The notes beneath the pieces are model-generated. The model worked only from the letters and a program-made list of their open reading frames with translations, was not told the DNA's origin and searched no databases. A stretch of 64,000 bases of DNA from Candidatus Woesearchaeota archaeon. GTDB lineage: Archaea; Nanobdellota; Nanobdellia; Pacearchaeales; GW2011-AR1. The position numbers and the translations under genes are program-made. How positions within the stretch are numbered: the first letter of the stretch is position 1; each line of letters starts with the position of its first letter. Below are positions 1 through 64,000 of the stretch, in pieces. The DNA lies in assembly GCA_964623495.1 (NCBI GenBank), contig CAZUTV010000001.1:44682-108681 (forward strand), written 5' to 3'.

Positions 1-2025
1 TTTCTCCTCAGCAAATTAGCATTGCTAACAACAGTTATTGAAGATGCAGCCATAGCAATTTCTGCAATTATTGGATGAAGAATTCCTCCAACAGCTAAAG
101 GAATAGCAACAACATTATAGGCAAAAGCCCAGAACAAGTTTTGTTTTATTTTTGAAAAAGTGGCTTTGCTTAATCTTATAGCAGCAACAACTCCCAACAA
201 AGAGCCTCTCGCTAATACTAAATCTCCTGCTTCTATTGCAATATCTGTTCCTGTTCCCATTGCAATTCCAACATTTGCCTGCTTTAATGCAGGAGCGTCA
301 TTAATTCCATCCCCAATAAATGCAACCATGCCTCTTTTTTGCAGTTCTATTACTTTATTTGCCTTGTCTTCTGGAAGAACATTTGCAATTACTTCTTTAA
401 TTCCAACTTCCTTAGCAATTGCTTTGGCAGTTCTTTCATTGTCTCCTGTAATCATAACTGTTTTATATCCTGCATAATTAAGCATTGAAATCGCTTTCAT
501 TGAGTCATCTTTAACAGCATCAGCAATCCCAATAATCCCAAGAACTTTTTTGTTTTCGGCAACAATTACAGCAGTATATCCAGAATCTTCAAATTCTTCA
601 ATATTCTTTTCAAGACCCTTTAAAAGTATGCCCTTTTCTTTCATTAATGTTGAGTTTCCAATAATAATATTCTTGCTTCCAATCTTTCCTTCAACACCCC
701 GTCCCCTTAAGATTTTGAATGATTTAACTTCTTTGTATCTCTTTAATCCTGCTTTTTGCACAATGGCCTTAGATAACGGATGCTCGCTTAGTTTTTCAAG
801 GCTTCCAGCAATTTCAAGCAAATAAGATTCTTTGACTTTAGAATAAATCTGCCTTACTTCTGGCTTTCCTTTTGTTATTGTTCCTGTTTTATCGAAAACA
901 ACATATTTTATCTCTTTCATTGTCTGGATTGCCTCTCCCTTTCTAATTAAAATTCCTTTTTTAGCTCCCATTCCGCTTCCCACAGTTAAAGCAATAGGAA
1001 CTGCAAGTCCTAAAGCACACGGACAAGCGATTACAAGAACAGAAATTGCAACCCCAATAGACCGCCCTATTTCTCCATTAAAGTACCACCAGCCGAAAAA
1101 TGTCAAAACAGCAACAACAAGTATTGATGGAACAAATATGCTTGTTATGTAATCTGCTGTTTTTTGTATTGGCACTTTTGTTCCTTGCGCTTCTTCAACC
1201 AATTCTATAATATGGGCAAGGAAAGTGTCTTTCCCTACTTTTGTGGTTTTAATATACAATATCCCATCTTGATTTAAGGTAGCTCCAATTACCGGACTTC
1301 CTTTTAATTTGTCAATAGGAAGACTTTCTCCGGTAACCATTGATTCATCAACAGCGCTCTCTCCCCTGACTACTATCCCATCTGTTGGAATCTTTTCCCC
1401 CGGCTTAACAATTAAAACATCTCCAACAACAACTTCTGAAATTGGGATTTCAACTTCTTCTTTGCCTCGCAAAACACGGGCATTTTTAGCTCCAAGTTCA
1501 AGCAGTTTTTTTATTTCTTGAGACGCTCTTCCTCTTGCCTTGGCTTCAATATATTTTCCTGTAATAAATATAGCCATAATCATTGCAGAAACCCCGGAAT
1601 AATCATTAATCTCCATAAAAAAGGTTAGTATTCCAGTTAGGTAAGCAATTATTGTTCCTAAAGAAATTAAAGAGTCCATATTAAAGTAAAATGTAAATAA
1701 CCCCCTAAATCCAGACTTTAAGGTTGAAAAGCCAAATATAAAAACAACAGGAAACCCAAGAATAAGTAAAATAGCAATTAGCCACTCTTCTGGCAAAAAC
1801 ATTAGATCAAAAACTCTCATAAGGACCATTATTATTGCAATAGGAATTGCAAAGATCCAACTGCCGACAAGTTTTCTTTTCCAGCCTCTGATTTCAGAAT
1901 CTTCTGCCGGCTTTGAATGATCATGATTATGGTTCATTCTAAGTTCTGGTTTGGGAATCTTTCTAAAAGGTTCAATTTCGTGATTTTTATTGTTCACTCT
2001 ATCATCTATTCTAAAGTGTTCCATT
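1..2025 (-). CDS. copA: Cu(I)-translocating P1B-type ATPase; 3' end runs past the window edge, which is why no ORF was reported
   Basis: Reverse-strand translation gives [16 protein letters not shown] (phosphorylation DKTGT), [18 protein letters not shown] and a His-rich N-terminus MNHNHDH. The plus-strand ORFs 160-2138 are its antisense. Confidence 0.85.
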
Positions 2026-2034
2026 TGATGTTTC

Positions 2035-2244
2035 TTAATCAATGCTTGTTACTCTGTATCCAACTTTTGCAACAGCTTTCTTTAATTCTTCATCACTTGC
2101 TTTTTCATCAGCTTCAACAAATGCCTTTTTTCCTATAACACTAACGCTGACTTCCTTGACTCCAGAAATCTTTTTCAAGCTTCTTTCAATGTTTGTTGCA
2201 CAGCTAGCACAATGCATTCCTTCTATGTTTATTTTTTTCTTCAT
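2035..2244 (-). CDS. copZ: HMA-domain copper chaperone (CopZ-like)
   Basis: [15 protein letters not shown] metal-binding MxCxxC motif; 69 aa ferredoxin-like HMA length; lies 10 nt upstream of copA. Confidence 0.8.
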
Positions 2245-2261
2245 TTTTTTATTTTATAAAT

Positions 2262-2498
2262 TTATCTTTTGTTGACTTGTTTTACTAACCAAACTACCCC
2301 TAATATGATAAATATCAATATTCCGATATTTGTAATGTAGCTAATTAATTGTCCATAGCCATATCCCCCAGATCCATAGTTCCAGTTCCCCATCATGTTG
2401 CAAATTCCCCAGCCGGAATTTCCTGTCCATGGAATCATTGCTATTGCTAATAAAATTACAGCCCCTAAAACTATCCAAACTATTCTTTGGTCTTTCAT
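2262..2498 (-). CDS. small two-TM protein with Gly/Tyr/Met/Cys-rich extracytoplasmic loop (candidate Cu-binding)
   Basis: TM-loop-TM topology; loop GNSGWGICNMMGNWNYGSGGYGYG; paralogue of 2572-2808. Confidence 0.5.
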   Translation of the reverse strand: MKDQRIVWIVLGAVILLAIAMIPWTGNSGWGICNMMGNWNYGSGGYGYGQLISYITNIGILIFIILGVVWLVKQVNKR

Positions 2499-2571
2499 TT
2501 TAATTTTTTAATTAATCTCCTATTTGAAAACTTTATTGTGAATTGTTGGTTTGGGAACCTTTTCAAAAGGT

Positions 2572-2808
2572 TCATTTTTGGATCTGCTTTACTAGCCAGA
2601 CAATGAATAAAACCGCCAAAACCAAAATAATTATATTAAATATCCATCCAAAAATCCAACCAGCTCCGTATCCATAGTTGCCAGACATCATACCCCACAT
2701 TCCACCAAAGTTGCCATATCCCATCATCCCATATCCAAATCCGCCAAAAAGCAACAAGATTAGGACGACCAAGACAACTATTAGGATAGTGTTATTATCC
2801 TCTTTCAT
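2572..2808 (-). CDS. small two-TM protein with Gly/Tyr/Met-rich loop, paralogue of 2262-2498
   Basis: Loop GGFGYGMMGYGNFGGMWGMMSGNYGYGAGW; same architecture and C-terminal WLVKQ motif. Confidence 0.5.
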   Translation of the reverse strand: MKEDNNTILIVVLVVLILLLFGGFGYGMMGYGNFGGMWGMMSGNYGYGAGWIFGWIFNIIILVLAVLFIVWLVKQIQK

Positions 2809-2809
2809 C

Positions 2810-3178
2810 TTATTTGCTTCCTCCTTTCATGTTATGCAATATGTGTATGCAATACTGCGACATGTGCTTATCAATAAGCTTCATTATTGGCTTTATTGTT
2901 TCTTCATTTAAGGAATAATAAATAAATTTCCCATCTCTTTCTGTTTTCACAAACCCGCATTGCCTTAATCTAGCAAGATCATGGGAAATTGCAGTTTGAT
3001 CCATTTTAAGTTCTCTCATTATTTCGCTAACATTCTTTTTCTCATTTCTCAATAAATTTATAATCTTTAGCCTTGACTCAGAAACCAATGTTCCAAAGAA
3101 GACTTTGTAAGCCCCATAAACTTCATTTTCATGAAACCCTTCTTTATGAACGTGATGTAACATGTTTTTATTAATCAT
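2810..3178 (-). CDS. ArsR/SmtB-family metalloregulator
   Basis: wHTH LKIINLLRNEKKNVSEIMRELKMDQTAISHDLARLRQCGFV. Confidence 0.75.
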   Translation of the reverse strand: MINKNMLHHVHKEGFHENEVYGAYKVFFGTLVSESRLKIINLLRNEKKNVSEIMRELKMDQTAISHDLARLRQCGFVKTERDGKFIYYSLNEETIKPIMKLIDKHMSQYCIHILHNMKGGSK

Positions 3179-3223
3179 ATGATAATCCCATACATATGTA
3201 TTTATAAATGTTTCGGTGTTTGA

Positions 3224-3679
3224 CTAGCCATTTTTTTTGAAAATCCATAAGCCAATAGCTAAAATTATCGCAATAAAGACTTGAATTTCAATTCCCCCAA
3301 AAGGAAGGCTTGCAAACGAAAACCCTATTCCCAAAGCACTAAAAATCATGGGAAACAAGCCAGTAACGCACAAAGGGCACACCCCAACAATTAATCCTCC
3401 CAAAGTTCCAACCCCCGCTGTTGCAACTGCTTTTCTGCATTTTTGCCTTTCTTTATATTTAACAAAAGCCGTTACAGCATTAATGGAAACTAGAATCCCG
3501 ATGACTAGAGTTAAAATTATCGAAATTCCAAGTTTAAGCCAGTTGACTGTGTCCGCATAAATTATAAACGACTTAATAGTGTTGTAAAAACCGCTAAAAA
3601 TAACATTCAAAATTATATAAACAATAAAAATTAAAAAAATCCAATAAATATATGGTTTTTTGAAAATTTTCATAATCAC
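3224..3679 (-). CDS. 4-TM membrane protein with CPLC motif (putative metal/thiol handling)
   Basis: GVCPLCVTG inside a TM helix; hydrophobic profile. Confidence 0.45.
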   Translation of the reverse strand: MIMKIFKKPYIYWIFLIFIVYIILNVIFSGFYNTIKSFIIYADTVNWLKLGISIILTLVIGILVSINAVTAFVKYKERQKCRKAVATAGVGTLGGLIVGVCPLCVTGLFPMIFSALGIGFSFASLPFGGIEIQVFIAIILAIGLWIFKKNG

Positions 3680-4074
3680 TCAACGATCAGCTTTCCAGAA
3701 CCCATTCCCATGGAGCACATAAAGACATAAGTTCCTTTTTCTTCAGGCGTAAATTCTACATAATCTTTTGGTGTTGGCAGTTGTTTGCTGATTCCTAGGG
3801 CCCTTATATTAAAACTTCTATAACATCCGTAAACACTCTTATCTAGGTAAATTCTTACAGGCAAACCGGCCTTTACAGTTACGGTATTAGGGTAATAATT
3901 AAAATTCTGCATGCTTAAGACAATTTCCTGAACATTTCCATCCACTATTCCCCCGTTTCCAGAAGGTTTCAAATCTTCGTTTCCTTGCCCGCTAACAAAA
4001 ATAAAGTATCCTAATACTACCACCGCAATTACCACTATGAAAAGCGTTATCTTCTTCATCCTCCGCAGCCACAC
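3676..4074 (-). CDS. secreted cupredoxin-like domain protein
   Basis: Signal anchor, then beta-rich domain ending FMCSMGMGSGKLIV (Cys/Met ligand pattern of cupredoxin-like Cu proteins). Confidence 0.55.
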   Translation of the reverse strand: MWLRRMKKITLFIVVIAVVVLGYFIFVSGQGNEDLKPSGNGGIVDGNVQEIVLSMQNFNYYPNTVTVKAGLPVRIYLDKSVYGCYRSFNIRALGISKQLPTPKDYVEFTPEEKGTYVFMCSMGMGSGKLIVE

Positions 4075-4526
4075 CCTCCGCCATTCGCCATTCCGCAGCT
4101 TGATCCGGTTTGGGTTTTTTGTTCAACGTAAGCTGGTTTTGTGCCGTCATTCTCCAGAACAGTAAAAGACCCTTGGTACATGTTCATTGAGCATGCTATA
4201 TTGAAAGTTCCTGCTTTATTTGGAGTAAATTCTATTACATTATCTGAGCTAGATAAGCTCTTTCTTATATTAAATGCAGAGATAACAACCGATTTAGAAC
4301 AACCAGGCATTTTGCTTATATCTGCTTCTATTCTTACAGGAGTATCTTTCTTGATTGTTGAAGGACTTAAGATATAGTTTCCTCCTTCGACAGAGAGCTT
4401 GACAATCTGCACATTTTCATTTGCAATAACATTCCCTGTTGTTGCGCTTCCTGAATTTGTGAATACAAATACTGCAGCCACTAAAACAATCATTCCTATT
4501 CCAATAATTGCTGTTTTGTTTTTCAT
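4056..4526 (-). CDS. secreted cupredoxin-like protein with C-terminal Cys/Gly tail
   Basis: Paralogue of 3676-4074 (IACSMNMYQGSFTV); tail SSCGMANGGGCGCGG; overlaps the downstream gene by 19 nt. Confidence 0.55.
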   Translation of the reverse strand: MKNKTAIIGIGMIVLVAAVFVFTNSGSATTGNVIANENVQIVKLSVEGGNYILSPSTIKKDTPVRIEADISKMPGCSKSVVISAFNIRKSLSSSDNVIEFTPNKAGTFNIACSMNMYQGSFTVLENDGTKPAYVEQKTQTGSSCGMANGGGCGCGG

Positions 4527-4593
4527 CTTTTATTTACCTCCTTCTCTTTAAATCTGGTTTCCAATTGATTTAAATGCTTTGATGCAATCAGTT

Positions 4594-5277
4594 TCATCCA
4601 AATAATGCACTCCTTGGTCCAAAAACCATAAGCCAGCTAGTAGCCAAGGTTAACACTAAACTGGTGACTATTGCTATAAAATGATCTTCCTTTACCTGCC
4701 TATCACTTTCTTTGGTTTCTGTAAATATCATGTAATTTAATGAGGCAAGAATCACAGTACATACCCCGAAGATGATAATGCTTGCAATTTTCAGATTGTC
4801 ATTTATTAACATTACTGCAGTCATTGCGCCCATCCAGCCACCCATAAAACCCGCCATTATACCTTCCATGAATCCCATTACTCCACAGCAAGATCCCATC
4901 CAGATTCCAAGGACAATCCCTACAGCCATTCCAAAAACTCCCCCAATAAACATCCCGTTAGTTGCTCCCATGAAATATCCTGCCAAAAACCCGGCTATCA
5001 TTCCAATAGTCATCCCAACCATCATGCCAGACATGCACGCCATTTGCTTATATGCCCTAATCTGTTTTATTGTTGGAATAACGAGCGCATAGCTTAAGAC
5101 CGCAAATAAAAGGTAAAATCCGTATTTAGGAATAAAATTCTCGACATATCTTAATTTAAAATAATAAAATAAGGCAAGGACTATCAGAGATGTAATAAGT
5201 GAGTAAAATATGGTTTTAATTAACTCTCCTTCTACCCTATTTCCATTCAATTCTTTAGTGAATTCTTTAAACGACAT
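4594..5277 (-). CDS. membrane protein with Met/Gly-zipper TM helices
   Basis: CMSGMMVGMTIGMIAGFLAGYFMGATNGMFIGGVFGMAVGIVLGIWMGSCCGVMGFMEGIMAGFMGGWMGAM. Confidence 0.5.
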   Translation of the reverse strand: MSFKEFTKELNGNRVEGELIKTIFYSLITSLIVLALFYYFKLRYVENFIPKYGFYLLFAVLSYALVIPTIKQIRAYKQMACMSGMMVGMTIGMIAGFLAGYFMGATNGMFIGGVFGMAVGIVLGIWMGSCCGVMGFMEGIMAGFMGGWMGAMTAVMLINDNLKIASIIIFGVCTVILASLNYMIFTETKESDRQVKEDHFIAIVTSLVLTLATSWLMVFGPRSALFG

Positions 5278-5329
5278 GATATTATGGCTTTTTATTCATT
5301 TAAATAATTTATGAAGTAACTGGTTTCAA

Positions 5330-5359
5330 GGTATAATAAAATAAAAATAAAATAAAAAA
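5330..5359 (-). terminator. oligo-T terminator downstream of the DsbA-like gene
   Basis: Minus strand reads ATTTTTTATTTTATTTTTATTTTATT immediately after the stop. Confidence 0.35.
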
Positions 5360-6061
5360 TTATTTTGCAAGCTCTGCGTCAATTGCCTGCTTGAATACTT
5401 CGTATGGTTGTGCACCGCTTATGAATGCCCCATTAACAAAAAACCCGGGAGTTCCCTGAACCCCATAGCTTTGCCCGTCAGTCATGTCTTTTCTTATTTC
5501 GCCTGCCATCTGTCCAGAGTCAAGACAGCTGTTGAACTTGCCTATATTGAGCCCTATCTGCTGAGCATAAGCCTTCAAGCTATTCACATCTAATGCTTTC
5601 TGGTTTGTAAAAAGCTTGTCATGCATTTCATAATATTTTCCCTGCTCTCCAGCACACTCCGCAGCTTCTGCTGCTTTTTGAGCATTAGGGTGGAAGCTTA
5701 ATGGAAAGTCTCTGAAAACAATTCTTACTTTTCCGGTATCAACATATTCCTTCTTTATTTGTGGATATGTCTGGCTGAAGTGCCTACCGCAATACGGACA
5801 TTCATAGTCACTGAATTCAACCATTGTTACTTCTGCATCTTTGTTGCCAAGAATGGCGTCGTCATCAATGCTTACCTGAACTTTTGAAGGCTCAGGACTA
5901 GGTACACTATCTCCTGCAACTGCATTGCCTGTCACGCTTCCTCCACTCATTCCAAATCCGCCAGTGAATAGGCTTATGACAAATAATGCTGCAAAAAGGA
6001 AGGTTCCTATCTGCCACATAGTGTGTTTTTTAACAGTTATTGATTCTTCTCTTTGTTCCAT
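5360..6061 (-). CDS. DsbA-like thiol:disulfide oxidoreductase, membrane-anchored
   Basis: Thioredoxin-fold CPYC active site (FSDYECPYCGRHF); N-terminal TM; likely start at internal MWQIG. Confidence 0.75.
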   Translation of the reverse strand: MEQREESITVKKHTMWQIGTFLFAALFVISLFTGGFGMSGGSVTGNAVAGDSVPSPEPSKVQVSIDDDAILGNKDAEVTMVEFSDYECPYCGRHFSQTYPQIKKEYVDTGKVRIVFRDFPLSFHPNAQKAAEAAECAGEQGKYYEMHDKLFTNQKALDVNSLKAYAQQIGLNIGKFNSCLDSGQMAGEIRKDMTDGQSYGVQGTPGFFVNGAFISGAQPYEVFKQAIDAELAK

Positions 6062-6125
6062 CTTTTTTACCTCCTTACATCTTTTTGAATAAAAAGTGTT
6101 CTTGGTTTACCAAGTCCGGACAAAC

Positions 6126-6599
6126 TTAGTCCTTTAGGACTACGATGTTATTCATCCCCCTTCGTTTTCTTTCAATCAACTGCTTGGACTCTAGCTTGTC
6201 AAGAAGTCTCGTCATCTTAACCTTGCCAATTTGAAGTTTTTCCATTACATCTGCCTGAAACATTGCATTTCCTTCTTTAGATAATAAATCAACAACAAGT
6301 TTCTCTTCTTTTTCTAAGCCAGAAATATCAAGCTTCTTCTTCTTTTCTGTAATATTCTTCACAACAATTTTTTCTTTTGGTTTTGAAAACATAATGAATA
6401 AGCCTATAATAACGATAACTCCTATAATTGTTACACTAATCCAAGTCTGAGTTCTTATTGTCCCATACATGCCACAACTCGGGCCGTGCGTGCAGGTTTG
6501 ACTAACTATATCTTTTAATCCAAAATTGAATAAAAGTACAACTGCTAGCATTATTACTGCAATTCCTAAGATTAACCAACCAACTTGTTTATTTTCCAT
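6126..6599 (-). CDS. membrane-tethered winged-helix regulator
   Basis: Two N-terminal TM segments flanking CTHGPSCGMYG, then C-terminal wHTH MTRLLDKLESKQLIERKRRGMNNIVVL. Confidence 0.55.
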   Translation of the reverse strand: MENKQVGWLILGIAVIMLAVVLLFNFGLKDIVSQTCTHGPSCGMYGTIRTQTWISVTIIGVIVIIGLFIMFSKPKEKIVVKNITEKKKKLDISGLEKEEKLVVDLLSKEGNAMFQADVMEKLQIGKVKMTRLLDKLESKQLIERKRRGMNNIVVLKD

Positions 6600-6891
6600 T
6601 TTTTTTGTTTAACCTCTTTAGCAATTCATTCATGTCTCTTTTACTCATTCCGTGAACCATACATCCTTCTTCAATTGTTTCAGCCATGGACATTGGACAT
6701 CCGATACAGTGAAACCCAATATCAAAAAGCAGGTCTGCGGCTTCTGGATTTAGGTACATTATCTCTGCAATCCTTGTGTCTTTAGTAATTTCTTTCTGTA
6801 CGGCAGTGCTTTGTTTAGACATTTTGGGTGAATCCTTAGTTGTCACAACAACATTTATGGCCCTTATTGCAGTTGCAGTCCTCTCCATCAC
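6589..6891 (-). CDS. DUF1858-type redox-disulfide domain protein (start probably at internal MSKQ, 6822)
   Basis: FHCIGCPMSMAETIEEGCMVHG motif. Confidence 0.6.
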   Translation of the reverse strand: MMERTATAIRAINVVVTTKDSPKMSKQSTAVQKEITKDTRIAEIMYLNPEAADLLFDIGFHCIGCPMSMAETIEEGCMVHGMSKRDMNELLKRLNKKNGK

Positions 6892-6940
6892 AGCAGTCTT
6901 TCTCTTTGTCTTTCTTTTGCTTTGGTTTTTTCTTCTCCAT
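6836..6940 (-). CDS. candidate 34-aa Lys-rich / Cys-rich metallothionein-like peptide
   Basis: MEKKKPKQKKDKEKDCCDGEDCNCNKGHKCCCDN; it is an internal-Met sub-ORF of the 71-aa track ORF 6836-7051 and sits between the DUF1858 gene and the ArsR gene. Confidence 0.25.
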   Translation of the reverse strand: MEKKKPKQKKDKEKDCCDGEDCNCNKGHKCCCDN

Positions 6941-7001
6941 CTTTCGTTTCCTTGTTTTTGTAAAATGAGTTATGCGGAATCTCTTGATTCCAAATTTTCC
7001 A

Positions 7002-7307
7002 TTAGTGACATTCGCAATTGCAATTAGGTTTGTTACAACAACATCTTGCATGTTTATCTGTCATCTCAAGCATTGGGATCACTGTTTTACTGAGAGAATA
7101 TATCCTTTCCTTGCCTTTCTGCTTAGAATTGACGATTCTGCATTTTTTTAGGGATGCAAGCGCATGAGAAAGCTTGCTTTGTTCAACTTTAAGCTCCTTT
7201 ACAAGCTCGCTAACATTTTTGTCCTTATTTCTCAAACTAAGAATTATCTCAATCTTTAACGGATTAGCAAGGTTCGTAAAAAATGTACAATAAAAGTGTT
7301 TCTGCAT
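7002..7307 (-). CDS. ArsR/SmtB-family regulator with C-terminal Cys cluster
   Basis: HTH NVSELVKELKVEQSKLSHALASLKKCRIV; tail CCCNKPNCNCECH. Confidence 0.7.
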   Translation of the reverse strand: MQKHFYCTFFTNLANPLKIEIILSLRNKDKNVSELVKELKVEQSKLSHALASLKKCRIVNSKQKGKERIYSLSKTVIPMLEMTDKHARCCCNKPNCNCECH

Positions 7308-7449
7308 ATATGAATCCTAGTTCATATGACTTTATAAATCTTGCGAAGATAAAGTTAAAAAATGAATAAGTAACAACTTTTAATTAAGTACGCCTTTATA
7401 GTTACAACAGTATACAAATATTTATAAATCAAAAAGAAAGAGTATTTTC

Positions 7450-7938
7450 ATGAGTTCAAGCACAGGGTTGATAATTGTTGTTACAATCGCTTTAATTGCC
7501 GTAGTTCTTATAGGCGGCTATTTATTGCTAGGCGATTTTTCAAGTTATGATGAAGATCAAGATTATGTTGCTCCTAGCAATTCTTTCGATCAAGAGCTTT
7601 CTAACCTAAGAGAAGCAAATTTTCAATTGAGCATGCAGCTTAGCAATGCCCAAAACGAAATTAAGAACTTAAAATCTCAGCAAAACCAATACTCTCAAGC
7701 ATCAACCGATGACAGAAAATGCAGCAACCTTGATGATGACTATGATGAAATTAAGGAAGACATAGATGATAAAGAAGAGGATATTGAAGACTTAGAGGAT
7801 GAAATAGACAGGAAAATACTCAATAACGAAACAGTGACTGACTTGCAAAACAGATTAGACAACTTATACGAAGATTTAGATGACCTTGAAAATGATCTTG
7901 ATGACATCAAGGACGATTTAGACAGATATAACTGCTGA
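7450..7938 (+). CDS. N-terminal TM anchor plus acidic coiled-coil protein
   Basis: TM helix, then highly acidic heptad-like region (DDDYDEIKEDIDDKEEDIEDLEDEID). Confidence 0.45.
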   Translation: MSSSTGLIIVVTIALIAVVLIGGYLLLGDFSSYDEDQDYVAPSNSFDQELSNLREANFQLSMQLSNAQNEIKNLKSQQNQYSQASTDDRKCSNLDDDYDEIKEDIDDKEEDIEDLEDEIDRKILNNETVTDLQNRLDNLYEDLDDLENDLDDIKDDLDRYNC

Positions 7939-7941
7939 ATT

Positions 7942-9084
7942 CTAAAAAGAAAATCTTCTTAACTTACTAATTATCTTTTCCAACTTCTCAAGAACAAAAT
8001 CCAATTCTTCTTTTGTAGTATACTTGCTTATACTGATCCTTACGCTTGATGCAATTTCCTTGTCGGTTCGTCCGATTGCCTTTAATACGTGACTTTTGGC
8101 GCCAGTATGCGAACTGCAAGCACTTCCAGTAGATGTATAAATTCCTTCATTCTCTAAATACCCTCCAAGCGCTTCTCCTTCAACTTCTTCAATACATAAA
8201 TTGATATTATTGGCTAGTCTATTTTTTCCAGAAGGGCCGTTTAACTCAACTCTTTCAATTTTCAAGACTTTACTTAAAAAATAATCTCTTAACTCTTCCA
8301 TTCTTTTAACGTCTTTAGAATTAGCAATTTCAACAGCCTTGGCAAACCCAACAATCCCAGAAACATTTTCAGTCCCTGATCTGAAGCCTCTTTCATGTCC
8401 ACCCCCATGGAAAAATGGATCAATTTTGATTCCTTCTCTTATATACAAAGCTCCAACACCCTTAGGACCGTGAATTTTGTGCCCGTTAAGAGTCATTAAG
8501 TCAATATTCATTTTTCTTACATCTATTGGGACCTTAGTAAAGCTCTGGCACGCATCTGTATGGAATAAAACCCCTTTTTTCTTGCAGATTTTTCCAATTT
8601 CTTCAAGATTTTGTATGGTTCCTATCTCATTGTTTCCGTGAATTATTGAAACAAGAAATGTTTTGTCAGTAATTGCCTTTTCAACATCTTTGGGATTAAC
8701 AAAACCCTCTGAATCAACATCTAAATAAGTAACTTTAGCAACATGCTTTTCAAGATATCTGCAAGTGTTCATAACACAATCATGATCGATTTTGGTTGTT
8801 ATTATATGGTTTTTTGAAGGATAATTCGCATAACAAAGTCCTGTAATTGCAAAATTGTTGCTTTCAGTTCCTCCTGATGTAAAAACAATCTCGTTAGCCT
8901 TTGCATTTATTGCTTTGGCAATAATTTTTCTAGAATTCTCTAAAGCCTGTTTAGCTTGTTGCCCAAAAATATGAACACTCGAAGCATTTCCATATTTTTC
9001 ATTAAAGTAAGGAGTCATTTCTCTAAGCACTTGATCATCTACTTTAGTTGTAGCTGCATTGTCTAGATATATTGTCTTGGGCAT
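7942..9084 (-). CDS. cysteine desulfurase (class V aminotransferase, NifS/IscS/SufS-like)
   Basis: PLP-lysine region LNGHKIHGPKGVGALY; SGGTESN; active-site Cys loop TGSACSS. Confidence 0.85.
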   Translation of the reverse strand: MPKTIYLDNAATTKVDDQVLREMTPYFNEKYGNASSVHIFGQQAKQALENSRKIIAKAINAKANEIVFTSGGTESNNFAITGLCYANYPSKNHIITTKIDHDCVMNTCRYLEKHVAKVTYLDVDSEGFVNPKDVEKAITDKTFLVSIIHGNNEIGTIQNLEEIGKICKKKGVLFHTDACQSFTKVPIDVRKMNIDLMTLNGHKIHGPKGVGALYIREGIKIDPFFHGGGHERGFRSGTENVSGIVGFAKAVEIANSKDVKRMEELRDYFLSKVLKIERVELNGPSGKNRLANNINLCIEEVEGEALGGYLENEGIYTSTGSACSSHTGAKSHVLKAIGRTDKEIASSVRISISKYTTKEELDFVLEKLEKIISKLRRFSF

Positions 9085-9187
9085 GATAAATCAAGAAATG
9101 ATTGATATATAAGATTTTCTAGTTACCCCTTCATAAATCCAACACGTCTTAAAAAACCTTAAATACTACCAATTTACTCTCAAAATC

Positions 9188-11797
9188 ATGACTACAATCC
9201 TTCAAGCGCAAAAACACACAGCCAAAGAAACAGAAAAAATCCTTCACCCTCTTGTAAAAGAATGGTTCTTTAATAAATTCAAGGATTTTTCTCTTACCCA
9301 GGAGTACGGAGTTCTAAATATCTGGGAAAGAAAGAATATTCTTATCTCAGCCCCAACAGGAGGAACAAAAACACTTACAGCCTTTTTATCAATACTTAAT
9401 TATTTGGTTATAAAAGCAGAAAAGCACGAGCTAGAAGATAAAATATATGCGGTCTATACTTCCCCCCTTAAAGCATTATCCAATGATATTGCAAAGAATC
9501 TTATTGAACCTCTAGGTGAGATAAATGAATTAGCCAAATCAAAAAGCATTAATCTTCAACAAATTAGAGTCACCCTCAGGACAGGTGACACAACAACAGC
9601 TGAAAGAGCAAAGATGGCTAAGAAATCTCCGCATATCTTTATAACCACCCCCGAATCCCTAGCAATTATCCTCACATCAAAGAACTTTGTTGAAAAACTA
9701 AGAGAAACAGAATTCTGCATTGTTGATGAAATTCATGCCTTAGACAACAAGCGAGGAGCATACTTAAGTTTAACTTTAGAGAGATTAAATGAAGTAGCAA
9801 AAGACTTCCCGTGTAAAATAGGATTAAGTGCGACAATAGCTCCTTTAGAAGAAGTTGCAAAATACTTAGTAGGTATTGCAAAAGATAGAGTTGTTAGTAT
9901 TGCAGAAGTTCCTTTAGATAAAAAAGTAGATGTTCAAGTACTTTCTCCAGCAAAAAACCTTCTTGAAGACATTGGCTTACATCATAAGATGTACGAGTTA
10001 ATCTCTAAATTAATTAAAGAGCATAAAACCACCTTAATTTTTACAAATACGCGATCAGCAACAGAAAGAGTTGTTAACTACCTCAAAGAAAAGTTTCCAA
10101 CAGAATACGGGGATGATAATATTGCCGCCCATCATTCTTCGTTGAGTAAAGGCCATCGATTCAATATAGAAGAACGTTTAAGGCAAGGTAAATTAAATGT
10201 GGTTGTTTGCTCCACTTCTTTAGAGTTGGGTATTGACATCGGGTTTATTGACCTGGTTATAATGCTTGGCTCCCCAAAATCAAGTGCAAGAGCCCTTCAG
10301 AGATTAGGAAGAGCCGGACACAAACTCCACGATACTGCTAAAGGAAGATTCATTATCTTAGACAGAGATGATTTAGTAGAATGTTGCATAATCCAGAAAG
10401 AAATGATTGAAAGAAAAATAAACAAGATATATTTTCCCAGAAACTGTTTAGATGTTCTAAGCCAACAGATATACGGAATGGCCATATACAAAATTTGGGA
10501 TATTGATGAACTTCTAAGTACTATAAGAAAGAGTTATTGCTTTGCAGAACTTGTAAAAAATGACTTTATGGATGTTATAGCTTACTTATCAGGCGAGTAT
10601 GCTTTGGAAGATTCAAGAGTTTATGGAAAAATATGGTATGATAAGGAAACAAAACAAATAGGGAAAAAAGGAAAGTTAGCAAGAGTTTTATATATGACTA
10701 ATATAGGAACAATCCCTGAAGAATCTTTTATAACCGTTAAAATTTCTGGAAGTGAAGAACAAGTTGGGTTTGTAGACGAAGGATTTATGGAAAGAATGAA
10801 AAAAGGAGATGTATTTGTCCTTGGAGGAAAGAAATATATCTATGGTTATACCCGGGGAATGAATTTATATGTTAGGCCGACAGTTAGTAGATCTCCAACC
10901 ATTCCCTCTTGGTTTAGTGAAATGCTTCCTCTTTCATTTGACTCTGCTTTAGAGCTTCAAAAGTTCAGAAAATTAATGTCAGACAAGCTCTTATCTTCGA
11001 GACAGCCCAAGACAAAAACAATAGAATTCATAAAAGAACATTTGTATGTTCCACAAGATACTGCAGAGGCAATATACAATTATTTCTTAGAACAGCACAG
11101 CTTCCTGGAAATTCCAAACGAATCCAAAATCATAATTGAAAAATATACCGATAACAACAAGAGATACCTTATCTTTCATACCTTATATGGCAGAAGAGTA
11201 AATGACGCTTTATCAAGGTCAATTGGTTATCTTATCGGGGTTTATGGCGGAAGAGATATTGAATTGGGAATTAATGATAACGGGTTTTATCTTGCAGGAG
11301 AAAACATGATGCTTAAAAAATCTCTTGAACAATTGAATGAAAAAAATATAGAAAAACTGTTAAAAGAAGCTATAGAAAAAACAGATGTGCTGGCTAGAAG
11401 GTTTAGGCACTGTGCAACACGTTCATTGATGATCCTAAGATCTTACAAAGGATTAAGAAAGACAGTAGGAAAACAGCACATGAAATCCCATTTCCTTTTA
11501 GCTGCAGTAAAAAAGATCACTGGCGAATTTCCAATATTAAGAGAAGCCAGAAGAGAAGTTCTTGAAGACCTAATGGACATTGAAAATGCAAAGCTCGTAT
11601 TGTCTTGGATAAAAAAAGGCAAAGTAGAAGTAGAAATCAAAGAAACAGATCTTCCAAGCCCCTTTGCTCTCAATTTAATCTTGCAAGGCCACAGCGATTT
11701 AATAAAAATAGAAGACAAGCAAGCATTCTTGAAAAGAATGCACGAAATGCACATGAAGAAGATTTTGGGAACTAAAATAATTTCCCAAAACATATAA
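9188..11797 (+). CDS. lhr: Lhr-core type ATP-dependent DEXH helicase
   Basis: APTGGTKTL (Walker A), DEIHAL (DExH), helicase C motifs, about 870 aa with an Lhr-like C-terminal domain. Confidence 0.85.
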   Translation: MTTILQAQKHTAKETEKILHPLVKEWFFNKFKDFSLTQEYGVLNIWERKNILISAPTGGTKTLTAFLSILNYLVIKAEKHELEDKIYAVYTSPLKALSNDIAKNLIEPLGEINELAKSKSINLQQIRVTLRTGDTTTAERAKMAKKSPHIFITTPESLAIILTSKNFVEKLRETEFCIVDEIHALDNKRGAYLSLTLERLNEVAKDFPCKIGLSATIAPLEEVAKYLVGIAKDRVVSIAEVPLDKKVDVQVLSPAKNLLEDIGLHHKMYELISKLIKEHKTTLIFTNTRSATERVVNYLKEKFPTEYGDDNIAAHHSSLSKGHRFNIEERLRQGKLNVVVCSTSLELGIDIGFIDLVIMLGSPKSSARALQRLGRAGHKLHDTAKGRFIILDRDDLVECCIIQKEMIERKINKIYFPRNCLDVLSQQIYGMAIYKIWDIDELLSTIRKSYCFAELVKNDFMDVIAYLSGEYALEDSRVYGKIWYDKETKQIGKKGKLARVLYMTNIGTIPEESFITVKISGSEEQVGFVDEGFMERMKKGDVFVLGGKKYIYGYTRGMNLYVRPTVSRSPTIPSWFSEMLPLSFDSALELQKFRKLMSDKLLSSRQPKTKTIEFIKEHLYVPQDTAEAIYNYFLEQHSFLEIPNESKIIIEKYTDNNKRYLIFHTLYGRRVNDALSRSIGYLIGVYGGRDIELGINDNGFYLAGENMMLKKSLEQLNEKNIEKLLKEAIEKTDVLARRFRHCATRSLMILRSYKGLRKTVGKQHMKSHFLLAAVKKITGEFPILREARREVLEDLMDIENAKLVLSWIKKGKVEVEIKETDLPSPFALNLILQGHSDLIKIEDKQAFLKRMHEMHMKKILGTKIISQNI

Positions 11798-11823
11798 ATA
11801 CATTCTTAACAATAGTTATTACA

Positions 11824-12195
11824 ATGCCCAAACCCAAAACAGTTTCAGAATATATTTCAAAAGCTCCTAAAGAAGTTCAAGTAAGGCTTAGACAGATGCA
11901 GAAAGCAATCAAAGCATCTGCCCCCAAATCACTCGAAGGTATTAAATGGAGCATGATTTCATACTCTTACTCAAGAATTTTAGTTATGTTTGCTTATTTT
12001 AAGAACCATATTGGATTTTTCCCAACCCCAAGCGCAATAAAAACATTTTCAAAAGATCTTAAAAAATATAAAACATCCAAAGGAACAATTCAGTTTCCCA
12101 ATGATAAGCCAATCCCTATAGGATTAATAAAGAAAATTGTAAAGTTCAGAGTAAATGAAAGTAAAGAAAGGGATGTTAAGTGGAAGGGGAAATAA
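11824..12195 (+). CDS. DUF1801 (YdhG-like) domain protein
   Basis: Motif resemblance only. Confidence 0.45.
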   Translation: MPKPKTVSEYISKAPKEVQVRLRQMQKAIKASAPKSLEGIKWSMISYSYSRILVMFAYFKNHIGFFPTPSAIKTFSKDLKKYKTSKGTIQFPNDKPIPIGLIKKIVKFRVNESKERDVKWKGK

Positions 12196-12443
12196 AAATG
12201 CCTCCTTCAAACCTCCCCCACAAACTTCCTTCAGACTTAAGCAAAGCCCTTAATTCTTCAAAACAAGTCAAGGAAAAATGGAATAGTTTAACGCCCCTTG
12301 CTAAAAACGAATGGATATGCTGGGTCATTTCTGTAAAAACACCTGAAACAAGAACAGAACATGTCAGAAGAGTTGTTGAAGATTTAATGAATGGAAAAAG
12401 AAGGCCTTGCTGCTGGGCTGGATGTGTGCATAGGAAGAGATAA
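12180..12443 (+). CDS. YdeI/OmpD-associated family-like small protein
   Basis: KTPETRTEHVRRVVEDLMNGKR motif; overlaps the upstream gene by 16 nt. Confidence 0.45.
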   Translation: MEGEIKMPPSNLPHKLPSDLSKALNSSKQVKEKWNSLTPLAKNEWICWVISVKTPETRTEHVRRVVEDLMNGKRRPCCWAGCVHRKR

Positions 12444-12490
12444 TAAAAAATTACAATAATCTTTAAATAGATTCAGTTTATAAGATAAAT

Positions 12491-12781
12491 ATGAATGATC
12501 AAGAATATTCAATTACTCCAAATTCTCAGTCTTGCTTTGTGGCCACAGTAGTCTATGGAGATATTAATGCTCAAGAATTGGATTTGCTAAGGCACTATAG
12601 AGACAATGTTTTAATGAATACTTTTCTTGGAAGGGCTTTTGTTGATTTATATTATGGTAATGCAGGGGAGAGAATTGCCGAGTTTGTAAAAACTCATGCA
12701 AGGTTTACAATTCCTGCAATAAAGAGAGGACTTGACGGTTTAATAGGAAGACATGCAAAAAGCTTAGTTGATCAAAAATAA
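12491..12781 (+). CDS. small protein with CFVATVVYG...LRHYRD motif
   Basis: Family not confidently identified. Confidence 0.4.
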   Translation: MNDQEYSITPNSQSCFVATVVYGDINAQELDLLRHYRDNVLMNTFLGRAFVDLYYGNAGERIAEFVKTHARFTIPAIKRGLDGLIGRHAKSLVDQK

Positions 12782-12791
12782 ATACTTCTTT

Positions 12792-14330
12792 CTAATTCCT
12801 CACAGTCTCATTAACGATCTCATAAACTTCAGGATATTTGTCTATGTCTGTGATTTCTTCATGCAAAAATTCAAGACCTAGTTCATTGCATGCTCCTTGT
12901 ATGTAATGATTGTTTGCAAAGCTCAAGAACTGGCTTGAGTTTTTTACAATGCCATCTCCTGTTTCTTCTCCCATTGTACACCCAAACCCGATAATATTCT
13001 CTATAGGGAACGCTGGCTGAGGCGAGTTGTCAAGCCTATTTATGAAAATGCTGTCTTTATCCATGTCACTGCATGTTGACCCGTCTCCAAGCAAAGAGCA
13101 ATAGTCTCTGACTTTACCGTCAATTCCGTGATTAGGGATTGTTATAAATATAACTTTTTTAATATTTGAGTCTCCAAAAATCTGTACATATCTTCTGGTT
13201 ACTAATCCCCCCATGCTGTGTGCCACAATAATAACTTTATCTTTTCCTGTTCTGTGCTTTACTGCATCAATTATATCCCTAAGCCTTATCGCGTAAGTGT
13301 CTATACTTTCTGTTTTTGAAGGAACAGTGGTTTCTTCTCCGCTTTCAGTTTTATAAATATCAAAGAAATAGCTGGCGGTCACAGCTACAGGGGCATTAAC
13401 CCTCCCCCATAACCCAGGATCTTCTCTTTCATAATTTGTCACCATGATTCCTGCATCAACATATCCTTCTTGAACAAGCTTGTCTTTAATTTTTGCAAGC
13501 TTATCTAGGCTGTAATCCGCAGGGAGCGCCCGGTTAACGCTATGCCCGTGAAGGAATATCACCGGATAATTTTTACCAGAACAATTAGCATCACAGCATC
13601 TTTCACAGGTTCCATTAAGACAACAAATTCCTGGATCTTGACTAGAAGCATAATTCAAAGTAATAAGCACAGATCTTTTAACTTCTTCTCCTTTTGTATA
13701 GCAAAGTCTGGCTTTCTGGGCTTTGCATCTTACATTAAACAAACTCAGTCTTTGTGATTCGTTTGTTCTTAATCCTTTAAGAAAGTATGTCTGGGTTTTA
13801 GAAAATAAGGGCGTGAGATTAAAACTACCAGAATCAGTGATTACTCCAGAGCTTAAATCTAGAAATTCATACCGGCATTCGGCGGTGCAGATGGGATTCA
13901 TAGAAGCAGAAATCTTAAAGTTAATATCTTTTGCTTCATCGTGGCTAAAAAATAAATCATTTTTGTCTGCAGACAACTTTATCAACAAGTCATTCCCAAT
14001 CAGAAATCTTCCATAAAAGTAAGTTTGAGTTAAGGCAATAATCCCAATCACTGCAATAATAAAGAATAGTGTGAGCAAGGCAACTTTTTTAAATGTTTTA
14101 TTCTGCGGGTTTTTCATATATCTCACAAAACCAGAGAACAAATAGCAAACCACAATTATTGCCGCCGCACAGATATAAGCCCACCATGAGGATTTGAAGT
14201 CCTTAAGGAAATTAAGATAGTTCTGAAGAAGAGAGCCATGCTGGAGAAGCAGAGTTACAAATAGAAAAGACGGCAAAAAGCCAAGAACCAAAAATAATGT
14301 AAACCTTAAAAATTTCGACCCCTTTCCCAC
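12792..14330 (-). CDS. membrane-anchored alpha/beta-hydrolase, lipase-like (PGAP1/DUF676-like)
   Basis: N-terminal TM segments; nucleophile elbow AHSMGG; FLHGH oxyanion region. Confidence 0.65.
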   Translation of the reverse strand: MGKGSKFLRFTLFLVLGFLPSFLFVTLLLQHGSLLQNYLNFLKDFKSSWWAYICAAAIIVVCYLFSGFVRYMKNPQNKTFKKVALLTLFFIIAVIGIIALTQTYFYGRFLIGNDLLIKLSADKNDLFFSHDEAKDINFKISASMNPICTAECRYEFLDLSSGVITDSGSFNLTPLFSKTQTYFLKGLRTNESQRLSLFNVRCKAQKARLCYTKGEEVKRSVLITLNYASSQDPGICCLNGTCERCCDANCSGKNYPVIFLHGHSVNRALPADYSLDKLAKIKDKLVQEGYVDAGIMVTNYEREDPGLWGRVNAPVAVTASYFFDIYKTESGEETTVPSKTESIDTYAIRLRDIIDAVKHRTGKDKVIIVAHSMGGLVTRRYVQIFGDSNIKKVIFITIPNHGIDGKVRDYCSLLGDGSTCSDMDKDSIFINRLDNSPQPAFPIENIIGFGCTMGEETGDGIVKNSSQFLSFANNHYIQGACNELGLEFLHEEITDIDKYPEVYEIVNETVRN

Positions 14331-14459
14331 GTATAGATAAACCTTAGATTATTTAAAAAACTACTCTTTAGCAATCAAAACCCCCAGCATCAAATTTAAT
14401 GGAAAGAATCCCTTTATTTAACCCTAAATCTTATAAACTTCTCTTTCAACTTTACCCCC

Positions 14460-15185
14460 ATGCTAGAATATATCTTCATTGACAAATCATTATTTTTTCC
14501 AAAGCAAGGCATTCTTGCAATTGGAGATCTACATATCGGCTATGAAGCGATGCTAAGGCAGTCTGGCGTTTTGATTCCTGAAAGGCAGGTTAAAGATATT
14601 ATTAATGGGCTAAAGGAAATTTTTGAAAAAATAAAAAAACAAGGCCATGAACTTAAGAAAATAGTCTTCATAGGAGATATTAAACATGCCTTCACTTTTG
14701 AATATGGAGAGAAAAATGAATTTAGAAAAGTGATCGAGTTCCTGGGGGAAAATCTGCCGCAGGAAAACATAATCTTAATCAAAGGAAATCATGATACTAT
14801 CGATTATACTTTTGAAGGTTTAATGAAGTCTTACTACATTGATGGAGAAATTTTATTTTTACACGGCCATAAAAAGATAAAAGAGCTTAATGATAAGAAT
14901 ATTAAAACTATAGTCTTCGGCCATATTCATCCCTCTGTATCATTTGAAGAAGGTGCAAAAAAAGAATCCTATAAGTGTTTTTTAACAGGGAGGTCGAATA
15001 ACAAGGATGTAATAGTTCTTCCTAGTTTTCTCGGATTTGTCGAGGGAACTCCCATAAACGATTACCAAGAAGACTATATTGAGTCTTTTTCCATTATTCC
15101 AAAAAAAGAAATAATGAATTTTAGGGTTCACGCTGTTGGAAAGAATGAAGTATTGAATTTCGGAAAGGTTAAGGACTTTTTATAG
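14460..15185 (+). CDS. metallophosphoesterase (calcineurin-like)
   Basis: GDLHIG, GDIKH, GNHD and GHIHP motifs in the canonical order. Confidence 0.75.
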   Translation: MLEYIFIDKSLFFPKQGILAIGDLHIGYEAMLRQSGVLIPERQVKDIINGLKEIFEKIKKQGHELKKIVFIGDIKHAFTFEYGEKNEFRKVIEFLGENLPQENIILIKGNHDTIDYTFEGLMKSYYIDGEILFLHGHKKIKELNDKNIKTIVFGHIHPSVSFEEGAKKESYKCFLTGRSNNKDVIVLPSFLGFVEGTPINDYQEDYIESFSIIPKKEIMNFRVHAVGKNEVLNFGKVKDFL

Positions 15186-15579
15186 GTCTGTAATACCTTA
15201 TTGTAAATTTTTGCTCTCCAGTAAAGTCTATGCTGCCATATCTTTCATCAACTCTTTGGAAATCATCTCCTTCAACAATGATTGCATTTCCTCCAGAATA
15301 ACACCCCAATCTATGGGTTACTTTTAAAGGATTAACGCTTACAACAACACCCATATGGTTTACCGTGGCATCATTTTCCCAAGAAATTATTGCACCTTCC
15401 TCTGGCTGGCTTAGACTTTCCATTCTCGGAAGAAAGTGTCTTTTGGCTTGCGGGGGGCTGAAATACTCGTCAGAGTCGTTAACCCCCGATAAAAACAAGG
15501 CTGTTCCAATACAATTAGTCGGTGTTTGGTTCTCTATTGCCATAAAAACTCTCTTACTTAGATCTAACATAAAAAACAA
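15169..15579 (-). CDS. hypothetical protein, possibly papain-like (Cys..His) hydrolase
   Basis: NCIGTALF ... NHMGVV pattern only. Confidence 0.3.
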   Translation of the reverse strand: MFFMLDLSKRVFMAIENQTPTNCIGTALFLSGVNDSDEYFSPPQAKRHFLPRMESLSQPEEGAIISWENDATVNHMGVVVSVNPLKVTHRLGCYSGGNAIIVEGDDFQRVDERYGSIDFTGEQKFTIRYYRPIKSP

Positions 15580-15689
15580 CCCTTTAGCAATGTTATAAAC
15601 TTTGCTTTTTTATAAAGTGAAATGCCCGTTTAATTCCTTAAAGATAGTCTTAGAATAAGATTTAAATACAAGTTTTTTCTTTTATACTT

Positions 15690-16553
15690 ATGAGGGGTGC
15701 ATTAATTGCCTTTTTATCTTTAATGTTAATTTCTTTAGCAAGTGCAGACTGCAGTTTAGAGGTCTCTTTGTTAAATCAAGATCCATACCCCGCAGTTCCT
15801 GGAGATTACGTTAAAATAGTTTTTCAAGTAAGCGGGTTATCTAGTCCTAAATGCAACAATGTGGATTTCTGGATAGATAATAGCTACCCCTTTACTTTAG
15901 ACCCAGGAGTAGAAAATAAAATATCTCTAAATTCTGGGACCTACATCCAAGATTACAGTGATGTAATACTCATTCCATACAAGCTAAGAGTGGATAAGGA
16001 AGCTCTTGATGGTAACAATGAAATAAGAGCCTTTTATTCTATATTAGAAGGGCAAAGCATAATCTACACGAGGAAATTCAATATAAGTGTAGAGGAATCA
16101 AAAACAGACTTCGAGGTTTTTATTAAGGATTATGTCGAGGACACAGACAAAATAACTCTTGCAATTCTTAATACTGGAAAAAAAGACGCTAGTGCAGTAA
16201 CTGTTGAAATTCCTGATCAGGAGAACATTCAAATTATAAAAACAGATAAGGTGATCCTCGGGGATTTAGATTCAAAGGAAGATGATACGGTTGCTTTTGA
16301 AGCAACCCCAAGCAAAGGCAACATTAATCTTTCGATTTATTATAATGACGAAGGAGATGAAAGAAGAAAAGTAGATAAAACGGTTCTTTTTAATCCTGAT
16401 TTATTCCCAAAGGTGGAAAAAAAGCAAAAAGTTTCGCCGACTCTCGCTTTCATCATTGGTCTCTTGATTCCCATAATCTTTTTCTATGCTAGAGGAAAGA
16501 TCAGAAAAAGAAGAGAAAGACTCATGAAGAAGCGTGGAATGGTCAAGTTCTAA
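15690..16553 (+). CDS. secreted protein with C-terminal TM anchor and basic tail
   Basis: Signal peptide MRGALIAFLSLMLISLASA; C-terminal TM plus KIRKRRERLMKKR. Confidence 0.5.
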   Translation: MRGALIAFLSLMLISLASADCSLEVSLLNQDPYPAVPGDYVKIVFQVSGLSSPKCNNVDFWIDNSYPFTLDPGVENKISLNSGTYIQDYSDVILIPYKLRVDKEALDGNNEIRAFYSILEGQSIIYTRKFNISVEESKTDFEVFIKDYVEDTDKITLAILNTGKKDASAVTVEIPDQENIQIIKTDKVILGDLDSKEDDTVAFEATPSKGNINLSIYYNDEGDERRKVDKTVLFNPDLFPKVEKKQKVSPTLAFIIGLLIPIIFFYARGKIRKRRERLMKKRGMVKF

Positions 16554-16814
16554 GCTCTTCTATTAATAAAATATGCAGACAATGCACCTATTGCTGTTGC
16601 AGTTCCCAAAGCCCCACCAAGATAGAATTTTTCTTTTTTCCTCTAAACATCACCAATATCACAAAAATCTCCAAAACACATTTTCTGCTCTTCTATTTTA
16701 TCTTGGTAGCCTCTTTCATCTAAATAATTACCTAATCCAAGACCTGCAGGAATTGCTAAGAATCCTCCAACCAATATAACAAGTCCAAATTTTCTTTTTC
16801 TGTCCATCTTAATA

Positions 16815-16885
16815 TGGGCACGGAGGGAATCGAACCCCCATCTCCTGGGCTGGAGCCAGGTAGTCTGCCATTAGCCTACGCACCC
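16815..16885 (-). tRNA. tRNA-Trp (CCA)
   Basis: Cloverleaf on the reverse strand: acceptor GGGTGCG/CGTGCCC, anticodon loop CTCCAGC, T-loop TTCGATT; CCA not encoded. Confidence 0.8.
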
Positions 16886-16932
16886 CTAAAAATAAGAGAA
16901 TTAATTGATTTTTAACTCTATCTGTTGGTGTT

Positions 16933-17307
16933 TTAATTATTCTTCCTTGCCTGCACGCTTAAAATAAGAAACGCATTAATTGCAATTAAATGAAATATGA
17001 GGTTTGTCCAGTTAGTTGTTCCTGTTGTAGCCCATTTTATTGTTACAGTAAAAATAGCAACAATAAGTATTAAGGCAGGGATTAAAGCAGTGTATTTTAT
17101 CTTCCAGTTTGCAATAACAGCCAAACCAGACCCAATTTCACCGATAATTAAAATCCAAGCCCAAACCATTGGCGCCCATGAAAATAGCACTATTTTAGAA
17201 AGCATTTCTGCAACTTTATCTGCATGAGTTACAAAAATCTTAATCAATCCTGCAACGAGCATCAACAATCCAAGCAGTATTCTATTAAGAGTTAATAAGT
17301 TTTTCAT
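16933..17307 (-). CDS. DoxX-family membrane protein
   Basis: 4-TM about 120 aa DoxX-like profile. Confidence 0.6.
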   Translation of the reverse strand: MKNLLTLNRILLGLLMLVAGLIKIFVTHADKVAEMLSKIVLFSWAPMVWAWILIIGEIGSGLAVIANWKIKYTALIPALILIVAIFTVTIKWATTGTTNWTNLIFHLIAINAFLILSVQARKNN

Positions 17308-17348
17308 AAGAAGCTTAACAATGGTTTATTTTTAAAGATTTCTGTGGG

Positions 17349-18026
17349 TTAATTTATTCTCTCTGCTTCTCTTATTTCTTCCTCAGAAATAGAGCAGCCC
17401 TTGAATTTCATGGCATAAAGCAGTGCATCAAGAACAATTCCATTGTCTAATTCAATAAGCCCTTTTTTATATGCAAGATAAACAAGCTCGGTGGATCTTA
17501 TTATTTTAAAGCCTTTAAACATCTTCAGATTATTTTTGTTGGAGATTATGTTTGTGTGCAGTTTATTTTCCAGCAATTTTTCTAAATTCTCCGGTTTTTC
17601 TACAAGCATTCTCATTGTTCTTTCATCGACTGCAATGACACACCCTATTTTTCTTTCCTCAAGCGCTCTTGCAAGGGCAATACAGGAAGCTTCACCAAGA
17701 TCAATCAATTTAAGATGATGGCCCCCAGACTTAAAAGTTGTATTTGCGGTTTCTATAATTCTATTCGTGTCTCTAGAAATTTCCTTATCAGATATATCTA
17801 AAGAAGAAGGCATCTCTAAGACCCCCTCATCAAAAAGTTTTTTTATCTTTAATGCCTCTAACTCAAATCTCTTTATTGTCAAAGGCCTATCAATTACCTC
17901 TCCCTTCACTTCTTTTGTAATAAGGAACTTGCCGTTAAAAATCTCCTTAAGATGTCTTAGCTCATCATACAAGCCATTCATGGCAAAACTTATGAGTGTG
18001 CTTGCATCGAAGATGAGGGCTTTCAT
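17349..18026 (-). CDS. PIN-like domain protein
   Basis: N-terminal LIFDASTLIS and later IAVDERT acidic positions typical of PIN folds. Confidence 0.45.
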   Translation of the reverse strand: MKALIFDASTLISFAMNGLYDELRHLKEIFNGKFLITKEVKGEVIDRPLTIKRFELEALKIKKLFDEGVLEMPSSLDISDKEISRDTNRIIETANTTFKSGGHHLKLIDLGEASCIALARALEERKIGCVIAVDERTMRMLVEKPENLEKLLENKLHTNIISNKNNLKMFKGFKIIRSTELVYLAYKKGLIELDNGIVLDALLYAMKFKGCSISEEEIREAERIN

Positions 18027-18583
18027 TCGAAAAAATCCATCGCAATTTTAATTCTGTTTTTAATTTCCATTGTCTTCCCAAGATTGACGTCTCCAATTCC
18101 TGTCTGGCCAGCATATCCTGCAAGATCCCATAAAGTAATTCCCAATAATTTTGCTGTTTTCTCCATCGAAATTCCGTGCTCGTAAATCCTAGATGCTTTG
18201 TTTATCTGCGCTTTTATAAAAACATCCTGGATATATTTCTTTAATTTTCCAGAAATTCCCCCTATTTTTTTGCTTATTCCCTCAAGATGTTTTCTTAGAT
18301 GTTTTTCATTATTTCTTTCAATTGCTCTTATAGAGTGTTCTATCTGATAAAGTGTGTTTTTGTAAAATTTTTCCCACCCAATTTTTTCCTTGTAGCTTGT
18401 TCTTTCAATTATCTTGCTTAAAGAATAGATTATGACTGCAATTGCAATGTTGTCAGGATCTTGGCTTATAGAAGCTGTGTGGATTGTTTGGTTTGATAAG
18501 TCCTTGAGTTTTATGGCATCGTCTCTTTTCAAAGCCACTAAAGTTTCTTTCAGAATTCTTAATATGTTCTCCCTCTCTTGCAT
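18023..18583 (-). CDS. hypothetical protein with C-terminal HTH
   Basis: ISMEKTAKLLGITLWDLAGY; 4-nt overlap (ATGA) with the downstream gene. Confidence 0.4.
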   Translation of the reverse strand: MQERENILRILKETLVALKRDDAIKLKDLSNQTIHTASISQDPDNIAIAVIIYSLSKIIERTSYKEKIGWEKFYKNTLYQIEHSIRAIERNNEKHLRKHLEGISKKIGGISGKLKKYIQDVFIKAQINKASRIYEHGISMEKTAKLLGITLWDLAGYAGQTGIGDVNLGKTMEIKNRIKIAMDFFE

Positions 18584-18633
18584 TCATTCTTTAGGAAAAA
18601 AGATTATTTAAACCTTAATATCTTCTTCTATTC

Positions 18634-18987
18634 ATGCAACAAGTGATCTTAGATACAAGCTTTATCCTTACCTGCATAAAGCAGAAAATTGATTTTTTTG
18701 AAGAGCTTAGTTTTAAAGGCCTTGAAATATTAATCCCAGACAAAGTCCTGGCAGAATTAGAGGGCTTGGCAAAGCAAAACCCGAGTTCAAAACTAGCACT
18801 AAAAATAATCGGTTCTAATAAGTTTACTGAAATAACTATTAAATCAAAAAAAGTTGACCAAGGAATAATAAATTACGCAAAAGCAAACCCGCCTGTTATT
18901 TTAGCTACTTTGGATGAAGAGATAAAAAAGAGAACAAAAAACCCAAAACTTGTGGTAAGAGGGAGGAAAAAACTGGAGGTTTTGTGA
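18634..18987 (+). CDS. Fcf1/COG1412-like PIN-domain protein
   Basis: VILDTSFIL PIN N-terminus; conserved archaeal neighbourhood immediately upstream of rpoE'. Confidence 0.7.
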   Translation: MQQVILDTSFILTCIKQKIDFFEELSFKGLEILIPDKVLAELEGLAKQNPSSKLALKIIGSNKFTEITIKSKKVDQGIINYAKANPPVILATLDEEIKKRTKNPKLVVRGRKKLEVL

Positions 18988-19034
18988 TTTTTACAGATAA
19001 TAACCTTTAAAAAGCAATTTTTACTAATTTTAAA

Positions 19035-19649
19035 ATGTTCTATATAACCGAAGTTGAGGATTACGTTAGAGTGGAGCCAAGACTTTTTGGCCTGCCTACT
19101 TTAGAATCTGTTGAAAAGCAGCTGAAAGATACTTACGCAGATTATTACGACGAGGAATTAGGAAGAGTTGTTGCTGTAATCGAGATTATGGATGTTGGTG
19201 AAGGGGTAATAATTCCAGGAGACGGTGCAGCCTACTATAGTTCAAAATTCAAGCTTTTAGCATGGAAACCAGAGCTTCAGGAACTTGTTTTCGGCGAAAT
19301 CTCAGAAATTACGAACTTTGGAGCATTCATTAATCTGGGTGTTTTAAAAGGAATGATCCATATAGGACAAACTATGGACGATTACGTGTCTTTCTCAAAG
19401 TCAAATACTCTTCTTGGCAAAGCATCTAAGAGATCCCTTAAATCAGGAGATTTATGCCTTGCAAGAATTGTTGCAATAAGCCATAAAGGCGACGAGCCAA
19501 AAATAGGGCTTACAATGAGGCAGCCAGGCCTTGGGAAAATTGAATGGATAAAAGAAGATCAGATGAAAAAGGAAAGAGAAGCAAAGAAGATGGCAAAAGC
19601 CGAGGAAAAATCTGAAAAAGGAAAGGCCAAAGGAGGAAAGAAAAAATAA
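19035..19649 (+). CDS. rpoE: DNA-directed RNA polymerase subunit E' (Rpo7)
   Basis: Rpb7-like N-domain plus S1 domain (GEISEITNFGAFINLG); Lys/Glu-rich C-terminal tail. Confidence 0.85.
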   Translation: MFYITEVEDYVRVEPRLFGLPTLESVEKQLKDTYADYYDEELGRVVAVIEIMDVGEGVIIPGDGAAYYSSKFKLLAWKPELQELVFGEISEITNFGAFINLGVLKGMIHIGQTMDDYVSFSKSNTLLGKASKRSLKSGDLCLARIVAISHKGDEPKIGLTMRQPGLGKIEWIKEDQMKKEREAKKMAKAEEKSEKGKAKGGKKK

Positions 19650-19650
19650 A

Positions 19651-19842
19651 ATGGCTAAGGAAAAGGCATGCAAAATATGTAATACCCTTTACGAAACAGG
19701 GGATAAGTGCCCAAAATGCGGCTCCAAGGAATTCACAGACGGATTTAAAGGGAGAATAATCTTATTGAATCCTGAAAAGTCCGAAATTGCACCAAAATTA
19801 AAGCTAAAAGACAAAGGGACTTTTGCAATAAAAACAAGATAA
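19651..19842 (+). CDS. spt4: transcription elongation factor Spt4 (RpoE'')
   Basis: Zn ribbon CKIC...CPKC; 63 aa; directly after rpoE'. Confidence 0.8.
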   Translation: MAKEKACKICNTLYETGDKCPKCGSKEFTDGFKGRIILLNPEKSEIAPKLKLKDKGTFAIKTR

Positions 19843-19843
19843 A

Positions 19844-20113
19844 ATGACTGAGTTGAATATAATAAACGAAAAAGAAAACCCGCTATTCAAAAGAAAGGAA
19901 GTTAAGGTGGTTCTTGAGGCAGAAAAAGCATTGAGTAAAGATGAGGCTGCAAAAATTATTGCTAATAGCTTTTCAGCGAAGCCGGAGAGCATTGCAATAA
20001 AAAAAATAAGCGGAAAATTTGGGGTTAATACTTTTAAGATAGATGCAAACCTCTATCATTCAGAGGAAGACAAATTAAAGACAGAACCTAAACCAAAGGA
20101 AAAAAAGAAATAA
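19844..20113 (+). CDS. rps24e: 30S ribosomal protein S24e
   Basis: NPLFKRKEVKVVLEAE S24e signature. Confidence 0.85.
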   Translation: MTELNIINEKENPLFKRKEVKVVLEAEKALSKDEAAKIIANSFSAKPESIAIKKISGKFGVNTFKIDANLYHSEEDKLKTEPKPKEKKK

Positions 20114-20319
20114 TGGCAAAGAAAGGCGAAAAAAAAGGCAAAAAACCGCATAAGAACAAACCTACCAGCAAGAAGTATAAAATGTACAAGATCGAAGGCG
20201 ATAAAATTACAAGAGAAAGAGCTTGCCCTAGGTGCGGGCCAGGAATATTTTTAATGAAGGCAAAAGACAGAGTTTACTGTGGAAAATGCCATTATTCTGA
20301 ATTTGCAAGTAAGAAATAA
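20113..20319 (+). CDS. rps27ae: 30S ribosomal protein S27ae
   Basis: C4 zinc ribbon CPRCGPG...CGKC with Lys-rich N-terminus. Confidence 0.85.
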   Translation: MAKKGEKKGKKPHKNKPTSKKYKMYKIEGDKITRERACPRCGPGIFLMKAKDRVYCGKCHYSEFASKK

Positions 20320-20433
20320 TTATCTCTTGATCAATACAGCCAGCAGCCCTCTTTGGCGTACAATTCTTCTTTCAAATACTCCCACAGTCTCGTTTCCAAT
20401 ATAAAAATCAGCTCCTTGGGCATTTAATTCTCT

Positions 20434-20616
20434 TTATTTTTCAGCTCTTCTTGAAGCAGTAATGTTATATACCCCTCTATAACCTTGTGCAACTTGTGTT
20501 GGGTATAGCTCTTCTGTAGCCTCTCTTATTAGCTCTTTTGTAGTATTAATGTGCCTGTTGCTTTCTCTAAAATAATTGCCAACAGAAATTGCTCCTCGCT
20601 TGTTTCCAGTACTCAT
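20434..20616 (-). CDS. hypothetical small protein
   Basis: ORF only. Confidence 0.3.
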   Translation of the reverse strand: MSTGNKRGAISVGNYFRESNRHINTTKELIREATEELYPTQVAQGYRGVYNITASRRAEK

Positions 20617-20664
20617 TTAAGGATTTGATATTATTACTTTAAAAATGTATCTTGAAAAAATAGT

Positions 20665-21024
20665 CTATTCCTTTACACTATGCCCTAATTCACTCAATTG
20701 AAGCCAAACAAAAACAGAACTAAACAATGAATTTTTAGATATTATAAAATTTTTAATTTCTAAGCAAATTTCATCTTGATTTTTTACTCTTTCAGGATAT
20801 GAATAAGCTTTTATTGTAACTTCTATCTCTGCTATTGGCAACTGATATTTTGGGACAATAACTTGTATGCTAATCTCTTCTGGTTTAAGCTCCCTACTGC
20901 TACCCGTAAGTTTTTTAGCTATAAACTCTCTCAACTCTGGAAGAATGTTCTTTAGTCCCTTGGCTTTATCTTCATTAACTATATTTATTATAACTGATGG
21001 CATAAAAAGATTAGAAGTCCACAA
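20665..21024 (-). CDS. hypothetical protein
   Basis: ORF only. Confidence 0.35.
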   Translation of the reverse strand: MWTSNLFMPSVIINIVNEDKAKGLKNILPELREFIAKKLTGSSRELKPEEISIQVIVPKYQLPIAEIEVTIKAYSYPERVKNQDEICLEIKNFIISKNSLFSSVFVWLQLSELGHSVKE

Positions 21025-21099
21025 CTTAAATGTTTTTCTAAATATGATTGCGAGGGAGCAGATATTAAAGAATAAATGCTTATTCCTCGACTTCTTTTT

Positions 21100-21208
21100 T
21101 GAATATTTTGAGTATAATGTGTAAAATGGGGTTTTAGCTAAACCCTGGGATAGATACTTCAGGACTCAAAAAGTTTCCCGAAGCCTCTATCCTGGGGAAA
21201 AAGAGGTG
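21100..21208 (-). ncRNA. candidate small structured RNA downstream of an orphan TATA-like element
   Basis: Minus strand: long stem CCCAGGATAGA...TCTATCCCAGGG, second hairpin GGGTTTAGCTAAAACCC, then a U-rich tract; no ORF; promoter-like motif at 21227-21245. Confidence 0.25.
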
Positions 21209-21226
21209 ATAAAATATAGATATCTT

Positions 21227-21245
21227 ACTAGTATTTAAACCTTTC
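21227..21245. promoter_or_regulatory. BRE/TATA-like element ACTAGTATTTAAACCTTTC (orphan copy)
   Basis: Near-identical to motifs upstream of the minus-strand genes at 44519 and 51115. Confidence 0.35.
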
Positions 21246-21501
21246 GTTTCTGTAACTATTCTAAAATGACATAAGGTTTTTCACCTGGAGTTACGATAGG
21301 GTGTTTAACTCTTAAGTGTCCTGTGTCTTCTTTAGTGGGACGAACCCTTTATATACTTTTAATATTTAACCACTACATTAATATATATTTAGTAACTACT
21401 CTATTGTTTTATTCTTAATCTTTATAAAACCCTCTTGCTTTTAATCATTACGGAGGAAAGAGGAAACTAAAATTTCCACATCTGTCTTATAGACAATCCA
21501 A

Positions 21502-22389
21502 ATGGGAGAGGAAAACAACATCAAACCCAATATAAAGCAAGACCAAATCCACGATTTATTATTCAACAGAGAAATTGGGTGGCAGGAAATAATCTATGAT
21601 CTAATCAATACAGAACAGTTAGATCCGTGGGATATTAACCTTGTGGTTTTAACTGATGGATATCTGGCAAAAATAAAGGATCTGGAAGAAGCTGATTTCT
21701 TTATCTCAAGTAAGGTTCTTTTAGCAGCCTCACTTTTATTAAGAATCAAATCAGAAATTCTCTTAAATAAGTATCTTAAAAACATTGATGAAATTCTCTT
21801 TGGCAGAGAAGAAAAAAAGAAAGCCGGTTTGGAGAGGATTGAATTAGAGGATGAAATTCCAGAGCTTGTTCCTAGAAGCCCATTGCCAAGATTCAGGAAA
21901 GTAACTCTTCAGGAGCTTATGGATTCTTTGAACCAGGCAATTAACACAGAGAACAGAAGAATAAACAAGGAGATAATAAAGAAGAATGCATTAAGGGAAG
22001 CAGGAATCTCGCTTCCAAAGCGAAGATTTTCCATAAAAGACAAAATCCAGGAGATTTATAACAAACTTTTTACTCACCTTAAGGACGATAGTATAAAGAA
22101 AAAGATAAGCTATACCGAGCTTATTGGAGATGATAAAGAAGAAAAGTTAATAGCTTTCTCCCCACTTTTGCACCTCGAGAATCAAAAGAGGATTTGGCTT
22201 GACCAGGAAAAGCATTTTGATGAAATTTATGTCTGGCTTAAGGAAACCTACTGGAAGCACAATCCAGACCCATTTGCAGACTTAAAGAAAGAACTTGAAG
22301 AAGAAATTGAAAACTTAGATGAAGAAGGAAAAAAGCGTCTTGAAAAAGTTAATGAAGACTTTAAGAGTCCTTTAGGGGATTTTGATTAA
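21502..22389 (+). CDS. scpA: segregation and condensation protein A-like kleisin (ScpA)
   Basis: N-terminal LDPWDINLVVLTDGYL resembles the ScpA N-terminal helix; charged central region; C-terminal winged-helix-like. Confidence 0.6.
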   Translation: MGEENNIKPNIKQDQIHDLLFNREIGWQEIIYDLINTEQLDPWDINLVVLTDGYLAKIKDLEEADFFISSKVLLAASLLLRIKSEILLNKYLKNIDEILFGREEKKKAGLERIELEDEIPELVPRSPLPRFRKVTLQELMDSLNQAINTENRRINKEIIKKNALREAGISLPKRRFSIKDKIQEIYNKLFTHLKDDSIKKKISYTELIGDDKEEKLIAFSPLLHLENQKRIWLDQEKHFDEIYVWLKETYWKHNPDPFADLKKELEEEIENLDEEGKKRLEKVNEDFKSPLGDFD

Positions 22390-22830
22390 TTACTCTGCTA
22401 GTCGGTATAACGCTGTCCTAATTCTCTCTAGTCTTGTTTCTGGAGGCCTGACATCTATTGAATAAACCCATTCTCCAAAATCTTTATCCACATAAATGCT
22501 TGCCCAAAAATCAGGAGTATTTATGGTTAAACTATCTCTTGATCCAAGGTGTCTGTCTCCAGACTCTTTTTGTGCAGAGATTCTATAATCCCGGCCATCA
22601 ATTGTCCTTGAAAATTCTGCTCGGTCATACTCCTTGCTTCCTGTTCTACTAGGTAAAAGCCTACGTGCAAGATAATATAAACTTCTTACCTGCTTATCTT
22701 TTTCCTCTTGTTGAGCCAGCTCTGCTTCTCTTACAGCTCTTAATCGAGCCCTTTTTTCTTTAAATCTGGCTATAAGACCCATGCATTTAGCATAAAATTT
22801 GCGTTTATAAAACCTCTTATTTTCAATCAA
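22390..22830 (-). CDS. hypothetical Arg-rich protein
   Basis: ORF; composition differs from neighbours. Confidence 0.4.
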   Translation of the reverse strand: MIENKRFYKRKFYAKCMGLIARFKEKRARLRAVREAELAQQEEKDKQVRSLYYLARRLLPSRTGSKEYDRAEFSRTIDGRDYRISAQKESGDRHLGSRDSLTINTPDFWASIYVDKDFGEWVYSIDVRPPETRLERIRTALYRLAE

Positions 22831-22860
22831 TCTTAAAAACCCCCATTTCTTCCCCCAACC

Positions 22861-23529
22861 ATGAAACTCGGGGTTTTATTTTCCGGAGGAAAGGATTCAA
22901 CTTATGCAGCATGGCTTGCAAAAAAGCAGGGAAATGAATTGGTATGCTTAATGTCTTTATTCTCTCAAAATCCAGATTCTTTCATGTTTCACACGCCTTC
23001 AATAACCAAGGTTAAAAAACAGGCAGAAGTCATGGGCTTGCCCTTATTAGTTCAGAAGACAAAAGGTGAAAAAGAAAAAGAATTAGCCGACTTAGAGAAA
23101 ATACTCAAAGAAGCAATAAAAAAATACAAAATTCAGGGAGTTGTAAGTGGCGCACTTGCCTCCCAGTATCAGTATGATAGAATCGGAAAGATATGTGAAA
23201 AGCTGGGGATTGAATCATTCACTCCTTTATGGAAAAAAGACGAGTTAGAGTATCTAAATGAATTATTAAAAGCCAAATTCAAAATCATAATTATAGGGGT
23301 TGCAGCCTATCCCCTAGATGAAAAATGGCTTGGAAAAGAAATCAATAGGGATTTTATTGCTAAAGTAATTGACTTAAATAACCGGAATAAAATTCATATT
23401 GCCGGAGAAGGCGGGGAATTTGAGTCTTTCGTCCTTGATTGCCCTTTGTTCAAGAAACCATTAAAGATTAAAGACAAGAAAATTTCGGGCAAAGGCAACT
23501 CTTGGAGAATGGAGATTGAAATAGAGTGA
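22861..23529 (+). CDS. PP-loop ATPase of the MJ0570/Dph6 family (diphthine-ammonia ligase-like)
   Basis: SGGKDS PP-loop; GEGGEFESFVLDCPLFKK matches the Dph6-family EGGEYETFTLDCPLF motif. Confidence 0.75.
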   Translation: MKLGVLFSGGKDSTYAAWLAKKQGNELVCLMSLFSQNPDSFMFHTPSITKVKKQAEVMGLPLLVQKTKGEKEKELADLEKILKEAIKKYKIQGVVSGALASQYQYDRIGKICEKLGIESFTPLWKKDELEYLNELLKAKFKIIIIGVAAYPLDEKWLGKEINRDFIAKVIDLNNRNKIHIAGEGGEFESFVLDCPLFKKPLKIKDKKISGKGNSWRMEIEIE

Positions 23530-23988
23530 TCACCTCTTCAAAGCAAAAAACCATCTAAGATCCTTTTCAAATTCAGTTTTCCAAATTTTTTTGAAATAAG
23601 TTATCTTAAACTTATGGTCTGGAGAGCTCCACGGGTCATACAAATGAATTAATCCTCCTTCTATTTTTCTAATAATAGAATAATGGTCTTCATCTTCTGC
23701 AGGATTATTATAGCAAACAATAATAATCCACTTATTTTTATGCAATTTTTTTAAATCAGAAATCTTTCCCTTCCTTTCTACAAGATAGTTGATCCTGTAT
23801 TTTTCAGCAATCTTTGGGAATTCCTTCTCATGAGTTCCCATAACTTTGTTTGTTCCAAGAAGCCTTGCCATCTGTTTCTCTGTTTTTCTTATTCCGAGCT
23901 TCTCAAAAGCCATCCTCATACACGCAGCCCCGCATGTATAAGCCCTCTCTTGTTTATGGTACGGAAAAACCATGTTAATTATTGGCAA
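23530..23988 (-). CDS. papain-like (peptidase C39-like) cysteine peptidase domain protein
   Basis: YTCGAACMRMA catalytic Cys context and downstream His. Confidence 0.5.
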   Translation of the reverse strand: MPIINMVFPYHKQERAYTCGAACMRMAFEKLGIRKTEKQMARLLGTNKVMGTHEKEFPKIAEKYRINYLVERKGKISDLKKLHKNKWIIIVCYNNPAEDEDHYSIIRKIEGGLIHLYDPWSSPDHKFKITYFKKIWKTEFEKDLRWFFALKR

Positions 23989-24006
23989 GATTAATATAAA
24001 AATCTA

Positions 24007-24077
24007 TGGACCCGCCGAGAATTGAACTCAGGTCTCCTGACTGCCAGCCAGGCATAATACCACTATACTACAGGCCC
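24007..24077 (-). tRNA. tRNA-Ala (GGC)
   Basis: Acceptor with G3:U70 identity pair, anticodon loop CTGGCAG, T-loop TTCAATT. Confidence 0.85.
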
Positions 24078-24156
24078 GTGATGCACATTAAATAAAGATA
24101 TTCACTATTCATAAATTTTACCTAAGCTTTTTAAATTATAAAAAATTGATTCAAAG

Positions 24157-24402
24157 ATGTTAGTCAGTTTAATAAAAAAGGAGATGAATTACGAAATAGT
24201 CGCAGTTCTAGTGTTTATTGCTATCTCTGGATTATATCTTTTCGCTGTGCACGGCCCGGCGTATATAATAGACAACATGTTCCTTTCCATATTCTCTGCA
24301 TCCATAGTAATTCTTCTAACACTTTTAGTTGTAAAGATAATAGAACATGCACATTACAAGACAAAGAGCAAGTATAGTTATGTTGATTGGAGAAAACACT
24401 AA
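24157..24402 (+). CDS. small 2-TM membrane protein
   Basis: ORF plus hydrophobicity. Confidence 0.35.
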   Translation: MLVSLIKKEMNYEIVAVLVFIAISGLYLFAVHGPAYIIDNMFLSIFSASIVILLTLLVVKIIEHAHYKTKSKYSYVDWRKH

Positions 24403-25532
24403 ATTTTTAGTATAGATTCTTTTCCGCTTTTCATGTCCTTAACCATGAACTTTTTTGCTTTTACTTCCTTTTCACCAACGAAGATAACCTTTCCAATATT
24501 GTAAGCATTTGCATATTCAAGGGCCTTGCTTGGCTTTCCATAGTAGATACTTACAGCGCTTCCTTTAGATCTTAATTTGTCCGCAAGTTCAATTGCTTTC
24601 CTATCTTGTTCAAGAGAAACAATAAGATACCTTTCTTTATCTATTTTAAATTTTGATATCAAGGCCAGTCTGTCCAAACCAAAAGAAATTCCGGTACATT
24701 GAACATTATTAAAGATATAACTCCCTCCTGCAACGAGGGTTTCTTTTATTCCCTGAGCTTTAACCTCAAAAACATTTCCATTATAATAGCTTAAACCTCT
24801 AACAACTGTAGGTGAAAATTCGGCTTTTAGCCCATAAAGTCTGCAGTATTCCATTAAACCAAGTATTTCCTTATAAGATTCAAACTTGGAAAAGTATTTT
24901 TCTCCTTTTTTTAAGTTATCAAGAACTTTCTCGGCTTTTAGCTTCTTTAAATTTTCTTTAACTTCTTTTTCTGAGAGCTTGTCTATCTTATCAATTTCCC
25001 TTAAAACCTGGAACTTGTCCTTATCCTTGACCTGATTGTCTTCTAGAATTTCATTCAGTAATTTTCTGTTGTTAATAAGAATTATTGGCTTAATGTCAAG
25101 TTCAACCAATGCTTTATTCACCACTGCCAGAATTTCCGCTTCATCCTTAATACCTGACCCAATTGTATCTATGTCACACTGAATAAACTGCCTAAATCTA
25201 TTGCTAGATATGGGCTCGTCCCTAAAGACTGGCCCTATTTGGTATCTTTTGTAGGGGAGTTTTTTATTCTGCATAAGCCTCTTTAACTGAAAGGTAAATT
25301 CATATCTTAAAGCAAGCTTCCTTTCTCCCTTGTCTTTTAATTTAAAAATATCAGAAACAGCTTCGTCGCTTGCATTTTCTCCTTTGACAAATTCTTCATA
25401 TTCAAGTACAGGGGTCTCTGCAGGCTCAAATCCATATTTTTCAAAACACTCGACCAGGATTTTCCTTATTTTCTCCCTTTTTATGGCCTCTCCACCAGAA
25501 AAATCCCTGAAGCCTTTGACGGGATCAGTCAT
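24399..25532 (-). CDS. hisS: histidyl-tRNA synthetase
   Basis: Class II motifs GFRDFSG, RYEFTFQLKR and YQIGPVFRDE; C-terminal anticodon-binding domain present. Confidence 0.8.
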   Translation of the reverse strand: MTDPVKGFRDFSGGEAIKREKIRKILVECFEKYGFEPAETPVLEYEEFVKGENASDEAVSDIFKLKDKGERKLALRYEFTFQLKRLMQNKKLPYKRYQIGPVFRDEPISSNRFRQFIQCDIDTIGSGIKDEAEILAVVNKALVELDIKPIILINNRKLLNEILEDNQVKDKDKFQVLREIDKIDKLSEKEVKENLKKLKAEKVLDNLKKGEKYFSKFESYKEILGLMEYCRLYGLKAEFSPTVVRGLSYYNGNVFEVKAQGIKETLVAGGSYIFNNVQCTGISFGLDRLALISKFKIDKERYLIVSLEQDRKAIELADKLRSKGSAVSIYYGKPSKALEYANAYNIGKVIFVGEKEVKAKKFMVKDMKSGKESILKI

Positions 25533-25987
25533 TTTGTCTTCACCCAGATCTTTCTTTTGTTTTCACTGTCTCTCTTGATTATTTTAAACCTAAGTTTTTT
25601 CAGAATACTCTCTAGTCTAATCCTTAAATCATCGGTAATTGCGTTTATTTTTTTCAACTTTAATTTATTGAAAGCGTAATCCAGCAGTTCTTTTGTTGTC
25701 TGCGTTGCAATTCCTTTTCCCCTATACTCTGGCAGAATAAATACTGCAAGTTCGTCAAATCCCTTATCATTAAAGATTCCGGCAAATCCAACAAATCTGT
25801 CGTTGTAATAAACAGAAAACTTATGTATCTTCATTCTCCGGGAAACACCCTTTAAGGCTACTATAAAGTACCCTATTACACTCCTGGCAAACTCCTTTCT
25901 GGTTTTAGGGCTCAGCCTTACTTTCAAGAACCTTACATAATCCCCAAACTTAAAGGGTCTTATCTCAATTTTATTTTGTTTTTTCAT
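25529..25987 (-). CDS. GNAT-family N-acetyltransferase
   Basis: RGKGIATQ acetyl-CoA binding motif. Confidence 0.7.
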   Translation of the reverse strand: MKKQNKIEIRPFKFGDYVRFLKVRLSPKTRKEFARSVIGYFIVALKGVSRRMKIHKFSVYYNDRFVGFAGIFNDKGFDELAVFILPEYRGKGIATQTTKELLDYAFNKLKLKKINAITDDLRIRLESILKKLRFKIIKRDSENKRKIWVKTK

Positions 25988-26006
25988 TTTTGTTGCTTGT
26001 CCTTAA

Positions 26007-26903
26007 TTAATTAAGTTTTTTTGAATTTAATAAGGTTTCTTTAGCTGTTAAAAAGCATTCTTCTCCCAATTCTTCTCTATCTCTCACAAATAATAGAACA
26101 TCTCCTCTTCTGCCATAAACTTTTTTGTTTCCATCTTTTCCGATTAATATCCTTTCTTTAAGGATTTCAAAATCGCTAAAATCTCTGGATTTTGTAAATT
26201 TTCCATATTTATTCTTATACTGAAAAATAATTTTAAGGAATCTTTTCTTCTTTAAACGAGTTGTTCTATTTTTTATGGCTCCGGCTAAAGCTAAAAAATC
26301 TATCAATGCTGTTTTTGCCCTAAGCTCAGATTCAGAATCTTTCAAATACCCACACTCAACACAAATTCCAATTTTGTTTTGCAAGTTCATGTAATAATCT
26401 GTCGAACCTGGTTGAAATTCATCCCAGTTCCAGCTAATAATCTTCGGAGGGAGTTGCATAGCAAAACCAAAGCTTTGTGGTTGGCATATAACAAAAGGTA
26501 TTGATTTTGGAGTAAAACTCGCGTGTATATCCAGCATTAAATCAGCTCGATCTAAATAAGGCATTATCTCCCTTGCTAGTCTTCCTTCAAAACTCTTGAA
26601 TATTTCTTTGGGCTGTTTCTTTAAAAAACACCTATTAAGATTATATTCCATAAATCTTTTATTTTGTTTTATGGCTTCAAGATTTGCAATTATGAAAGTT
26701 ACTTTCCCTGCATTAATTTCTAAATTTGGAGCTAATTTTCCTATAACTCTTACGCCACAGACTTCATTTCCGTGTACTCCCCCTAGAACAACTATATTTT
26801 TTCCAGGCAGTCTTCCAAACTTTTCAATAACCTTAATGTTTGACTCTTCATATGGTAAATTAGGGGCCCCATAAGGGCCCCATAATAAATTCTTATCTTT
26901 CAT
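26007..26903 (-). CDS. succinylglutamate desuccinylase / aspartoacylase (AstE/AspA) family zinc hydrolase
   Basis: VLGGVHGNEVCGV zinc-binding motif. Confidence 0.7.
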   Translation of the reverse strand: MKDKNLLWGPYGAPNLPYEESNIKVIEKFGRLPGKNIVVLGGVHGNEVCGVRVIGKLAPNLEINAGKVTFIIANLEAIKQNKRFMEYNLNRCFLKKQPKEIFKSFEGRLAREIMPYLDRADLMLDIHASFTPKSIPFVICQPQSFGFAMQLPPKIISWNWDEFQPGSTDYYMNLQNKIGICVECGYLKDSESELRAKTALIDFLALAGAIKNRTTRLKKKRFLKIIFQYKNKYGKFTKSRDFSDFEILKERILIGKDGNKKVYGRRGDVLLFVRDREELGEECFLTAKETLLNSKKLN

Positions 26904-27411
26904 TTTCTAACGTCCTAGACAAATAAATTCTATCTTTATACTTTGGATCAAAAACTCCTGTGTTTTCAAATCCAAGTTTCCTAAATAGTGCCATTGAGGC
27001 TGTATTCCAGATATCTGTTCTTAGAGTAACTCTTTTCATTCCCTGTTCCCTAGCGACACGCAAGTACTCTTCTCCCAACAAAGAACCAACATTCTTCCTC
27101 CTGTTACTGCCACTTATGGCTATTTCATCCATGTAGCTGGCTTCCAAAGTACTGTCTTCACTCAACCACGGAAATTTTTCTATAGGTAGTCTATATCCCC
27201 CACTAAATCCTGCCAATCCCTTTCCCGCTTCAGCTACAAGAACAATATTGTCCATTTGAGAAAGAGCAAACTCCAAATCTTCTCTTACTTCTTTTGAAGT
27301 CCAAGACTCATTCCAAGGCGGCTCAGAAAAAGCAGATTGATAAACCTTTATAAGCTCAGGCAAATCGCTTTCCTTATAAGTTCTTATTGTTGGAGTGGTG
27401 AATACAACCAC
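26893..27411 (-). CDS. GNAT-family N-acetyltransferase
   Basis: GNAT fold motifs. Confidence 0.7.
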   Translation of the reverse strand: MVVFTTPTIRTYKESDLPELIKVYQSAFSEPPWNESWTSKEVREDLEFALSQMDNIVLVAEAGKGLAGFSGGYRLPIEKFPWLSEDSTLEASYMDEIAISGSNRRKNVGSLLGEEYLRVAREQGMKRVTLRTDIWNTASMALFRKLGFENTGVFDPKYKDRIYLSRTLENER

Positions 27412-27483
27412 GGTTTATTAGACCAGTCATTTTGACCTCCAAAAATTTAATTCAGAAACAAAGCGAGGCTTTGAGCATGCAAG

Positions 27484-27555
27484 GGCGGAAGGAGAGAATC
27501 GAACTCTCGTCTCTCGAGCCACAGTCGAGCGTACTGCCATTATACTACAACCGCC
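27484..27555 (-). tRNA. tRNA-His (GUG) with genomically encoded G-1
   Basis: Anticodon stem CTCGA/TCGAG, loop CTGTGGC; 8-bp acceptor including G-1:C73; two U-U oppositions at the stem base. Confidence 0.8.
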
Positions 27556-27707
27556 ATAATTTACATTAAGTGAAGTTGATATAAAAACATTCTCATTAAA
27601 GTTAAATAAGAAGCGACCGCTAGAAAAATCTTCTTGATTATATGTGCCGACAACCTCGGCTTATTGCTGTCATGAAAATTTTAATTAAATAGCGTATTTA
27701 AACTTAA

Positions 27708-28172
27708 CTAAACCTGATAAACGGTCTTTCTCGTGCAAACATGTTCTTTTCCTCTAGAATCTTTAAAATAAGCAAAAACTTCTATTTTAATGGGTATTGC
27801 TTCGGTATTTATTCCAGAAATGCTTTTAGAAACACTTTCTAAAGGGACTATATTCCCTGAAACATCTATAACCCCGCCGTTTTCTCCAACACCATCATAA
27901 AATATAACTTTTAATCCGGCAATTTCTCCTCCTCCTGCTTTTCTGGTAAAGGTAACTTTACAGGTATAATCTCCACCGCCAAAAACACATCCAGAGATAG
28001 AATTCGCAGTTACATCTATCTCAAGGCAATTGAAAGAGCTACCAGTTGTCTCAACTCCGCCTTGAATAACCTTATGAACCACGGCCCAAACAGTCCCTAT
28101 ATCTACAAGTACAAGAAGAATTATAATAAGGGTTGTTACAACCGTAGACAATCCTCTTTTTTTTGGTCTCAT
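27708..28172 (-). CDS. archaeal type IV pilin-like protein (class III signal peptide)
   Basis: MRPKKRGLSTVVTTLIIILLVLV N-terminus; the track ORF starts further upstream at an unlikely Met. Confidence 0.65.
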   Translation of the reverse strand: MRPKKRGLSTVVTTLIIILLVLVDIGTVWAVVHKVIQGGVETTGSSFNCLEIDVTANSISGCVFGGGDYTCKVTFTRKAGGGEIAGLKVIFYDGVGENGGVIDVSGNIVPLESVSKSISGINTEAIPIKIEVFAYFKDSRGKEHVCTRKTVYQV

Positions 28173-28179
28173 TTTAAGA

Positions 28180-28569
28180 CTAACTATTTTTTCCAAAACA
28201 GATATTGCATTTATTAGAAAATGACTTGTCCTGATTTTGATGGATCTTGCAGAGAGTTTTAGATTTCCTGAACTCAACGCAAAGTTTATAGACAACTTCA
28301 AAAGCATCTTTCTTTTTTTCAATTATTTCCTTGGCTGCTTTCATTATTTTAGTCTCTTGTTCTCTTGGAAACTTAACCTCTGCTCCCCTCTTTGACTTTG
28401 CATAATGGGATATTGTTGCCTCGCTTGTTCCAAAAATCTTAGCTATCTGCTTCTGGCTTAAATTATATTCTTTAATGAATATTTTAGTAAGTTCTCTTCT
28501 TAAGGCAGGAATAAGATACCATACTTCTATTTCCTGTGGCATAAGCTTGTTCATGTAAAAGCAAATCAA
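28180..28569 (-). CDS. HTH transcriptional regulator
   Basis: LSQKQIAKIFGTSEATISHY HTH; 7 nt upstream of the pilin gene. Confidence 0.5.
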   Translation of the reverse strand: MICFYMNKLMPQEIEVWYLIPALRRELTKIFIKEYNLSQKQIAKIFGTSEATISHYAKSKRGAEVKFPREQETKIMKAAKEIIEKKKDAFEVVYKLCVEFRKSKTLCKIHQNQDKSFSNKCNICFGKNS

Positions 28570-28627
28570 CGAGGGTATATAATTCTTTTCCCATAAAGCT
28601 TATAAAGTCTTAACTATTGTTAATTCT

Positions 28628-30013
28628 ATGAAATCGCGAGCTGTTTTTGACACTGCCACTAAAGAAGATTTGAAGTTTAAGGCTCTTCCAGGAATAAGCG
28701 AGGAGCTTGTAAGAATGATTTCAAATGACAAACAGGAGCCAGAATGGATGCTTAACAAAAGGCTTCTGGGGTTAAAGCTCTTCTTTGAAAAGCCCATGCC
28801 TAATTGGGGCCCAGAGCTTGCTGACCTTGATATAAACAAGATTCATCTGTATATGCGGCCAAATGCAGATAGGAACTCGAGAAAGTGGGAAGATGTCCCT
28901 TTAGAAATAAGAGAAACTTATGAAAGACTGGGAATTCCAGAGGCTGAGAAAAAAGCGCTTGCAGGAGTAGGAGCGCAATATGAAAGTGAGGTCATATACC
29001 ATAATTTAAAAGAATCGCTGAAAGAAAAAGGTGTTGTTTTCTTAGATATGGATGAAGCAGTTAAACAATACCCGGACTTGGTTCAAAAGTATTTTATGAC
29101 TAACTGCGTAAACCCAAACCTCCATAAGTTTGCATCGCTTCATGCCGCTGTCTGGAGCGGCGGAACTTTTATATATGTTCCAAAAAACACAAAAGTCGAT
29201 CTTCCTCTTCAGGCTTACTTCAGAATGAACGCAAAAAAAGGCGGACAATTTGAGCACACCTTGATAATAGCAGATGAGGGCAGTGAAGTCCATTATATTG
29301 AGGGGTGTTCTGCCCCCCAGTATTCAGAAAACTCACTCCATGCAGGCTGTGTTGAAATTCATGTTCTAAAAAACGCCAAAGTAAGATACACAAGCATTGA
29401 AAACTGGAGCAAGAATACGTATAACTTAAACACTAAAAGGGCAATTGTGCATGAAGATTCTACTATAGAATGGATTAATGGTAATATGGGGAGCAAAGTC
29501 ACAATGCTTTATCCCTGCAGCGTTCTTGTGGGCAAAAACTCAAGGACAGAATATCTTGGAATCGCTTATGCCGGAAAAGACCAGCATCAAGATACAGGAT
29601 GCAAGGTTTACCATATTGGAGAAAACACAAGTTCTTTGATTGTAAGCAAAGGGATAAGCAAGGGTGGAGGAATAAGTTCTTACAGAGGATTTATAAAAAT
29701 AAATCAAGGGGCAATAAATTCCAAGACCAGTGTTAGATGCGATGGTTTAATGCTGGACAGCGAAAGCAAAGCAACAACCTTTCCCAGCATGGAAGTTGAA
29801 GAAAGCCAGGTGGAAGTGGCGCACGAAGCAGCTGTCGGAAAAATCGGCGAAGACCAGTTATTTTACTTAATGTCAAGAGGATTAAGCGAGGATGAAGCAA
29901 CAAAAATGATAGTCTCTGGTTTCATAGAGCCTGTTGTCAAGCAGCTTCCCTTAGAATATGCTGTAGAATTAAATAGGCTTATTGAGCTAGAAATAGAGAA
30001 TTCGGTATGTTAA
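28628..30013 (+). CDS. sufB: Fe-S cluster assembly protein SufB
   Basis: SufB/SufD beta-helix core (FEHTLIIADEGSEVHYIEGCSAP). Confidence 0.9.
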   Translation: MKSRAVFDTATKEDLKFKALPGISEELVRMISNDKQEPEWMLNKRLLGLKLFFEKPMPNWGPELADLDINKIHLYMRPNADRNSRKWEDVPLEIRETYERLGIPEAEKKALAGVGAQYESEVIYHNLKESLKEKGVVFLDMDEAVKQYPDLVQKYFMTNCVNPNLHKFASLHAAVWSGGTFIYVPKNTKVDLPLQAYFRMNAKKGGQFEHTLIIADEGSEVHYIEGCSAPQYSENSLHAGCVEIHVLKNAKVRYTSIENWSKNTYNLNTKRAIVHEDSTIEWINGNMGSKVTMLYPCSVLVGKNSRTEYLGIAYAGKDQHQDTGCKVYHIGENTSSLIVSKGISKGGGISSYRGFIKINQGAINSKTSVRCDGLMLDSESKATTFPSMEVEESQVEVAHEAAVGKIGEDQLFYLMSRGLSEDEATKMIVSGFIEPVVKQLPLEYAVELNRLIELEIENSVC

Positions 30014-30393
30014 ACAAAATAAATTCAAATCCGCTTCACAGAGAAGAGCTCCTGGATATTTACTCTAAAAGGCCAAATTACGGAGCATTAAATACAAAAA
30101 CCCACGAGGCTTCCCTAAAAAACCCCTCCTGTGATGACACGATAAACCTAGAAATAGAGGTAGAAAAAGGAATTATAAAAAATGCTAAATTTTCAGGACA
30201 AACCTGCCTGATTAGCACAATCTCTGCATCAATTTTAACTGGAAAGATCAAAGGAATGAAAATAGAAGAGGTCTTAAAGCTGGGTAAATCGGATATAGAT
30301 AAATTCCTCGGAACAGAAGTAATTCTCACAAGAGCCGGCTGTGAACTGCTTCCTCTTGAAGCAATTAAGCAAGCATTAAAAAATAAAAAATAA
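30007..30393 (+). CDS. SufU/IscU-like Fe-S scaffold
   Basis: Three Cys at SufU-like positions (NPSCDD, GQTCLIS, RAGCELL). Confidence 0.6.
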   Translation: MLNKINSNPLHREELLDIYSKRPNYGALNTKTHEASLKNPSCDDTINLEIEVEKGIIKNAKFSGQTCLISTISASILTGKIKGMKIEEVLKLGKSDIDKFLGTEVILTRAGCELLPLEAIKQALKNKK

Positions 30394-30394
30394 G

Positions 30395-31135
30395 ATGGCA
30401 TTAAAAATTCAAGGCCTAAAATCAGAAATAGGTGGAAAAGAAATACTTAAAGGAGTTAATCTTGAACTTGAAAAAGGAAAAATCTATGCTTTAATGGGGC
30501 CTAACGGATCAGGAAAGTCAACTCTTGCTAATATTATTATGGGAAATCCCCAATATAAAGTAACCTCTGGAAGAATAATTCTAAATCAACAGGAAATAAC
30601 AAACTTGGCCCCAGACAAAAGGGCAAAGGAAGGCATTTTTATGAGTTTTCAAAACCCAAAAGAGATTCAGGGAGTAACTATCGCTAATCTAATTAAAAGA
30701 GCCTATAATGAGCTAAACCCAAAGAAAACACTCTTTGATGCCAAGGATAAATTGAATTCTTCGCTAAAAGATCTTCATCTAGAAAAATCCTTTTCCGAGA
30801 GGTATGTAAACGAAGGTTTTAGCGGAGGAGAAAAGAAAAAATCAGAGATACTTCAGCTGCTTTCTTTAGACCCCAAAATAGTCATTTTAGATGAAACAGA
30901 TTCTGGGTTGGATATTGATGCATTAAGAACTGTTGCCCAGGGAGTCAATAAATTTTTCAGCAGAGAAAAAACAGTGCTTATTATCTCACACTACAAGAGA
31001 ATATTCAACTTCATAAAACCAGACAAGGTTATTATTATGATTAATGGTAAAATTGCCTTAGAGGGCAACACAGATTTAATAGACCACCTTGAAGAAAAAG
31101 GCTATGGATGGATAACTGAAGAAAATTCAGGATAA
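30395..31135 (+). CDS. sufC: Fe-S cluster assembly ATPase SufC
   Basis: ABC Walker A GPNGSGKST, signature FSGGEKKK, Walker B ILDETDSGLD. Confidence 0.9.
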   Translation: MALKIQGLKSEIGGKEILKGVNLELEKGKIYALMGPNGSGKSTLANIIMGNPQYKVTSGRIILNQQEITNLAPDKRAKEGIFMSFQNPKEIQGVTIANLIKRAYNELNPKKTLFDAKDKLNSSLKDLHLEKSFSERYVNEGFSGGEKKKSEILQLLSLDPKIVILDETDSGLDIDALRTVAQGVNKFFSREKTVLIISHYKRIFNFIKPDKVIIMINGKIALEGNTDLIDHLEEKGYGWITEENSG

Positions 31136-31158
31136 AAAATTGCTAGTTTAAAAAAAGA

Positions 31159-32145
31159 CTAAATAACCCCTTCTTCAAGAAATTTTTCCCAGCTTTTCTC
31201 GCCAAGTCCAACCAATGCTTCTTTGTAGCTTAAAATAGACTTATTGTATTTTGCAAAGTCATCTACAGCAATTCTTGGGCATGCGAGTTCGACAAAGCAG
31301 TCGATGTTTGGAAAATTAGTAAGCTTGTCAATACTTACCTCATTCATTAAGAGAATGACTGCATTTTTTCCTTTTTGTCTGAACTTTTCAAGCAGAATCT
31401 TTGGAGATCCGAAATTCTGTCCGGGCTTAACTTCGATGATTATCCCAATATTCTTGGATGTTTTGAATCTCTCTATAGAAGCAAACCTCTGTTTTATTAT
31501 CTTATCTTTGGCTAGGCCCATTTCTATAACCTCGTCATTATAAACATCGAGCAAAAAAACAGGCTTGTTAACAGATAAGACAGCCCCAAGAGAATGAAAT
31601 CTATTCCCAACAACCACAAAACAATCAACGTTTCCTTGAATTGCCTTCAGCCCAGAATACTGACAGCCAACAATATGCCCTTCATAAGCAACTCTTCCCA
31701 GTTTTTTTGATAGGCTAACTGTCTTTTTATTGCTTTCATAAAATTTAATTATTTTTTCAGCATCATGCCTGTGTTGTATGGAGTAAGAAAGCCCAATTTT
31801 CTTGAATTTCTCCAACTTTTTTAGAGATTTTTTAAGAATTGGCTCTAAATTCAACATATCTTTGACTTCAACATAAATTACAGGGAAATCAGATTTCATG
31901 AATTCAGCATGCCCGAAATGAACAATTAAATCAGCCCCTACTGCCTTTGCCTCGCTCAAGGCCAAAGAACAACCTCCCCAGCAAGTATCACCTGAAAAAA
32001 CAACATCTATTCCTAAGCCTTCAATTTTCTTAGATAAGTCAAAAACCTTGTTTTTTATTCCTTCAGGTAACTGAACCAAAACCCTCTTTGGTTTTCTCTT
32101 ATTTAATTCTCTTATTAAGTTTTCTTCTTCAAAATCTAAAGTCAT
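31159..32145 (-). CDS. dph2: diphthamide synthesis protein Dph2 (archaeal 2-(3-amino-3-carboxypropyl)histidine synthase)
   Basis: Archaeal Dph2 length and three-domain Cys pattern (GDTCWGGC, VGCQYSG, ELACPRIAVD). Confidence 0.7.
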   Translation of the reverse strand: MTLDFEEENLIRELNKRKPKRVLVQLPEGIKNKVFDLSKKIEGLGIDVVFSGDTCWGGCSLALSEAKAVGADLIVHFGHAEFMKSDFPVIYVEVKDMLNLEPILKKSLKKLEKFKKIGLSYSIQHRHDAEKIIKFYESNKKTVSLSKKLGRVAYEGHIVGCQYSGLKAIQGNVDCFVVVGNRFHSLGAVLSVNKPVFLLDVYNDEVIEMGLAKDKIIKQRFASIERFKTSKNIGIIIEVKPGQNFGSPKILLEKFRQKGKNAVILLMNEVSIDKLTNFPNIDCFVELACPRIAVDDFAKYNKSILSYKEALVGLGEKSWEKFLEEGVI

Positions 32146-32199
32146 TTAAATTAACCCCAAACTGCATTTATAAGATTTTCCGATAAAGCAAAAGCTAGC

Positions 32200-32236
32200 T
32201 AAAGAATAAAAATAAGAATAAGGATAAAAAATAAAA
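32200..32236 (-). terminator. oligo-T terminator after pilin gene
   Basis: Minus strand reads TTTTTTATTTTTTATCCTTATTCTTATTTTTATTC. Confidence 0.35.
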
Positions 32237-32238
32237 AA

Positions 32239-32682
32239 CTAAAATGCGTATGTTGCCGGTGGGCTACAAATGTGGTTTTGTCCTGTAGTATCCTTAAAGT
32301 AAGGAGATACTTCGACTGAAGAAGGAGCTATAAGGTCATTAGCAGCAGTTAATGTTTTTGTTTCTAAAGCTCCTACATTTCCGCTAACATCAACAATAGT
32401 GCTAGATGCAGTTCCATTTTTGTATACTACCATCACACCTGAGAGGTCTTCTCCTCCTGCGCTCCTACTAACAATAACTCCTGTAGGATCAGTGGCACCC
32501 CCCGTGATATTTGTTACACTTAAAGCAACCTGAAAGCACTTGGCTCCGTAATCCACGCTTTGTGAACCTCCCTCTACAATTCCCCTAATAACTACCCAGA
32601 TAATCCCTATAGCTACAAGTACAAGAAGAATTATAATAAGGGTTGTTACAACCGTAGACAATCCTCTTTTATTATTAATCAT
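32239..32682 (-). CDS. archaeal type IV pilin-like protein (class III signal peptide), paralogue of 27708-28172
   Basis: MINNKRGLSTVVTTLIIILLVLVAIG. Confidence 0.65.
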   Translation of the reverse strand: MINNKRGLSTVVTTLIIILLVLVAIGIIWVVIRGIVEGGSQSVDYGAKCFQVALSVTNITGGATDPTGVIVSRSAGGEDLSGVMVVYKNGTASSTIVDVSGNVGALETKTLTAANDLIAPSSVEVSPYFKDTTGQNHICSPPATYAF

Positions 32683-32727
32683 CTCAACCTCCTTTCATCA
32701 CCTATTTATTAATATCTATGTTTAATT

Positions 32728-32745
32728 AAGCAAAATCCGATATTT
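32728..32745 (-). promoter_or_regulatory. TATA-box-like element upstream of pilin gene
   Basis: ATATTTAAATGTTTT about 45 nt upstream of the start. Confidence 0.35.
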
Positions 32746-32753
32746 AAATGTTT

Positions 32754-33962
32754 TTATGCTCTATTGAAATTATCCAAAACCTCGAAAAAATCCTTGCTAG
32801 AAATAACTTTATCCACTTCTGTAAGGCCTCTTTGCTCTATAAACTTGGCAAAAGCATCTGGCTTATAGCCTCTTTTCCTTAAAGAAGATATTGTTGGGAG
32901 TTTTTCGTCATCATATCCTGAAAATTCCCCGGATTCTATTAAAGCAGAAATTTTTCTTTTTGACAAAACAAGGTCAGTAAACTTAACTCTTCCAATAAAG
33001 AAAACCCAAGGAAACTTCTTGTGAAATACCTCAAAAACTAGTTTCTGCCTCTCTGCATTATCCCTATGGTCCTTTCCCCTTATTACATGAGTCATACCTA
33101 ACTCCATATCATCCACACTTACAACCAGGTTCATCAAAGGCCAAACTCTGTATTTTTTCTTCTGCAAGGGATGCTCTTTAAGACTTATTCTTGCAAGCGG
33201 AAAATCTCTCATAGCCGGATTTTTATGGGTCATTGAACTTTTGAACCTTAAAACAACCTCGCCTTCCTTGTATCCCGTCTTAGAAAGCATTTTCTTCCAT
33301 CTTTTTACGTTCTCTTCGACATCTAGATGCCTGCACGGGCATTCTGTTTTTGATTCTGAATGATGCCTGAATGCGTCTTGTGAGCAGGTGCATACATAAG
33401 ACTTTCCTTTTTTTATTAATTCTTCAGCGTACTGATAATATGTCTTCATTCTATCAGAGCTATTTATGTACTGGTATACATTCCCAAAAATCCAGTCGCA
33501 GTCTTCTTTTATTTTTTTATAAGAGTCTACCTGTACTGTTGTTGGGTCAGTATCATCAACAATAACATAGAATTTTCCCCCATATTTTTTAATATAAAGA
33601 GAGGAGACTAAATTTGAGATTATGTGCCCGACATGCAGTGGACCAGAAGGCGCTGGCCTGAACCTCATTATAACCCCTGTTTTCTTAACATCTGGAAGTT
33701 CAGGCAAGCCTTCCCTGCTAGTTCTCTCGCTGATAATCTCACGTAATCTCTCAAATTCTTTTTTTTGATTATCTAGCGATAAGGAGTTAATCTCTTTAAC
33801 ACAATCATTAATCTTTGGCATAACCTCCCTAACTTCTTCCTTTTTCAGCCCTTCATTAAATAAAGCACTTATGACACTTCCTGGATTAGCTTTTCCATTA
33901 TAAGCAACTGCATTTTTCAAGGCATAAGCTTTTATTTTTTTAGCTAGGTTTTTAATTGTCAT
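32754..33962 (-). CDS. gltX: glutamyl-tRNA synthetase, archaeal type, lacking the C-terminal anticodon-binding region
   Basis: Archaeal-type N-terminal YALKNAVAYNGKANPG region; class I HVGH; Zn knuckle YVCTCS...CPCRHL; KMSKS-like VLSKR; stops at about 400 aa where archaeal GluRS continues for about 150 aa. Confidence 0.75.
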   Translation of the reverse strand: MTIKNLAKKIKAYALKNAVAYNGKANPGSVISALFNEGLKKEEVREVMPKINDCVKEINSLSLDNQKKEFERLREIISERTSREGLPELPDVKKTGVIMRFRPAPSGPLHVGHIISNLVSSLYIKKYGGKFYVIVDDTDPTTVQVDSYKKIKEDCDWIFGNVYQYINSSDRMKTYYQYAEELIKKGKSYVCTCSQDAFRHHSESKTECPCRHLDVEENVKRWKKMLSKTGYKEGEVVLRFKSSMTHKNPAMRDFPLARISLKEHPLQKKKYRVWPLMNLVVSVDDMELGMTHVIRGKDHRDNAERQKLVFEVFHKKFPWVFFIGRVKFTDLVLSKRKISALIESGEFSGYDDEKLPTISSLRKRGYKPDAFAKFIEQRGLTEVDKVISSKDFFEVLDNFNRA

Positions 33963-34561
33963 TTTTCATTCTCCTTTATCTTCTTCTCAACTCCTTTAAT
34001 GACTTTGGGTCTTATCTTAAACCATTCCTCTTTTAGTAAGCCATAGATATTTTCATCATGAATTTTTCCAGTAGATTTAGCAATAACTGTTTTTCTCTTC
34101 ATGCCCTCGTGTGTAAATCCGAGCTTTTGAGACATTTTATTTGATGCTTTATTCTCAACGAAAGCGGATGTTTCTATCTTTCTCAATTTAAGTTTATTAA
34201 ATGCAAAGTCAAGAACAGGAACTTTAGCTTCTAAGATATATCCCCTTCTCCAATATTTTTTATTGATCCAGGACCCGGTATGGCCTTTTTTGCTCTGGTT
34301 ATCAATTCCGTGTATTGTTGTAACCCCAATAACTTTTTTCTCTGCTTTCAACTCCATAAAGAAGACATACTCTTTTTTGTTCTTTTTCTTTAGCTCCTTA
34401 AGCTTAGAATTTATCCACCACAATGCATCCTTTTTCTTGTAAGGATGCGGAACAACCAAGAGCATTCCCGATACTTCTATCTCTTTAACTCCTTCAACAA
34501 TGTCCTTCCAATCGCTTTTTCTTGGAGGCCTTAAAATAAGTCTCTTTGTTTTTATTATCAT
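33959..34561 (-). CDS. GNAT-family acetyltransferase (RimJ/RimL-like)
   Basis: KRLILRP N-terminus and GNAT motifs. Confidence 0.7.
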   Translation of the reverse strand: MIIKTKRLILRPPRKSDWKDIVEGVKEIEVSGMLLVVPHPYKKKDALWWINSKLKELKKKNKKEYVFFMELKAEKKVIGVTTIHGIDNQSKKGHTGSWINKKYWRRGYILEAKVPVLDFAFNKLKLRKIETSAFVENKASNKMSQKLGFTHEGMKRKTVIAKSTGKIHDENIYGLLKEEWFKIRPKVIKGVEKKIKENEK

Positions 34562-34641
34562 GTCTTAAAGAATAAAGATGGATTAATAAAATTATCTTAA
34601 AGTATATAAAACCTTAAATATTAATTAAGATAATTATAGCA

Positions 34642-34830
34642 ATGGGCGAAGATAAGAAATTGGAAGATAAAGCCAAAGAACCACGATTTAATCCTGATTG
34701 GTCTCCAAACCACCCCCATAATAAGGAAGTTGCTAGAAGATTAGGTTTAACCTATGATCCTTCACTACAAATGTATGTAGATGATGAAGGGTGTCTTATA
34801 AGAGACAGATACGGTCAGCCTTTGGGATAA
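34642..34830 (+). CDS. hypothetical small protein
   Basis: ORF only. Confidence 0.3.
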   Translation: MGEDKKLEDKAKEPRFNPDWSPNHPHNKEVARRLGLTYDPSLQMYVDDEGCLIRDRYGQPLG

Positions 34831-34838
34831 CTTAAAAT

Positions 34839-35228
34839 TTATTCAGAACCAGTAAATCTTGTTCTTTTTTCCAGAAGTTCAACTCTTTGAGTAATGTGAT
34901 AAACCTGATTGCTTAAATCTTCAATTCTATCAGTAAGATCCATAAGCCTCTTTGCAAGTCTTTTCCTTCTCTCTTCAATGCTTGCATTAGGATCATCATA
35001 ATCGCTTGAGCTTGAAGAACCTGATGCAGAAGCCAAATTTCCTAAAAAAGCAAAATCACTTCCAGATTGCTGGGAGGAAGCTGTTGGTTGTAATGCTTTC
35101 CCTTTAGTCTTATTGAATTTCTGCTCGTCATTATAGCTGCTAGCAAGATCCAGCACCTTCTCTTTTTTTCCAAATCCAAGAAAACTCATGAAAAATAAAA
35201 GATAAACTGATTTATAAGTATTTCTCAA
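34839..35228 (-). CDS. hypothetical protein with Ser-rich region and C-terminal coiled coil
   Basis: ORF. Confidence 0.35.
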   Translation of the reverse strand: MRNTYKSVYLLFFMSFLGFGKKEKVLDLASSYNDEQKFNKTKGKALQPTASSQQSGSDFAFLGNLASASGSSSSSDYDDPNASIEERRKRLAKRLMDLTDRIEDLSNQVYHITQRVELLEKRTRFTGSE

Positions 35229-35232
35229 TTAT

Positions 35233-37026
35233 TTAATCTCCAAGGTAACCGCCTTTCTGCAGATTCCAGAGTTTTCTGTACTCTCCAGGCCTTCTAATTA
35301 AATCAAGATGCTTTCCTTCTTGGATTATCTTACCTTCTTTCATAACAATTATCCTGTCTGCATTCATAATGGTTGAAAGCCTATGCGCAATTATTATTGA
35401 AGTTCTTCCTTTAAGCAATTCGCTAAGCGCTTCTTGTATTTTATGCTCGGTTTCTGAGTCTAATGAAGAAGTTGCCTCATCAAGAACAAGAATTTTTTTA
35501 TTTGCTAAAATTGCCCTTGCTATAGAAACTCTCTGTTTTTCTCCTCCAGACAGCTTTACTCCTCTTTCTCCAACAATAGTATTCTCTTTGTAAGGAAATG
35601 CTTTCACAATATCATAAAGCCTGGCAAGTTTTATTGCATTCATGACCTCGCTTCTTGAAGCGTCTGGCTTTGCGAATTTTATGTTATTATAGATTGTATC
35701 ATCAAACAAAAGACATTCCTGGGGAACAATCCCTGTTTCTCCCCTTACCGATTCCTGCTTGAAATCTCTTAAATCTCTCCCATCTATAAGTATCTGCCCG
35801 GAATCAACATCATAAAATCTGTTTAGCAGTTTAACAATTGTTGTTTTCCCAGATCCGGAATGCCCCACAAGGGCAATTTTTTCGTTTTCCTTTATTTTTA
35901 AATTAAAATTCTTCAGCAATTTTCTGTGTCCGTAGCTGAAAGAAACGTCTCTAAATTCAATGACTCCTTTCTGAATATCTATGTTCTTTGCTCCGGGTTT
36001 GTCTTTTATCTCGTTCTCTTTCTTCCCGTATTCAAATAAATCTTGGAAATCGGCCATGGATCTATAAAATCCCCTAATTCCCCCAACAAAGCCAAACATT
36101 GCCCCGACAATCTGGGAATAAACAGTGTAAACAAAAACAAGAGTTCCAAGACTCAATTCTCCGGCCAAAAACTCTTTTATTGGGAAGTAAATTAAGAAAA
36201 ATGTTCCAAGGGTAAGTATAAATGACTGGCCTGCATCAAACCACCTAAAATAACCCCAGTATTTCCATGCAGTGTTTTTTGATTTTAGGGCTTTTTTTTC
36301 ATACTGCGCCTTTACAAGCTGCTCTTTTCCAAGATATTTTACAGAATCTATATTCATAAAAACATCGCTTATCATGCCTTTTTCTCTGTCTTCTGCTTTA
36401 ATAAAATCAAGCTTTGATTTCTGCTGCAATTCTAGTATGTAATAACTATAAATTGTGAATACAATCGTTGTTAAGAGAATTACAATTGCAGGAACGATGC
36501 TGAAATAAGCAAGAGAAAACATCACAACAACTATATTGATAAATAAAGGAATAAAGTTAAACGTGAGGATATCTGTCATATTCTCTACTGCCCCAGCTCC
36601 TCTAATCATCCTAGAAACCATTGACCCGGTTCTGTGTGTTGTATGGAAGTTATGATCCAAATCAACAATATGGTTAAAATACTTCCTCTTTATATCTAAA
36701 ATAATCTTTATATCTAATTTTGCTAGGAAATAGTGTGTAAACCACTTAGAAATAATTCTTACAGCTCTGGCAGTTAGATAAATTATCACTATGACCATCA
36801 GGGTTTTTACAAAAATATCTGCCAGTAAGCTCCCCTCGATGAATCTGGCCCCGTCGTCTATTATTCTCTTGAATAGGAATTTTTCAACAACAGGAAGAGT
36901 CTCTGCAACAAGAGAAACAAACAAAAGCAAAAAGAACAAACCCTTGTACTTGCCCAAGACCTTCCAGTATTCTCTAAGATTATACCTAAAATCTATTTTT
37001 TCTCCGTGTCTTCCTTTCATCTTCAT
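35233..37026 (-). CDS. ABC transporter, fused permease/ATPase (exporter type)
   Basis: 6-TM domain, Walker A GHSGSGKTT, LSGGEKQR signature, Walker B ILVLDEATS. Confidence 0.85.
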   Translation of the reverse strand: MKMKGRHGEKIDFRYNLREYWKVLGKYKGLFFLLLFVSLVAETLPVVEKFLFKRIIDDGARFIEGSLLADIFVKTLMVIVIIYLTARAVRIISKWFTHYFLAKLDIKIILDIKRKYFNHIVDLDHNFHTTHRTGSMVSRMIRGAGAVENMTDILTFNFIPLFINIVVVMFSLAYFSIVPAIVILLTTIVFTIYSYYILELQQKSKLDFIKAEDREKGMISDVFMNIDSVKYLGKEQLVKAQYEKKALKSKNTAWKYWGYFRWFDAGQSFILTLGTFFLIYFPIKEFLAGELSLGTLVFVYTVYSQIVGAMFGFVGGIRGFYRSMADFQDLFEYGKKENEIKDKPGAKNIDIQKGVIEFRDVSFSYGHRKLLKNFNLKIKENEKIALVGHSGSGKTTIVKLLNRFYDVDSGQILIDGRDLRDFKQESVRGETGIVPQECLLFDDTIYNNIKFAKPDASRSEVMNAIKLARLYDIVKAFPYKENTIVGERGVKLSGGEKQRVSIARAILANKKILVLDEATSSLDSETEHKIQEALSELLKGRTSIIIAHRLSTIMNADRIIVMKEGKIIQEGKHLDLIRRPGEYRKLWNLQKGGYLGD

Positions 37027-37261
37027 AAATTTTATATACTTCCAGTACCTTTATTTATAATGAAAAAGCTGACTATCGAGTCAGGTTCGGTATTTGATTA
37101 TAAGGAATCTGATACTGATCAGGACGAACTCGAAGAGCCTTTTCCCGATTCTAAAGAGGAAGAAGACGTTTCTTCCGTTAACTAAAAAACAATTTTTACC
37201 TTATAAACCTTTTTTCCTTAGCATTTTTGGAAAAGCTCATTATCAAAACCTTTTTTAATCT

Positions 37262-37405
37262 CCTCTTCCTTAATTTAACCATGGTTGAATATCGAATCAC
37301 TCAGAGGCATCGAAAAGATTCGACCTCGGTTGCTGGATCGAGAATTTACACGAATAATTCAAAAGGAGTGTGGGTTCGAGCAATAAAAACCCGCCGGAGG
37401 TTTTT
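37262..37405 (+). promoter_or_regulatory. GC-enriched structured leader / candidate cis-regulatory or small RNA element
   Basis: About 45% GC versus about 33% context; hairpins TCGAATC(16 nt loop)GATTCGA and CTCG..CGAG; terminal stem AAAAACC-CGCCGGA-GGTTTTT occludes the GGAGG SD 6 nt before the ATG at 37406. Confidence 0.3.
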
Positions 37406-38818
37406 ATGGTTGAAATAAAGAGTGTGGCAGACATAATAAAAGAAATCTCCCCATACTATAAGGAAAAGGGCGGACCAGAAGCAGAACATAAGCTTGTTTA
37501 TGACTCAAGCTCTGAAACTCTCGAGCCAGTTTACTTTTATATCATTGACTTAATGAATGATCTAGGGTTTAAAATTGAAAAACTAGTTGATAACTTTTCT
37601 TCTTCTGTGGGTTCTGGCCATTTTTCAGAACTTGGCCAAAGAGCAACAATTATGCAGCAGCAAGGAGCAAAAATTCTTGGTGATGTCAATACGGTTCTAA
37701 GATCTGTATTAAATATTGTATACGATTTAAAGGAATTCAGAATAAGACTTCAAACCTACGACGACTTGAAATCAAAAGATAAAAAGAAATCAGAAGGTGC
37801 AAAATACTCGCTAAAACAAATCTGGATGGATAAGGTTGATATTAACAAGGGAAATTCAAGCATAAAGGCAATGGCTCTCGGGCAGGCAGGATTTCAAACT
37901 CTAATAGACGCATTTCTAATTGTTAATGACGAAAAACTTAAGGGGCCTGATGGAAAAGAACTTGATCTGAATGACAGAGTTAAAAGAATAGTCCAGCAGA
38001 GAATTTCAGAATACAATATCTGGATTAAACAATCAGAGATGGAATTAAGAAAAAGATTTGAATTAGAGAAAACCTACCTTAAAAGCCAGGTCAATGCCCT
38101 AAAACTTTACACAAGATGGGCCAAACCCTACTTAAAAGCCGCTTCTCAGCTAGAAACAAAAGACTTTGGGAGAGATCCTGCACTAGTCAAGGTTTTCAAC
38201 ACCCTTCTCCTTGAACTAACACTTCTTGGAGCCAGGGAAATAAAAGTCAAAGAATCTGCCCTTGAAGGGGATCTTCCAAGAGAATTCACTAGAGAAGGAT
38301 TCATAAAGTCCTTGAAGAGAAAATACCATGTGTGTGTTTTGGTTGATTTTGTTTTTAGGGGGATTCCGCAAAGAGCAGGCCAGCAATTCCATTATGTTTT
38401 TGGAGGAAAAGTGGATGTTATTTTTAGAGGTTATGTTTTAAACGATGATGAGATAAATAAGATTAAGGAAGTTTTGGACAAATCAGACCTCTCAACAGCC
38501 CTATCTTTAGTTGAAGGGACCACAGAAGAAAGTCTTTCCCAAATTGAAGAAGAAATAAACTTTTATTTGGAAGAAAGAGATGAAAGTAAAGAAGAGAAGA
38601 GCGATGAGTCAAATCCTTTTCTGGCATTGTTTGGATTCTATAATAAGTCAGATTCAAAGTCTTCTGGAAAGAAAGAAAAGAAAGAGATAATCGTAGCCAA
38701 AGACAGCTGGGTTGAAAAAGCCCATCTCAGAAGGCTTGGGTCTGAAAAAGCAGTAGAAGACGCTTTTAAGGTCTTTGAAACCTACAAAAAGTCCCATGAT
38801 ATGCCTGCGTACACTTAA
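37406..38818 (+). CDS. hypothetical 470-aa largely alpha-helical protein
   Basis: ORF; track start 37370 is GTG inside the structured leader; no recognisable motifs. Confidence 0.5.
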   Translation: MVEIKSVADIIKEISPYYKEKGGPEAEHKLVYDSSSETLEPVYFYIIDLMNDLGFKIEKLVDNFSSSVGSGHFSELGQRATIMQQQGAKILGDVNTVLRSVLNIVYDLKEFRIRLQTYDDLKSKDKKKSEGAKYSLKQIWMDKVDINKGNSSIKAMALGQAGFQTLIDAFLIVNDEKLKGPDGKELDLNDRVKRIVQQRISEYNIWIKQSEMELRKRFELEKTYLKSQVNALKLYTRWAKPYLKAASQLETKDFGRDPALVKVFNTLLLELTLLGAREIKVKESALEGDLPREFTREGFIKSLKRKYHVCVLVDFVFRGIPQRAGQQFHYVFGGKVDVIFRGYVLNDDEINKIKEVLDKSDLSTALSLVEGTTEESLSQIEEEINFYLEERDESKEEKSDESNPFLALFGFYNKSDSKSSGKKEKKEIIVAKDSWVEKAHLRRLGSEKAVEDAFKVFETYKKSHDMPAYT

Positions 38819-38846
38819 TAATAAGCTTTAAAAAGCCAGGTAGTAA

Positions 38847-39263
38847 ATGATTTCTATGGCAACAGAAGCATTAGTGGTTAAACTTTCAGCTCCGTTTAGC
38901 AGACACAGGGGAAACTGCCAGTGTCCAAATTTAATGCCCCTCTGGGAGCAAATGGCTGAAACAGACAGAGCAGAAGCAGAGGCCAGAAGATATGCAGAGC
39001 AGTTTGCAGAGAACCCAGAGAAATACAAAAGAGATGTTATTTTTCAAGATGCGCTTATAAGGAGAAGGAGAAGTTTTGAATTGGCGCTTGAACTATACAG
39101 GGATGTTTTTGCACAAGCCGCAAGATCAAAAGGAATAATTTTTGAATCTGGTGGAAGAGTTGTTGAACCAGACATCATCCAAGAAGGCCAGCAATATACT
39201 ATGAACTGCAGCACTTGCAGAACAGAAATTCCTTTTGTGGAATACGAAGGCTGGAACCAGTAA
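38847..39263 (+). CDS. hypothetical protein with CxC...CxxC
   Basis: ORF; GNCQCP and NCSTCRTE. Confidence 0.4.
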   Translation: MISMATEALVVKLSAPFSRHRGNCQCPNLMPLWEQMAETDRAEAEARRYAEQFAENPEKYKRDVIFQDALIRRRRSFELALELYRDVFAQAARSKGIIFESGGRVVEPDIIQEGQQYTMNCSTCRTEIPFVEYEGWNQ

Positions 39264-39293
39264 TCTTATAAATTCTGATTAATTCTTTGATTT

Positions 39294-39734
39294 ATGTCTA
39301 TGTACAAAAAAAGAGACATTGATGAGAGGTTAAGAAATCTTGGTGCAACTCCCTTATACAAGGAAGGATGGGATTATGCAGTTACCTATAAGGGCGTGAG
39401 AATTCCAGGGATTAAGGTGACTCATCCGGGCAATGAAATTCCTGACGGTGCTGTAAGCAAGCTTGCAAGAGAAATTGCAGACATAGGAAATCTAAATTCA
39501 AATGATGTTAAAAAGGTCTTGAGGGGGATGCGCCCTTCACTTGACACCGGATTAAATTCGGGGATTTTAACCGCTTCATTTGTCTTGATAATGCTTATAA
39601 TTTCAAGAACAAAAATTCTTACGGGCAATGTAATCGGAAATATTCCTTCTTCTGCCTTAAATGGTTTAATAATCTTAGTTGTCTTTATTATTCTTGGATT
39701 GCTCTTATTAAAATTCAGAAGAGATAACTCTTAA
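39294..39734 (+). CDS. hypothetical protein with two C-terminal TM helices
   Basis: ORF plus hydrophobicity. Confidence 0.4.
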   Translation: MSMYKKRDIDERLRNLGATPLYKEGWDYAVTYKGVRIPGIKVTHPGNEIPDGAVSKLAREIADIGNLNSNDVKKVLRGMRPSLDTGLNSGILTASFVLIMLIISRTKILTGNVIGNIPSSALNGLIILVVFIILGLLLLKFRRDNS

Positions 39735-39768
39735 CAAATTTTATATATCTCTTGTTCTTTAGCTTTAT

Positions 39769-40365
39769 ATGGAAAAAACCAGCAAGCCAGCCAAAAAATC
39801 AAGCAAAATTCAAAAAACTCTTGGAAAAGTCAAGTTCAAGGAAATAATCATTCCTCTTGAGAAATCTGAAAAAAAGGAATTAGAACCTCCCAGGAAGGAT
39901 TCTGGCTTGGAGGAAGAAATTATTGAAGCAGAGGAAATAATAGATTCCCGGCAATTTCAGAAATTTTTAACAGCGTCCGGCTCCCCAACCTTAGAAAGTA
40001 TAGGAGGATCCCAGCAGCAAAGAGTAAGATTTGTTAGAAGCGAAAGGTCCGAAAGAGATCTAGATAACGATTCCTTAAAATACGATCAGGGCGGAAAAGA
40101 TTATTTTTCTCCAAATCAGGCAGATCCTGGATCTGGAAAAAGAGATTACTCTATGATAAGCGAAGCTCAGCCTTTAAGAGGAAATGATAATACTAGCAGA
40201 TTTTTGCTAAAGCCTGAAGCGCCAATGTCAGATAGGATAGAAAATCAGGCGCCATATCCTGAGATGGGAAGGCCAATAATGAATCCGGAATTTGCGCAAA
40301 ATAGAACAAAGCTCCCTTTTGAAATGGCCAAGGAAGATAAAAAATATAAAGAAGCTAGATTTTAG
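39769..40365 (+). CDS. hypothetical low-complexity / disordered protein
   Basis: ORF; Lys-rich N-terminus; Pro/Glu/Arg-rich C-terminus. Confidence 0.4.
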   Translation: MEKTSKPAKKSSKIQKTLGKVKFKEIIIPLEKSEKKELEPPRKDSGLEEEIIEAEEIIDSRQFQKFLTASGSPTLESIGGSQQQRVRFVRSERSERDLDNDSLKYDQGGKDYFSPNQADPGSGKRDYSMISEAQPLRGNDNTSRFLLKPEAPMSDRIENQAPYPEMGRPIMNPEFAQNRTKLPFEMAKEDKKYKEARF

Positions 40366-40399
40366 ATAGGTTAATAAATAAAAAATCCGTATTTTGTTT

Positions 40400-42160
40400 A
40401 TGGGAAAAGGGGAATACACAATTAAAAATTTTTATTCTGGAGGATACTCTAGTTTTAGCCCTAGTTATGGAAGTTCTTTTACAGGATATAGGACATCAGC
40501 ACAACATTTGGGTATGGCCACTGATGCAAGAACGGCAAATGTTTTAAAAGAAGTTTCTGAAAATTTATCTGCTGGAGCTAAAACCGTTGAATTAAACCAA
40601 GTTTTTCCGGAAGTTTTTGAATCAATCCCAAAAGATCAATTAAAAGAAGTAAATAGGCTTGCAAAACTAACCGGAGTAGATGTCACACTTCATGCGCCTT
40701 TAGTTGAACCTTCTGGTATGACAAAAGACGGGTTTACAGAAGCAGGAAGAGAATCTGCTGAAAGACAAATGAATCTTGCAATAGAAAGGGGGCACGAAAT
40801 AAATCCTAAAGGAAATGTTAATATAACCTTCCACTCTTCGGTTCTTCTCCCAGGACAGATAAAACCAAAAGGAAGAGAAGTTCCAGAAACATTTGTTATA
40901 AATTCGGAATCGGGCTCGGTACAAAAACTGCCCTTGAAAGAAAGAAAGTTTCCTGGAGAAGCACAGCAGCCAAACATCAAAGAAGAGGTGACTAAGATCA
41001 ATGAAGAGGTTTGGAAGCAGCAACTGACCCATCTGGCCTACAATATAGAAAGAGCAAGTGAACTTATAAGGTCTTCGGGATATCTGGCCCTAACAGCCGA
41101 AGCCGAAGAAAAAGCCGGAGAAAAATTATATCCCCAGGAAAAACAGGCAAAAAACGCCTTTAATGTTGGAACAGCTTTTCTGCAAGATTCTTATAGAGAG
41201 CTTAAAGCCCTTTACGATTTAGCATATAAAAACGCAACCGAAGAAGAAAAAAATATGCTGTTGGATTTAGGAAATAAAATTAAGGAAAGGGTGGAAGTAA
41301 TAAAAAAAGAGCCGGATAGCCGTAAAAGCATAATGTTAAGACAGGAAATTGTTGAAGATGGTCTTGCCACCCTAACCAAGATCTCCATTCCAGAGATATA
41401 CAAATCCCTAAATGATTTTGCCAAAGAAAAAACAACAGAAACATTTGCAAACGCAGCCCTTAATTCATATAAAAAATTCAAAGAAAGCACCCCCATAATA
41501 AGTATTGAAAATCCCCCTGCAGGAGGAGCATTCAGCACAGCAGAGGAATTAAAAGAAATTATAGAAAAATCTAGAGAAAAGTTTGTCAAAAAAGCTGTCG
41601 AGTCAGGAATTTCTGAATCAACTGCAAAAGAGCAGGCTGAAAAAATAATCGGAGCTACATGGGATGTCGGCCACATAAACATGCTTAGGAAATACGGCTA
41701 TGAAGGTAAAGACATTGTAAAAGAATCCGAGAAGATAGCACCCTTCTTAAAACACGTCCATCTTTCTGACAACTTTGGCTTAGAGCACACAGAATTGCCT
41801 ATGGGAATGGGAAATGTACCAATAAAAGAAATAATGGAGAAATTTGACGAAGAGGGCTTCAAAGGAAAAAAAATAATCGAAGCGATGCACTGGTGGCAGC
41901 ATTTTTCTCCTGGCGGAAAAACAAATCCTCCGTTGCAGGTAACTTTAGAGGCTTTTGGGTCTCCAATTTATTCTTCTGAATCCGGGCCTTACTGGAATCA
42001 ATCCCCTGGTCTAATACAAAATTATTATAGTGGTTATGGCCAGTTTCTTCCTGATGTTAACTACCAAACCTTTGGTGCAGGATTCTCACAGCTGCCTGCA
42101 GAACTCGGAGGACAAAGGCCAGGCCAAGGTAGTAGAATGAGCGGAAGAGGAATGGAATAA
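40400..42160 (+). CDS. xylose-isomerase-like TIM-barrel (sugar-phosphate isomerase/AP-endonuclease-2 family) split by a long coiled-coil insert, with Gly/Tyr/Ser-rich termini
   Basis: N-half TVELNQVF...VDVTLHAP; C-half KHVHLSDNFGLEHTELPMGMGNVPIKEI...GKKIIEAMH is the family metal-site motif; about 250-aa helical insert between halves; track start 40394 is TTG. Confidence 0.5.
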   Translation: MGKGEYTIKNFYSGGYSSFSPSYGSSFTGYRTSAQHLGMATDARTANVLKEVSENLSAGAKTVELNQVFPEVFESIPKDQLKEVNRLAKLTGVDVTLHAPLVEPSGMTKDGFTEAGRESAERQMNLAIERGHEINPKGNVNITFHSSVLLPGQIKPKGREVPETFVINSESGSVQKLPLKERKFPGEAQQPNIKEEVTKINEEVWKQQLTHLAYNIERASELIRSSGYLALTAEAEEKAGEKLYPQEKQAKNAFNVGTAFLQDSYRELKALYDLAYKNATEEEKNMLLDLGNKIKERVEVIKKEPDSRKSIMLRQEIVEDGLATLTKISIPEIYKSLNDFAKEKTTETFANAALNSYKKFKESTPIISIENPPAGGAFSTAEELKEIIEKSREKFVKKAVESGISESTAKEQAEKIIGATWDVGHINMLRKYGYEGKDIVKESEKIAPFLKHVHLSDNFGLEHTELPMGMGNVPIKEIMEKFDEEGFKGKKIIEAMHWWQHFSPGGKTNPPLQVTLEAFGSPIYSSESGPYWNQSPGLIQNYYSGYGQFLPDVNYQTFGAGFSQLPAELGGQRPGQGSRMSGRGME

Positions 42161-42206
42161 CAAACAAATTTAAAAACTATATACTCCAACCTATATAATA
42201 AAAAAG

Positions 42207-43196
42207 ATGGTTAAGAAAAAAAGAGGGAAAAAATCAAAGACGATACGAAAGCTTCCTAATTTAGATGATTTAAGCAAGAAAACAGAAAAGGAAAAGACAG
42301 TTGAAAGCCAAGAAAAAAAACCCATTTCTTCAAAAACCTTCAAAAAACCAAAGATTCATCTAAAACAGGAAAAGCCTAAGAAAAATTTAAATCCAAAAAA
42401 CTTTCCAAGTCTGCAGCTTAAGTCAGAGCATGATATTGCAATGGATTTTGCAGTTAAGGTCTATAAGAGATTTGACAAAATTATCAAGTCTGTTGTTCTT
42501 TTTGGCTCGACAGTAAAGCAGTCTGCTGTTGCAGGTTCAGACATTGACATTATAATAATCATAGATGATGTTGCAATAAAATGGGATCAGGAGCTTATTG
42601 CCTGGTACAGGGAAGAGCTCGAGAAAATTTTGCAAGTCAACCCTTATAAGTATGCATTGCACATAAACACAGTCAAGTTAAGCACCTGGTGGGAAGATGT
42701 AAGCAGAGGGGATCCTGTAGTTATAAATGTCTTAAGGCATGGTGAACCGATGCTGGATTATGCAGGATTCTTTGAGCCTTTAAAATATCTTTTGCTACAG
42801 GGAAAAATCCGACCTTCACCGGAAACAATTTACATATCTCTTCAAAGAGCCCCAACCCATTTAGCAAGAAGCAAAGCATCTGTATTGAGTGCAGTAGAAG
42901 GATTGTATTGGGCAATGGTTGATTCAGCTCATGCCGCCTTGATTGCAGCAAATATCCTTCCTCCTTCTCCAGAGCATCTTGCAATTGATTTAAGGGAGCA
43001 GTTTGTAAATGAAGGAAAATTAAACATGAAATATGTTGTCTGGTACAGAGACTTGCTAATGCTCCACAAAAAAATCAATCACGGAGAAATAAGGGACGTT
43101 AAAGGCTCTGATATTGACGCCTGGTATGACAGAACAAAAGAATTCATTGACGTCATGGCAAATTTAGTTAAAAATATTGTTGATAAGCAAGATTAA
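42207..43196 (+). CDS. Pol-beta-superfamily nucleotidyltransferase with C-terminal helical domain and Lys-rich N-terminal extension
   Basis: VLFGSTVKQSAVAGSDIDIIIIIDD (GS...DxD); paralogous to 47163-48968 (shared RPSPE region). Confidence 0.6.
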   Translation: MVKKKRGKKSKTIRKLPNLDDLSKKTEKEKTVESQEKKPISSKTFKKPKIHLKQEKPKKNLNPKNFPSLQLKSEHDIAMDFAVKVYKRFDKIIKSVVLFGSTVKQSAVAGSDIDIIIIIDDVAIKWDQELIAWYREELEKILQVNPYKYALHINTVKLSTWWEDVSRGDPVVINVLRHGEPMLDYAGFFEPLKYLLLQGKIRPSPETIYISLQRAPTHLARSKASVLSAVEGLYWAMVDSAHAALIAANILPPSPEHLAIDLREQFVNEGKLNMKYVVWYRDLLMLHKKINHGEIRDVKGSDIDAWYDRTKEFIDVMANLVKNIVDKQD

Positions 43197-43212
43197 CTAG
43201 AAAAATTTCTTC

Positions 43213-43497
43213 TTATGCCCCGGGGTTGGGCCCATCAGCAGAATAAACTCTACTTGGGAGATCAAAATTTGGTTTTCTTTGGGGGATAAAGACGTATTTT
43301 TCTGGGAGTATTCTTTGATAATTTAATCCATCGTCTCTGTTAACCGAAGTCTGTGTTGGGGTTCTCCAATCTCTTGATATAATCTCCCTATCATAATTAT
43401 TTTGTAAATCACTCACTCCACTCACAACAGAAAGCATAATTAATCCAGACACAAGGTTTTTTCTCATCTTAAAATCCATTTCCTTTTCTGTAATCAA
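43213..43497 (-). CDS. small secreted protein
   Basis: Signal-like N-terminus (internal start MRKNLVSGLIMLSV). Confidence 0.35.
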   Translation of the reverse strand: MITEKEMDFKMRKNLVSGLIMLSVVSGVSDLQNNYDREIISRDWRTPTQTSVNRDDGLNYQRILPEKYVFIPQRKPNFDLPSRVYSADGPNPGA

Positions 43498-43717
43498 ATT
43501 CTCTGATTATATTGAAATTATGTAGGAAAACAAGCCAGACAAAAGCCCATAGAAACAAGTCAAATCTAAGGTTGAAATCCATTCCAATTATTCCATTAAT
43601 TAAGATATAGACTATAAAGAAAAGAGCAACTGCTAATCCAAAATAGTTTACCCATATTGGTCTTTCTCTCATGATTAAATTTTGTTTTGTCATTTTAATT
43701 TCTCCTCGTTGCAGCAT
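43469..43717 (-). CDS. small 2-TM membrane protein
   Basis: ORF plus hydrophobicity. Confidence 0.35.
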   Translation of the reverse strand: MLQRGEIKMTKQNLIMRERPIWVNYFGLAVALFFIVYILINGIIGMDFNLRFDLFLWAFVWLVFLHNFNIIREFDYRKGNGF

Positions 43718-43883
43718 ACAAAGCAGCTAATCCAACAGCAGCAATCCCCCCGTAAACAACTTCTGGCTGTTTGAGGTTATATCTATCATTCCTTCCTTCG
43801 CTTAAGCCATTTGCTAGTGAAAGAACTGCCACTGAAGCAGCAGCTATTGCTCCTATTCTAAAAATGTTTGCTATTGTTTTCAT
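43695..43883 (-). CDS. small 2-TM membrane protein
   Basis: ORF plus hydrophobicity. Confidence 0.35.
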   Translation of the reverse strand: MKTIANIFRIGAIAAASVAVLSLANGLSEGRNDRYNLKQPEVVYGGIAAVGLAALYAATRRN

Positions 43884-43940
43884 TTTTTGTTTTTAGTTTA
43901 TTTAATCTAAATTATAAAAGTTAAAAAATAAAAAATAAAA

Positions 43941-44519
43941 TTAAAGTTTAGATGCTAAGTTCTTAAGCTCTTGCATTCTTGTGGTATCAACTGCATCAGG
44001 TCTTAAAGATTCATAGCTGTATCTGTCAAGTGTCTGCATTACATCCATAACATCCTTGTATCTGGCTATGGTTTCCTTAGCTTCAGCAATTTGGTCATTG
44101 CTGAACAAGCCCTTTGGAGCTTTCTTGTCAGTCATGTACTTTGCTTTGGCATATTTCTCTCTTATAGACTTGATAGTTTCATCATGTCTATTCAATGCGC
44201 CAACAATCTTGTCTCTGTCTCCAGATTCAAGACCTCCTAAAGCAGAGCCATACCAATCAACTAACTCAGAAGGTTTATATTCTCCTCTCTTCTCTTCGAA
44301 TTTAGATGCATAAACTGCTATTGCAGTAGTTACACCATCTTCAGAAGCCTGAGTACCCCTGATAAAACCTTCAGCATCTTCTCCTAAGTTAAGGCCTTTT
44401 GCACCTGCAAGTACTTCTAAAGCACCCGGAGCATATCTTCCGCCATCTTCAGTTGAAGCTAAATAAGCGGCAGCTGCACCATACTGGTATCTTTTAAAGT
44501 CTGTTCTTTGGTCAGGCAT
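43941..44519 (-). CDS. hypothetical soluble protein
   Basis: ORF with a strong promoter-like motif upstream and T-rich terminator downstream. Confidence 0.45.
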   Translation of the reverse strand: MPDQRTDFKRYQYGAAAAYLASTEDGGRYAPGALEVLAGAKGLNLGEDAEGFIRGTQASEDGVTTAIAVYASKFEEKRGEYKPSELVDWYGSALGGLESGDRDKIVGALNRHDETIKSIREKYAKAKYMTDKKAPKGLFSNDQIAEAKETIARYKDVMDVMQTLDRYSYESLRPDAVDTTRMQELKNLASKL

Positions 44520-44579
44520 TTTGTGTTTTTGTTTTTTCCTCCATTATTATGAGTATTTTTCTTAAAATTACCATAAAAC

Positions 44580-44598
44580 ACTAGTATTTAAACCTTTC
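44580..44598 (-). promoter_or_regulatory. BRE/TATA element (GAAAGGTTTAAATACTAGT on minus strand)
   Basis: About 60-80 nt upstream of the start at 44519. Confidence 0.4.
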
Positions 44599-44736
44599 TA
44601 TTTGTAACCACTTACTAATAGGAACAAAACAGAATACTTAAAAAGAGTAATTTTTCTGGTTAATTTTTAAGTCTTTATCAATATTTAAGAAACCATTACT
44701 AATCAGTTTAAAAATTTTTAGAAACCCGTATAATCT

Positions 44737-45282
44737 CTATTGCTTGCCAGAATTATCTTCAAAAACAACCTTTGTATGACACGGAAGCTTTGATCTTATC
44801 TGATTGTATAAATGCCTTACAATACTTACTGCCTTAGGGGTTTGAACAGCAATAAAAAATATTGGACTGCCTCTCTTTACTATAGCTGCTTTTCCAACAG
44901 CTTTTCCAAAAGAAAGCTGCATTCCGGTCTGCATTCTGTCGGCCCCTGCCCCGGTCAACATTTTATTCTCTCTTTGAATATGGTGCGGAAAAGGAATTAC
45001 TCTGAAATAATACTGCCCAGCAAGCTCTTCATCTAGTTTTTTGTTGATAAACTGTCTGCAAGATTCAAGGGCATTGTGCCTCACCTGTGCGTTTTCTGTA
45101 GCAACCATGGATAGTGATAAAGGTAAATTTCCTTTGCCATACAAACCAGAATTTCCCATACTAAACTTCACAATTTTCTGCGGCGGAACCACTTTTATAA
45201 AAGCCTTGCTTTTCTGTTTGCTTATTCTTGTAAAAGGAACAACAGTCTTCTTCGAATATGATAGGGCTTTTCTAAGTGCCAT
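44737..45282 (-). CDS. rpl10e: 50S ribosomal protein L10e (uL16)
   Basis: MALRKA N-terminus, FSMGN, RHNALESCRQ and RENKMLTGAGADRMQTGM L10e signatures. Confidence 0.85.
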   Translation of the reverse strand: MALRKALSYSKKTVVPFTRISKQKSKAFIKVVPPQKIVKFSMGNSGLYGKGNLPLSLSMVATENAQVRHNALESCRQFINKKLDEELAGQYYFRVIPFPHHIQRENKMLTGAGADRMQTGMQLSFGKAVGKAAIVKRGSPIFFIAVQTPKAVSIVRHLYNQIRSKLPCHTKVVFEDNSGKQ

Positions 45283-45558
45283 TTAACACTCTCCCACCAT
45301 TACAGCTGTTCGAATAGCTTGTTTAAACGCCCCTAATGGTGCTACCTGGATATAAGCAATATTTTCCCCTACAGAACCCTCAACAAAAGATGCCAATTCT
45401 CTTCCCTTGACTTCTGCAAATCTTGAAAGAGATGCAATTTGGTGTCTAATAAAAACATCGTATAATCTATCAGAATCTAAAAATTCAGATGCTCTGCTTA
45501 GCATAAAATTTCCCCATTGGCAAATCGAATTATAAGCAAATATCTTTCTATCTATCAT
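45283..45558 (-). CDS. hypothetical protein in ribosomal-protein operon
   Basis: ORF between rpl35ae and rpl10e. Confidence 0.35.
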   Translation of the reverse strand: MIDRKIFAYNSICQWGNFMLSRASEFLDSDRLYDVFIRHQIASLSRFAEVKGRELASFVEGSVGENIAYIQVAPLGAFKQAIRTAVMVGEC

Positions 45559-45869
45559 TTTATCTCCACCTTTGCGTTATGTGCTTTAGCAGATAATGCA
45601 TGCGAGAAATCTTTAATTTCGACGCTTGTTGTCAAAGCCTGGCCAGGCAGTCCTTTTTCAAATATAGCCCTAACAACGCCTTTAGTTCCGTGAGGAGCAG
45701 CTATCTTTCCGTTGATTGCTCTGCCTGCAGAAGATTTCCATTGCACACTCTTGCCTACAAACTTCTCAGCATCCTTTCTTGTTTTAGAACCTTCTATCTC
45801 TATAAGAAAGTGCCTTTCATGAACAGTATGTCTTCCTCTTCTAAATTGAATTACTTTTGCATTTACCAT
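45555..45869 (-). CDS. rpl35ae: 50S ribosomal protein L35Ae
   Basis: IQFRRGRHTVHERHFLIEIEG and HGTKGVVRAIFEKGLP L35Ae signatures. Confidence 0.8.
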   Translation of the reverse strand: MVNAKVIQFRRGRHTVHERHFLIEIEGSKTRKDAEKFVGKSVQWKSSAGRAINGKIAAPHGTKGVVRAIFEKGLPGQALTTSVEIKDFSHALSAKAHNAKVEIK

Positions 45870-45900
45870 TTTATATCGTGCAAAAAATCATTTATAAATC

Positions 45901-46998
45901 TTATCTATTCTCTAAAACAATGATTTCTCGTCCGACAATATTAGATTCCCTATATTCTTTAATTGGAAATCCCTTGACAATTTTAAGCCCGGTATTCTTA
46001 GCTATTTTCTCAAGGTTGCATGAAACCCTGGTTTTTCCGGTTTTTATCAAAGGAAGAGTAAACACAATTCTCCCAGAAACACTTTTCTTAAGATTGTTTA
46101 AAACAGAAACCATTAACCCTTCAAATCCCCTTAACATTTTATTGGCTTCTTCTAAAGAAGGAACATGCCTAAGAACTCTCCCCAAATCAGGTTCTGTAAC
46201 CACACCATCGACTTTGCCTATATCTACTTTCCTAGAGTCACCAGTAATAATAGAATACCTCTCTGAATTAAACCTCTTAAATTTCAAATTTTCCAGACAC
46301 CCTTTGATTGCTTCTTCATCTTTGTCAATTCCTACCACTCTAATCTCCTGCATCAAAGCCTCTATTAGTATCGCTCCTATGCCGCAAAAAGGATCTAATA
46401 AAATCTCTTTTTCTTTGACTAAAGACAGGTTTATCATTATCTTTGCTAGCCTAGGGGAGATAGAAAGCTCTTCTCTTCTTACCGGCTTTTCCATATCTCT
46501 TTCTTCCAGCTCCTTGTAATCACAATTTTGAATAATTCTTCCAAAAAGATCCTCAAAAACAAAAAACTCTTCATTAATTAATCCAGAAGCGATTCTTACC
46601 CTCTCTCCTGACTGCAATTCCATTGAGCCATTAAGGTTTTTTTCTGTTGCCTTTAACTCTTCTTGCTTGAATCTTTTTTTAAGATAGCCTGAAACTTTAT
46701 CATAATTCTTATCTGAGAAATTCCAAAGAACATAATTAAGCTTATTACTGGCCCCGTTGTAAATAACAGCTTTATCTAGCTCAACATCTCTGGTACCACA
46801 TAAACCCTCCCCTATTGCAATAACACCGCCAAGCCTATCGATTGCATTATTCTTTAATTTATTATCAATTTCCACTAAAAAACCATTACTCTTCAAATTA
46901 AAGCCCAGTATTTTATGCCCCTCCTTTTTCAGATAGCAAAAAACTTCCTGCTTTGAAAGCTCGGGATTTCTTCCTAGAATGAACAAGTATTGTGGCAT
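45901..46998 (-). CDS. THUMP-domain tRNA (guanine-N2)-methyltransferase (Trm11/Trm14 family)
   Basis: LDPFCGIGAILIEA SAM-binding motif of the UPF0020 MTase family after an N-terminal THUMP-like region. Confidence 0.7.
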   Translation of the reverse strand: MPQYLFILGRNPELSKQEVFCYLKKEGHKILGFNLKSNGFLVEIDNKLKNNAIDRLGGVIAIGEGLCGTRDVELDKAVIYNGASNKLNYVLWNFSDKNYDKVSGYLKKRFKQEELKATEKNLNGSMELQSGERVRIASGLINEEFFVFEDLFGRIIQNCDYKELEERDMEKPVRREELSISPRLAKIMINLSLVKEKEILLDPFCGIGAILIEALMQEIRVVGIDKDEEAIKGCLENLKFKRFNSERYSIITGDSRKVDIGKVDGVVTEPDLGRVLRHVPSLEEANKMLRGFEGLMVSVLNNLKKSVSGRIVFTLPLIKTGKTRVSCNLEKIAKNTGLKIVKGFPIKEYRESNIVGREIIVLENR

Positions 46999-47162
46999 TT
47001 TGATAATATGATAAGGATAGTATATTCTATTTTAAAAATTATGGGATTAGTATATCCATAGATTAAAGGCATTACAATGAAGATAATTATTGATATTCCT
47101 CAAACTTAGTAGTTAAGTCTATCAAATTAGTATTAACAAATTATCAAAAAATCATTAAACCC

Positions 47163-48968
47163 TTACAAAACAATTTCAAATTCTCCAAACTCTTTTTTTA
47201 TAAGGTCAAATAGTTTAGGATTAACTGCAAGATCTTTCCTTGTCTTTTGGTGCTCCATGGCCTCAGAAACTTCTTTCATATTTGAGGTTTCTATCTTGTC
47301 TGTTATTTTTTTAATTTCATTACCAATAAACAAAAAGCAGTTTCCTCCGGAAATCAAGAGTTCGGCAGTCCTGTCCTTAAAGATTATCTTCATCCTTCCC
47401 TTTTCAACACCCAATAGATCCTTTCTCTGAGAGAAATCAATAAGATCGTTCATAAGGATTGCAGATCCTTTTCTTACATCATCTGCTTTCTGCAGGCTTA
47501 GCTTCGCTTTCTTTGACTCTGTCTTGGCAGCAACTATCTCTTTAAGAATTCTTAGGTGTTGCTGCGTAAACTTGCCTTTCTTAACAAGCTTATTTTCAAA
47601 CTCATGCACAATATCCTGCTGTGAATTCTTTCCAGTAACTATCTTCAAAAGCTCAAAAACATCCTTATACACTTGATCTATGGTTTTTTCCTGCGCCTGC
47701 TTTTCAATCTGATCTCTTAACTCCTTAAGTCTTTTAAGATAATCCTCTGTATCTTTAAGCAGCTTATCAATTTCTTTTCCAGAAACTTCCTTTATCTTCT
47801 CGTGTTCATATCCCTTATAATACTTAATTGTAATCTCTTCAAGAATGTCAATGTATTTTTTTTCAAGCATCTTTTCCTTGTCAACAAAAACCCTCTTCAT
47901 TTCCTTAAAAGTTTCTTTTGTTGTTGGGGGAGGCATCCCATACAGCATTAACAAAGCCTGGCTTGGGGTTATAACACTCCAGTAAATATCCAATAACAGA
48001 ATATCCATTAAAGCCTTCTTAGCTCTCTTAATTGTGTTGTCTCCTGCAGACATGAACATGTCAATAGCTTCTGGAGAAGGTTTAAGCTTCCCCATTTTTA
48101 ATAATGCTTTCCATGGCATAAAGGTAGCTCGATCATAAAGAGGAACTCCGTCTCTTATAAATGTAAAAATAACCGGATGGGCATCCTTGACACTCTCCCA
48201 AAAGTCAGTCAAAAGATAAACTTGGATGTTAAGCATGTTGTTTTTGACTCCTGCAAGAGCAGCAGCCTCTGTCACATACTGGCCGACAATCATGCTCCTA
48301 AGCCTTTCCTTTAATTCAAGTCTTGGCATTCTCTTAACATCAGTATCATTAATGACAACAAAAACATCAACATCAGAGCTTTTTACAGTATCTCCTCTTA
48401 CAAAGCTTCCTGCAATAACGTAGCTTACAACATACTTGTCAAATTTCCTTAAAACAAGGGATTTGTGTATTTCAGCAACTCTTAAGCCTTGAAGTATTCC
48501 GGTATCATGAATTGGAAGAGACATTGCAATGGCGCCGATAAGCTCGAATTTGCTGTCAAAACAGATCTCCCATAAATCCACAGGAGTCTTAATCTGAAGC
48601 CAGATCTTTTGCTTAAGCTTTTCCTGCGTCAATTCAACTTGTTTAATGATTTCCTGCTTTATCTTTGGAATATTCTTAAATTGTTCTTCAGGAACCACCA
48701 TATACAAATGCAGGTATTTTTCAGTTTCCTTAGGAACTTCTTCCTCCTCAATAAAAAACTTAATTGCCTGGTTGTGAAGAATGCTTATGGATTGTGTGAA
48801 AGGATATTTTTTAACAATAAATCCTTTCAACTTATCCAGCTCTTTTCTTGTTTTCTCCATCTCTTTCTGCAGTTTTTCCTGATCGGGAGGCAATATATTT
48901 TTAGAACTATATTTATTATCCAGATTCATTTCAGGAATGTCTTGAGGAGAGTTATCATTCGAGGACAT
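47163..48968 (-). CDS. Pol-beta-superfamily nucleotidyltransferase with N- and C-terminal coiled-coil extensions (paralogue of 42207-43196)
   Basis: VIAGSFVRGDTVKSSDVDVFVVINDTD; shared downstream region PWKALLKMGKLKPSPEAI. Confidence 0.6.
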   Translation of the reverse strand: MSSNDNSPQDIPEMNLDNKYSSKNILPPDQEKLQKEMEKTRKELDKLKGFIVKKYPFTQSISILHNQAIKFFIEEEEVPKETEKYLHLYMVVPEEQFKNIPKIKQEIIKQVELTQEKLKQKIWLQIKTPVDLWEICFDSKFELIGAIAMSLPIHDTGILQGLRVAEIHKSLVLRKFDKYVVSYVIAGSFVRGDTVKSSDVDVFVVINDTDVKRMPRLELKERLRSMIVGQYVTEAAALAGVKNNMLNIQVYLLTDFWESVKDAHPVIFTFIRDGVPLYDRATFMPWKALLKMGKLKPSPEAIDMFMSAGDNTIKRAKKALMDILLLDIYWSVITPSQALLMLYGMPPPTTKETFKEMKRVFVDKEKMLEKKYIDILEEITIKYYKGYEHEKIKEVSGKEIDKLLKDTEDYLKRLKELRDQIEKQAQEKTIDQVYKDVFELLKIVTGKNSQQDIVHEFENKLVKKGKFTQQHLRILKEIVAAKTESKKAKLSLQKADDVRKGSAILMNDLIDFSQRKDLLGVEKGRMKIIFKDRTAELLISGGNCFLFIGNEIKKITDKIETSNMKEVSEAMEHQKTRKDLAVNPKLFDLIKKEFGEFEIVL

Positions 48969-49022
48969 ATTAAAAAAATGAGAGTTATGCTTTTAAATGT
49001 TACTGATAAAAGGTGCAATTCT

Positions 49023-49298
49023 TTATTTTCCCCAGCTCCATCTTGGTTTCTCTCCCTTCTTATAGCATATCCTTATAAGAACAACTGTTAAGAGCAATAT
49101 TGGCAAGATAAATGTAAAGAATACTTCTAAAGCAGAAGAGCTTTCATCAATAGTAAGAGAAAATAAAACTAATGCCAAGACATAAACCCCTACGACTAGC
49201 CATCCCTGCCATTTTACAGGAACCCATCCCCACCCATAAAGCTTTCTTTTAAACCAGTAGCCTTTCGGGTTGTCTTTTAGATATTGGAAGTAGTTCAT
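49023..49298 (-). CDS. small membrane protein
   Basis: ORF plus TM. Confidence 0.35.
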   Translation of the reverse strand: MNYFQYLKDNPKGYWFKRKLYGWGWVPVKWQGWLVVGVYVLALVLFSLTIDESSSALEVFFTFILPILLLTVVLIRICYKKGEKPRWSWGK

Positions 49299-49301
49299 AA
49301 T

Positions 49302-49499
49302 TTACATTCCTAAAAACTTCATTAGATGATATACTACAAAAGCCGGCCAGACTAATGCCTTTAGCACTCCAAGAACTCCATCCCAAAATCCTGCTGCAGT
49401 TGACAAGTTATAAACAAGTGCTCCTACAAAACCCAAGCCGTAAAAAGCTCCCCCACAACCGCCTCCGCAGCCCGCAAATTTATTTTTTGCCATTTTCAT
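49302..49499 (-). CDS. small membrane protein with CGGGCGG motif
   Basis: ORF plus TM. Confidence 0.3.
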   Translation of the reverse strand: MKMAKNKFAGCGGGCGGAFYGLGFVGALVYNLSTAAGFWDGVLGVLKALVWPAFVVYHLMKFLGM

Positions 49500-49549
49500 A
49501 AAGATAACTATATCCCAGAATTTATAAATCTAACATAAATTCAATAATC

Positions 49550-49909
49550 CTAATCTTGAATAAACAAACTATGCAAGAAAATAAAGAGAATTACAAGAAT
49601 GCTTATTGCAATTGACAAATAAATCCAGCCAGATTTATCCTTATTTTTTATTAAAGCCACCATGCCAAATACAAGAGCAATAATCGGCAAGGGAAAAACA
49701 ATAGCCACAGCAACATCCCACCACTTATCCCCATAATCAAGGATATTAAAAATGGGAGCTAAGAATATAGAAATAATAATTGCTACCAAGAAAAAAATAT
49801 TCAATCCAACACTCCACTTACCTAATTTTGTCTTGGGTTTTGTTTTCATGATATTATATAAGTAAATTCTCTTTATAAACATGGCCCTAATCGGAATAAA
49901 ATTCCTCAA
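49550..49909 (-). CDS. 3-TM membrane protein
   Basis: ORF plus TM. Confidence 0.4.
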   Translation of the reverse strand: MRNFIPIRAMFIKRIYLYNIMKTKPKTKLGKWSVGLNIFFLVAIIISIFLAPIFNILDYGDKWWDVAVAIVFPLPIIALVFGMVALIKNKDKSGWIYLSIAISILVILFIFLHSLFIQD

Positions 49910-49919
49910 AGTCCCATTT

Positions 49920-49990
49920 ACTCCGTAAATGGCCCTAAGCAGGATCGAACTGCTGACTACTCGGTGTAAACGAGTCGTTTTGCCACTAGA
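49920..49990 (-). tRNA. tRNA-Val (UAC)
   Basis: Perfect acceptor GGCCCTA/TAGGGCC, anticodon loop TTTACAC, T-arm AGCAG-TTCGATC-CTGCT. Confidence 0.85.
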
Positions 49991-50169
49991 CTATAGGGCC
50001 TGAAAACCTGCGGTTTTCGATCCATGAAGCAACTTCCTTTCTTTGCCTCTGATGGAAGTTTTGATCCCGAAAACCTACAGATGTAAAACATAAAAACACC
50101 TTTTAAAACTTACTAAAACAAGTAAACTGAAAAATCAGAAAAAAATAGAAAAAAGAAAAATAAAAAAGC

Positions 50170-50505
50170 CTAATTTTTAGCAATTGCGAATACGTTCTTT
50201 ATTGCAACTATTATTGTTGCAGGAACAAAAATTGCTAGTAAAGTTTGTAGCATTCCATCCAATCTTGGAACTTGTGCAGTCACAGTTTGTCCAAGTGCAG
50301 AGGCAATAATCAATACAATTCCAGACATAAGGAATGGCTGAACTTCTTTGTCAGCTACATTCAAAAGGCCGATGATTATACCAACAGCAATAAGGATGTA
50401 AAGCCATGTAGGATTCATTACATTAAGCAATCCAAGCAGCAATGCAAGAATTACTCCTATAAGAAATGCCCAGCTTCCAATAAAACTCCCTTTGCCTTTA
50501 GCCAT
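50170..50505 (-). CDS. 3-TM membrane protein
   Basis: ORF plus TM. Confidence 0.4.
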   Translation of the reverse strand: MAKGKGSFIGSWAFLIGVILALLLGLLNVMNPTWLYILIAVGIIIGLLNVADKEVQPFLMSGIVLIIASALGQTVTAQVPRLDGMLQTLLAIFVPATIIVAIKNVFAIAKN

Positions 50506-50629
50506 AGTCCACCTCCTTTCTACCTCTTTAATAATATTCTAATCAAATTTCAGTTTAAATACTTTTTTATTATACTTCCTAAAAGAACAGTAAAACAATT
50601 AGAATAAGAATAAAAAAATAAAAATAAAA

Positions 50630-51115
50630 TTAAGGAACTCTTCCTGAAATTGTTCCGCTTGCCTGCTGTGTTATCCCTCCAGCTCCTGCAGTGAAGTAAA
50701 CAGTAACATCGCCGTTAAACCTGGTGTCTGAAGTTAAAGCGGTTCCGTCGCATGCAACTGTCAAAGCTCCGGTTAAAGTTCCGTCAGCAACAGGACCAAC
50801 ATCTGCAAAGGTATCGGTTGCAGAATTAGTGCATCCTTCAATCTCTATATTTGAGATTGTTACTGCATCGCCAACACCATTCCTAAATTCTATCTGGATA
50901 TTTCCGGGTACTGGAGCAGCAGATATAGCCATACCTTCTGGATCAAATGGCTGGCTTAGAGTAAATCTATTTCCAGCAAGGTTTCCAGGACTTCCTATAA
51001 TATACCATAAAACTCCTACAACAATGATTGCAGCTAAAATTGCCCAACCATAAGTCATAAGAAACTCCATGGCCGCCTGTCCTCTTTTTCTTATCATAAT
51101 CATACCTCCTTTCAT
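50630..51115 (-). CDS. archaeal type IV pilin-like protein (class III signal peptide)
   Basis: IRKRGQAAMEFLMTYGWAILAAIIVVGVL; Gly/Thr-rich beta domain. Confidence 0.6.
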   Translation of the reverse strand: MKGGMIMIRKRGQAAMEFLMTYGWAILAAIIVVGVLWYIIGSPGNLAGNRFTLSQPFDPEGMAISAAPVPGNIQIEFRNGVGDAVTISNIEIEGCTNSATDTFADVGPVADGTLTGALTVACDGTALTSDTRFNGDVTVYFTAGAGGITQQASGTISGRVP

Positions 51116-51159
51116 CAGGTCAAATAAATCTTAACCTCTTATAATTTTATTATGGAAAA

Positions 51160-51177
51160 TTAGTATTTAAACATTTC
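51160..51177 (-). promoter_or_regulatory. BRE/TATA element (GAAATGTTTAAATACTAA on minus strand)
   Basis: About 50 nt upstream of pilin start 51115. Confidence 0.4.
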
Positions 51178-51187
51178 TCCCCATTTA

Positions 51188-52180
51188 CTAAGGAGTTAAT
51201 ATTCTACTAACCTGATATTTAATGTGATGCCTTACTGGTTCTGTGTCATCAATCCTAAACCACGATTGCATTCCAAAAACTCCCGAATGATGTATGTCTA
51301 TTTCTGTAAAATAAATATAATCTATGCAGGATTTTGTCATTACCGGAACGTCCTGTATTCTGAGCTCATCAATATTGACAAAACTCTCAATGCCGTTAGG
51401 ATCCGAAGAAAGATCTCCTTCAAGCCTTTTCAGAAAGCTCGGGGCATAAGTATTCTCCGCATAATATCCTTTATTAACGTGATCTTTTAGATTTGTAACA
51501 TCTCCTAACTCAGTCACATAATTTTCCTCATAAAAAGTTTTAGTTATCTTCCTCGATACTCTCCCTCCAGTATTCACAACAAACAAAGGATCTTCGAACT
51601 CAGTTATTGGAATATATGCAGAGATTACTTGCCTTTTGTCCCACCTAGCAAGACCTTCTTTATCTTCCATCACAAAATCAGAAATAAGGGAGAACTTAAC
51701 ATGCCACGGATCATCCTGGCTTACATTTATTATAGAATTGCTTATGTTAACCCGGACATTAATTTTCGCAGCATTTCTGTTTATAGAATCAAGAACATCT
51801 GCATAAGTCACTCCCTGAATGAGGCTTATATTTGCTTCTCCTTTAACTGTACCATTAAAAAATGCTTCGCTGAAAAAAGTATCTACATCAATATAATCCC
51901 CGGAAACCGCAATCTCGTTCTCTGCTACAAGAAGAATCCTAAACCCAGAAATATAAACTTGTCTTTCTAGATTCTTTTCCATTGAAAAAAGAAAATTATC
52001 CATTGTAGAAACTCTGGTAGTTATAGAATTTTTTTCCTTTACTAGGGAAAATATTTCAAAAGAAGCAAACATAAGCAAAATGAGTAGTATAGCAATTCCC
52101 GTAAAAAATTGGGATTTTTTATTTTGAATTAAATTGAATTTCATCATTTCCATGTCCTCACCTGAACTTCTGTCTCCCAC
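51188..52180 (-). CDS. pilus-locus membrane-anchored hypothetical protein
   Basis: N-terminal TM then extracytoplasmic domain; start may be the internal MKFNL. Confidence 0.45.
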   Translation of the reverse strand: MGDRSSGEDMEMMKFNLIQNKKSQFFTGIAILLILLMFASFEIFSLVKEKNSITTRVSTMDNFLFSMEKNLERQVYISGFRILLVAENEIAVSGDYIDVDTFFSEAFFNGTVKGEANISLIQGVTYADVLDSINRNAAKINVRVNISNSIINVSQDDPWHVKFSLISDFVMEDKEGLARWDKRQVISAYIPITEFEDPLFVVNTGGRVSRKITKTFYEENYVTELGDVTNLKDHVNKGYYAENTYAPSFLKRLEGDLSSDPNGIESFVNIDELRIQDVPVMTKSCIDYIYFTEIDIHHSGVFGMQSWFRIDDTEPVRHHIKYQVSRILTP

Positions 52181-54741
52181 GCAAACGGAATTCCAGAAAC
52201 CTCGACAGAATTTATTGAAAGATCGTTCTCCGAGAACTTAGTTTCAATCTTGCCATTTAAATTAAGATCCATTTCCTGCAAAAGCTTAAAGACAGCATTG
52301 TTAATAGCATCATTTTCATCATAAGACTGTAATGACGAAGTATAAGAGCAACTGCCTGAACCAGAATAATTTGATGGAACTTTAAAAGTAGAGGTGGTCC
52401 CATCTTCAAATTCCACTTCCCATTCACATCCGTTAGCAAATGGAAGTATGGCAGTGTAAGAAGAAATTTCTTTTAAAACCGAGTAAATAACTTTGTTGTA
52501 AGGTGATCCTGCGCTAGCGTTAAAGGGATTCAGACCAACACCCACCCTTACAGAATTATTTCCCACATTAATAAGCGATGGAGGGATATTAACCATATAC
52601 GGATCTCCAAGTTTAGTAAAATTAACCCCATACTCTCCAAGATCAAAAATATTATCCCAGGTTCCGGTCACATTATTATATTTCTCAACCTTGCTCGTCC
52701 ACTTTGATCCAGAATAAGAAACAACCTTTGCGTCATAAGGGGCTGTATCATTTGGAACAAAGAAACTTCCTTGTGAAAGATTATTGTTAAATTCAGGGGT
52801 TTCTGAAACAACAACCAACCCGTATGGAATGCTTTCTTTATAGCTTATATTAATATATGAATCTGGATAAAGCCGCGTATTTATTCCTTCCCCGACAATT
52901 GTTTGTTCTACATAGGCTGCCTGAATAACATCGCTGGCAACCTGCCTATAAATGCTTTCTAGCTGGCTTACATTCACGAAATAATAGTTTCCGTGCCCGC
53001 AATTAGCGATATCTTCCATAACCTGCCGATTAATATTGCTCCCAAATCCAATTGCATAAACTTTTATAGAATAATTATTATATGCTGCACAGGCCGCATT
53101 AACTGCCCATTGTTGATCAAGAGCATCACTTATTCCCCCAGACCAATCACCTCTAGACCCTGAGCCGCTATAATCTGTATAACTATTACAATAATAGGTA
53201 GGTGCTCCATCACTCATAACAACTATCGACCTTGATTTGCTTGAATTTGACTGCGTTGCAAGCATATTTACGGCCCTATTAATACCGCAGCAAATACAGG
53301 TTCCTCCTGTTGCACTCCAAGAATCGACTTCTGCTTTAAGGCTGACATTATTAGTAGAAAGGGCATGCGTGTTTGAAAGAAGGGCGCTTGTGCTGTATGC
53401 TGCAAGACCAACCCTATTAATTGAAGAATTAAGAACAATATCCACAAATAACTTTGTTGCGTTCTTTGATTCCCCGATCTTATCTTCATAAATTCCGCCG
53501 CACTCTCCGCATCTTGTTGCATTATTAACACACCAACCACAACTAGAATTACAGCAAGAACTTCTCCCACAAGTAACCCCGCTGCATGTCGATGCCATGC
53601 TTCCGCTTATATCGTTAGTGGAAATAACATCTGCGGGCAGAGTAACATTAAAAGTATAAGAAGCATTTACAAACCCAACCCTAAAAGGAATGGTTTTGTC
53701 TTCAAGAGTCGAATAATCCAACAAGGAGGATAAATAGGCGTTATCAAGGCTAATATTTACAATTTGCCCGCTGCTATTCCCCTGATAAACAGTTTTATTT
53801 CCTATCATAAAAAATATGTCGTAAGAGCTGTTATAACGAAGTAGAGATTCTATTCTTGTTATTGTAGAGGGAATATAAAAACTATCGTATAAATTTATAA
53901 GCCCATCAATGCCTGGAAAATTTTTTCTCCCGTTAAGATAAGGAACGTTGGAATAAATTATCTTAATAAATCCTCCAGCAACGTAAAGTGTGCCATTGAA
54001 AGATTTAAATTCGAAATAATTGTCTCCACTAACAAAGTTCGAGGAATAAGGAGATAAATCTATTTTATACGGAACATTTGGATTAGGATTAAAAACCCCA
54101 ACATTCACATTATTTATAGATAGATTAAATGGTCTAGAAAAAACTCCTTCGATGTTTCCATCAATAATCTCCCCAGTAATTTTTACAGTTATATTTCCAT
54201 CACCGACATAACCACCAAAATAAAAATAATCTACTTTATTTGCAGAAGACAAAAATGCTCTTGCAGAATAGCCTTTTGTTGCGTTCCCCTGTTGAATCCC
54301 GCTGATTATCTGCCTGGAGGTATAAATTGTATCTGCATCATTATACGGACTTACTTCGGACTTTGCAATCTCGGTGTTTCCAAAATACAATCCGAGGTTT
54401 TTGCTTAGATTCAAGCCATCAAGTATAGAATCGGCAAGCATATTTGCTGCAGCATCGTTATTGGCGTAAAATTCTCCGAGTTGATCAAGAACAGACTGAT
54501 TAAGGTTAGTGATATTTCCAGAAGCAATTAACTGTTTTGCATATGAATTGTCTATTTCTCCGATTTTAATTGAAGAAAGAGAGATTATAAGGTCTTCTTG
54601 CAGATGTGTCTCGTACTGAACTTGAGAATGCTGTGGTTTTATAAAAAGAACGACCCCAAGAATCAGCAGCAGAGCTATCAAAGCATCCACGCTGAAATAG
54701 TAGGCTTTTTTATTTTTTTTAAAATTTAGCATTTTAGTCAT
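52144..54741 (-). CDS. large pilin-like adhesin with von Willebrand factor A domain
   Basis: Class-III-like N-terminus KKAYYFSVDALIALLLILGVVL; MIDAS DISGSM and IVVMSDGAPT; many Cys; about 865 aa. Confidence 0.65.
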   Translation of the reverse strand: MTKMLNFKKNKKAYYFSVDALIALLLILGVVLFIKPQHSQVQYETHLQEDLIISLSSIKIGEIDNSYAKQLIASGNITNLNQSVLDQLGEFYANNDAAANMLADSILDGLNLSKNLGLYFGNTEIAKSEVSPYNDADTIYTSRQIISGIQQGNATKGYSARAFLSSANKVDYFYFGGYVGDGNITVKITGEIIDGNIEGVFSRPFNLSINNVNVGVFNPNPNVPYKIDLSPYSSNFVSGDNYFEFKSFNGTLYVAGGFIKIIYSNVPYLNGRKNFPGIDGLINLYDSFYIPSTITRIESLLRYNSSYDIFFMIGNKTVYQGNSSGQIVNISLDNAYLSSLLDYSTLEDKTIPFRVGFVNASYTFNVTLPADVISTNDISGSMASTCSGVTCGRSSCCNSSCGWCVNNATRCGECGGIYEDKIGESKNATKLFVDIVLNSSINRVGLAAYSTSALLSNTHALSTNNVSLKAEVDSWSATGGTCICCGINRAVNMLATQSNSSKSRSIVVMSDGAPTYYCNSYTDYSGSGSRGDWSGGISDALDQQWAVNAACAAYNNYSIKVYAIGFGSNINRQVMEDIANCGHGNYYFVNVSQLESIYRQVASDVIQAAYVEQTIVGEGINTRLYPDSYINISYKESIPYGLVVVSETPEFNNNLSQGSFFVPNDTAPYDAKVVSYSGSKWTSKVEKYNNVTGTWDNIFDLGEYGVNFTKLGDPYMVNIPPSLINVGNNSVRVGVGLNPFNASAGSPYNKVIYSVLKEISSYTAILPFANGCEWEVEFEDGTTSTFKVPSNYSGSGSCSYTSSLQSYDENDAINNAVFKLLQEMDLNLNGKIETKFSENDLSINSVEVSGIPFAWETEVQVRTWK

Positions 54742-55189
54742 AAAGATAAAGATTAAATTTAGAGGGTTTATTTTTGTAAAGAACAATTCTCGTAACCTGA
54801 ACAAGATTTTCTACTTCTCCTGGGCCGGCTAAACCGACATGACTCTCTGGATTTCCTTGAATTGTCAGATTCTGAATGGTGAAATAAAAATGATTTCTAG
54901 ATCCAACAAAATTCTTCAAGCCAGAATAATTAAGGTATACTTCATCCAGCTTTGATTGATTAACCTGATTTTCATTTAGAATTCCGAATTCCCCTTCGCT
55001 TAGTATAAGATCTGCTGCAAGGTTCCCCTCATAAAAGAGCTCATCTAATTTGTTCTTTGATTGGGACGAGTAATTTACTGCATAAACATAGAGTATAACT
55101 ATCCCGGAGATAAATATTACGCTTGCTATAACCAAGTCAAAACTCCAGGTTTGTGCTCTTTTGTTTTTAATTGAGGTAAACGCTTCCAT
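54734..55189 (-). CDS. minor pilin-like protein (class III signal peptide)
   Basis: KRAQTWSFDLVIASVIFISGIVIL. Confidence 0.55.
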   Translation of the reverse strand: MEAFTSIKNKRAQTWSFDLVIASVIFISGIVILYVYAVNYSSQSKNKLDELFYEGNLAADLILSEGEFGILNENQVNQSKLDEVYLNYSGLKNFVGSRNHFYFTIQNLTIQGNPESHVGLAGPGEVENLVQVTRIVLYKNKPSKFNLYLYD

Positions 55190-55562
55190 TTTGTTTTCTT
55201 ATAAGGTTGTCTCCTTTACTTATGTTCCCAATAACTTCTGGAATTTTATAAGTAAGATGAAAATTATCCAGGCTAGCAAAAAGAAAAGTCTCTGTGATAT
55301 TTATTTTATAATTTTTGCCTAAAATGTTCTCTGGAATTTTAAATGTCCGCGAATAGCCATCAGAAGCTTCTGAAGCTATGCTTATTTCTTCCTGTGCATT
55401 TAGGGCTATATTCTGGAGCAGTATCTTCTCTTTCTCTTGGTTCTTCTCGCTTATATTGCCTTGGATGATGGTAAAAAAAGTGACAAAGAAAAAAAGAACA
55501 AACCCAAAGATTATAGCAAATTCTGCAGCACTCTGCGAGTGCTTCACCCCCTTTTTTATCAT
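55167..55562 (-). CDS. minor pilin-like protein (class III signal peptide)
   Basis: HSQSAAEFAIIFGFVLFFFV. Confidence 0.5.
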   Translation of the reverse strand: MIKKGVKHSQSAAEFAIIFGFVLFFFVTFFTIIQGNISEKNQEKEKILLQNIALNAQEEISIASEASDGYSRTFKIPENILGKNYKINITETFLFASLDNFHLTYKIPEVIGNISKGDNLIRKQNGSVYLN

Positions 55563-55755
55563 AAAAGGATATAGGAATTAAGATATATAAAATTAAGCAT
55601 TTAATTTGCAGAAGCATGGCATCCGAAGATGTCATGTCAAACACGTAAGTGCCCGAACAAGAAAAATCTCCTGCCTTCTGCAGAGATAATAAAATGCTTT
55701 TGTATTTAAATTTTTGGATAATTAGGTTTATATATTTAGATTAGTTATTTATCTT

Positions 55756-56370
55756 ATGGGAAAAGCCATAGACATCATACTGATAATCCTTATAGCAATA
55801 GTGATAATTACAATAGCAGGGGTATTTTTCTTAAACAATAATGCAGATAATTTTTTTGGCATTGACAACGATCAAACCATAAACGACGACCAGGATGTTA
55901 ACGGAGATTTTCCAACCTATCCTGATGAAGAACCAGAAAGTGAACCAAACTCTTCAGGATCAAGCTCTAGCGGAAGCAGTGGAGGCGGTGAAAGCAATCC
56001 GGGAGGAAATATAAATCCAATTACAGGATGTGCTACTTCCTCTATTTCTTACTCAATAGAAGATATAACTATAGAAGAAACCTGCAATTTTTACAATAAT
56101 GAGATATGCACAGATAAAACAGTTACCTGCTCTGCAGAGATTCACAACCTTGACTCAGAATCTGATGGAATATTCAAAGTAATACTTAAATTCATGGAAG
56201 GAGACATGGCAAATGGAATTATTCTTGAATCAAAATCCAGGGAATTTTCTGTTCCTGCAGGACAATTCGAGATATTCATGGAAACAATAAATCTTCTGGG
56301 GGAAGAAGCCGGCAAGCAACTCAACTGCTTTTACAATACCGAAGAACCTCCAAGCACAGACCCGTGTTAG
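55756..56370 (+). CDS. membrane-anchored Cys-rich extracellular protein
   Basis: N-terminal TM; Ser/Gly linker; 8 Cys. Confidence 0.4.
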   Translation: MGKAIDIILIILIAIVIITIAGVFFLNNNADNFFGIDNDQTINDDQDVNGDFPTYPDEEPESEPNSSGSSSSGSSGGGESNPGGNINPITGCATSSISYSIEDITIEETCNFYNNEICTDKTVTCSAEIHNLDSESDGIFKVILKFMEGDMANGIILESKSREFSVPAGQFEIFMETINLLGEEAGKQLNCFYNTEEPPSTDPC

Positions 56371-56822
56371 CTTATTAAAACATAGCTTTGCTTTGCTTCT
56401 AAAGTGATCTTCTTTATTCCAGGCGTGTTTGTAATGCCTCCCTGCAGAGGAACATTACTATTATAGGCTCTTTTATTGGTGGTTGTACTCACCGTCGTTG
56501 TTATAAAGATATAATCTGCATTCACTTCTATACTTTGAACGCCTTCTGGCAGATAAAGACTTATTGTTGTTTTGCTCGGCTCGCCTGCAAAAAAGACATT
56601 TTCTGCAGAGTTAATTACCTGGGTTGCAAAACTCTCTATCTGGTTAAGCCTAATTTGGTCATTAATCCTATTAGAATAGAAAAAAGCAACAGTAAGTATT
56701 GAAAGTATAGCAAAGGTTATGAATCCAACAACAATCAAATATTCAACGCCAACTTGCGAACGTTTGCACGAGGCAATCCAAACGCAGGTGCTGGCGCGAG
56801 TTGAGCCTCTTTTCTTCATCAT
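56367..56822 (-). CDS. pilin-like protein (class III signal peptide)
   Basis: SQVGVEYLIVVGFITFAILSIL. Confidence 0.5.
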   Translation of the reverse strand: MMKKRGSTRASTCVWIASCKRSQVGVEYLIVVGFITFAILSILTVAFFYSNRINDQIRLNQIESFATQVINSAENVFFAGEPSKTTISLYLPEGVQSIEVNADYIFITTTVSTTTNKRAYNSNVPLQGGITNTPGIKKITLEAKQSYVLIS

Positions 56823-56878
56823 TTTTTATTTTTAAAAAGGTTTATTTATTGTAGATACTTGGTTTTAGAAACCTTTTT

Positions 56879-56895
56879 TGAAAAGGTTTATATAA
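56879..56895 (+). promoter_or_regulatory. BRE/TATA element GAAAAGGTTTATATAAC embedded in a palindrome
   Basis: About 50 nt upstream of ATG 56947. Confidence 0.35.
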
Positions 56896-56946
56896 CTACA
56901 CTCCTATTTAGAAATGAAGAATATATAAACATTTTTAATAAACATA

Positions 56947-57443
56947 TGGGGAAAAAAAGGCTGATAATTTTAGGACTCTTTGTCTTGTTATTTTCTGGAA
57001 TAAATCTTTACTTATATTTTAACCAAGGGAATAATTCCTATTCCAAAATTTCCGGATTATTCATGGAAGACTTGCAGGAAGGAATGAACCTTTCAGTAAT
57101 AATCTTTATAGGCCAGTGGGTTTTATTATTGGCTATTGTTTTATTTGCCTACACGAGGTTCCTTAGGCACAAAAGAGAGCAGGAAGAGGTCAAACCTATA
57201 GAATGTAATATTCAGCCCTCTGGAACAGGATCAGAAACAGAATTAGACTGTTTATACAAACTATTGCAGGAAAAAAAGAGATTAAGTATAGACACTATTG
57301 CAAAATCCTTTAATGTTTCAAAAGAAAAAGCATTGGAGTGGGCGAAGATACTGGAGAACAGCGAGCTGGTTACCATAGAATATCCTGCATTCAATGATCC
57401 AGAAGTTAAGATCATAAAAAAAGAGGAAGAATCAAAAGAATAA
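56947..57443 (+). CDS. membrane-tethered winged-helix protein
   Basis: Two TM segments then C-terminal wHTH (RLSIDTIAKSFNVSKEKALEWAKILENSELV); track start 56859 is TTG inside the promoter. Confidence 0.45.
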
Positions 57444-57444
57444 A

Positions 57445-59166
57445 ATGGGTGTTGTAAAAAAACAAGTAAAGAAGGAGGATAAAGAGCTTGAAATTTGGGT
57501 ATCAGAAGCAATAAAAAAAGGTTATAGTCCCCAGCAAATAAAAAAAATTCTTTCAGACCAGAAATACCCTCAGGGGCAGATATCTAAAATCCTCTCAGTG
57601 TACAACAAAATAGAATCAATAATTGCTGCCCCGAAAAAAGTAGAGGTTCAGCCAAAAATACAGGAAGGAAAGGGGAGCATAAGAGAAAGCTACCGTCTTG
57701 AAATTGACGGGGCAAAGATAGACATAGAAATTCAAAAAACCAACGAAGGCCTAGTTTATAATGTAAAGATTCCAAGCATTGATATTGGAACAAAGGCTCT
57801 ATTAGATGAAATAAGAAAAGACCTTATCACTATCACAGCAATTGGCGTTGGCGAAATAATTGACCAAAAATCCGTTTCTAGGATGAAGAATAAATTCATG
57901 AGTGATGCCTCAGACCTAATAAAAGAAAAGCTTCCCAGAATAAAGAAGGAAACAGAAGATTTTCTTATTGGGGTTTTAATGCAGGAAATGCTTGGGCTTG
58001 GAAAAATTGAATTCTTAATCAATGACCCAAATCTTGAAGAAATTGTAATTGTAAACAGCAAGGAAACAAGAGTTTATCATAAAAAATACGGATGGTTACT
58101 AACAAACATAACTCTGGCCTCTGAAGACGAAGTGACAAATTACGCAAACATTATTGCAAGAAGAGTTGGAAGACAGATCAGCATTTTAAACCCTCTTCTA
58201 GATGCGCACGTTGTTACCGGAGATAGAGCCAACGCGGTTTTATATCCTATTTCCACAAAAGGGAATACAATCACAATAAGAAAATTCGCAAGAGATCCCT
58301 GGACAATAATTGATTTAATAGAAAATAAAACCGTCAGCAAAGAAATTGCGGCAATCTTATGGCTGGGAATAGAATACGAGATGAACATCATTTTTTCAGG
58401 CGGAACAGCCTCTGGAAAAACAGTTTTCCTTAATGCATGCATGCCTTTTATTCCTCCAAACCACAGAGTAATTAGTATAGAAGATACAAGAGAGCTAATG
58501 CTGCCAAGATTCCTTTATTGGTGCCCCCTAGTTACAAGAACTCCAAATCCAGAAGGCAAAGGGGAAGTCTCTATGCTAGATTTATTAGTAAACTCTCTTA
58601 GAATGAGGCCGGACAGAATCGTCGTTGGAGAAATCAGAAGGCAAAGAGAGGCAGAGGTTCTTTTTGAGGCAATGCATACCGGACACAGCGTTTACTCCAC
58701 TCTCCATGCAGATACAGCAAGCGAAACAATCAGAAGATTGACAAACCCCCCGATAAATGTCCCTCCTTCAATGCTGAGCAGCGTCAACCTAAATATAGTA
58801 ATGTTCAGGGACAGAAGAAAAGGTTACAGGAGAGTTATTCAGGTTGGAGAGTTTATGGCAGGAAAAGATACATATATAGCAAATCTCATCTACAGATGGG
58901 TTCCGGAAAAAGACCAGTTTGTACAGCACAACAAAAGCCTTTCTTTCTTTGACCAAATAAGCAGAAACACAGGAATGAGCCAGATTGAAATAGACAAGAA
59001 CCTAGAATATAAGAGATCTATTTTTGATTGGCTTATTAAAAATAAAATCCGCGATTTAGAATCTTTCGGAAAAGTGATGAACCTGTATTATACTGATCCA
59101 GAAGAACTTAAATCAATAATAAAAAATAATTTGACAAATAAGATACTGGAAAGAAAGGGGGATTAA
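57445..59166 (+). CDS. FlaI/PilB-like secretion ATPase (archaeal type IV pilus/archaellum assembly ATPase)
   Basis: Walker A FSGGTASGKT, Asp box ISIEDTRELML, Walker B and His box; about 150-aa N-terminal extension. Confidence 0.85.
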   Translation: MGVVKKQVKKEDKELEIWVSEAIKKGYSPQQIKKILSDQKYPQGQISKILSVYNKIESIIAAPKKVEVQPKIQEGKGSIRESYRLEIDGAKIDIEIQKTNEGLVYNVKIPSIDIGTKALLDEIRKDLITITAIGVGEIIDQKSVSRMKNKFMSDASDLIKEKLPRIKKETEDFLIGVLMQEMLGLGKIEFLINDPNLEEIVIVNSKETRVYHKKYGWLLTNITLASEDEVTNYANIIARRVGRQISILNPLLDAHVVTGDRANAVLYPISTKGNTITIRKFARDPWTIIDLIENKTVSKEIAAILWLGIEYEMNIIFSGGTASGKTVFLNACMPFIPPNHRVISIEDTRELMLPRFLYWCPLVTRTPNPEGKGEVSMLDLLVNSLRMRPDRIVVGEIRRQREAEVLFEAMHTGHSVYSTLHADTASETIRRLTNPPINVPPSMLSSVNLNIVMFRDRRKGYRRVIQVGEFMAGKDTYIANLIYRWVPEKDQFVQHNKSLSFFDQISRNTGMSQIEIDKNLEYKRSIFDWLIKNKIRDLESFGKVMNLYYTDPEELKSIIKNNLTNKILERKGD

Positions 59167-59173
59167 TTCTAAG

Positions 59174-60055
59174 ATGAATAGATTTCAGATTCCTTTTACC
59201 CTTGCAGACATAGAGATTCAAAAAAGAAAAAGCAAGAGATTTATAAAATTCGCCAGCGCAAAAAAAACAAAGCTGGATGAATATCTAAAAGCAGCCAATG
59301 TTAATCTTAATAAAAGAGAATATCTTGCAATATGCTACAGAAGATTTTTAATAAACATTATTAGCTTCTCAGTAATAGCCTCCTCTGTTCTTGGAATTTT
59401 AAGGACAAGCCTCTTTCCTGTTTACGGATTCATAATTTCTCTGTTGATATCCGGCCTGGTTTATTTTAATCAGATAAATTATCCAAAAGTATATACCTTA
59501 AACAAACAAAGGGATGTAGACAAAAACCTTATTCCTGTGCTTCAGGATATGATAGTTCAATTAAATTCAGGAGTTCCCATATTCAGAATTCTCTCTAATA
59601 TCTCTGAATCAGATTACGGGGAAGTTAGCGTGGAATTCAAAAAAATAGTAAAGGAGATTAATTCGGGGGTTTCCCAGATTGATGCAATAGAAAAGCACGC
59701 AAAACTTAATACTTCCGAGTATTTCAAAAGAGTTTTGTGGCAGATCAGCAACGGCATGAGGGCTGGAAGCGACATGGAAATTGTCATAAAAGAAGGAATA
59801 AAGAATTTAAGTGACGAACAAGCAATCCAAATCCAGACCTACGGAAATAGGTTAAACCCTTTAATTATGTTTTACATGTTAATTGCAGTTATAATTCCTG
59901 CATTGGGAATAACTTTCCTTATCATTCTTGCATCTCTTCTAGGATTTCCCGAAAAAGTAATTCATCTTATATTTGTAGTTATCTTTGTGATAGTTGTATT
60001 TATGCAGATAATGTTTCTTGGATTAGTCAAATCAAGGAGGCCAAGTTTATTATGA
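59174..60055 (+). CDS. FlaJ/TadC-like membrane protein, single T2SSF domain
   Basis: T2SSF cytoplasmic domain plus 3 TM. Confidence 0.7.
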   Translation: MNRFQIPFTLADIEIQKRKSKRFIKFASAKKTKLDEYLKAANVNLNKREYLAICYRRFLINIISFSVIASSVLGILRTSLFPVYGFIISLLISGLVYFNQINYPKVYTLNKQRDVDKNLIPVLQDMIVQLNSGVPIFRILSNISESDYGEVSVEFKKIVKEINSGVSQIDAIEKHAKLNTSEYFKRVLWQISNGMRAGSDMEIVIKEGIKNLSDEQAIQIQTYGNRLNPLIMFYMLIAVIIPALGITFLIILASLLGFPEKVIHLIFVVIFVIVVFMQIMFLGLVKSRRPSLL

Positions 60056-60149
60056 TAAATAAAGAATATTTTTGTACTAACTTCCATCAGAGGCAACTAA
60101 GGGAAGTTGGCGCGGATGCTGGATTGAAAACCCGCAGGAGGTTTTCAAT

Positions 60150-61112
60150 ATGAATACGCTAAAGTTTTACCCCAGACAATTAAGAGAGTCTTATGAAAAA
60201 AATATTAAAAATGCAGGAATTGAAAATCCTCCTGAAAAGTACCATAACTTTATTTTTTATATAACTCTAATGCTTGCCGTGATTTCAATGGGATTCTTTG
60301 CAATAATAGGGATGACCATATATTTTTCCTTGGTTGTGTTTATCTTCTTGAATGCATTTATCTACTTTAAAATAAGTTTGAAGGCAAGCGCCAGAATAAA
60401 AAAAATGGAAACTATATTTCCGGACGTTATTTCACTAATGGCAAGCAATCTTCGTTCAGGAATGACAATAGATAAATCCTTTCTTTTGGCTGCACGTCCA
60501 GAATTTGATCCCTTGGATAAAGAAATATTAAAAACCGGAAAAGAAATAACTACAGGCCAGGACATAATATTTGCGCTAAAAAGACTTGGGATAAGAGTAA
60601 ACTCTGAGAAAATCTCAAAAGTCGTGACTTTAATAATCTCAGGATTAAGGGCAGGAGGAAATATCTCTGACTTGTTAGACCAAACATCAAAGAACATGAA
60701 AGAAAAAGAGATTATTGAAAAAAAGGCAAGATCAACTATTTTAATGTATGTTATCTTCGTATTTTTTGCAGTTGGGGTGGGAGCGCCAATACTTTTCGGG
60801 TTAAGCTCAATCCTGGTGGAGATTGTTATGGCGTTAACTTCAAAGCTGCCTGAGGCGGCAACCGCAAGTACAAATCTGCCTTTATCATTTAAGGAAATAT
60901 CCATATCTCCAAGTTTTGTCATTTACTTTTCATTATTCTTTATAGCAGTTACAGACCTGATCTCCTGCATAGTAATAGGTTTAGTAAACAAGGGGGAGGG
61001 AAAGGCAGGATTAAGGTATTTCCTACCCTTACTTGCAGTAAGTTATGTTCTGTTCTTTATAATTAGGTCTTTACTGTCAAAGACACTAGTAAGCTCCTTA
61101 TCAGTAATATAG
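60150..61112 (+). CDS. FlaJ/TadB-like membrane protein, single T2SSF domain
   Basis: T2SSF domain plus TM. Confidence 0.7.
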   Translation: MNTLKFYPRQLRESYEKNIKNAGIENPPEKYHNFIFYITLMLAVISMGFFAIIGMTIYFSLVVFIFLNAFIYFKISLKASARIKKMETIFPDVISLMASNLRSGMTIDKSFLLAARPEFDPLDKEILKTGKEITTGQDIIFALKRLGIRVNSEKISKVVTLIISGLRAGGNISDLLDQTSKNMKEKEIIEKKARSTILMYVIFVFFAVGVGAPILFGLSSILVEIVMALTSKLPEAATASTNLPLSFKEISISPSFVIYFSLFFIAVTDLISCIVIGLVNKGEGKAGLRYFLPLLAVSYVLFFIIRSLLSKTLVSSLSVI

Positions 61113-61140
61113 TAGAGTTTAAAAAACTCTTAAACATAGA

Positions 61141-61971
61141 TTGAATATGAAAAAAAAGAGGAAAGAAAAACCTAGAAAAAAATTGCACAAGAAAAAACCC
61201 GTTATTAAAAAGGAAAAGCACAAGAAATCCCGGCATTTTACAAAAGAAGAAAAAATAACCAAGGACACTGTAACGGAAAGAGTTTCTTCCGGAATCCCAA
61301 AGTTTGACCAAATGACTCAGGGGGGCTTTGAAAGAAACTCAATAAATCTGCTTGCCGGCGGCAGTGGCAGTGGAAAAACAATCTTCTCCATACAATTTTT
61401 ATTAGAAGGCGTCAGAAGAGGGGAAAAAGTTCTTTATATCACCTTTGAAGAAAAAAAAGAGGAGTTTTATAGAAATATGAAGAAGTTTGGATGGAATCTT
61501 CAAAAAGCAGAAGACTCGGGAAATTTTATTTTCTTGGAATACTCCCCGGAAAAAGTTAAGATGATGTTGGACGAAGGCGGGGGAACAATAGAAACAACCG
61601 TGTTAAAGTACAACATTTCAAGACTTGTAATTGACAGTGTGACGAGTTTTTCGTTGTTATTTGGGGATGAGCTATCCAAAAGACAGGCTGTTCTTGGATT
61701 GTTTGATATTATAAGGAAATGGAATTGTACGAGCCTCCTCACAATACAGCACAACCCATCCAGCACAATTGACAGAGGAATTTCCCCTGCAGAATTCGAG
61801 GCAGACAGTATCACTCTTCTTTATTATGTTAAAGTTGGAGCAAGAAGAAAAAGATTCTTGGAGGTGTTAAAGATGCGCGGCACAGACCACTCAAAAGAAA
61901 TCCACAATTATATGATAAAGAAGGGAATCCAGATAGGCAGCATTTCTAATGTGAGATTGTTTGACGAGTAA
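61141..61971 (+). CDS. KaiC/FlaH-like RecA-superfamily ATPase with Lys-rich N-terminal extension
   Basis: Walker A LAGGSGSGKT, Walker B LVIDSV. Confidence 0.75.
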   Translation: MNMKKKRKEKPRKKLHKKKPVIKKEKHKKSRHFTKEEKITKDTVTERVSSGIPKFDQMTQGGFERNSINLLAGGSGSGKTIFSIQFLLEGVRRGEKVLYITFEEKKEEFYRNMKKFGWNLQKAEDSGNFIFLEYSPEKVKMMLDEGGGTIETTVLKYNISRLVIDSVTSFSLLFGDELSKRQAVLGLFDIIRKWNCTSLLTIQHNPSSTIDRGISPAEFEADSITLLYYVKVGARRKRFLEVLKMRGTDHSKEIHNYMIKKGIQIGSISNVRLFDE

Positions 61972-61973
61972 TA

Positions 61974-62219
61974 CTAAAAGCTGTAAGTCCCTATTTGGGG
62001 CAGTCTTCTATGAACCACAGTCAAAGAATATACTTGATTTTGTGTGGATTTAATTTCCTGCCTGGAAAAATTAACAATCACTTTTCCATTAGGATCAACA
62101 AATCCATTTTTTACCAATGCCTGAAAAATATAGCCATCTCTACCGGTTAACGGATCTAGGTCCCTTTTAGTCAACCTATGGTCTGCTACTACTTGTACAA
62201 CAACCATATCTATTCCCAT
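61974..62219 (-). CDS. hypothetical small protein (weak)
   Basis: ORF only. Confidence 0.25.
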   Translation of the reverse strand: MGIDMVVVQVVADHRLTKRDLDPLTGRDGYIFQALVKNGFVDPNGKVIVNFSRQEIKSTQNQVYSLTVVHRRLPQIGTYSF

Positions 62220-62264
62220 AGAGATTTTTTCGTTTTAAGGCCTTATAAAGATATCTGGTAAAAA

Positions 62265-62391
62265 TGCGCGGACCGGGAATCGGACCCGGGTCACCTCGTC
62301 TTTGCATTTTTGCTTCTTTGAGCGCCGAACTTTCTTTCTAAAGAAAGTTGGGCATTGGCAACGAGATATTCTACCATTAAACCATCCGCGC
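62265..62391 (-). tRNA. tRNA-Gly (GCC) with about 54-nt intron in the anticodon loop
   Basis: Perfect acceptor GCGCGGA/TCCGCGC and T-arm CCGGG-TCCGATT-CCCGG; anticodon stem TCTCG...CGAGG interrupted after TTGCCA by an insert with an internal hairpin. Confidence 0.7.
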
Positions 62392-62467
62392 TTAAGTCAA
62401 CAAATAAAGGAAAAAATCAACATATTTAAACATATTTCTATTCTAAAAACAATAAAAGAGGCGAAAA

Positions 62468-63322
62468 ATGTTATATCTCCCAATAATAGGTTCTCTGGCT
62501 TTAGCTGCAGGAACCATCCTCCAAAGAACCCTAATAAAGAAAAAGAGTATGGGGATAAAACTCTATCAGTCAGCAGAGTTTCTGGCAATTGCAATTACTT
62601 CCCTGCCCTTCTTGTATTTTATGTGGAAAGTTGATTCAACAGCACTCACAACAGCAAACATCCTTATTTTTGCATTAGTCGTTATTTTCTCATTTATAGC
62701 AAATATTCTCTTGTATTATTCTATGAAGTGGGAAAAAGTAACTCACCTGGAGCCAGCCAAGCTCACCGAATCTCTTTTTGTAGTTGTTCTCGCAGCCATA
62801 TTCAGTTTTATCTTTGGGACTAGCCTTTATGAACGAAATCTTAATGTGATAATCCCGGCATTAATAGCAAGTCTGGCCTTAATTCTCTCCCATGTAAAGA
62901 AACATCATTTAGATTTTAACAGATACATAATCGCTGCAATTTTTGGAAGCTTCTTCTTTGCCTTAGAATTGGTTTTATCAAGACTAATACTGGATTTTTA
63001 CTCTCCCATGAGCTTTTATTTTTTGAGATGCGCTGCAATACTCATTATAAGTATCATAGCCTTCAGGCCCAAACTTGAGAAAATAGAAAACAAGGCAAAA
63101 ATCCATATCCTGGTAATTGGCTTTATCTGGGTTGTCTATAGAATTGTCTTATACTATGGATACATTCACTTGGGAATTATCTTCACCACACTTACAATAA
63201 TGCTTTCCCCAATTCTAATTTATTTCTTCGCACATAAATACCTTAAAGAAAAACTCGAGTGGAGAAACATAGCCGCAGCAGTAGTCATTGTTGCTTGCAT
63301 TATTTATGTTTTAATAGTCTAA
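62468..63322 (+). CDS. EamA/DMT-superfamily 10-TM transporter
   Basis: Two repeated 5-TM halves. Confidence 0.65.
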   Translation: MLYLPIIGSLALAAGTILQRTLIKKKSMGIKLYQSAEFLAIAITSLPFLYFMWKVDSTALTTANILIFALVVIFSFIANILLYYSMKWEKVTHLEPAKLTESLFVVVLAAIFSFIFGTSLYERNLNVIIPALIASLALILSHVKKHHLDFNRYIIAAIFGSFFFALELVLSRLILDFYSPMSFYFLRCAAILIISIIAFRPKLEKIENKAKIHILVIGFIWVVYRIVLYYGYIHLGIIFTTLTIMLSPILIYFFAHKYLKEKLEWRNIAAAVVIVACIIYVLIV

Positions 63323-64000
63323 TCCATCTCCGGCATGCCTCTTGGCATGCTCATACCAGTTTTTCCCCCAGAAGAAGCTATAACATCATCAATTCTTAAA
63401 ATCATGATGGCAACTTCACTTGCAGAATTAATCGCTTGGGTTTTAATCTTTAAAGGCTCAATAATCCTTGACTCAAGAACATTTTCAATCTTCCCTGTAA
63501 AGAGATTCAATCCAAAACTTTTTTCTCCAGAATCGTGCCTCGATTTAAGCTCTGTAAGAACATCGATGGGATCAAGACCGGCATTTTCTGCTAGAGTAGC
63601 CGGAATAAACTCAAGAGAAGAAGCGAATTCCTCTACAGCAAGCTGCTCTCTGCCGCTTAATCCTTGAGAAAATTCTCTTAACCTTTTAGCCAACTCTATC
63701 TCAATAGCCCCCCCTCCAGGCACCACAAGACCGGATTTAATAGAACAGACAACATCTCCAATTCCATCCTTCAATGCTCTTTCAATTTCATCAATAACAT
63801 GATCTGTCCCCCCATGAATTAGGATAGTTAGTGCTTTGGGGTTCTGGCATCCCCTTATATAGGTAAAAGTATCCTCTCCGTGCTTAATTTCCTCAACAAG
63901 CCTAGCAGCACCAAGCTCAAAAGGAGTCAATTCTCCTAGATTGCTAACCATTTTCCCTCCAGTCGCCTTTGCAAGTTTTTCCATATCTGATTTTGCAACT
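63319..64000 (-). CDS. thermosome (group II chaperonin) subunit, C-terminal part; gene continues beyond the window
   Basis: VPGGGAIE near the C-terminus, C-terminal GGMPGMGGM-like tail (RGMPEMD). Confidence 0.85.
   Translation of the reverse strand, partial: VAKSDMEKLAKATGGKMVSNLGELTPFELGAARLVEEIKHGEDTFTYIRGCQNPKALTILIHGGTDHVIDEIERALKDGIGDVVCSIKSGLVVPGGGAIEIELAKRLREFSQGLSGREQLAVEEFASSLEFIPATLAENAGLDPIDVLTELKSRHDSGEKSFGLNLFTGKIENVLESRIIEPLKIKTQAINSASEVAIMILRIDDVIASSGGKTGMSMPRGMPEMD

Follow-up and report, generated by a model that had tools for sequence, protein, structure and literature searches.

A hairpin repeat found twice in a copper operon is probably a REP/MITE-like insertion element dispersed among DPANN archaea

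The DNA analysed here (the window, a single stretch of 64,000 nucleotides from a Candidatus Woesearchaeota archaeon) begins within a copper (cop) operon that is read on the minus strand. An ArsR-family regulator is the first gene of this operon, followed by two small membrane proteins, a CopZ-like metallochaperone and the copper ATPase CopA. The window encodes a second ArsR-family protein at 7002-7307. The original prediction drew attention to two look-alike segments of this operon, lying 600 nt apart and each carrying a palindrome, and to a third, related palindrome at 56867-56890. The features concerned are the following.

1..2024, minus strand: CopA P-type Cu+ ATPase, extending beyond the window's edge, with a variable, His-rich N-terminal tail
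1944..1976, minus strand: decayed copy 1 of the repeat, ATTGAACCTTTTAGAAAGATTCCCAAACCAGAA, in frame as codons 17-27 of copA (11 residues)
2035..2244, minus strand: CopZ-like HMA metallochaperone (Pfam HMA, 1.2e-14)
2262..2498, minus strand: small membrane protein B, 78 aa, of a type that occurs singly in operon L087
2495..2575, minus strand: 26-codon ORF, MNLLKRFPNQQFTIKFSNRRLIKKLK, starting at the ATG of the element
2544..2576, minus strand: intact copy 2 of the repeat, AATGAACCTTTTGAAAAGGTTCCCAAACCAACA, located in the spacer (73 nt) that separates small membrane proteins A and B
2555..2573, no strand assigned: 19-nt palindrome of the intact copy, equal to an 8-bp stem and a 3-nt loop
2572..2808, minus strand: small membrane protein A, 78 aa, which ends on the TGA (2572-2574) contained in the element's ATGAACC
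2810..3178, minus strand: ArsR-family regulator, first gene of the operon (Pfam HTH_5, 4.4e-15)
3176..3208, minus strand: ArsR promoter, with the TATA box TTTATAAA at 3201-3208 and CATATG boxes at 3193-3198 and 3176-3181
56858..56892, minus strand: divergent, weak "type B" copy, TATAAACCTTTTCAAAAAAGGTTTCTAAAACCAAG, with the gene 56822..56367 beginning 35 nt downstream

A repeat search of the window agreed with the predicted pair. Positions 1947-1978 and 2547-2578 are identical at 28 of 32 nt (88%) with a start-to-start distance of exactly 600, and both copies carry the flank GGTTTGGGAA, as had been noticed. Copy 1 lies near the start of copA (at 2024), again as described, and copy 2 overlaps the stop of the gene for small protein A. 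The likeness is shorter than the roughly 55 nt at about 80% identity originally proposed; over 55 nt the copies share 35 positions (64%), and the similarity ends at ~32-36 nt (28/32; 29/36). The palindrome of copy 2 (GAACCTTTTCAAAAGGTTC, 2555-2573) is perfect over its 19 nt, and that of copy 1 (GAATCTTTCTAAAAGGTTC, 1955-1973) has decayed, with two mismatches relative to a perfect palindrome. When up to three mismatches were allowed, these were the only two sites in the 64 kb, where 0.09 would be expected. Under R1, a covariance model built for the family, copy 2 scored 55.8 bits (E 1.7e-18) and copy 1 scored 48.7 bits (E 1e-15), and the pattern of the genome scan below matches copy 2 exactly. 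The RNA of copy 2 is predicted to fold into a hairpin of -7.6 kcal/mol (z = -2.0); copy 1 has a disrupted stem pair, and its sense hairpin reaches only -0.9 kcal/mol. The third palindrome also proved real, as part of a weak but full-length family match on the minus strand (22.7 bits, E ~1e-5) with a predicted hairpin of -7.8 kcal/mol (z = -2.9), and its opposite strand overlaps the BRE/TATA (AAAAGGTTTATATA) of a divergent gene, which is an ordinary BRE/TATA. The window holds two to three copies in its 64 kb.

Read on the minus (coding) strand, both operon copies give one peptide in the same relative frame, EPFEKVPKPT in copy 2, and the peptide differences between them (R/E and I/V) are all non-synonymous, with no synonymous changes. 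In that frame copy 2 lies outside every annotated gene. The earlier argument that the segments cannot be conserved as protein since their frames differ is therefore misleading; its conclusion, that conservation is at the nucleotide level, stands on the family data instead. A programmed +1 frameshift taking small protein A into EPFEKVPKPT was considered and dropped, as the same family DNA occurs in unrelated contexts. The 26-codon ORF has an ATGA overlap at either end, with the stop codon of protein A and with the start codon of protein B, and it is probably a by-product rather than a conserved peptide, since the same frame stops at codon 4 (loops TAG and TAA) in many family members. The ATG was likewise rejected as an element-borne start codon: type B copies read ATA at this point, the G belongs to the stem as its first base, and many copies stop at codon 4.

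No copy was found anywhere in the four closest cop operons (L085/L086, L087, L089 and L088), and the nearest CopA homologues (82-90% identity) do not have the element segment. Of the 22 proline codons of copA, CCC is used once, within the element. The L089 orthologue of small protein A ends in KQIQKK with its own TAG inside an A-run. Related operons encode either an A-type (L085/L089) or a B-type (L087) small protein, never both, and the two paralogues of the window are offset by ~307-310 nt. The TATA box TTTATAAA followed by two CATATG boxes is common to the ArsR promoters of the window, L085, L089 and L088; judged by this sequence conservation, the CATATG boxes are the likelier putative ArsR operator and would be unrelated to the repeat. 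At the gathering score, Rfam 15 matched tRNAs alone in the window and eight of the loci described below.

A scan of 596 Gb from 185,579 species genomes with AACCTTTNNNAAANNTTCCCAAAMC returned 72 matches in 71 stretches. Sixty-one of these fell in 21 metagenome-assembled genomes (MAGs) of Pacearchaeota, Woesearchaeota and Nanoarchaeota (DPANN), with a maximum of 11 exact copies in CAYQXU01, nine in JBBSZB01 and five in CAZRQO01; the other 11 were scattered single bacterial matches whose flanks are absent, and we read them as chance. This distribution makes it likely that the repeat is specific to Pacearchaeota-like DPANN archaea. Viral contigs scanned with the correct pattern gave no match, and a metagenome scan made with a different pattern (NNNNN in place of the stem's four free bases) gave two chance matches without a hairpin (L083, L084). 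In the 483 kb around the scan matches the covariance model found 223 matches, of which ~114 were full length; up to six full-length copies were tallied per 8-kb locus, and the gene map of L056 shows seven model matches. Since these loci were picked for containing the element, such densities are biased upward, and the gene positions in them are simple ORF calls. A literature search found nothing on the motif, nor on REP-like repeats in DPANN, archaea whose tiny, gene-dense genomes are usually held to carry few repeats.

The sense-strand consensus is AAT-GAACCTTT-NNN-AAAGGTTC-CCAAA(C/A)C, a unit of ~28-33 nt, and the type B variant is AAACCTTTT-N3-5-AAAAGGTTT-CCAAAA; written as search patterns, they are TGAACCTTTNNNAAAGGTTCCCAAAMC for type A and AAACCTTTTN{3,5}AAAAGGTTTCCAAA for type B. 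The loop triplet is free, TAG and TAA included, while the stem is nearly invariant. Only the outer stem pair alternates, between G-C (80 copies) and A-U (25 copies), and all 110 perfect units of hairpin plus CCAAA have the arm AACCTTT; a search for the same architecture with other arm sequences found none. With one covarying pair and no alternative arms, there is no evidence for an RNA family defined by structure alone.

The original prediction would have been refuted by a motif abundant at random positions through AT-rich, BRE/TATA-like composition. It is abundant, yet its position and orientation are highly non-random. Copies are co-oriented with the downstream gene in 88 cases and not in 11 (~8-9:1), those inside ORFs are sense in 11 cases and antisense in one, and of the 114 full-length copies ~100 are located elsewhere than in the interior of an ORF. 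Of 60 exact copies whose position was analysed, 19 are 9-23 nt 5' of a start codon and eight have an upstream stop 2-4 nt before the hairpin; the element's own TGA serves as the upstream gene's stop in the window and in L026, and further exact copies occupy the first eight or last 13 codons of ORFs. Neighbouring genes across the 21 genomes encode ribosomal proteins, translation factors, exosome subunits and pilins, with L24, S13, L31e, L15e, S10, L18e, aIF2-gamma, aIF5B and Rrp41 among the downstream products, and many host genes in the loci read have no Shine-Dalgarno sequence. The element was rejected as a promoter mimicking BRE/TATA, the distance to downstream ATGs being too short and too variable. 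Runs of at least five T accompany 2 of 114 copies in sense and 62 of 114 in antisense, so that an intrinsic, oligo-T terminator was also discarded; the element resembles one on its antisense strand only.

In L022 and L017, and by eye in L073 and L048, the element also lies within a tRNA intron, at position 37/38. The introns concerned are those of tRNA-Thr GGU and tRNA-Lys UUU, and the element makes up only the 5' part of a longer intron. Its UGAACC is at or adjoining the 5' end of the intron in L022, one nucleotide in for L017, and similarly placed by eye in L073 and L048. A bulge-helix-bulge (BHB) motif built by hand was half formed, with an AAU bulge, the hairpin, and CCAA paired with the UUGG of the tRNA-Thr anticodon loop; no such motif could be built by hand around the element in mRNA contexts.

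Several observations point to mobility. The copA genes of L009 and L088 differ by a clean 39-nt block within near-identical DNA, and the block is made up of the element (27 nt) and an additional GAACATGATCAT; the same presence/absence pattern was seen at the protein level between P0044 and P0076. Flanking direct repeats of 9-21 nt were found for 11 of 60 copies, several of them with a repeat period of 49 nt. Translational bypassing was considered and rejected, there being no consistent frame and no stop behind the upstream repeat. A test for target duplications of at least 9 nt gave 14 of 60 copies against 29 of 300 shuffled pairings, an excess that is only modestly above the null because type B repeats raise it. 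Identical pairs of elements are more frequent within genomes (0.256) than between them (0.116, p ~0.001), and genomes have their own sequence variants. Units also form head-to-tail tandem B/A arrays of up to eight, directly abutting; a CRISPR array was excluded, as copies are single or abut in alternating A/B units and spacers are absent. Orthologous sites in different species keep the element while the adjacent spacer has diverged (L037/L081, L016/L024 and L026/L060), with 24 of 25 positions identical between L037 and L081.

Taken as sequence evidence, the many copies per genome, tandem arrays, genome-specific variants and clean presence/absence blocks with direct repeats argue that the two segments of the window are probably independent copies of a dispersed hairpin repeat, a REP/MITE-like, non-autonomous insertion element. 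We infer that its copies arise by insertion and would survive almost only at the sites that a compact genome tolerates, namely stop/start junctions, ORF ends and tRNA introns, mostly in the sense orientation, with copies at ORF ends being read in whichever frame remains open. Copy 2 would have inserted at the 3' end of the gene for small protein A, within its A-run, where it now supplies a TGA stop and a predicted stable hairpin between the cistrons. Copy 1 would have landed in the variable N-terminal tail of CopA, been translated as 11 residues, and since lost a stem pair. The orientation bias may reflect selection against antisense copies, which would put the hairpin beside T5+ runs, archaeal termination signals, within operons. 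Any influence of the element on cop expression would be at most that of a generic RNA hairpin. Against insertion it can be said that no flanking direct repeat can be recognised for ~80% of copies, that the repeats present vary in length (9-21 nt), unlike those of classical DDE transposition, and that the window carries just its two to three copies. The sense bias, the closeness to start codons and the over-representation of ribosomal-protein and translation genes downstream could mean that the element is kept for a function, as could its retention at orthologous sites beside a diverging spacer, and an invariant stem is also compatible with recognition by a sequence-specific protein.

The hairpin RNA element of the original prediction comes nearest to the truth, in that the repeat is hairpin-forming and sense-biased, any role at the RNA level being putative; what does not survive is a riboregulator specific to this locus, the family being dispersed genome-wide. 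A host-selected, cis-acting hairpin that serves as operon "punctuation", with the hairpin and CCAAA tail kept between tightly packed, mostly Shine-Dalgarno-less cistrons to set mRNA processing, stability or translation re-initiation and with mobility secondary or historical, seems to us an unlikely alternative. It would suit the sense bias of ~8-9:1, the 19 of 45 copies that are 9-23 nt 5' of the next ATG, the frequent overlap of the upstream stop with the element's ATG (TAATG or ATGA), the translation-related downstream genes (L24, S13, aIF5B and Rrp41 among them) and the near-identity of the L037 and L081 elements in diverged spacers, as well as the fold of copy 2 and the window spacer that is a 26-codon ORF with an ATGA overlap at each end. 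Set against this, covariation is confined to one stem pair, the start codon lies at widely varying distances (9-23 nt and beyond), the most closely related cop operons function without the element, the copA copy has lost its hairpin, and copies in coding regions, tRNA introns and arrays of up to eight units are hard to square with a single function. Moreover, a perfect palindrome folds identically both ways, so the hairpin alone cannot account for the orientation bias. A different and rather improbable possibility is that the element is a new archaeal mobile hairpin which enters genes via transcripts or the transcribed strand and is neutralised at the RNA or translation level, either through re-initiation or because an endonuclease processes the AAU/hairpin/CCAA module. 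Entry through transcripts would explain the sense orientation, the duplication of the first 9-21 nt of largely leaderless genes, which begins no more than a few bases from the start codon, and the position at the exact 5' edge of tRNA introns.

That the repeat is the scar of a segmental duplication, which produced the small-protein paralogues, or of a recombination by which the operon was put together, the two elements bounding as direct repeats a module of 600 nt that comprises small protein B, copZ and the beginning of copA, was suggested by the exact 600-nt spacing and by the position of copy 2 precisely at the A|B junction, where related operons are A-type or B-type. We consider it very unlikely: the paralogous genes are offset by ~307 nt rather than 600 and represent two distinct orthologue types that are single in related operons, the similarity ends after ~32 nt, the matching junctions of L087 (B-type) and L085/L089 (A-type) have no element, and near-identical elements sit at unrelated loci in 21 genomes. 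The element may nevertheless act as a recombination hotspot. An operator for the ArsR-type metal regulators, with the palindrome GAACCTTTTNAAAAGGTTC / GAACCTTTTGAAAAGGTTC as target, was an attractive proposal for a perfect palindrome inside a metal-resistance operon encoding ArsR-family proteins, and L009 has a type B copy just upstream of an ArsR gene. It is now highly improbable, given that the element is absent from L085/L086, L087, L088 and L089, that neither window copy is at the operon promoter, that this promoter has another motif (two CATATG boxes by the TATA box, conserved in four operons), and that the same element is found beside dozens of unrelated genes and in tRNA introns. We hold it equally improbable that EPFxKVPKP is a peptide module under protein-level selection in CopA tails and other proteins. 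The motif E-P-[FL]-x-K-[VIL]-P-K-[PT] is present in CopA of the window, L003, L004 and L006, with a variant KPFKKDSKQ in L009, and in C-terminal tails in L021, L047 and L082; but in other ORFs this DNA reads MNLLKRFPN, and where it falls in a spacer or a tRNA intron it is not translated at all; the synonymous positions do not vary (CCT, CCC) though CCC is otherwise absent from copA, the loop triplet varies freely, and the window copies differ only non-synonymously (R/E, I/V). Chance similarity arising from AT-rich, BRE/TATA-like composition we regard as next to impossible. The right arm AAAGGTT(T) is indeed identical to the 5' part of the promoter consensus of the organism (AAAGGTTTAAATA / AAAAGGTTTATATA), and the third palindrome overlaps a real promoter. 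However, two window matches stand against 0.09 expected, 61 exact matches of 19-20 specified bases occur in a few small DPANN genomes against 11 elsewhere among 185,579 species, and the distance from the would-be TATA to the downstream ATG (7-23 nt) is too short and variable for a promoter.

The element is an annotation hazard, as it creates spurious N-terminal extensions, bridging ORFs, new stops and apparent "conserved peptides" such as EPFxKVPKP. It also offers a ready marker of strain-level variation in Pacearchaeota and a handle on the expression of tightly packed operons and on tRNA-intron gain in DPANN. For the cop operon a tempting regulatory model is removed, and the CATATG boxes become the place to look for ArsR control. 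Should entry through transcripts prove true, the repeat would be an "introner-like" or "punctuation" element of DPANN and not a passive REP.

Several known systems resemble the element in part. The byps of Magnusiomyces mitochondria and the coding gap of T4 gene 60 are hairpin inserts of 27-55 nt in coding sequence with matching flanks, and the 50-nt gap of gene 60 is close to the 49-nt repeat period of several copies; unlike these, the element has no consistent take-off frame or post-repeat stop and is mostly intergenic or read through in frame. Typical MITEs are roughly 50-500 bp long. The element shares with them its non-coding, multi-copy nature, its indel polymorphism with direct repeats, and its co-transcription or translation within host genes, but at 28-33 nt it is several-fold smaller, consists of one hairpin where MITEs have a core between two terminal inverted repeats, and has no target duplication of fixed length, direct repeats of 9-21 nt accompanying ~11 of 60 copies. 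Transposed tRNA introns of Thermoproteales provide a parallel in archaea: near-identical short sequences in the introns of different tRNA genes are reported by Fujishima et al. 2010, as summarised in PMC4090602. A near-identical sequence is likewise shared here by tRNA-Thr GGU and tRNA-Lys UUU introns, which implies spread of intron sequence at the DNA level in an archaeon; the element differs in that most of its copies are outside tRNAs.

A further resemblance in form is to the REP sequences of bacteria, which are 20-40 nt long with one stem-loop (stem 6-13 bp, loop 2-4 nt), bear a conserved tetranucleotide (GTAG or CGTC) as a tag on one side, and are mobilised by RAYT tyrosine transposases (PMC3733652); archaea appear in that survey in the reference list only (PMC3733652). 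The element differs from REPs and BIMEs in lacking the GTAG/CGTC tag, with AAT (5') and CCAAA(C/A)C (3') as its flanks, in being AT-rich rather than GC-rich, in its archaeal (DPANN) hosts, and in the 9-21-nt direct repeats that flank some copies. Its arrays are head-to-tail and nearly all sense, whereas REPs prefer head-head or tail-tail pairs and are found between convergent genes. It agrees with REPs and BIMEs in a unit of 33 columns with an 8-bp stem, a 3-nt loop and an unpaired conserved tag at one end, in having many copies per genome, with up to 11 exact ones and many more found by the model in a MAG, that are mostly intergenic with some in genes, and in its occurrence as singles, dimers and tandem mosaics, with family variants among related genomes.

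Both palindromic segments of the window belong to one dispersed family of hairpin repeats, about 30 nt long and lineage-specific. A repeat search of the window aligned 1947-1978 with 2547-2578 (32 nt, 88% identity, spacing exactly 600), and the 19-nt palindrome, perfect at 2555-2573 (copy 2) and with two mismatches at 1955-1973 (copy 1), was found at only these 2 sites in 64 kb when up to three mismatches were allowed, against 0.09 expected. The repeated palindromic segment of the original prediction is real but narrower than claimed, as the ~55-nt stretch described as about 80% identical matches at only 35 of 55 positions. R1, a covariance model of the family, gave 55.8 and 48.7 bits for the two copies and 22.7 bits for a third palindrome, a weak match on the minus strand that bears out its proposed relatedness; beyond these three, no further convincing R1 matches were found in the 64-kb window. 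The genes around copies 1 and 2 are all on the minus strand and form a single operon.

Features of the operon and family copies in the window, with predicted stability of the copies read in the sense direction
3176-3208, minus strand: ArsR promoter, with TATA box TTTATAAA and CATATG palindromes at 3193-3198 and 3176-3181
3178..2810, minus strand: ArsR, first in operon order
2808..2572, minus strand: small membrane protein A, followed by a 73-nt spacer
2544..2576, minus strand: copy 2, -7.6 kcal/mol, z -2.0
2498..2262, minus strand: small membrane protein B, 3' of the 73-nt spacer
2244..2035, minus strand: CopZ/HMA
2024..<1, minus strand: CopA, running off the window
1944..1976, minus strand: copy 1, -0.9 kcal/mol, z not significant
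56858-56892, minus strand: third copy, -7.8 kcal/mol, z -2.9

The stem of copy 1 is broken by a G-to-A change. On the coding strand this copy supplies CopA codons 17-27, and the single CCC among the 22 Pro codons of the window copA lies within it. Copy 2 begins at the stop of protein A, where TGA (2574..2572) and ATG (2575..2573) overlap as ATGA; its ATG frame is a 26-codon ORF whose TGA overlaps the protein B ATG, while the frame equivalent to that of CopA reads EPFEKVPKPT, with TAG and TAA just upstream. The earlier argument that the two reading frames differ was thus incomplete. The orthologue of protein A in the L089 cop operon has a TAG of its own within an A-run (...KQIQKK*), and the window protein ends ...KQIQK* on the TGA of the element, which fits insertion of copy 2 into the A-run. 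Family flanks without the hairpin, AATG followed by CCCAAACC or CCCAAAAC, occur at 11823-11838 (+), coinciding exactly with the start codon of ORF 11824-12195, and at 7645-7660 (+); they have R1 scores of 15.8-15.9 bits (E ~0.005) and may be either fortuitous matches or remnants left by lost hairpins.

The window has a G+C content of 35%, and its CopA is 100% identical to one protein from JGI/NCBI contigs, with close relatives labeled Pacearchaeota, Nanoarchaeota or 'Nanoarchaeia', which identifies the source as a DPANN archaeon. The N-termini vary among 120 CopA homologues and are rich in His. The segment is absent from the closest (82-90% identity); a more distant clade (P0033, P0039/41/43, P0044, P0049) has similar peptides just N-terminal of the conserved EHDHS motif. 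These peptides are encoded by the same element at the nucleotide level, RAACCTTT-NNN-AAA-NN-TTCCCAAAMC, whose Pro codons CCT and CCC are invariant and which in some copA genes is partly duplicated in tandem. The DNA encoding P0039 (locus L009) and P0040 (locus L088) is near-identical save for a clean 39-nt block, made up of a 27-nt element and GAACATGATCAT in a second copy. In its copZ-copA spacer (5888-6000) L009 also holds a ~90-nt insertion missing from L088, containing twice the direct repeat TCCCTGAAGCATCACC(C/T)T(C/T)CTTTA, another small repeat type of these genomes.

The two segments had also been proposed to be the scar of a segmental duplication that gave rise to the small-protein paralogues. 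Proteins A and B are two divergent Gly/Tyr/Met-rich 78-aa membrane proteins between ArsR and CopZ (2262-2808), neither with a Pfam match. The nearest cop operons each encode a single such protein, A-type in L085 and L089 and B-type in L087, and the window encodes one of each, with copy 2 at the A/B junction. The duplication reading fails; the segments are two copies of a dispersed repeat. An operator for the ArsR regulators does not hold up either, because R1 matches nothing in L085/L086, L087, L089 and L088, the four nearest cop operons, and the ArsR promoter carries a different motif. Upstream of ArsR in the window, L085, L089 and L088 we found TTTATAAA and, after it, a pair of CATATG boxes at a distance of 17 nt; in the window the second box overlaps the ArsR start codon. 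Judged from sequence, this pair is likely an autoregulatory ArsR operator, located where one would be expected and unrelated to the repeat. A second ArsR-family gene (HTH_5; 7002-7307, minus strand) and a MarR/DUF7343 regulator (6126-6599, minus strand) lie a few kb upstream in the same metal/redox cluster, which also includes cupredoxins and a DsbA-like thioredoxin. The promoter consensus of the organism, AAAGGTTTAAATA / AAAAGGTTTATATA (BRE plus TATA; 37206-37253, 44585-44597, 21232-21244, 34603-34615 and 56883-56895), is identical in its first 8-9 bases to the right arm of the repeat.

We scanned one genome per species (185,579 species) with the pattern AACCTTTNNNAAANNTTCCCAAAMC and obtained 72 matches in 71 stretches. 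Sixty-one came from 21 DPANN MAGs (Pacearchaeota, Woesearchaeota or Nanoarchaeota by title), with up to 11, 9, 5, 4, 4 and 4 exact copies per MAG; the other 11 were single matches in assorted bacteria, missing the flanks or a proper hairpin. No match was found in the viral contigs scanned. The aligned copies give the consensus AATGAACCTTT-NNN-AAAGGTTCCCAAA(C/A)C with a free loop triplet (TGA, TGG, TAA, AGG, CAA, TCA, GGA and others); some triplets make the fourth codon of the ATG frame a stop, and no peptide is conserved as a result. In 483 kb of fetched loci R1 made 223 matches, ~114 of them full length, and many belonged to a 'type B' variant, AATAAACCTTTT-N3-5-AAAAGGTTTCCAAAA. Only the outermost stem pair varies, in a compensatory manner (G-C in 80 copies, A-U in 25), the remaining seven being essentially invariant. 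All of the 110 perfect hairpin+CCAAA units returned by a structure-only search use the arm AACCTTT; the family is therefore defined by sequence and not by a generic fold. Copies were identical more often within a genome (0.256) than between genomes (0.116; permutation p ~0.001), which fits genome-specific amplification. A second, unrelated hairpin repeat (~60 nt, ...AAAAAGGACCAAGGTCCTTCTTATGACATCTCCTTTAGGAGAAGG...) interrupts family elements at L027 2370-2465 and ~1560-1640 and at L056 4454-4549, suggesting nested insertions and further repeat families. Just upstream of family copies in L050 and L060 lies a related hairpin, TAACTTTTGTAAAAGTTAC, followed by AAAAC. Compared with the family stem, one C-G pair is replaced by T-A in a compensatory manner, and the hairpin may represent a sister family.

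Gene placement was determined from simple ORF calls on the fetched loci. Among the 60 exact copies analysed, the downstream gene was co-oriented in 45 and not in 7, several of the latter being tRNA cases, and copies deep within ORFs were sense in 6 cases and antisense in 1. For the 114 full-length R1 matches the corresponding figures were 88 versus 11 and 11 versus 1. Nineteen exact copies end 9-23 nt upstream of the next ATG; in 8 copies the upstream stop lies 2-4 nt 5' of the hairpin (TAATG or TAAATG), and in the window and L026 the upstream gene stops at the TGA of the element itself (ATGA overlap). Copies inside ORFs occupy the first 8 or last 13 codons and read EPFxKVPKP or MNLLKRFPN. The downstream genes, which show no tie to metal resistance, include, by our reading of the sequences, presumed ribosomal proteins L24, S13, L31e, L15e, S10 and L18e, aIF2-gamma, aIF5B, Rrp41, PGK, pilins and a CopG-like protein. 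Arrays occur at several loci; the one in L067, located between a tRNA and the L18e operon, consists of eight B/A units in alternation, joined directly head to tail.

Since a palindrome folds alike in both directions, the orientation bias has to originate in the flanks or in the mechanism. T-runs of at least five in the unit and flanks were present on the antisense strand in 62/114 and on the sense strand in 2/114, and copy 2 is predicted to be terminator-like on the antisense strand only. Antisense copies inside operons would be polar owing to these T-runs and would be purged by selection, which we infer to be the cause of the sense bias; alternatively, the bias may stem from an insertion mechanism specific for the transcript or strand.

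The element also lies within tRNA introns, Rfam-confirmed for tRNA-Thr GGU (L022) and tRNA-Lys UUU (L017), with L073 and L048 alike as judged by eye. Its UGAACC starts at the first intron base after position 37 in L022, L073 and L048, and one base further in in L017. The tRNA genes of the window have no encoded CCA. One, of 127 nt (62265-62391, minus strand; Rfam 48.8 bits, overlooked by ARAGORN), has an intron holding its own palindrome, CAACTTTCTTTAGAAAGAAAGTTCG, distinct from the family studied here.

Beside the copA indels, signs of insertion are seen in direct repeats of 9-21 nt on either side of 11 copies; most copies have no flanking repeat. For eight of the 11 (L015, L026, L030, L032, L040, L041, L043 and L076), what is repeated is the start of the downstream gene, beginning 1-5 nt ahead of the ATG and reaching +7..+28; the order is promoter-proximal repeat copy, element, intact gene. 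The repeat period falls into a 49-nt class (L026, L030, L041, L076) and a 39-41-nt class (L039, L040, L043, L053, L079, L009), each independent of repeat length.

The strict sense orientation, gene-start duplication, placement at tRNA-intron edges and quantised repeat period merit follow-up. Neither this motif nor any REP-like repeat of DPANN was found described in our literature search. The tRNA-intron copies recall the transposition of tRNA introns inferred in Thermoproteales (PMC4090602). Bacterial REP/BIME sequences are multicopy single stem-loops of 20-40 nt that carry an unpaired tag, form mosaics and now and then lie inside genes (PMC3733652). They are the closest analogue of this family, which shares the short stem-loop, unpaired tag, high copy number, mosaics and some intragenic copies. 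However, the defining GTAG/CGTC tag is missing here, the orientation pattern differs, and the hosts are archaea, which that survey names in its references only; a MITE would be larger and more complex than this element. We rate the family as REP/MITE-like in kind.

Follow-up and report, generated by a model that had tools for sequence, protein, structure and literature searches.

A copper gene cluster with a Met/Gly-rich membrane protein in a Pacearchaeota-like DPANN archaeon

Gene content and conservation of the locus

The source is a tiny DPANN archaeon of Pacearchaeota/Nanoarchaeota type. Thirteen genes were identified by ORF and domain analysis at positions 1–7310 of the window (the whole stretch of 64 000 nucleotides that was analysed); these genes, and all features located below, are on the minus strand. 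Translations and searches of Pfam and NCBIfam recovered every gene and motif listed in a preliminary description of this DNA, each in its place: the copper pump CopA, CopZ, two ArsR regulators, a CPLC membrane protein, two cupredoxin-like paralogues, a Met/Gly-zipper membrane protein (here MetGly), DsbA, a membrane-tethered wHTH protein and a DUF1858 protein. Two 78-residue paralogues with Met/Gly/Tyr loops (sm78a and sm78b) and a 34-residue micro-ORF had been missed.

Conservation was analysed in 80 related species genomes, with 69 eligible loci for the cupredoxins and near-upstream wHTH and 37 for the wider gene set. A cupredoxin gene lies within 3 kb of MetGly in 66 of the 69 loci. In the set of 37, CopA was found in 33 (on the strand of MetGly, at −4 to +6.7 kb from it) and CopZ, adjoining CopA, in 32. 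A conserved core of MetGly, one or two cupredoxins, CopZ and CopA emerges, and its genes cluster far above chance. The small Met/Gly/Tyr proteins (20 loci), tethered wHTH (19), ArsR1 (17) and CPLC protein (12) are frequent accessories, present in 32–54% of the loci, and DsbA (six), DUF1858 (three) and ArsR2 (two) are loosely linked to the module (5–16%). In minimal loci (e.g. L026 and L031) MetGly, Cup, CopZ and CopA follow head to tail with tiny gaps. The module recurs in distant DPANN/CPR lineages, including Micrarchaeota and one Magasanikbacteria (CPR) genome, accompanied there by DUF7343, DsbA, DsbD_TM or VKOR genes. The copper module proposed earlier is thereby upheld for its core, which is co-conserved in the species sample and beyond it; it does not hold as one evenly conserved island, DsbA, DUF1858 and ArsR2 being seldom adjacent. 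The region is a genuine copper gene cluster.

The pump unit and the flanking thiol genes

ArsR1, sm78b, sm78a, CopZ and CopA would form one unit (unit A), acting as a conventional repressor/chaperone/P1B-1 pump detoxification system. CopA (1–2024; C-terminal end cut by the window start) matches the Cu P-type ATPase model TIGR01511 (E = 2e-174), and its translation contains the motifs CPC, YN and MAASS (MxxSS); it bears the Cu(I)/Ag(I) signature of the P1B-1 type. As described previously, the pump is of the CPC type, with a short His-rich N-terminus (MEH...MNHNHDH); a Pfam scan of the portion in the window, which lacks the C-terminal end, gave E1-E2_ATPase and Hydrolase domains and no HMA domain. 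Across 56 orthologues, the N-terminal region has a mean of 2.7 His in its last 45 residues, and 51 of them have no CxxC. CopZ (2035–2244; PF00403, E = 1.2e-14; motif GMHCASC) is the predicted cytosolic HMA Cu(I) chaperone. The paralogues sm78a (2262–2498) and sm78b (2572–2808) each have two TM helices. The former has a Gly/Met/Tyr-rich loop and gave no above-threshold match in Pfam or NCBIfam. In the latter, the loop GMMG..GMM.G.YG.G..FGW is conserved and by prediction lies on the outer side; it has 48 orthologous ORFs, which are mostly located between ArsR1 and CopZ. ArsR1 (2810–3178; HTH_5, E = 4e-15), an ArsR/SmtB regulator, heads the unit and, in the loci that have it, is invariably located directly 5′ of sm78/CopZ/CopA. 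In its promoter (3179–3223), a BRE/TATA element, GAAACATTTATAAATA, precedes a pair of CATATG boxes, and the start codon lies within the second; the layout TATA plus ATATG...CATATG is common to 25 of 36 ArsR1 orthologues.

Unit A resembles the CopZ/CopA operons with ArsR/SmtB regulators in its MxCxxC HMA chaperone, its CPC/YN/MxxSS ATPase and the autoregulated ArsR-family gene at its head with a palindromic promoter element (here predicted). Differences lie in CopA, which has a short His-rich N-terminus instead of HMA domains, and in the genes for one or two small two-TM proteins with Met/Gly/Tyr loops that separate the regulator from CopZ.

On the other side of MetGly lie the loosely linked genes. 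DsbA (5360–6061; Thioredoxin_4, E = 1e-38; DSBA, E = 6e-23) is a DsbA-like thiol-disulfide oxidoreductase with a CPYC active site, anchored in the membrane and, by prediction, exposed on the outside. As an accessory, its gene is seldom near MetGly in the species sample, yet two distant loci (L082 and L084) again have DsbA genes flanking the module. The DUF1858/redox-disulfide domain protein (6589–6891; PF08984, E = 1e-17; TIGR03980, E = 1e-20) is cytosolic by prediction and contains CIGCP. A possible micro-ORF at 6836–6940 would encode 34 Lys/Cys-rich, metallothionein-like residues, MEKKKPKQKKDKEKDCCDGEDCNCNKGHKCCCDN; on the source contig this region is called as a 71-residue gene, and one related locus (L020) has a comparable micro-ORF, placed between NifS and DUF1858. 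The ArsR/SmtB regulator ArsR2 (7002–7307; HTH_5, E = 5e-11; NF033788, E = 2e-17) carries a tail rich in Cys, RCCCNKPNCNCECH. It is probably part of a NifS-linked unit and not of the copper core: five of its eight orthologues adjoin NifS. In its promoter region (7308–7341), as read in the window only, a TATA element, TTTATAAAG, is accompanied by an inverted repeat, ATATGAA-N6-TTCATAT, that abuts the start codon.

MetGly, the cupredoxins and the tethered wHTH protein

MetGly (4594–5277), the anchor gene of the module, encodes a 227-residue membrane protein with seven helices in its AF2 model (pLDDT 78, pTM 0.78); 1374 homologues were found. C81, C130, C131 and E138 are invariant in the alignment of homologues, together with many Met and Gly residues. 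Of the 80 residues from 81 to 160, 45% are Met (16) or Gly (20), with Gly at every fourth residue from 84 to 132, in agreement with the zipper reported earlier; TM3–TM5 combine a Met ladder with a (GxxxG)n zipper. Periodicity, the sole basis for both points, suggests that C81, C130 and C131 cluster in space and that the ladder is continuous. Full-length identity is ∼65–85% among the Pacearchaeota, Woesearchaeota and Nanoarchaeota homologues listed. MetGly matched no Pfam or NCBIfam family and has no relative in the PDB by sequence or by fold, CTR1 included, so that the earlier caution about CTR channels (likeness in composition, not homology) was well placed. The likeness to CTR (SLC31) is one of composition and logic: Met-lined TM helices, GxxxG packing, thiol ligands on the cytosolic side and a likely hand-off to an HMA-type chaperone. 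MetGly has seven helices and CTR three.

Distant relatives of MetGly are informative. Among 126 representatives, 47 begin with an HMA domain, two end in a cupredoxin that no further TM helix separates from the MetGly part, and in one (P0360) the TM1–6 module is fused to a HisKA_3/HATPase histidine kinase. Because of these fusions, the family is tied to copper; they also imply an N-in/C-out topology for MetGly and a location of the cupredoxins outside the cell. Loop 1–2, predicted to be outward, is fairly positive (2.9 K+R), which counts against this topology. The Cys motifs are retained in only ∼55–60% of the distant representatives, and fusions to a cupredoxin or a kinase are rare; both points weigh against the relay reading put forward below.

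The two cupredoxins, previously described only as cupredoxin-like, are both Cupredoxin_1 proteins (PF13473): Cup1 (3676–4074; E = 1e-11; C...CSMGM) and Cup2 (4056–4526; E = 5.8e-9; C...CSMNM). Their CupA-type identity had gone unrecognized. Cup1 matches pneumococcal CupA (PDB entries 2MRY and 4F2E; E = 6.7e-9) with its ligands aligned, Cup2 does so with E = 5.9e-9, and both also match 4F2F, the cupredoxin metal-binding domain of pneumococcal CopA, again with the Cys and CxMxM ligands in register. By these alignments, Cup1 and Cup2 are homologues of CupA that retain its Cu(I) ligands C...CxMxM; C-x(25–50)-CxMxM occurs in 92 of 94 cupredoxin ORFs. A generic blue-copper reading was rejected on the same matches, in favour of CupA-type Cu(I) chaperones. 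The Gly/Cys tail of Cup2 noted earlier, GGGCGCGG, is kept as ...SCG..GGCGCGG in 26 of 27 Cup2 orthologues. The charges around the anchors follow the positive-inside rule for an N-in/domain-out orientation (39 versus 5 and 20 versus 1). This bias, the MetGly–cupredoxin fusions and the recurrence of DsbA, DsbD_TM or VKOR genes in distant versions agree with the periplasm-oriented thiol character suggested previously.

With pneumococcal CupA, Cup1 and Cup2 share the Cupredoxin_1 fold, a single N-terminal TM anchor, the Cys...Cys-x-Met-x-Met ligands of the binuclear Cu(I) site and a gene position beside a Cu(I) P1B ATPase. According to the literature, CupA works at the cytosolic face, opposite to the orientation predicted here, which weighs against the relay reading; a 2020 review placed it in only a few streptococci. 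The archaeal locus differs further from the pneumococcal cop operon: its CopA has no cupredoxin domain, it also contains a classical CopZ and two Cup paralogues, one with a conserved CxC tail, and the constant partner, MetGly, has not been reported from pneumococci.

The CPLC protein (3224–3679; ∼4 TM), the gene of which overlaps the Cup1 stop codon, has a cytosolic Cys81 and an intramembrane motif, G-x-CPLC-x-TG-xx-P, that is invariant in 20 homologues. No Pfam domain was found in any of 314 homologues, and those with a source name are from Pacearchaeota, Woesearchaeota or Nanoarchaeota. Most loci that have the gene place it directly behind one of Cup1 type, and three have it upstream of MetGly. 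Its AF2 model is poor (pLDDT 67).

The membrane-tethered wHTH protein (6126–6599; DUF7343, PF24034, E = 1.8e-8) is predicted to consist of TM1, an outward loop with C-x5-C-P-M-Y, TM2 and a cytosolic winged helix; the Cys pair of the loop is at least 90% conserved in 57 orthologues. The gene lies within 1.5 kb upstream of MetGly in 20 of 69 loci, and a DUF7343 gene adjoins the module in L084 and L085. A palindrome, TGAAAC-NN-GTTTCA, was found upstream of MetGly in 37 of 76 loci, starting exactly 51 nt before its ATG in 22. The copy in the window (5315–5328; TGAAACCAGTTACT) has this spacing and abuts the TATA region; it is degenerate, with two mismatches, and is not significant by itself. The palindrome is present in 18 of 23 loci with an adjacent wHTH gene versus 19 of 53 without one (Fisher p = 0.001), and the wHTH protein is likely the regulator of the MetGly operon through this element. 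The locus has at least two promoter/operator types and is therefore not a single regulon. Membrane-bound one-component regulators of the ToxR/CadC type likewise join a membrane-tethered DNA-binding domain to an extracytoplasmic sensing segment, but in the archaeal protein the wHTH is C-terminal, after two TM helices, sensing would fall to a short C-x5-C loop and the candidate operator abuts an archaeal BRE/TATA.

Models for the MetGly unit

The explanation that we favour, and to which as a whole we give a moderately better than even chance, is that the locus comprises two adjacent transcription units plus loosely linked thiol/Fe–S genes, and that MetGly takes part by binding Cu(I) or by passing it between CopZ/HMA in the cytosol and the CupA-like chaperones outside. 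Unit B (MetGly–Cup2–Cup1–CPLC) would be its conserved and new part. MetGly, as an N-in/C-out 7-TM protein, would have a site of three cysteines (C81, C130 and C131) for Cu(I) on the cytosolic face, and the methionine ladder of TM3–TM5, packed by its zipper, would span the membrane; on the strength of this arrangement MetGly is proposed to link cytosolic HMA chaperones (free CopZ here, a fused HMA in other lineages) to the membrane-anchored cupredoxins outside. These would hold Cu(I) through C...CxMxM, and Cup2 also through its flexible CxC tail. Outward thiols may be managed by CPLC here and by DsbD_TM, VKOR or DsbA elsewhere, and the tethered wHTH would regulate the unit. Transport, if it occurs, may run in either direction: cysteines inside and Met sites towards the outside would favour import over export without assistance, and apart from the invariant E138 MetGly shows no evident means of energy coupling.

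MetGly might instead be a copper importer, a functional analogue of CopC/CopD or CTR. The outward cupredoxins would capture Cu(I) and pass it down the Met ladder, along an affinity gradient, to the cytosolic cysteines and CopZ, with CopA balancing the influx or serving a supply route. Soft thioethers across the membrane and high-affinity cytosolic thiolates are the arrangement expected for energy-independent inward transfer, and Pfam and NCBIfam searches gave no ATPase or obvious coupling domain. In CopC–CopD/YcnJ an outward β-barrel copper-binding protein is paired or fused with a membrane protein, a pattern mirrored here and shared with MerP/MerT; however, no membrane-domain homology to MetGly is detectable in either system, and the place of CopC or MerP as outward partner is taken by a CupA-type cupredoxin. 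We consider import unlikely: in the minimal loci, import and export genes would be expressed together, few cuproenzymes that would need a supply are known from DPANN and CPR organisms, and exporters are the best-known carriers of N-terminal HMA fusions.

The kinase fusion, the frequent adjacency of the wHTH gene and the correlation of the palindrome with it would also suit a MetGly that is no conduit but senses or buffers Cu(I) within the membrane and, by signalling to the wHTH or to a fused kinase, turns on the genes for the cupredoxins and the pump. This is distinctly improbable, since the kinase fusion occurs in one of 126 representatives, MetGly is linked to a cupredoxin in 96% of loci and to the wHTH in ∼30–50%, full-length identity as high as that of the homologues listed is unusual for a sensor input domain and the wHTH has a conserved outward Cys pair of its own for sensing.

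Very improbable is a neighbourhood of convenience, in which only CopZ–CopA–ArsR1 is a copper system and MetGly, the cupredoxins, CPLC, DsbA, wHTH, DUF1858 and ArsR2 have other thiol/redox roles or handle Hg, Ag or Cd. The NifS-linked ArsR2 and the seldom adjacent DsbA and DUF1858 would fit it. Mer transporters typically have vicinal Cys pairs in their TM helices; MetGly has such a pair among its intramembrane soft ligands, as in MerT/MerF, and some relatives have a fused HMA. MerP/MerTP are among the NCBIfam models that score with the fusions, although the Mer and CopZ models match only the HMA part. Against this, the linkage of MetGly and the cupredoxins to CopZ–CopA (86–96%) survives across phyla, the cupredoxins keep the exact CupA ligand set, CopA has its Cu(I)/Ag(I) signature and no MerA or MerR genes were found in the window region or the inspected loci.

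Under the relay model that we prefer, the conserved core would pair an undescribed Met/Cys-lined membrane protein with outward copper chaperones known mainly from streptococci, beside an ordinary copper pump.

Gene content and conservation of the copper locus

Positions 1–7310 of the window are filled by 13 consecutive ORFs, all called on the minus strand. CopA (1–2024, truncated at the window start) contains E1-E2_ATPase and Hydrolase domains and scores 581 bits against TIGR01511 (E = 2e-174; cut-off 397 bits). From its translation, which carries the signature CPC (CPCALG), YN (AYNVV), MxxSS (MAASS) and DKTGT, CopA is classed as a P1B-1 Cu(I) P-type ATPase. It had been described beforehand as having a His-rich N-terminus and no fused HMA domain; indeed, no HMA domain was found, the short His-rich N-terminus is kept in orthologues and an N-terminal CxxC is absent from 51 of 56 of them. 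CopZ (2035–2244) is an HMA chaperone (PF00403, E = 1.2e-14) with MxCxxC present as GMHCASC. The paralogues sm78a (2262–2498) and sm78b (2572–2808) are 78-residue proteins in which a Gly/Met/Tyr-rich loop (consensus GMMG..GMM.G.YG.G..FGW) lies between two TM helices. Their family comprises 48 ORFs, placed in many relatives between ArsR1 and CopZ, and matched no Pfam or NCBIfam family above threshold. An HTH_5 winged helix of the ArsR/SmtB type was found in both ArsR1 (2810–3178; E = 4e-15) and ArsR2 (7002–7307; E = 5e-11; NF033788, 62.8 bits, cut-off 55); ArsR1 has Cys and His residues conserved among orthologues and ArsR2 has a Cys-rich tail. The remaining genes encode a membrane protein with a CPLC motif (CPLC; 3224–3679), the Cupredoxin_1 paralogues Cup1 (3676–4074; PF13473, E = 1e-11) and Cup2 (4056–4526; E = 6e-9), the Met/Gly-rich membrane protein MetGly (4594–5277), DsbA (5360–6061), a two-TM winged-helix protein (wHTH; 6126–6599; DUF7343) and a DUF1858 protein (6589–6891). 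DsbA is assigned as an oxidoreductase from its thioredoxin fold (Thioredoxin_4, E = 1e-38; DSBA, E = 6e-23) and its CPYC active site of the CxxC type. Profile searches bore out each domain label of the preliminary description, in which the sm78 paralogues and a possible 34-residue micro-ORF had been overlooked.

The micro-ORF (6836–6940, minus strand), MEKKKPKQKKDKEKDCCDGEDCNCNKGHKCCCDN, lies between ArsR2 and DUF1858 and is Lys-rich and then Cys-rich, in a metallothionein-like manner. Its CCC/CNC motifs are similar to those in the C-terminal tail of ArsR2, RCCCNKPNCNCECH, and a similar peptide, MKQKQKNHECEHDDKNCPCREDKNGKNKEKHKCECCG, is located between NifS and DUF1858 in a related locus (L020, 19522–19653). 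The four tRNA genes of the window, all on the minus strand (Trp-CCA, 16815–16885; Ala-GGC, 24007–24077; His-GTG, 27483–27554; Val-TAC, 49930–50000), are not near the copper locus, so that it lacks the flanking tRNA gene of a typical integrated island.

For synteny, 80 loci of species-representative genomes were picked from 467 confirmed MetGly matches and all window proteins were mapped on them; the denominators 69 and 37 refer to loci with enough flanking sequence. MetGly homologues bear names such as Candidatus Pacearchaeota, Woesearchaeota or Nanoarchaeota archaeon, which assigns the window to a DPANN archaeon. A cupredoxin lies within 3 kb of MetGly in 66 of 69 loci. CopA is encoded near MetGly on the same strand in 33 of 37 and CopZ is near it in 32 of 37, followed by sm78 (20/37), the TM-wHTH (19/37), ArsR1 (17/37) and CPLC (12/37). 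The minimal form is a tight MetGly–Cup–CopZ–CopA array (L026 and L031). Together with the counts, this array indicates that the core is strongly co-conserved. The proposal of a co-conserved island thus stands for MetGly, Cup, CopZ and CopA across the 80 loci and fails for DsbA (6/37), DUF1858 (3/37) and ArsR2 (2/37), which these counts rule out as core members and assign to a looser neighbourhood.

ArsR2 orthologues with the Cys-rich tail are directly upstream of a NifS-like cysteine desulfurase gene in five of eight cases (L007, L008, L011, L015 and L022). In the window (7002–9084) the two genes are parted by a lineage-specific plus-strand gene (7450–7938), seen in only one of 81 loci, the product of which is acidic and coiled-coil, with a TM helix at its N-terminus. 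One locus (L069, CAYIKL010000016.1) labelled 'uncultured Methanosarcinales archaeon' holds a typical Pacearchaeota-type MetGly–Cup–sm78–CopZ–CopA module, with a MetGly 62% identical to that of the window; mis-binning of the contig or a transfer may account for it. In a further related module two cupredoxin genes flank a gene (L080, 1806–2180) for a Cys-rich protein in which the spacing CxxxC recurs (...CASCEDICEKCADDCEKFEDEKMKSCAEFCKSCAEACGKM) and which may be a copper-storage-type helical bundle.

Distant versions of the module fuse an HMA domain or a cupredoxin to MetGly. Their gene orders are CopY-like repressor, BlaR-like protein, HMA::MetGly, CopZ, DsbD_TM, Cup, Cup, CopA, DsbA, DsbA in L082; VKOR, an unannotated gene, MetGly::cupredoxin, CopZ, CopA in L083 (Magasanikbacteria, CPR); DUF7343, CopZ, HMA::MetGly, Cup, ArsR, CopA, DUF7343, DsbA, DsbA in L084; and DUF7343, CopZ, HMA::MetGly, CopA, Cup and, further on, a NifS-like gene in L085 (Micrarchaeota). 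From these orders the link to extracytoplasmic thiol-redox genes is facultative but recurrent. The L082 module is headed (6550–7982) by Penicillinase_R (CopY/BlaI-like) and Peptidase_M56 (BlaR1-like) genes, which replace ArsR or DUF7343.

MetGly, the cupredoxins and the CPLC protein

For MetGly (227 residues) 1374 homologues were found. Of these, the 120 listed mostly have 225–230 residues and are 64–100% identical to the window protein, with ~65–85% identity, among the matches listed, for the Pacearchaeota-type relatives. An alignment of 20 sequences shows no variation at Cys81, Cys130, Cys131, Glu138 and many Met and Gly positions. Residues 81–160 contain 16 Met and 20 Gly, Gly being spaced four residues apart from 84 to 132, and a Met stripe runs along TM5 (134, 137, 141, 145, 149, 152 and 156). 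The AlphaFold model has seven long helices (pLDDT 78, pTM 0.78). No Pfam family was matched, hits in NCBIfam were sub-threshold noise only, and in 34 distant members the curated models match HMA, cupredoxin or kinase parts only. A plasmid search returned no MetGly homologue. Sequence and fold searches of the PDB found no relative, which leaves a common origin with CTR, Mer or Cus proteins unsupported. MetGly was also rejected as a CTR (SLC31) channel, judged as a three-TM, MxxxM/GxxxG homologue of CTR1.

A profile search of 1.84 billion representatives gave 617 MetGly relatives, and fusions were counted in the best 126 of at least 200 residues. An HMA domain is present at the extreme N-terminus of 47 of these, a CupA-like cupredoxin follows at the C-terminus with no intervening TM helix in two, and a histidine kinase follows TM6 in one; the named sources are Aenigmarchaeota, Micrarchaeota and one CPR bacterium. 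Apart from any evidence of synteny, these fusions connect the membrane domain with the handling of soft metals. They also imply a topology: the HMA domain would be inside, six TM helices would return the kinase to the inside, and the seventh would place the C-terminus and a fused cupredoxin outside. With the N-terminus in and the C-terminus out, the three Cys residues are predicted where TM3 and TM5 meet the cytosol. MetGly may translocate Cu(I); the layout of Cys inside and Met across the membrane fits import, and the operon partners fit detoxification. It may also be mainly a sensor or buffer. That MetGly supplies the missing metal-binding domain of an HMA-less CopA does not hold as a general rule: in L082, L084 and L085 both CopA and HMA::MetGly have an HMA domain.

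In a phmmer search of the PDB, Cup1 and Cup2 match pneumococcal CupA (2MRY/4F2E; E = 6.7e-9 and 5.9e-9) as well as the cupredoxin metal-binding domain of pneumococcal CopA (4F2F; E ~1e-5). The first Cys and the C-x-M-x-M binuclear Cu(I) ligands align residue for residue with CupA; the Cys...Cys-x-Met-x-Met motif occurs in 92 of 94 related ORFs, and a hydrophobic N-terminal segment, a single anchor, in 91 cupredoxin orthologues. By fold, ligand set and anchor, Cup1 and Cup2 are classed as CupA-type cupredoxins. The tail reported earlier on one paralogue (SCG..GGCGCGG) was recovered in 26 of 27 Cup2 (CSMNM) orthologues, and it may be a flexible arm that transfers Cu(I) through its CxC. Lys and Arg are more numerous on the N-terminal flank of the anchor (39 versus five ORFs for Cup1, 20 versus one for Cup2), in agreement with the topology read from the MetGly fusions. 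This charge bias and the MetGly::cupredoxin fusions both predict an outward domain and speak against a cytosolic one; the 'periplasm-oriented' character proposed for the locus is retained on the same grounds, as a predicted orientation. A CupA-like hand-off at the cytosolic face to a cupredoxin domain of CopA was likewise rejected, CopA having neither a cupredoxin nor an HMA domain. Cup1 and Cup2 would differ from CupA of S. pneumoniae, described as a cytosolic-face protein in a 2020 review, which confines it to a few streptococci, and in one later paper. CupA-type chaperones, instead of being limited to those few streptococci, are common in DPANN archaea and extend to at least one CPR genome; their place of action is probably extracellular.

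The CPLC gene is next after the Cup1-type gene in most loci that have it, and all named members of the family are from DPANN archaea. They share an invariant G-x-CPLC-x-TG-xx-P motif plus a cytosolic Cys; none of 20 members matched Pfam, and the AF2 model is poor (pLDDT 67, pTM 0.46). A DsbD_TM gene takes the CPLC position in L082. A CcdA/DsbD_TM relationship was rejected by hhalign against three L082 DsbD_TM proteins, which returned a probability of 1.9%. The likeness is one of gene position only, and our proposal for CPLC therefore goes no further than a part, by analogy, in thiol or Cu(I) handling.

Promoter elements and candidate regulators

Intergenic regions of the window contain archaeal BRE/TATA elements rather than sigma-70 promoters; a scan for sigma-70 promoters and terminators, which says little about archaeal DNA, gave numbers close to the shuffle expectation. 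The ArsR1 promoter (3179–3223, minus strand) has a BRE/TATA element followed by two CATATG boxes, the second of which holds the start codon. This arrangement is found upstream of 25 of 36 ArsR1 orthologues. The ArsR2 promoter (7308–7341, minus strand) has a TATA element and then an inverted repeat, ATATGAA-N6-TTCATAT, that abuts the start codon and resembles ArsR/SmtB operators of the TGAA...TTCA type.

A different element precedes MetGly. The loci, 1.2 Mb in all, contain 78 copies of the palindrome TGAAAC-NN-GTTTCA when at most one mismatch is allowed, of which 39 are upstream of MetGly, 15 of the wHTH gene and nine of cupredoxins. It precedes MetGly in 37 of 76 loci, and in 22 of these 37 it starts exactly 51 nt before the MetGly ATG, immediately 5′ of the TATA region. 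The palindrome is present in 18 of 23 loci with an adjacent wHTH gene versus 19 of 53 without (Fisher p = 0.001). The window copy (5315–5328, minus strand) has two mismatches and is located exactly at the 51-nt position; alone it is not significant. The putative target sequence for the soluble domain of wHTH (residues ~85–157) is TGAAACTAGTTTCA. In 57 orthologues of wHTH a C-x5-C-P-M-Y loop between the two TM helices is at least 90% conserved; after the second helix come a stretch of strongly basic character and the domain that binds DNA. From this order the Cys pair is predicted to face outward and the winged helix to be cytosolic.

The CATATG boxes at ArsR1 promoters and the palindrome at MetGly promoters exclude a single operator for the whole island and point to at least two regulons in the locus; the earlier reading as one regulon is abandoned. 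ArsR1 would control sm78–CopZ–CopA, and MetGly–Cup(–CPLC) would be under a second factor, for which the membrane-tethered wHTH is the likeliest candidate.

A proposed copper relay and its implications

Bacterial and archaeal copper handling is thought to rest on few parts, namely P1B pumps, HMA chaperones, CopC/D, Cus and CTR-like channels. A literature search for a DPANN copper module found nothing relevant. We favour, with some confidence, an arrangement of two units with thiol partners. ArsR1–sm78b–sm78a–CopZ–CopA would form a standard Cu(I) efflux unit. In the second unit (MetGly–Cup2–Cup1–CPLC), MetGly would be a Cu(I)-binding 7-TM protein with HMA chaperones on its cytosolic side and CupA-type chaperones on its outer side, and the unit would be assisted by thiol-maintenance partners. 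Of the copper/thiol stress module first envisaged, the copper theme, the co-conserved core and the outward orientation are kept; the uniform island and the single regulon are not.

A more specific proposal is tentative, and we hold it to be rather less probable than its rejection. MetGly would found a new Cu(I)-conducting family, present in ultrasmall DPANN archaea and in one CPR bacterium or more. Its Met ladder and three-Cys site would make it a 7-TM conduit that relays Cu(I) across the membrane directly from one chaperone to the other, the HMA type being cytosolic and the CupA-type cupredoxin extracellular. Its regulator would be the membrane-tethered wHTH, sensing outside copper/thiol stress via the C-x5-C loop and binding TGAAAC-NN-GTTTCA.

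There is nothing unusual about the pump, the chaperone or the repressors. Undescribed, and testable, are the MetGly family, the two outward CupA-like proteins and the pairing of wHTH with the palindrome; the organisms need not be cultured for this, as heterologous expression would serve. With wHTH and the palindrome, a membrane-tethered transcription factor of archaea gains a testable regulator–operator pairing. MetGly represents an unannotated and very well conserved family, and its neighbours and its HMA and cupredoxin fusions make it a strong candidate for a new protein of Cu(I) transport or relay.

What the first reader, a model, noticed from the sequence alone, without database searches (positions are those of the whole stretch)
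2262..2808. Tandem paralogous 78-aa two-TM proteins with Gly/Tyr/Met/Trp-rich exposed loops
Two adjacent minus-strand genes share the same architecture. Each has an N-terminal basic stub, TM1, a 25-30 aa loop made almost entirely of G, Y, M, W, N and C (for example GMWGMMSGNYGYGAGW), TM2 and the C-terminal tail WLVKQ. They sit directly upstream of copZ and copA and next to an ArsR regulator. Met/Trp/Cys-rich loops recall the Cu(I) sites of CusF and the Met motifs of CopB/PcoB. They may be small extracytoplasmic copper-buffering proteins of a type I do not recognise.
Basis: partly seen in the sequence, partly recalled or inferred. Interest (0 to 1): 0.6.

Follow-up and report, generated by a model that had tools for sequence, protein, structure and literature searches.

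The report
Met-rich small membrane proteins, copper operon
Two adjacent 78-residue genes belong to a real, conserved but unnamed family of tiny membrane proteins of DPANN archaea, whose outward-facing glycine/methionine/aromatic loop and fixed place between an ArsR regulator and the copZ-copA copper pump suggest a new copper(I)-handling accessory protein; nothing has been tested biochemically.

Summary
The ORFs at 2572-2808 and 2262-2498 (minus strand) are paralogous 78-aa genes in the string arsR, small A, small B, copZ, copA. They belong to a family with no Pfam, NCBIfam or PDB match: 671 50%-identity representatives at E<=1e-3. Every named or located member is from Woese-, Pace- or Nanoarchaeota.

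The genes are under purifying selection (median dN/dS 0.17; loop 0.15; TM2 0.08). The outer loop is uncharged and predicted disordered, with 30% Gly, 15.5% Met and 24% aromatic residues. A Met-Met pair occurs in 356 of 364 loops, against about 180 after shuffling. So this is not low-complexity drift.

In 63 species-level loci, CopA lies within 1.5 kb in 31 (30 on the same strand, mostly downstream), ArsR lies upstream in 41, and 55 have at least one of ArsR, CopZ or CopA within 8 kb. Variants add a signal peptide and His/Asp motifs, an extra Met/His-rich ectodomain, or a cytoplasmic Cys4 domain.

Best reading (about 0.5): a membrane-anchored extracytoplasmic Cu(I)/Ag(I)-binding loop that works with CopA. 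Rivals are a PacL-like pump partner and a broader thiophile-stress role, because some members sit beside DUF302, DsrE or SQR-like genes instead. I class it as a new variant of a known kind, of moderate interest.

The parts
2572..2808 (-). Small gene A, 78 aa. N-in/C-in two-helix hairpin with the outer loop GGFGYGMMGYGNFGGMWGMMSGNYGYGAG. A GGAGG Shine-Dalgarno-like site lies at 2820-2824, inside the 3' end of arsR.
   Evidence: ORF. Family profile E 2.4e-31. Best homologue 71% identical, E 1.4e-29. AF2 helices 2-21 and 50-77. This exact sequence is not in the protein collection, so the gene was probably not called, or was called with another start, in the source annotation.
2262..2498 (-). Small gene B, 78 aa. 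A divergent paralog (loop PWTGNSGWGICNMMGNWNYGSGGYGYG) with the same TM2 ending in VWLVKQ.
   Evidence: ORF. BLASTP against A gives E 2e-9. Family profile E 1.8e-15. Annotated by a source only as 'uncharacterized membrane protein'. Similar 'PW.G..W' variants are P0116, P0146 and P0167.
2810..3178 (-). ArsR/SmtB-family metalloregulator, the first gene of the string. It ends 1 nt before small gene A.
   Evidence: Pfam HTH_5 E 4.4e-15 and NCBIfam HTH_metalloreg E 7.4e-22. An ArsR homologue lies upstream on the same strand in 41 of 63 loci.
3190..3208 (-). Probable arsR promoter and operator. A TATA-like TTTATAAATA (3199-3208) overlaps the perfect palindrome ATACATATGTAT (3190-3201), about 25 nt before the arsR ATG.
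   Evidence: Sequence. A 21-nt block including both elements is identical in the related loci L087 and L088. The function is inferred.
2035..2244 (-). CopZ-type HMA metallochaperone (CxxC motif).
   Evidence: Pfam HMA E 1.2e-14 and NCBIfam CopZ models.
1..2024 (-). P1B-1 type Cu(I)/Ag(I)-exporting ATPase (CopA). It is cut by the window start and lacks only about 3 C-terminal residues. It has no N-terminal HMA domain and has a His-rich N-terminus. The motifs CPCx6P, YNx4P and MxxSS are present.
   Evidence: Translation. The full gene of 677 aa with E1-E2_ATPase and Hydrolase domains is seen in L086. The motif assignment follows the established P1B-1 signature and rests on my own knowledge.
2547..2573 (-). 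27-nt motif GAACCTTTTGAAAAGGTTCCCAAACCA (a 9-1-9 palindrome) between small genes A and B. A second copy lies at 1947-1973.
   Evidence: Two matches, none expected by chance. It is not found in other loci. Its role is unknown.
1947..1973 (-). Second copy of the 27-nt motif. It lies within the annotated CopA N-terminus, 10 nt before the alternative start ATG at 1937.
3224..3679 (-). 151-aa membrane protein with a CPLC motif, part of the conserved island.
   Evidence: ORF. No family match. Homologue present in 13 of 64 loci.
3676..4526 (-). Two membrane-anchored cupredoxin-like proteins (3676-4074 and 4056-4526).
   Evidence: Pfam Cupredoxin_1 E 1.1e-11 and 5.8e-9. Homologues in 27 and 24 of 64 loci.
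4594..5277 (-). 227-aa Gly/Met-rich polytopic membrane protein of the island.
   Evidence: ORF. No family match. Homologue in 17 of 64 loci.
5360..6599 (-). DsbA-like thioredoxin (5360-6061) and a membrane-tethered winged-helix regulator DUF7343 (6126-6599), at the outer end of the island.
   Evidence: Pfam Thioredoxin_4 E 1.2e-38 and DUF7343 E 1.8e-8. Homologues in 14 and 20 of 64 loci.

Best explanation
The two ORFs are genuine paralogous genes of an unnamed small-membrane-protein family. So far the family has been seen only in DPANN archaea (Woese-, Pace- and Nanoarchaeota).

Each protein inserts as an N-in/C-in helical hairpin. The uncharged, disordered outer loop of about 28 residues carries conserved G-M-M-G motifs set among Gly and aromatic residues.

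The genes lie in one string with an ArsR-type metal sensor, the CopZ chaperone and a P1B-1 Cu(I) ATPase, and are probably transcribed from the arsR promoter.

The most likely mechanism is that, when copper rises, ArsR releases the promoter and CopZ and CopA pump Cu(I) out. The Met thioethers of the loops, possibly helped by Trp, Tyr or Phe as in CusF, then capture Cu(I) or Ag(I) at the outer face of the single membrane. The loops would buffer the metal or pass it on to the membrane-anchored cupredoxin-like proteins of the same island. The very conserved TM2 (ALVLFIVWL[VI]KQ) would hold the loops in an oligomer (A with B) or dock them to a partner such as CopA.

Shown here: gene reality, family, conservation, composition, genomic linkage, and pump type by its sequence motifs (the assignment of those motifs to P1B-1 pumps is my own knowledge). 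Inferred: topology, co-transcription, metal binding, and hand-over to partners.
For: Gene reality and conservation:
- 671 representatives at E<=1e-3, and the 150 best listed hits are full-length proteins of 68-128 aa.
- Median dN/dS is 0.17 over 228 pairs.
- Per region, dN/dS is 0.15 for the loop, 0.19 for TM1 and 0.08 for TM2.

Composition:
- The loop is about 30% Gly, 15.5% Met and 24% Phe+Tyr+Trp, with only 0.25 K+R per loop.
- Met-Met occurs in 356 of 364 loops against a mean of 180 (maximum 200) in 500 shuffles. GMMG is the commonest tetrapeptide.

Topology:
- K+R per protein is 1.5, 0.25 and 3.8 for the N stub, loop and C tail.
- AF2 predicts two helices and a disordered loop.
- In 16 of the first 174 members, TM1 is replaced by a signal-peptide-like segment followed by 'SAH[TV]G[ED]D..HH.MMG'.
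- A sister subfamily has a signal peptide and up to 7 YGMM repeats.
- P0133 carries a Cys4 domain N-terminal to TM1.

Linkage in 63 loci from different species:
- CopA lies within 1.5 kb in 31 loci (30 on the same strand) and downstream in 33 of the 38 with CopA within 8 kb.
- CopZ lies within 8 kb in 42 loci. ArsR lies upstream on the same strand in 41. At least one of the three is present in 55 of 63.
- All ten signal-peptide or His variants found in these loci have CopZ in the same locus, and all but one (L076, a 1.6-kb contig) also have CopA, 0-2 kb downstream on the same strand.
- In 16 loci the gene is adjacent to a secreted, membrane-anchored Met/His/Glu-rich protein with the same GMM-plus-TM tail.

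Other:
- Independent contexts show the same cluster type.
- CopA has the CPCx6P, YNx4P and MxxSS motifs.
- The promoter and palindrome upstream of arsR are conserved in a relative.
Against: - There is no direct evidence of metal binding or of copper induction.
- The window proteins have no His and no conserved Cys, so any site would be Met-only, perhaps with aromatic residues, which is usually of modest affinity.
- The most conserved part is TM2, not the loop. That fits a protein-protein role at least as well as a binding role.
- Loop positions align poorly, so the per-column conclusions are soft.
- Some members sit beside DUF302 (12 loci), DsrE-like (5) or SQR-like (4) genes.
- 8 of 63 loci have none of ArsR, CopZ or CopA within 8 kb, although several of these contigs are short.
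- The sequences used for the composition and shuffle statistics are related to each other, so they are not independent.
Confidence: 0.5

Rival explanations
1. The proteins are membrane partners of the pump, acting as a scaffold, stabiliser or regulatory subunit of the P1B ATPase. Known examples of this kind are PacL with CtpC/G/V in mycobacteria, KdpF in KdpFABC, and the small regulins of SERCA. On this reading TM2 packs against CopA, and the Met-rich loop is secondary or merely lines the exit.
For: - TM2 is the most constrained segment (dN/dS 0.08), with W71 and K74 invariant in the first alignment.
- The gene lies upstream of CopA on the same strand in 33 of the 38 loci that have CopA.
- The neighbouring CopA is 650-677 aa with no recorded HMA domain in the window, L015-L018, L086 and L087. 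One exception is the 750-aa CopA with HMA in L001.
- There is a published precedent for small membrane proteins encoded upstream of P1B ATPases and required for their stability (PMC13460109).
Against: - There is no match to DUF1490 or DUF6110.
- PacL acts through a cytoplasmic EA-repeat region. These proteins have only 5-15 cytoplasmic residues.
- About 40% of the species loci have no P-type ATPase within 8 kb.
- The loop is itself under selection and carries a specific MM motif, which a pure transmembrane partner would not need.
Confidence: 0.2
2. The proteins are a general ArsR-controlled envelope protein for soft-metal, metalloid or reactive-sulfur/oxidant stress rather than a copper-specific factor. 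The Met-rich surface loop would serve as a sacrificial sink, for example through reversible Met oxidation or binding of several thiophilic species.
For: - ArsR, at 43 of 63 loci, is present as often as CopZ (42) and more often than CopA (38).
- Alternative contexts exist: ArsR, SAM methyltransferase, small gene, DUF302 (L034, L038, L054), and small gene with SQR-like or DsrE-like genes (L022, L044 and others).
- A DsbA-like thioredoxin is part of the island.
Against: - CopZ and CopA remain among the commonest neighbours.
- L087 joins ArsR, the small gene, DUF302, CopZ and CopA in one string, so the DUF302 context is not separate from copper.
- The His/Asp-rich and Met/His-rich variants look like metal ligand sets rather than redox sinks.
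Confidence: 0.15
3. The hairpins oligomerise into a Met-lined pore or conduit, like Ctr1 or a glycine-zipper channel, that moves Cu(I) or another solute across or along the membrane.
For: - The sequences have Gly-rich small-xxx-small patterns (FGGFG, GMWIFGW).
- Met residues sit at the outer end of TM2.
- TM2 is highly conserved.
- Tandem paralogs are frequent: 19 loci have 2 or more profile hits, a few of them weak hits to unrelated membrane proteins.
Against: - There is no Ctr or glycine-zipper Pfam hit at E<=1.
- TM2 has no MxxxM motif.
- The genes travel with an exporter and its chaperone, so an importer is unlikely there.
- Single-TM variants with a signal peptide keep the function-bearing parts, which fits a pore less well.
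Confidence: 0.07
4. The ORFs are chance or decaying low-complexity sequences with no function, or a holin- or bacteriocin-like element that happens to lie here.
For: The ORFs are short, the loop is low-complexity, no curated family matches, and small gene A is absent from the protein collection.
Against: - There are hundreds of full-length homologues.
- dN/dS is 0.03-0.15 for the closest pairs.
- The operon position is conserved across 63 species.
- None of the neighbourhoods examined shows an evident phage-lysis or bacteriocin-export gene; no systematic screen was run.
Confidence: 0.02

Closest known systems
CusF (periplasmic Cu(I)/Ag(I) chaperone of CusCFBA)
   Same: It is an extracytoplasmic protein that takes Cu(I), using Met thioethers and an aromatic (Trp) cation-pi contact. 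It has been reported to receive Cu(I) from CopA (my own knowledge). The proposed role here is the same: an acceptor on the outer face.
   Different: CusF is a soluble OB-fold beta-barrel with a defined Met2His(Trp) site. The proteins here are a membrane hairpin with a disordered loop, and the window copies have no His. There is no sequence match, and the predicted structure is helical.
PcoE / SilE and the Met motifs of CopB/PcoB, CueO and Ctr1 N-termini
   Same: These are intrinsically disordered, Met-rich extracytoplasmic segments that bind several Cu(I) or Ag(I) ions and act as a buffer or funnel. The variable number of MM motifs here (2-9 Met per loop) resembles such sponge-like regions.
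   Different: Those segments use MxxM, MxM or HxxM spacings and many His, Asp or Glu residues. This family uses G-M-M-G in a Gly/aromatic, uncharged matrix tethered by two helices. No homology was found.
PacL proteins (DUF1490; PacL-like DUF6110) of mycobacterial effluxosomes
   Same: They are small membrane proteins encoded directly upstream of P1B ATPases, are needed for pump stability and clustering, and may carry metal-binding motifs (PMC13460109).
   Different: PacL has one TM helix and a cytoplasmic EA-repeat/IDR region with a C-terminal His motif. Here the functional region faces outward and the cytoplasmic tail has only 5-15 basic residues. There is no HMM match.
SHOCT-family (PF09851, formerly DUF2078) membrane proteins next to DUF302 in archaeal copper islands
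   Same: A SHOCT-family gene and a DUF302 gene flank the copper island of the DPANN archaeon Mia14 and of Cuniculiplasma (PMC5498576). Here the small gene is adjacent to DUF302 in 12 loci, so the position is equivalent. From memory, many such SHOCT proteins have a Gly/Met-rich segment before their TM helix. That is a lead, not a result.
   Different: No SHOCT domain is present. The C-tail is too short, and there is no Pfam hit at E<=1. Homology of the membrane parts could not be tested, because no SHOCT membrane protein sequence could be retrieved.
CopI / cupredoxin-like copper-tolerance proteins
   Same: They belong to the same kind of island. Two membrane-anchored Cupredoxin_1 proteins lie 0.9-2 kb upstream and co-occur in 27 of 64 loci. 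They are candidate partners.
   Different: They have a different fold and family. They are neighbours of the small proteins, not relatives.

Membership tests
Unnamed DPANN small Gly/Met-rich membrane protein family (defined here by alignments A1/A2) | Significant full-length match to the family profile. | tested here: met
   hmmsearch with A2 gives E 2.4e-31 for 2572-2808 and E 1.8e-15 for 2262-2498. Both sequences are rows of A2, so these scores are partly circular. Independent support: the single-sequence search with A gave a best hit of E 1.4e-29 at 71% identity, and B matches A at E 2e-9.
Unnamed DPANN small Gly/Met-rich membrane protein family | A TM2 ending in W-L-[VI]-K-Q followed by a basic tail, and at least one Met-Met in the preceding Gly/aromatic loop. 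| tested here: met
   Both window proteins have VWLVKQ and MM. MM occurs in 356 of 364 family loops.
CusF (Pfam CusF_Ec) | HMM match and an OB-fold beta-barrel with a Met/Met/His site. | tested here: not met
   No such hit at E<=1. The AF2 model has two helices and a coil. The window proteins have no His.
PacL (DUF1490 / DUF6110) | HMM match; a single TM helix followed by a cytoplasmic EA-repeat region. | tested here: not met
   No hit at E<=1. The proteins have two TM helices and a cytoplasmic tail of 6 residues. The definition is taken from PMC13460109.
PacL (DUF1490 / DUF6110) | Encoded in an operon directly upstream of a P1B ATPase. | tested here: met
   In the window the order is small A, small B, copZ, copA. 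CopA is downstream on the same strand in 33 of 38 loci.
SHOCT (PF09851) | A C-terminal SHOCT domain of about 30 aa. | tested here: not met
   No hit at E<=1. None of the proteins listed in the three word-index searches carries PF09851.
SHOCT (PF09851) | Homology of the N-terminal Gly/Met-rich membrane part. | not testable with these tools
   No SHOCT membrane protein could be retrieved. Only the 150 best of the 671 profile hits are visible.
Ctr copper transporter (Pfam Ctr) | Three TM helices, MxxxM in TM2, and an HMM match. | tested here: not met
   No hit. The proteins have two helices and no MxxxM in TM2.
P1B-1 Cu(I) ATPase operon (context, not the small proteins) | CPCx6P, YNx4P and MxxSS transmembrane motifs in the ATPase, and a CxxC HMA chaperone. 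| tested here: met
   [17 protein letters not shown] and MAASS are in the translation. HMA scores E 1.2e-14.
Copper-binding protein (function) | Measured Cu(I) or Ag(I) binding, or copper-dependent expression. | not testable with these tools
   This needs biochemistry or transcriptomics of an uncultured DPANN archaeon or a heterologous host.

The most novel reading that the evidence does not exclude
The family is a previously unrecognised class of outer-face subunit for the CopA pumps of DPANN archaea. In most loci examined these pumps are 650-677 aa with no recorded HMA domain. A TM2-mediated oligomer would present a ring of Met/aromatic loops, forming the Cu(I) exit or acceptor site. Such loops might concentrate Cu(I) at the cell surface. 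That could in turn relate to the Cu2O nanocrystal coats reported on ultra-small cells in a Pacearchaeota-dominated chimney (PMC9209642). That paper does not mention these genes, so the link is speculation.
Probability: 0.12. Interest if true: 0.75.

Novelty: new variant of a known kind. Interest (0 to 1): 0.52.

Why it matters
How Cu(I) leaves a P1B pump and who receives it is well worked out only for Gram-negative bacteria, where the acceptors are CusF and periplasmic chaperones. For archaea with a single membrane it is open. DPANN archaea have tiny genomes, so an accessory gene they keep, and often duplicate, beside their copper pump is likely to matter.

If the loop binds Cu(I), this would be a minimal, membrane-tethered, disordered Met/aromatic copper site with no relative among known copper proteins. 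At 78 aa, with a loop of about 28 residues that can be synthesised, it would be easy to study.

The work also gives a name-worthy family and three related architectures for annotation. Several hundred database clusters are currently labelled only 'hypothetical' or 'uncharacterized membrane protein'.

Tried and rejected
- Curated families. Pfam and NCBIfam scans of both proteins and of diverse members gave only sub-threshold noise.
- Solved structures. A profile search against PDB sequences found nothing below E 0.037.
- Relatives outside DPANN or with known domains. Two further word-index searches, one with an 80-sequence profile and one with a divergent sister subfamily, returned only short unnamed DPANN proteins. 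The single PF20077 flag on P0340 is a sub-threshold transmembrane match.
- SHOCT link. tblastn of the protein against plasmids gave no match, probably because of the low-complexity filter. Searching for DUF302 neighbours on plasmids gave Firmicutes and Salinibacter loci without any SHOCT or Gly/Met-rich neighbour. This was a dead end, so the SHOCT resemblance stays a recalled lead.
- The 27-nt palindromic motif as a conserved operator. It is absent from all other loci, so it is specific to this genome.
- His-brace or ATCUN reading of the 'SA|HTGEDD..HH' variants. This is kept only as a possibility, because in the fusion protein P0133 the same segment follows an internal TM helix that is unlikely to be cleaved.
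- Holin, double-glycine bacteriocin and class III signal-peptide readings. These were rejected on context and on the hydrophobic N-terminus.
- Fold search of the AF2 model. It was not run, because a 78-residue helical hairpin with mean pLDDT 66 would give meaningless matches.
Full report
**Observation**

The window holds two minus-strand ORFs of 78 codons at 2572-2808 (A) and 2262-2498 (B). Their sequences are:
- A: MKEDNNTILIVVLVVLILLLFGGFGYGMMGYGNFGGMWGMMSGNYGYGAGWIFGWIFNIIILVLAVLFIVWLVKQIQK
- B: MKDQRIVWIVLGAVILLAIAMIPWTGNSGWGICNMMGNWNYGSGGYGYGQLISYITNIGILIFIILGVVWLVKQVNKR

They are paralogs, with 48% identity over the last 46 residues and E 2e-9. AlphaFold2, run with a 32-sequence alignment, predicts two helices (2-21 and 50-77) joined by a low-confidence coil; mean pLDDT is 66, and residues 26-46 fall below 50.

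- A's N-terminal stub is not basic.
- Phe is a major loop residue.
- Cys is not a family feature.
- WLVKQ is the inner end of TM2 rather than a free tail.

**Context in the window**

All the genes run on the minus strand, in this order:
- arsR at 2810-3178 (HTH_5 E 4e-15; NCBIfam metalloregulator E 7e-22).
- A 1-nt gap, then A, with GGAGG 11 nt before its ATG and inside the arsR 3' end.
- A 73-nt gap, then B.
- A 17-nt gap, then copZ at 2035-2244 (HMA E 1e-14).
- A 10-nt gap, then copA, from 2024 to the window edge.

CopA carries CPCx6P, YNx4P and MxxSS, the signature of Cu(I)/Ag(I) P1B-1 pumps (sequence; motif assignment from my own knowledge). It has no HMA domain. The complete gene is 677 aa.

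Upstream of arsR, the same strand carries the following genes:
- a 151-aa CPLC membrane protein;
- two membrane-anchored Cupredoxin_1 proteins;
- a 227-aa Gly/Met-rich polytopic membrane protein;
- a DsbA-like thioredoxin;
- a membrane-tethered winged-helix protein (DUF7343).

About 25 nt before the arsR ATG lies a TATA-like TTTATAAATA overlapping the perfect palindrome ATACATATGTAT. A 21-nt block containing both is identical in a related contig whose ArsR falls in the same 90%-identity cluster. I read this as the operon promoter with an ArsR operator, which is an inference.

**The family**

Neither Pfam nor NCBIfam has a model for these proteins, and no PDB sequence matches.
- A word-index search with A found 30 small proteins of 70-96 aa, all without Pfam domains.
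- An exhaustive profile search of 1.84 billion 50%-identity representatives found 671 at E<=1e-3 and 213 at E<=1e-10. The best 150 are all 68-128 aa and match end to end.
- Two more searches returned only unnamed proteins. One used an 80-sequence profile and the other a divergent subfamily. Where a name exists, it is 'hypothetical' or 'uncharacterized membrane protein' from Pace-, Woese- or Nanoarchaeota.
- A scan of one genome per GTDB species found 64 loci, every one from a DPANN MAG of these groups. The scan used the pattern IxWL[VI]KQ[LI]Q, so it cannot exclude more distant relatives elsewhere.

**Is the loop drift?**

No. Among 228 gene pairs from different loci, median dN/dS is 0.17, and the closest pairs give 0.03-0.15. 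Split by region over 190 pairs, dN/dS is 0.15 for the loop, 0.19 for TM1, 0.08 for TM2 and 0.30 for the C tail.

Across 362 members the loop has 29.8% Gly, 15.5% Met, 24% Phe+Tyr+Trp, 1% Cys and 0.8% His. A Met-Met dipeptide occurs in 356 of 364 loops, against a mean of 180 and a maximum of 200 in 500 within-loop shuffles. GMMG is the most frequent tetrapeptide, and there are 2-9 Met per loop.

The sequences are related to each other, so these are not independent trials. Even so, both the motif and the constraint are clear.

**Topology**

K+R per protein is 1.5 in the N stub, 0.25 in the loop of about 32 residues, and 3.8 in the C tail. By the positive-inside rule, this puts both ends inside and the loop outside. 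Natural variants agree:
- In 16 of the first 174 members, TM1 and the FGGFG motif are replaced by a signal-peptide-like N-terminus followed by 'SAH[TV]G[ED]D..HH.MMG'.
- A sister subfamily has a signal peptide, up to seven YGMM repeats and a single TM helix.
- Longer relatives of 159-180 aa have a signal peptide and an 80-residue Met/His/Glu-rich domain (GDYYMEQMHPGEAHEYMD.MMGGEGSE), followed by GMM repeats, a TM helix and a basic tail.
- P0133 has a Cys4 treble-clef-like domain before TM1.

So the constant core is a Met/Gly/aromatic ectodomain, then TM2, then a basic tail. TM1 can be exchanged for a signal peptide.

**Genomic linkage**

I searched the 64 species loci with the window's neighbours by tblastn. 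In the 63 loci that have a strong family ORF:

| Neighbour | Within 1.5 kb | Within 8 kb | Orientation |
|---|---|---|---|
| CopA-like ATPase | 31 (30 same strand) | 38 | downstream in 33 of 38 |
| CopZ | 31 | 42 | all 42 on the same strand |
| ArsR | 36 | 43 | upstream and same strand in 41 |

At least one of the three lies within 8 kb in 55 of 63 loci. For genomes of about 1 Mb with one or two such pumps, chance proximity would be a few percent at most.

All ten signal-peptide or His variants in these loci have CopZ in the same locus. All but one (L076, a 1.6-kb contig) also have CopA, 0-2 kb downstream on the same strand. Contigs found by exact-protein look-up show the same island.

Other recurrent neighbours are the Met/His-rich long relative (adjacent in 16 loci), DUF302 (12), DsrE-like (5) and SQR-like (4) genes. 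L087 strings ArsR, a Cys4 gene, the small gene, a 55-aa Cys-rich gene, DUF302, CopZ and CopA together. Tandem or multiple copies are common: 19 loci have 2 or more profile hits, a few of them weak hits to unrelated membrane proteins.

**Mechanism**

The best-supported reading has four steps:
1. An ArsR-controlled operon is switched on by metal.
2. CopZ and CopA export Cu(I).
3. The small hairpins display uncharged Met/aromatic loops on the outer membrane face. These bind Cu(I) or Ag(I) through thioethers, as the Met-rich regions of CusF, PcoE/SilE, CopB/PcoB and Ctr1 do (my own knowledge).
4. The loops buffer the metal or relay it to the membrane-anchored cupredoxin-like proteins of the island.

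The strongly conserved TM2 suggests specific helix packing, either A with B or docking to a partner. No metal binding has been shown; I give this reading about 0.5.

The main rival (0.2) is a PacL-like scaffold or subunit of the pump (PMC13460109). TM2 conservation and the gene order favour it. Against it are the near absence of a cytoplasmic part, the selected loop motif, and the roughly 40% of loci without a pump nearby.

A broader thiophile or oxidant-stress role (0.15) would account for the DUF302, DsrE and SQR contexts. A pore (0.07) or a non-functional ORF (0.02) is unlikely.

**Comparison with known systems**

The family works like a membrane-tethered CusF or PcoE, but it is not a member of any known family. 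HMM and fold tests for CusF, PacL (DUF1490/DUF6110), SHOCT and Ctr were not met.

A published note places SHOCT-family and DUF302 genes beside the copper island of the DPANN archaeon Mia14 and of Cuniculiplasma (PMC5498576). Here the small gene takes the position next to DUF302. Whether its membrane part is homologous to that of SHOCT membrane proteins could not be tested.

**Verdict**

This is a real, conserved and unannotated family. Its copper link is strong by position and plausible by chemistry, but unproven. I class it as a new variant of a known kind, namely an extracytoplasmic Met-rich copper accessory protein, and rate its interest at about 0.5.

The most novel reading not excluded is an outer-face subunit of CopA pumps that mostly lack a recorded HMA domain, which would concentrate Cu(I) at the DPANN cell surface. 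This might relate to the Cu2O-coated ultra-small cells reported from a Pacearchaeota-dominated chimney (PMC9209642). I put its probability at about 0.12.

Noticed in passing
window 2547-2573 and 1947-1973 (minus strand): A 27-nt motif, GAACCTTTT[G/A]RAAAGRTTCCCAAACCA, occurs twice, with none expected by chance. The first copy is a perfect 9-1-9 palindrome that starts in the stop codon of small gene A. The second lies inside the annotated CopA N-terminus, 10 nt before the alternative start at 1937 (MNHNHDH...). It is absent from all other loci, and its role is unknown (an internal operator, an RNA hairpin, or a sign that CopA starts at 1937).
   Followed up: partly
window 3190-3208 (minus strand): A TATA-like TTTATAAATA and the palindrome ATACATATGTAT lie about 25 nt before the arsR ATG. 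A 21-nt block is identical in L087 and L088. This is probably a promoter for a leaderless arsR transcript, with an ArsR operator.
   Followed up: partly
window 4594-5277 (minus strand): A 227-aa polytopic membrane protein that is extremely rich in Gly and Met within its helices (GMMVGMTIGMIAGF..., CCGVMGFMEGIMAGFMGGWMGAM). It matches no Pfam or NCBIfam family and is conserved in 17 of 64 related loci. It could be a metal permease or channel of the island.
   Followed up: partly
window 6126-6599 (minus strand): A DUF7343 winged-helix DNA-binding domain is tethered to two N-terminal TM helices, whose outer loop is CTHGPSCGMYG. It may be a membrane-bound one-component sensor of extracytoplasmic metal. 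Homologues occur in 20 of 64 loci.
   Followed up: partly
L040 1807-2286, L041 1537-2025, L042 3664-4164, L062 2102-2602, L069 7378-7881, L077 7314-7856, L036 2904-3407, L052 3029-3532: These are unnamed proteins of 159-180 aa. Each has a signal peptide, a domain of about 80 aa rich in Met, His and Glu (LTxEQLExxGDYYMEQMHPGEAHEYMDxMMGGEGSExLKQxHxNxAxRIYC), GMM repeats, a TM helix and a basic tail. They are present in 20 of 64 loci and adjacent to the small gene in 16, often overlapping it by 4 bp. No Pfam, NCBIfam or PDB match was found.
   Followed up: partly
P0371, P0373, P0376, P0380, P0288, P0296; L051 10404-10649, L062 8498-8743, L048 7072-7371: A sister subfamily has a signal peptide, one to seven YGMM repeats and a different conserved TM helix (WITYILxIxLIIAGIYWLIKxANKK). 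It is also found in loci that carry CopZ and/or CopA.
   Followed up: partly
P0133; L087 1106-1288 and 1513-1680: P0133 is a fusion of a Cys4 treble-clef-like domain (DUF2116, just under threshold) to the N-terminus of a family member. In L087 the same Cys4 module is a separate 60-aa gene just upstream of the small gene, and a 55-aa Cys-rich gene follows it.
   Followed up: partly
L034, L038, L054 (about 7000-8600); L022 2054-2655; L044 820-2903: Alternative conserved contexts lack CopA. One is ArsR, SAM methyltransferase, small gene, DUF302. Another is the small gene followed by SQR-like flavoprotein, DoxX-like and DsrE-like genes. These suggest a link to sulfur or thiophile stress in some lineages.
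   Followed up: partly
window 2572-2808: The exact protein of small gene A is absent from the 15-billion-sequence collection, although B, ArsR and the 227-aa protein from the same 268-kb contig are present. A was probably missed, or started differently, by the source's gene caller.
   Followed up: partly
window 6589-7307 (minus strand): A DUF1858 protein lies at 6589-6891 and a second ArsR-family regulator with a Cys-rich C-terminus (CCCNKPNCNCECH) at 7002-7307. An overlapping ORF at 6836-7051 has a Cys-rich tail and is of doubtful reality.
   Followed up: partly
window 62265-62391 (minus strand): A tRNA match spans 127 nt. ARAGORN did not call it, which suggests an intron-containing archaeal tRNA.
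   Followed up: no
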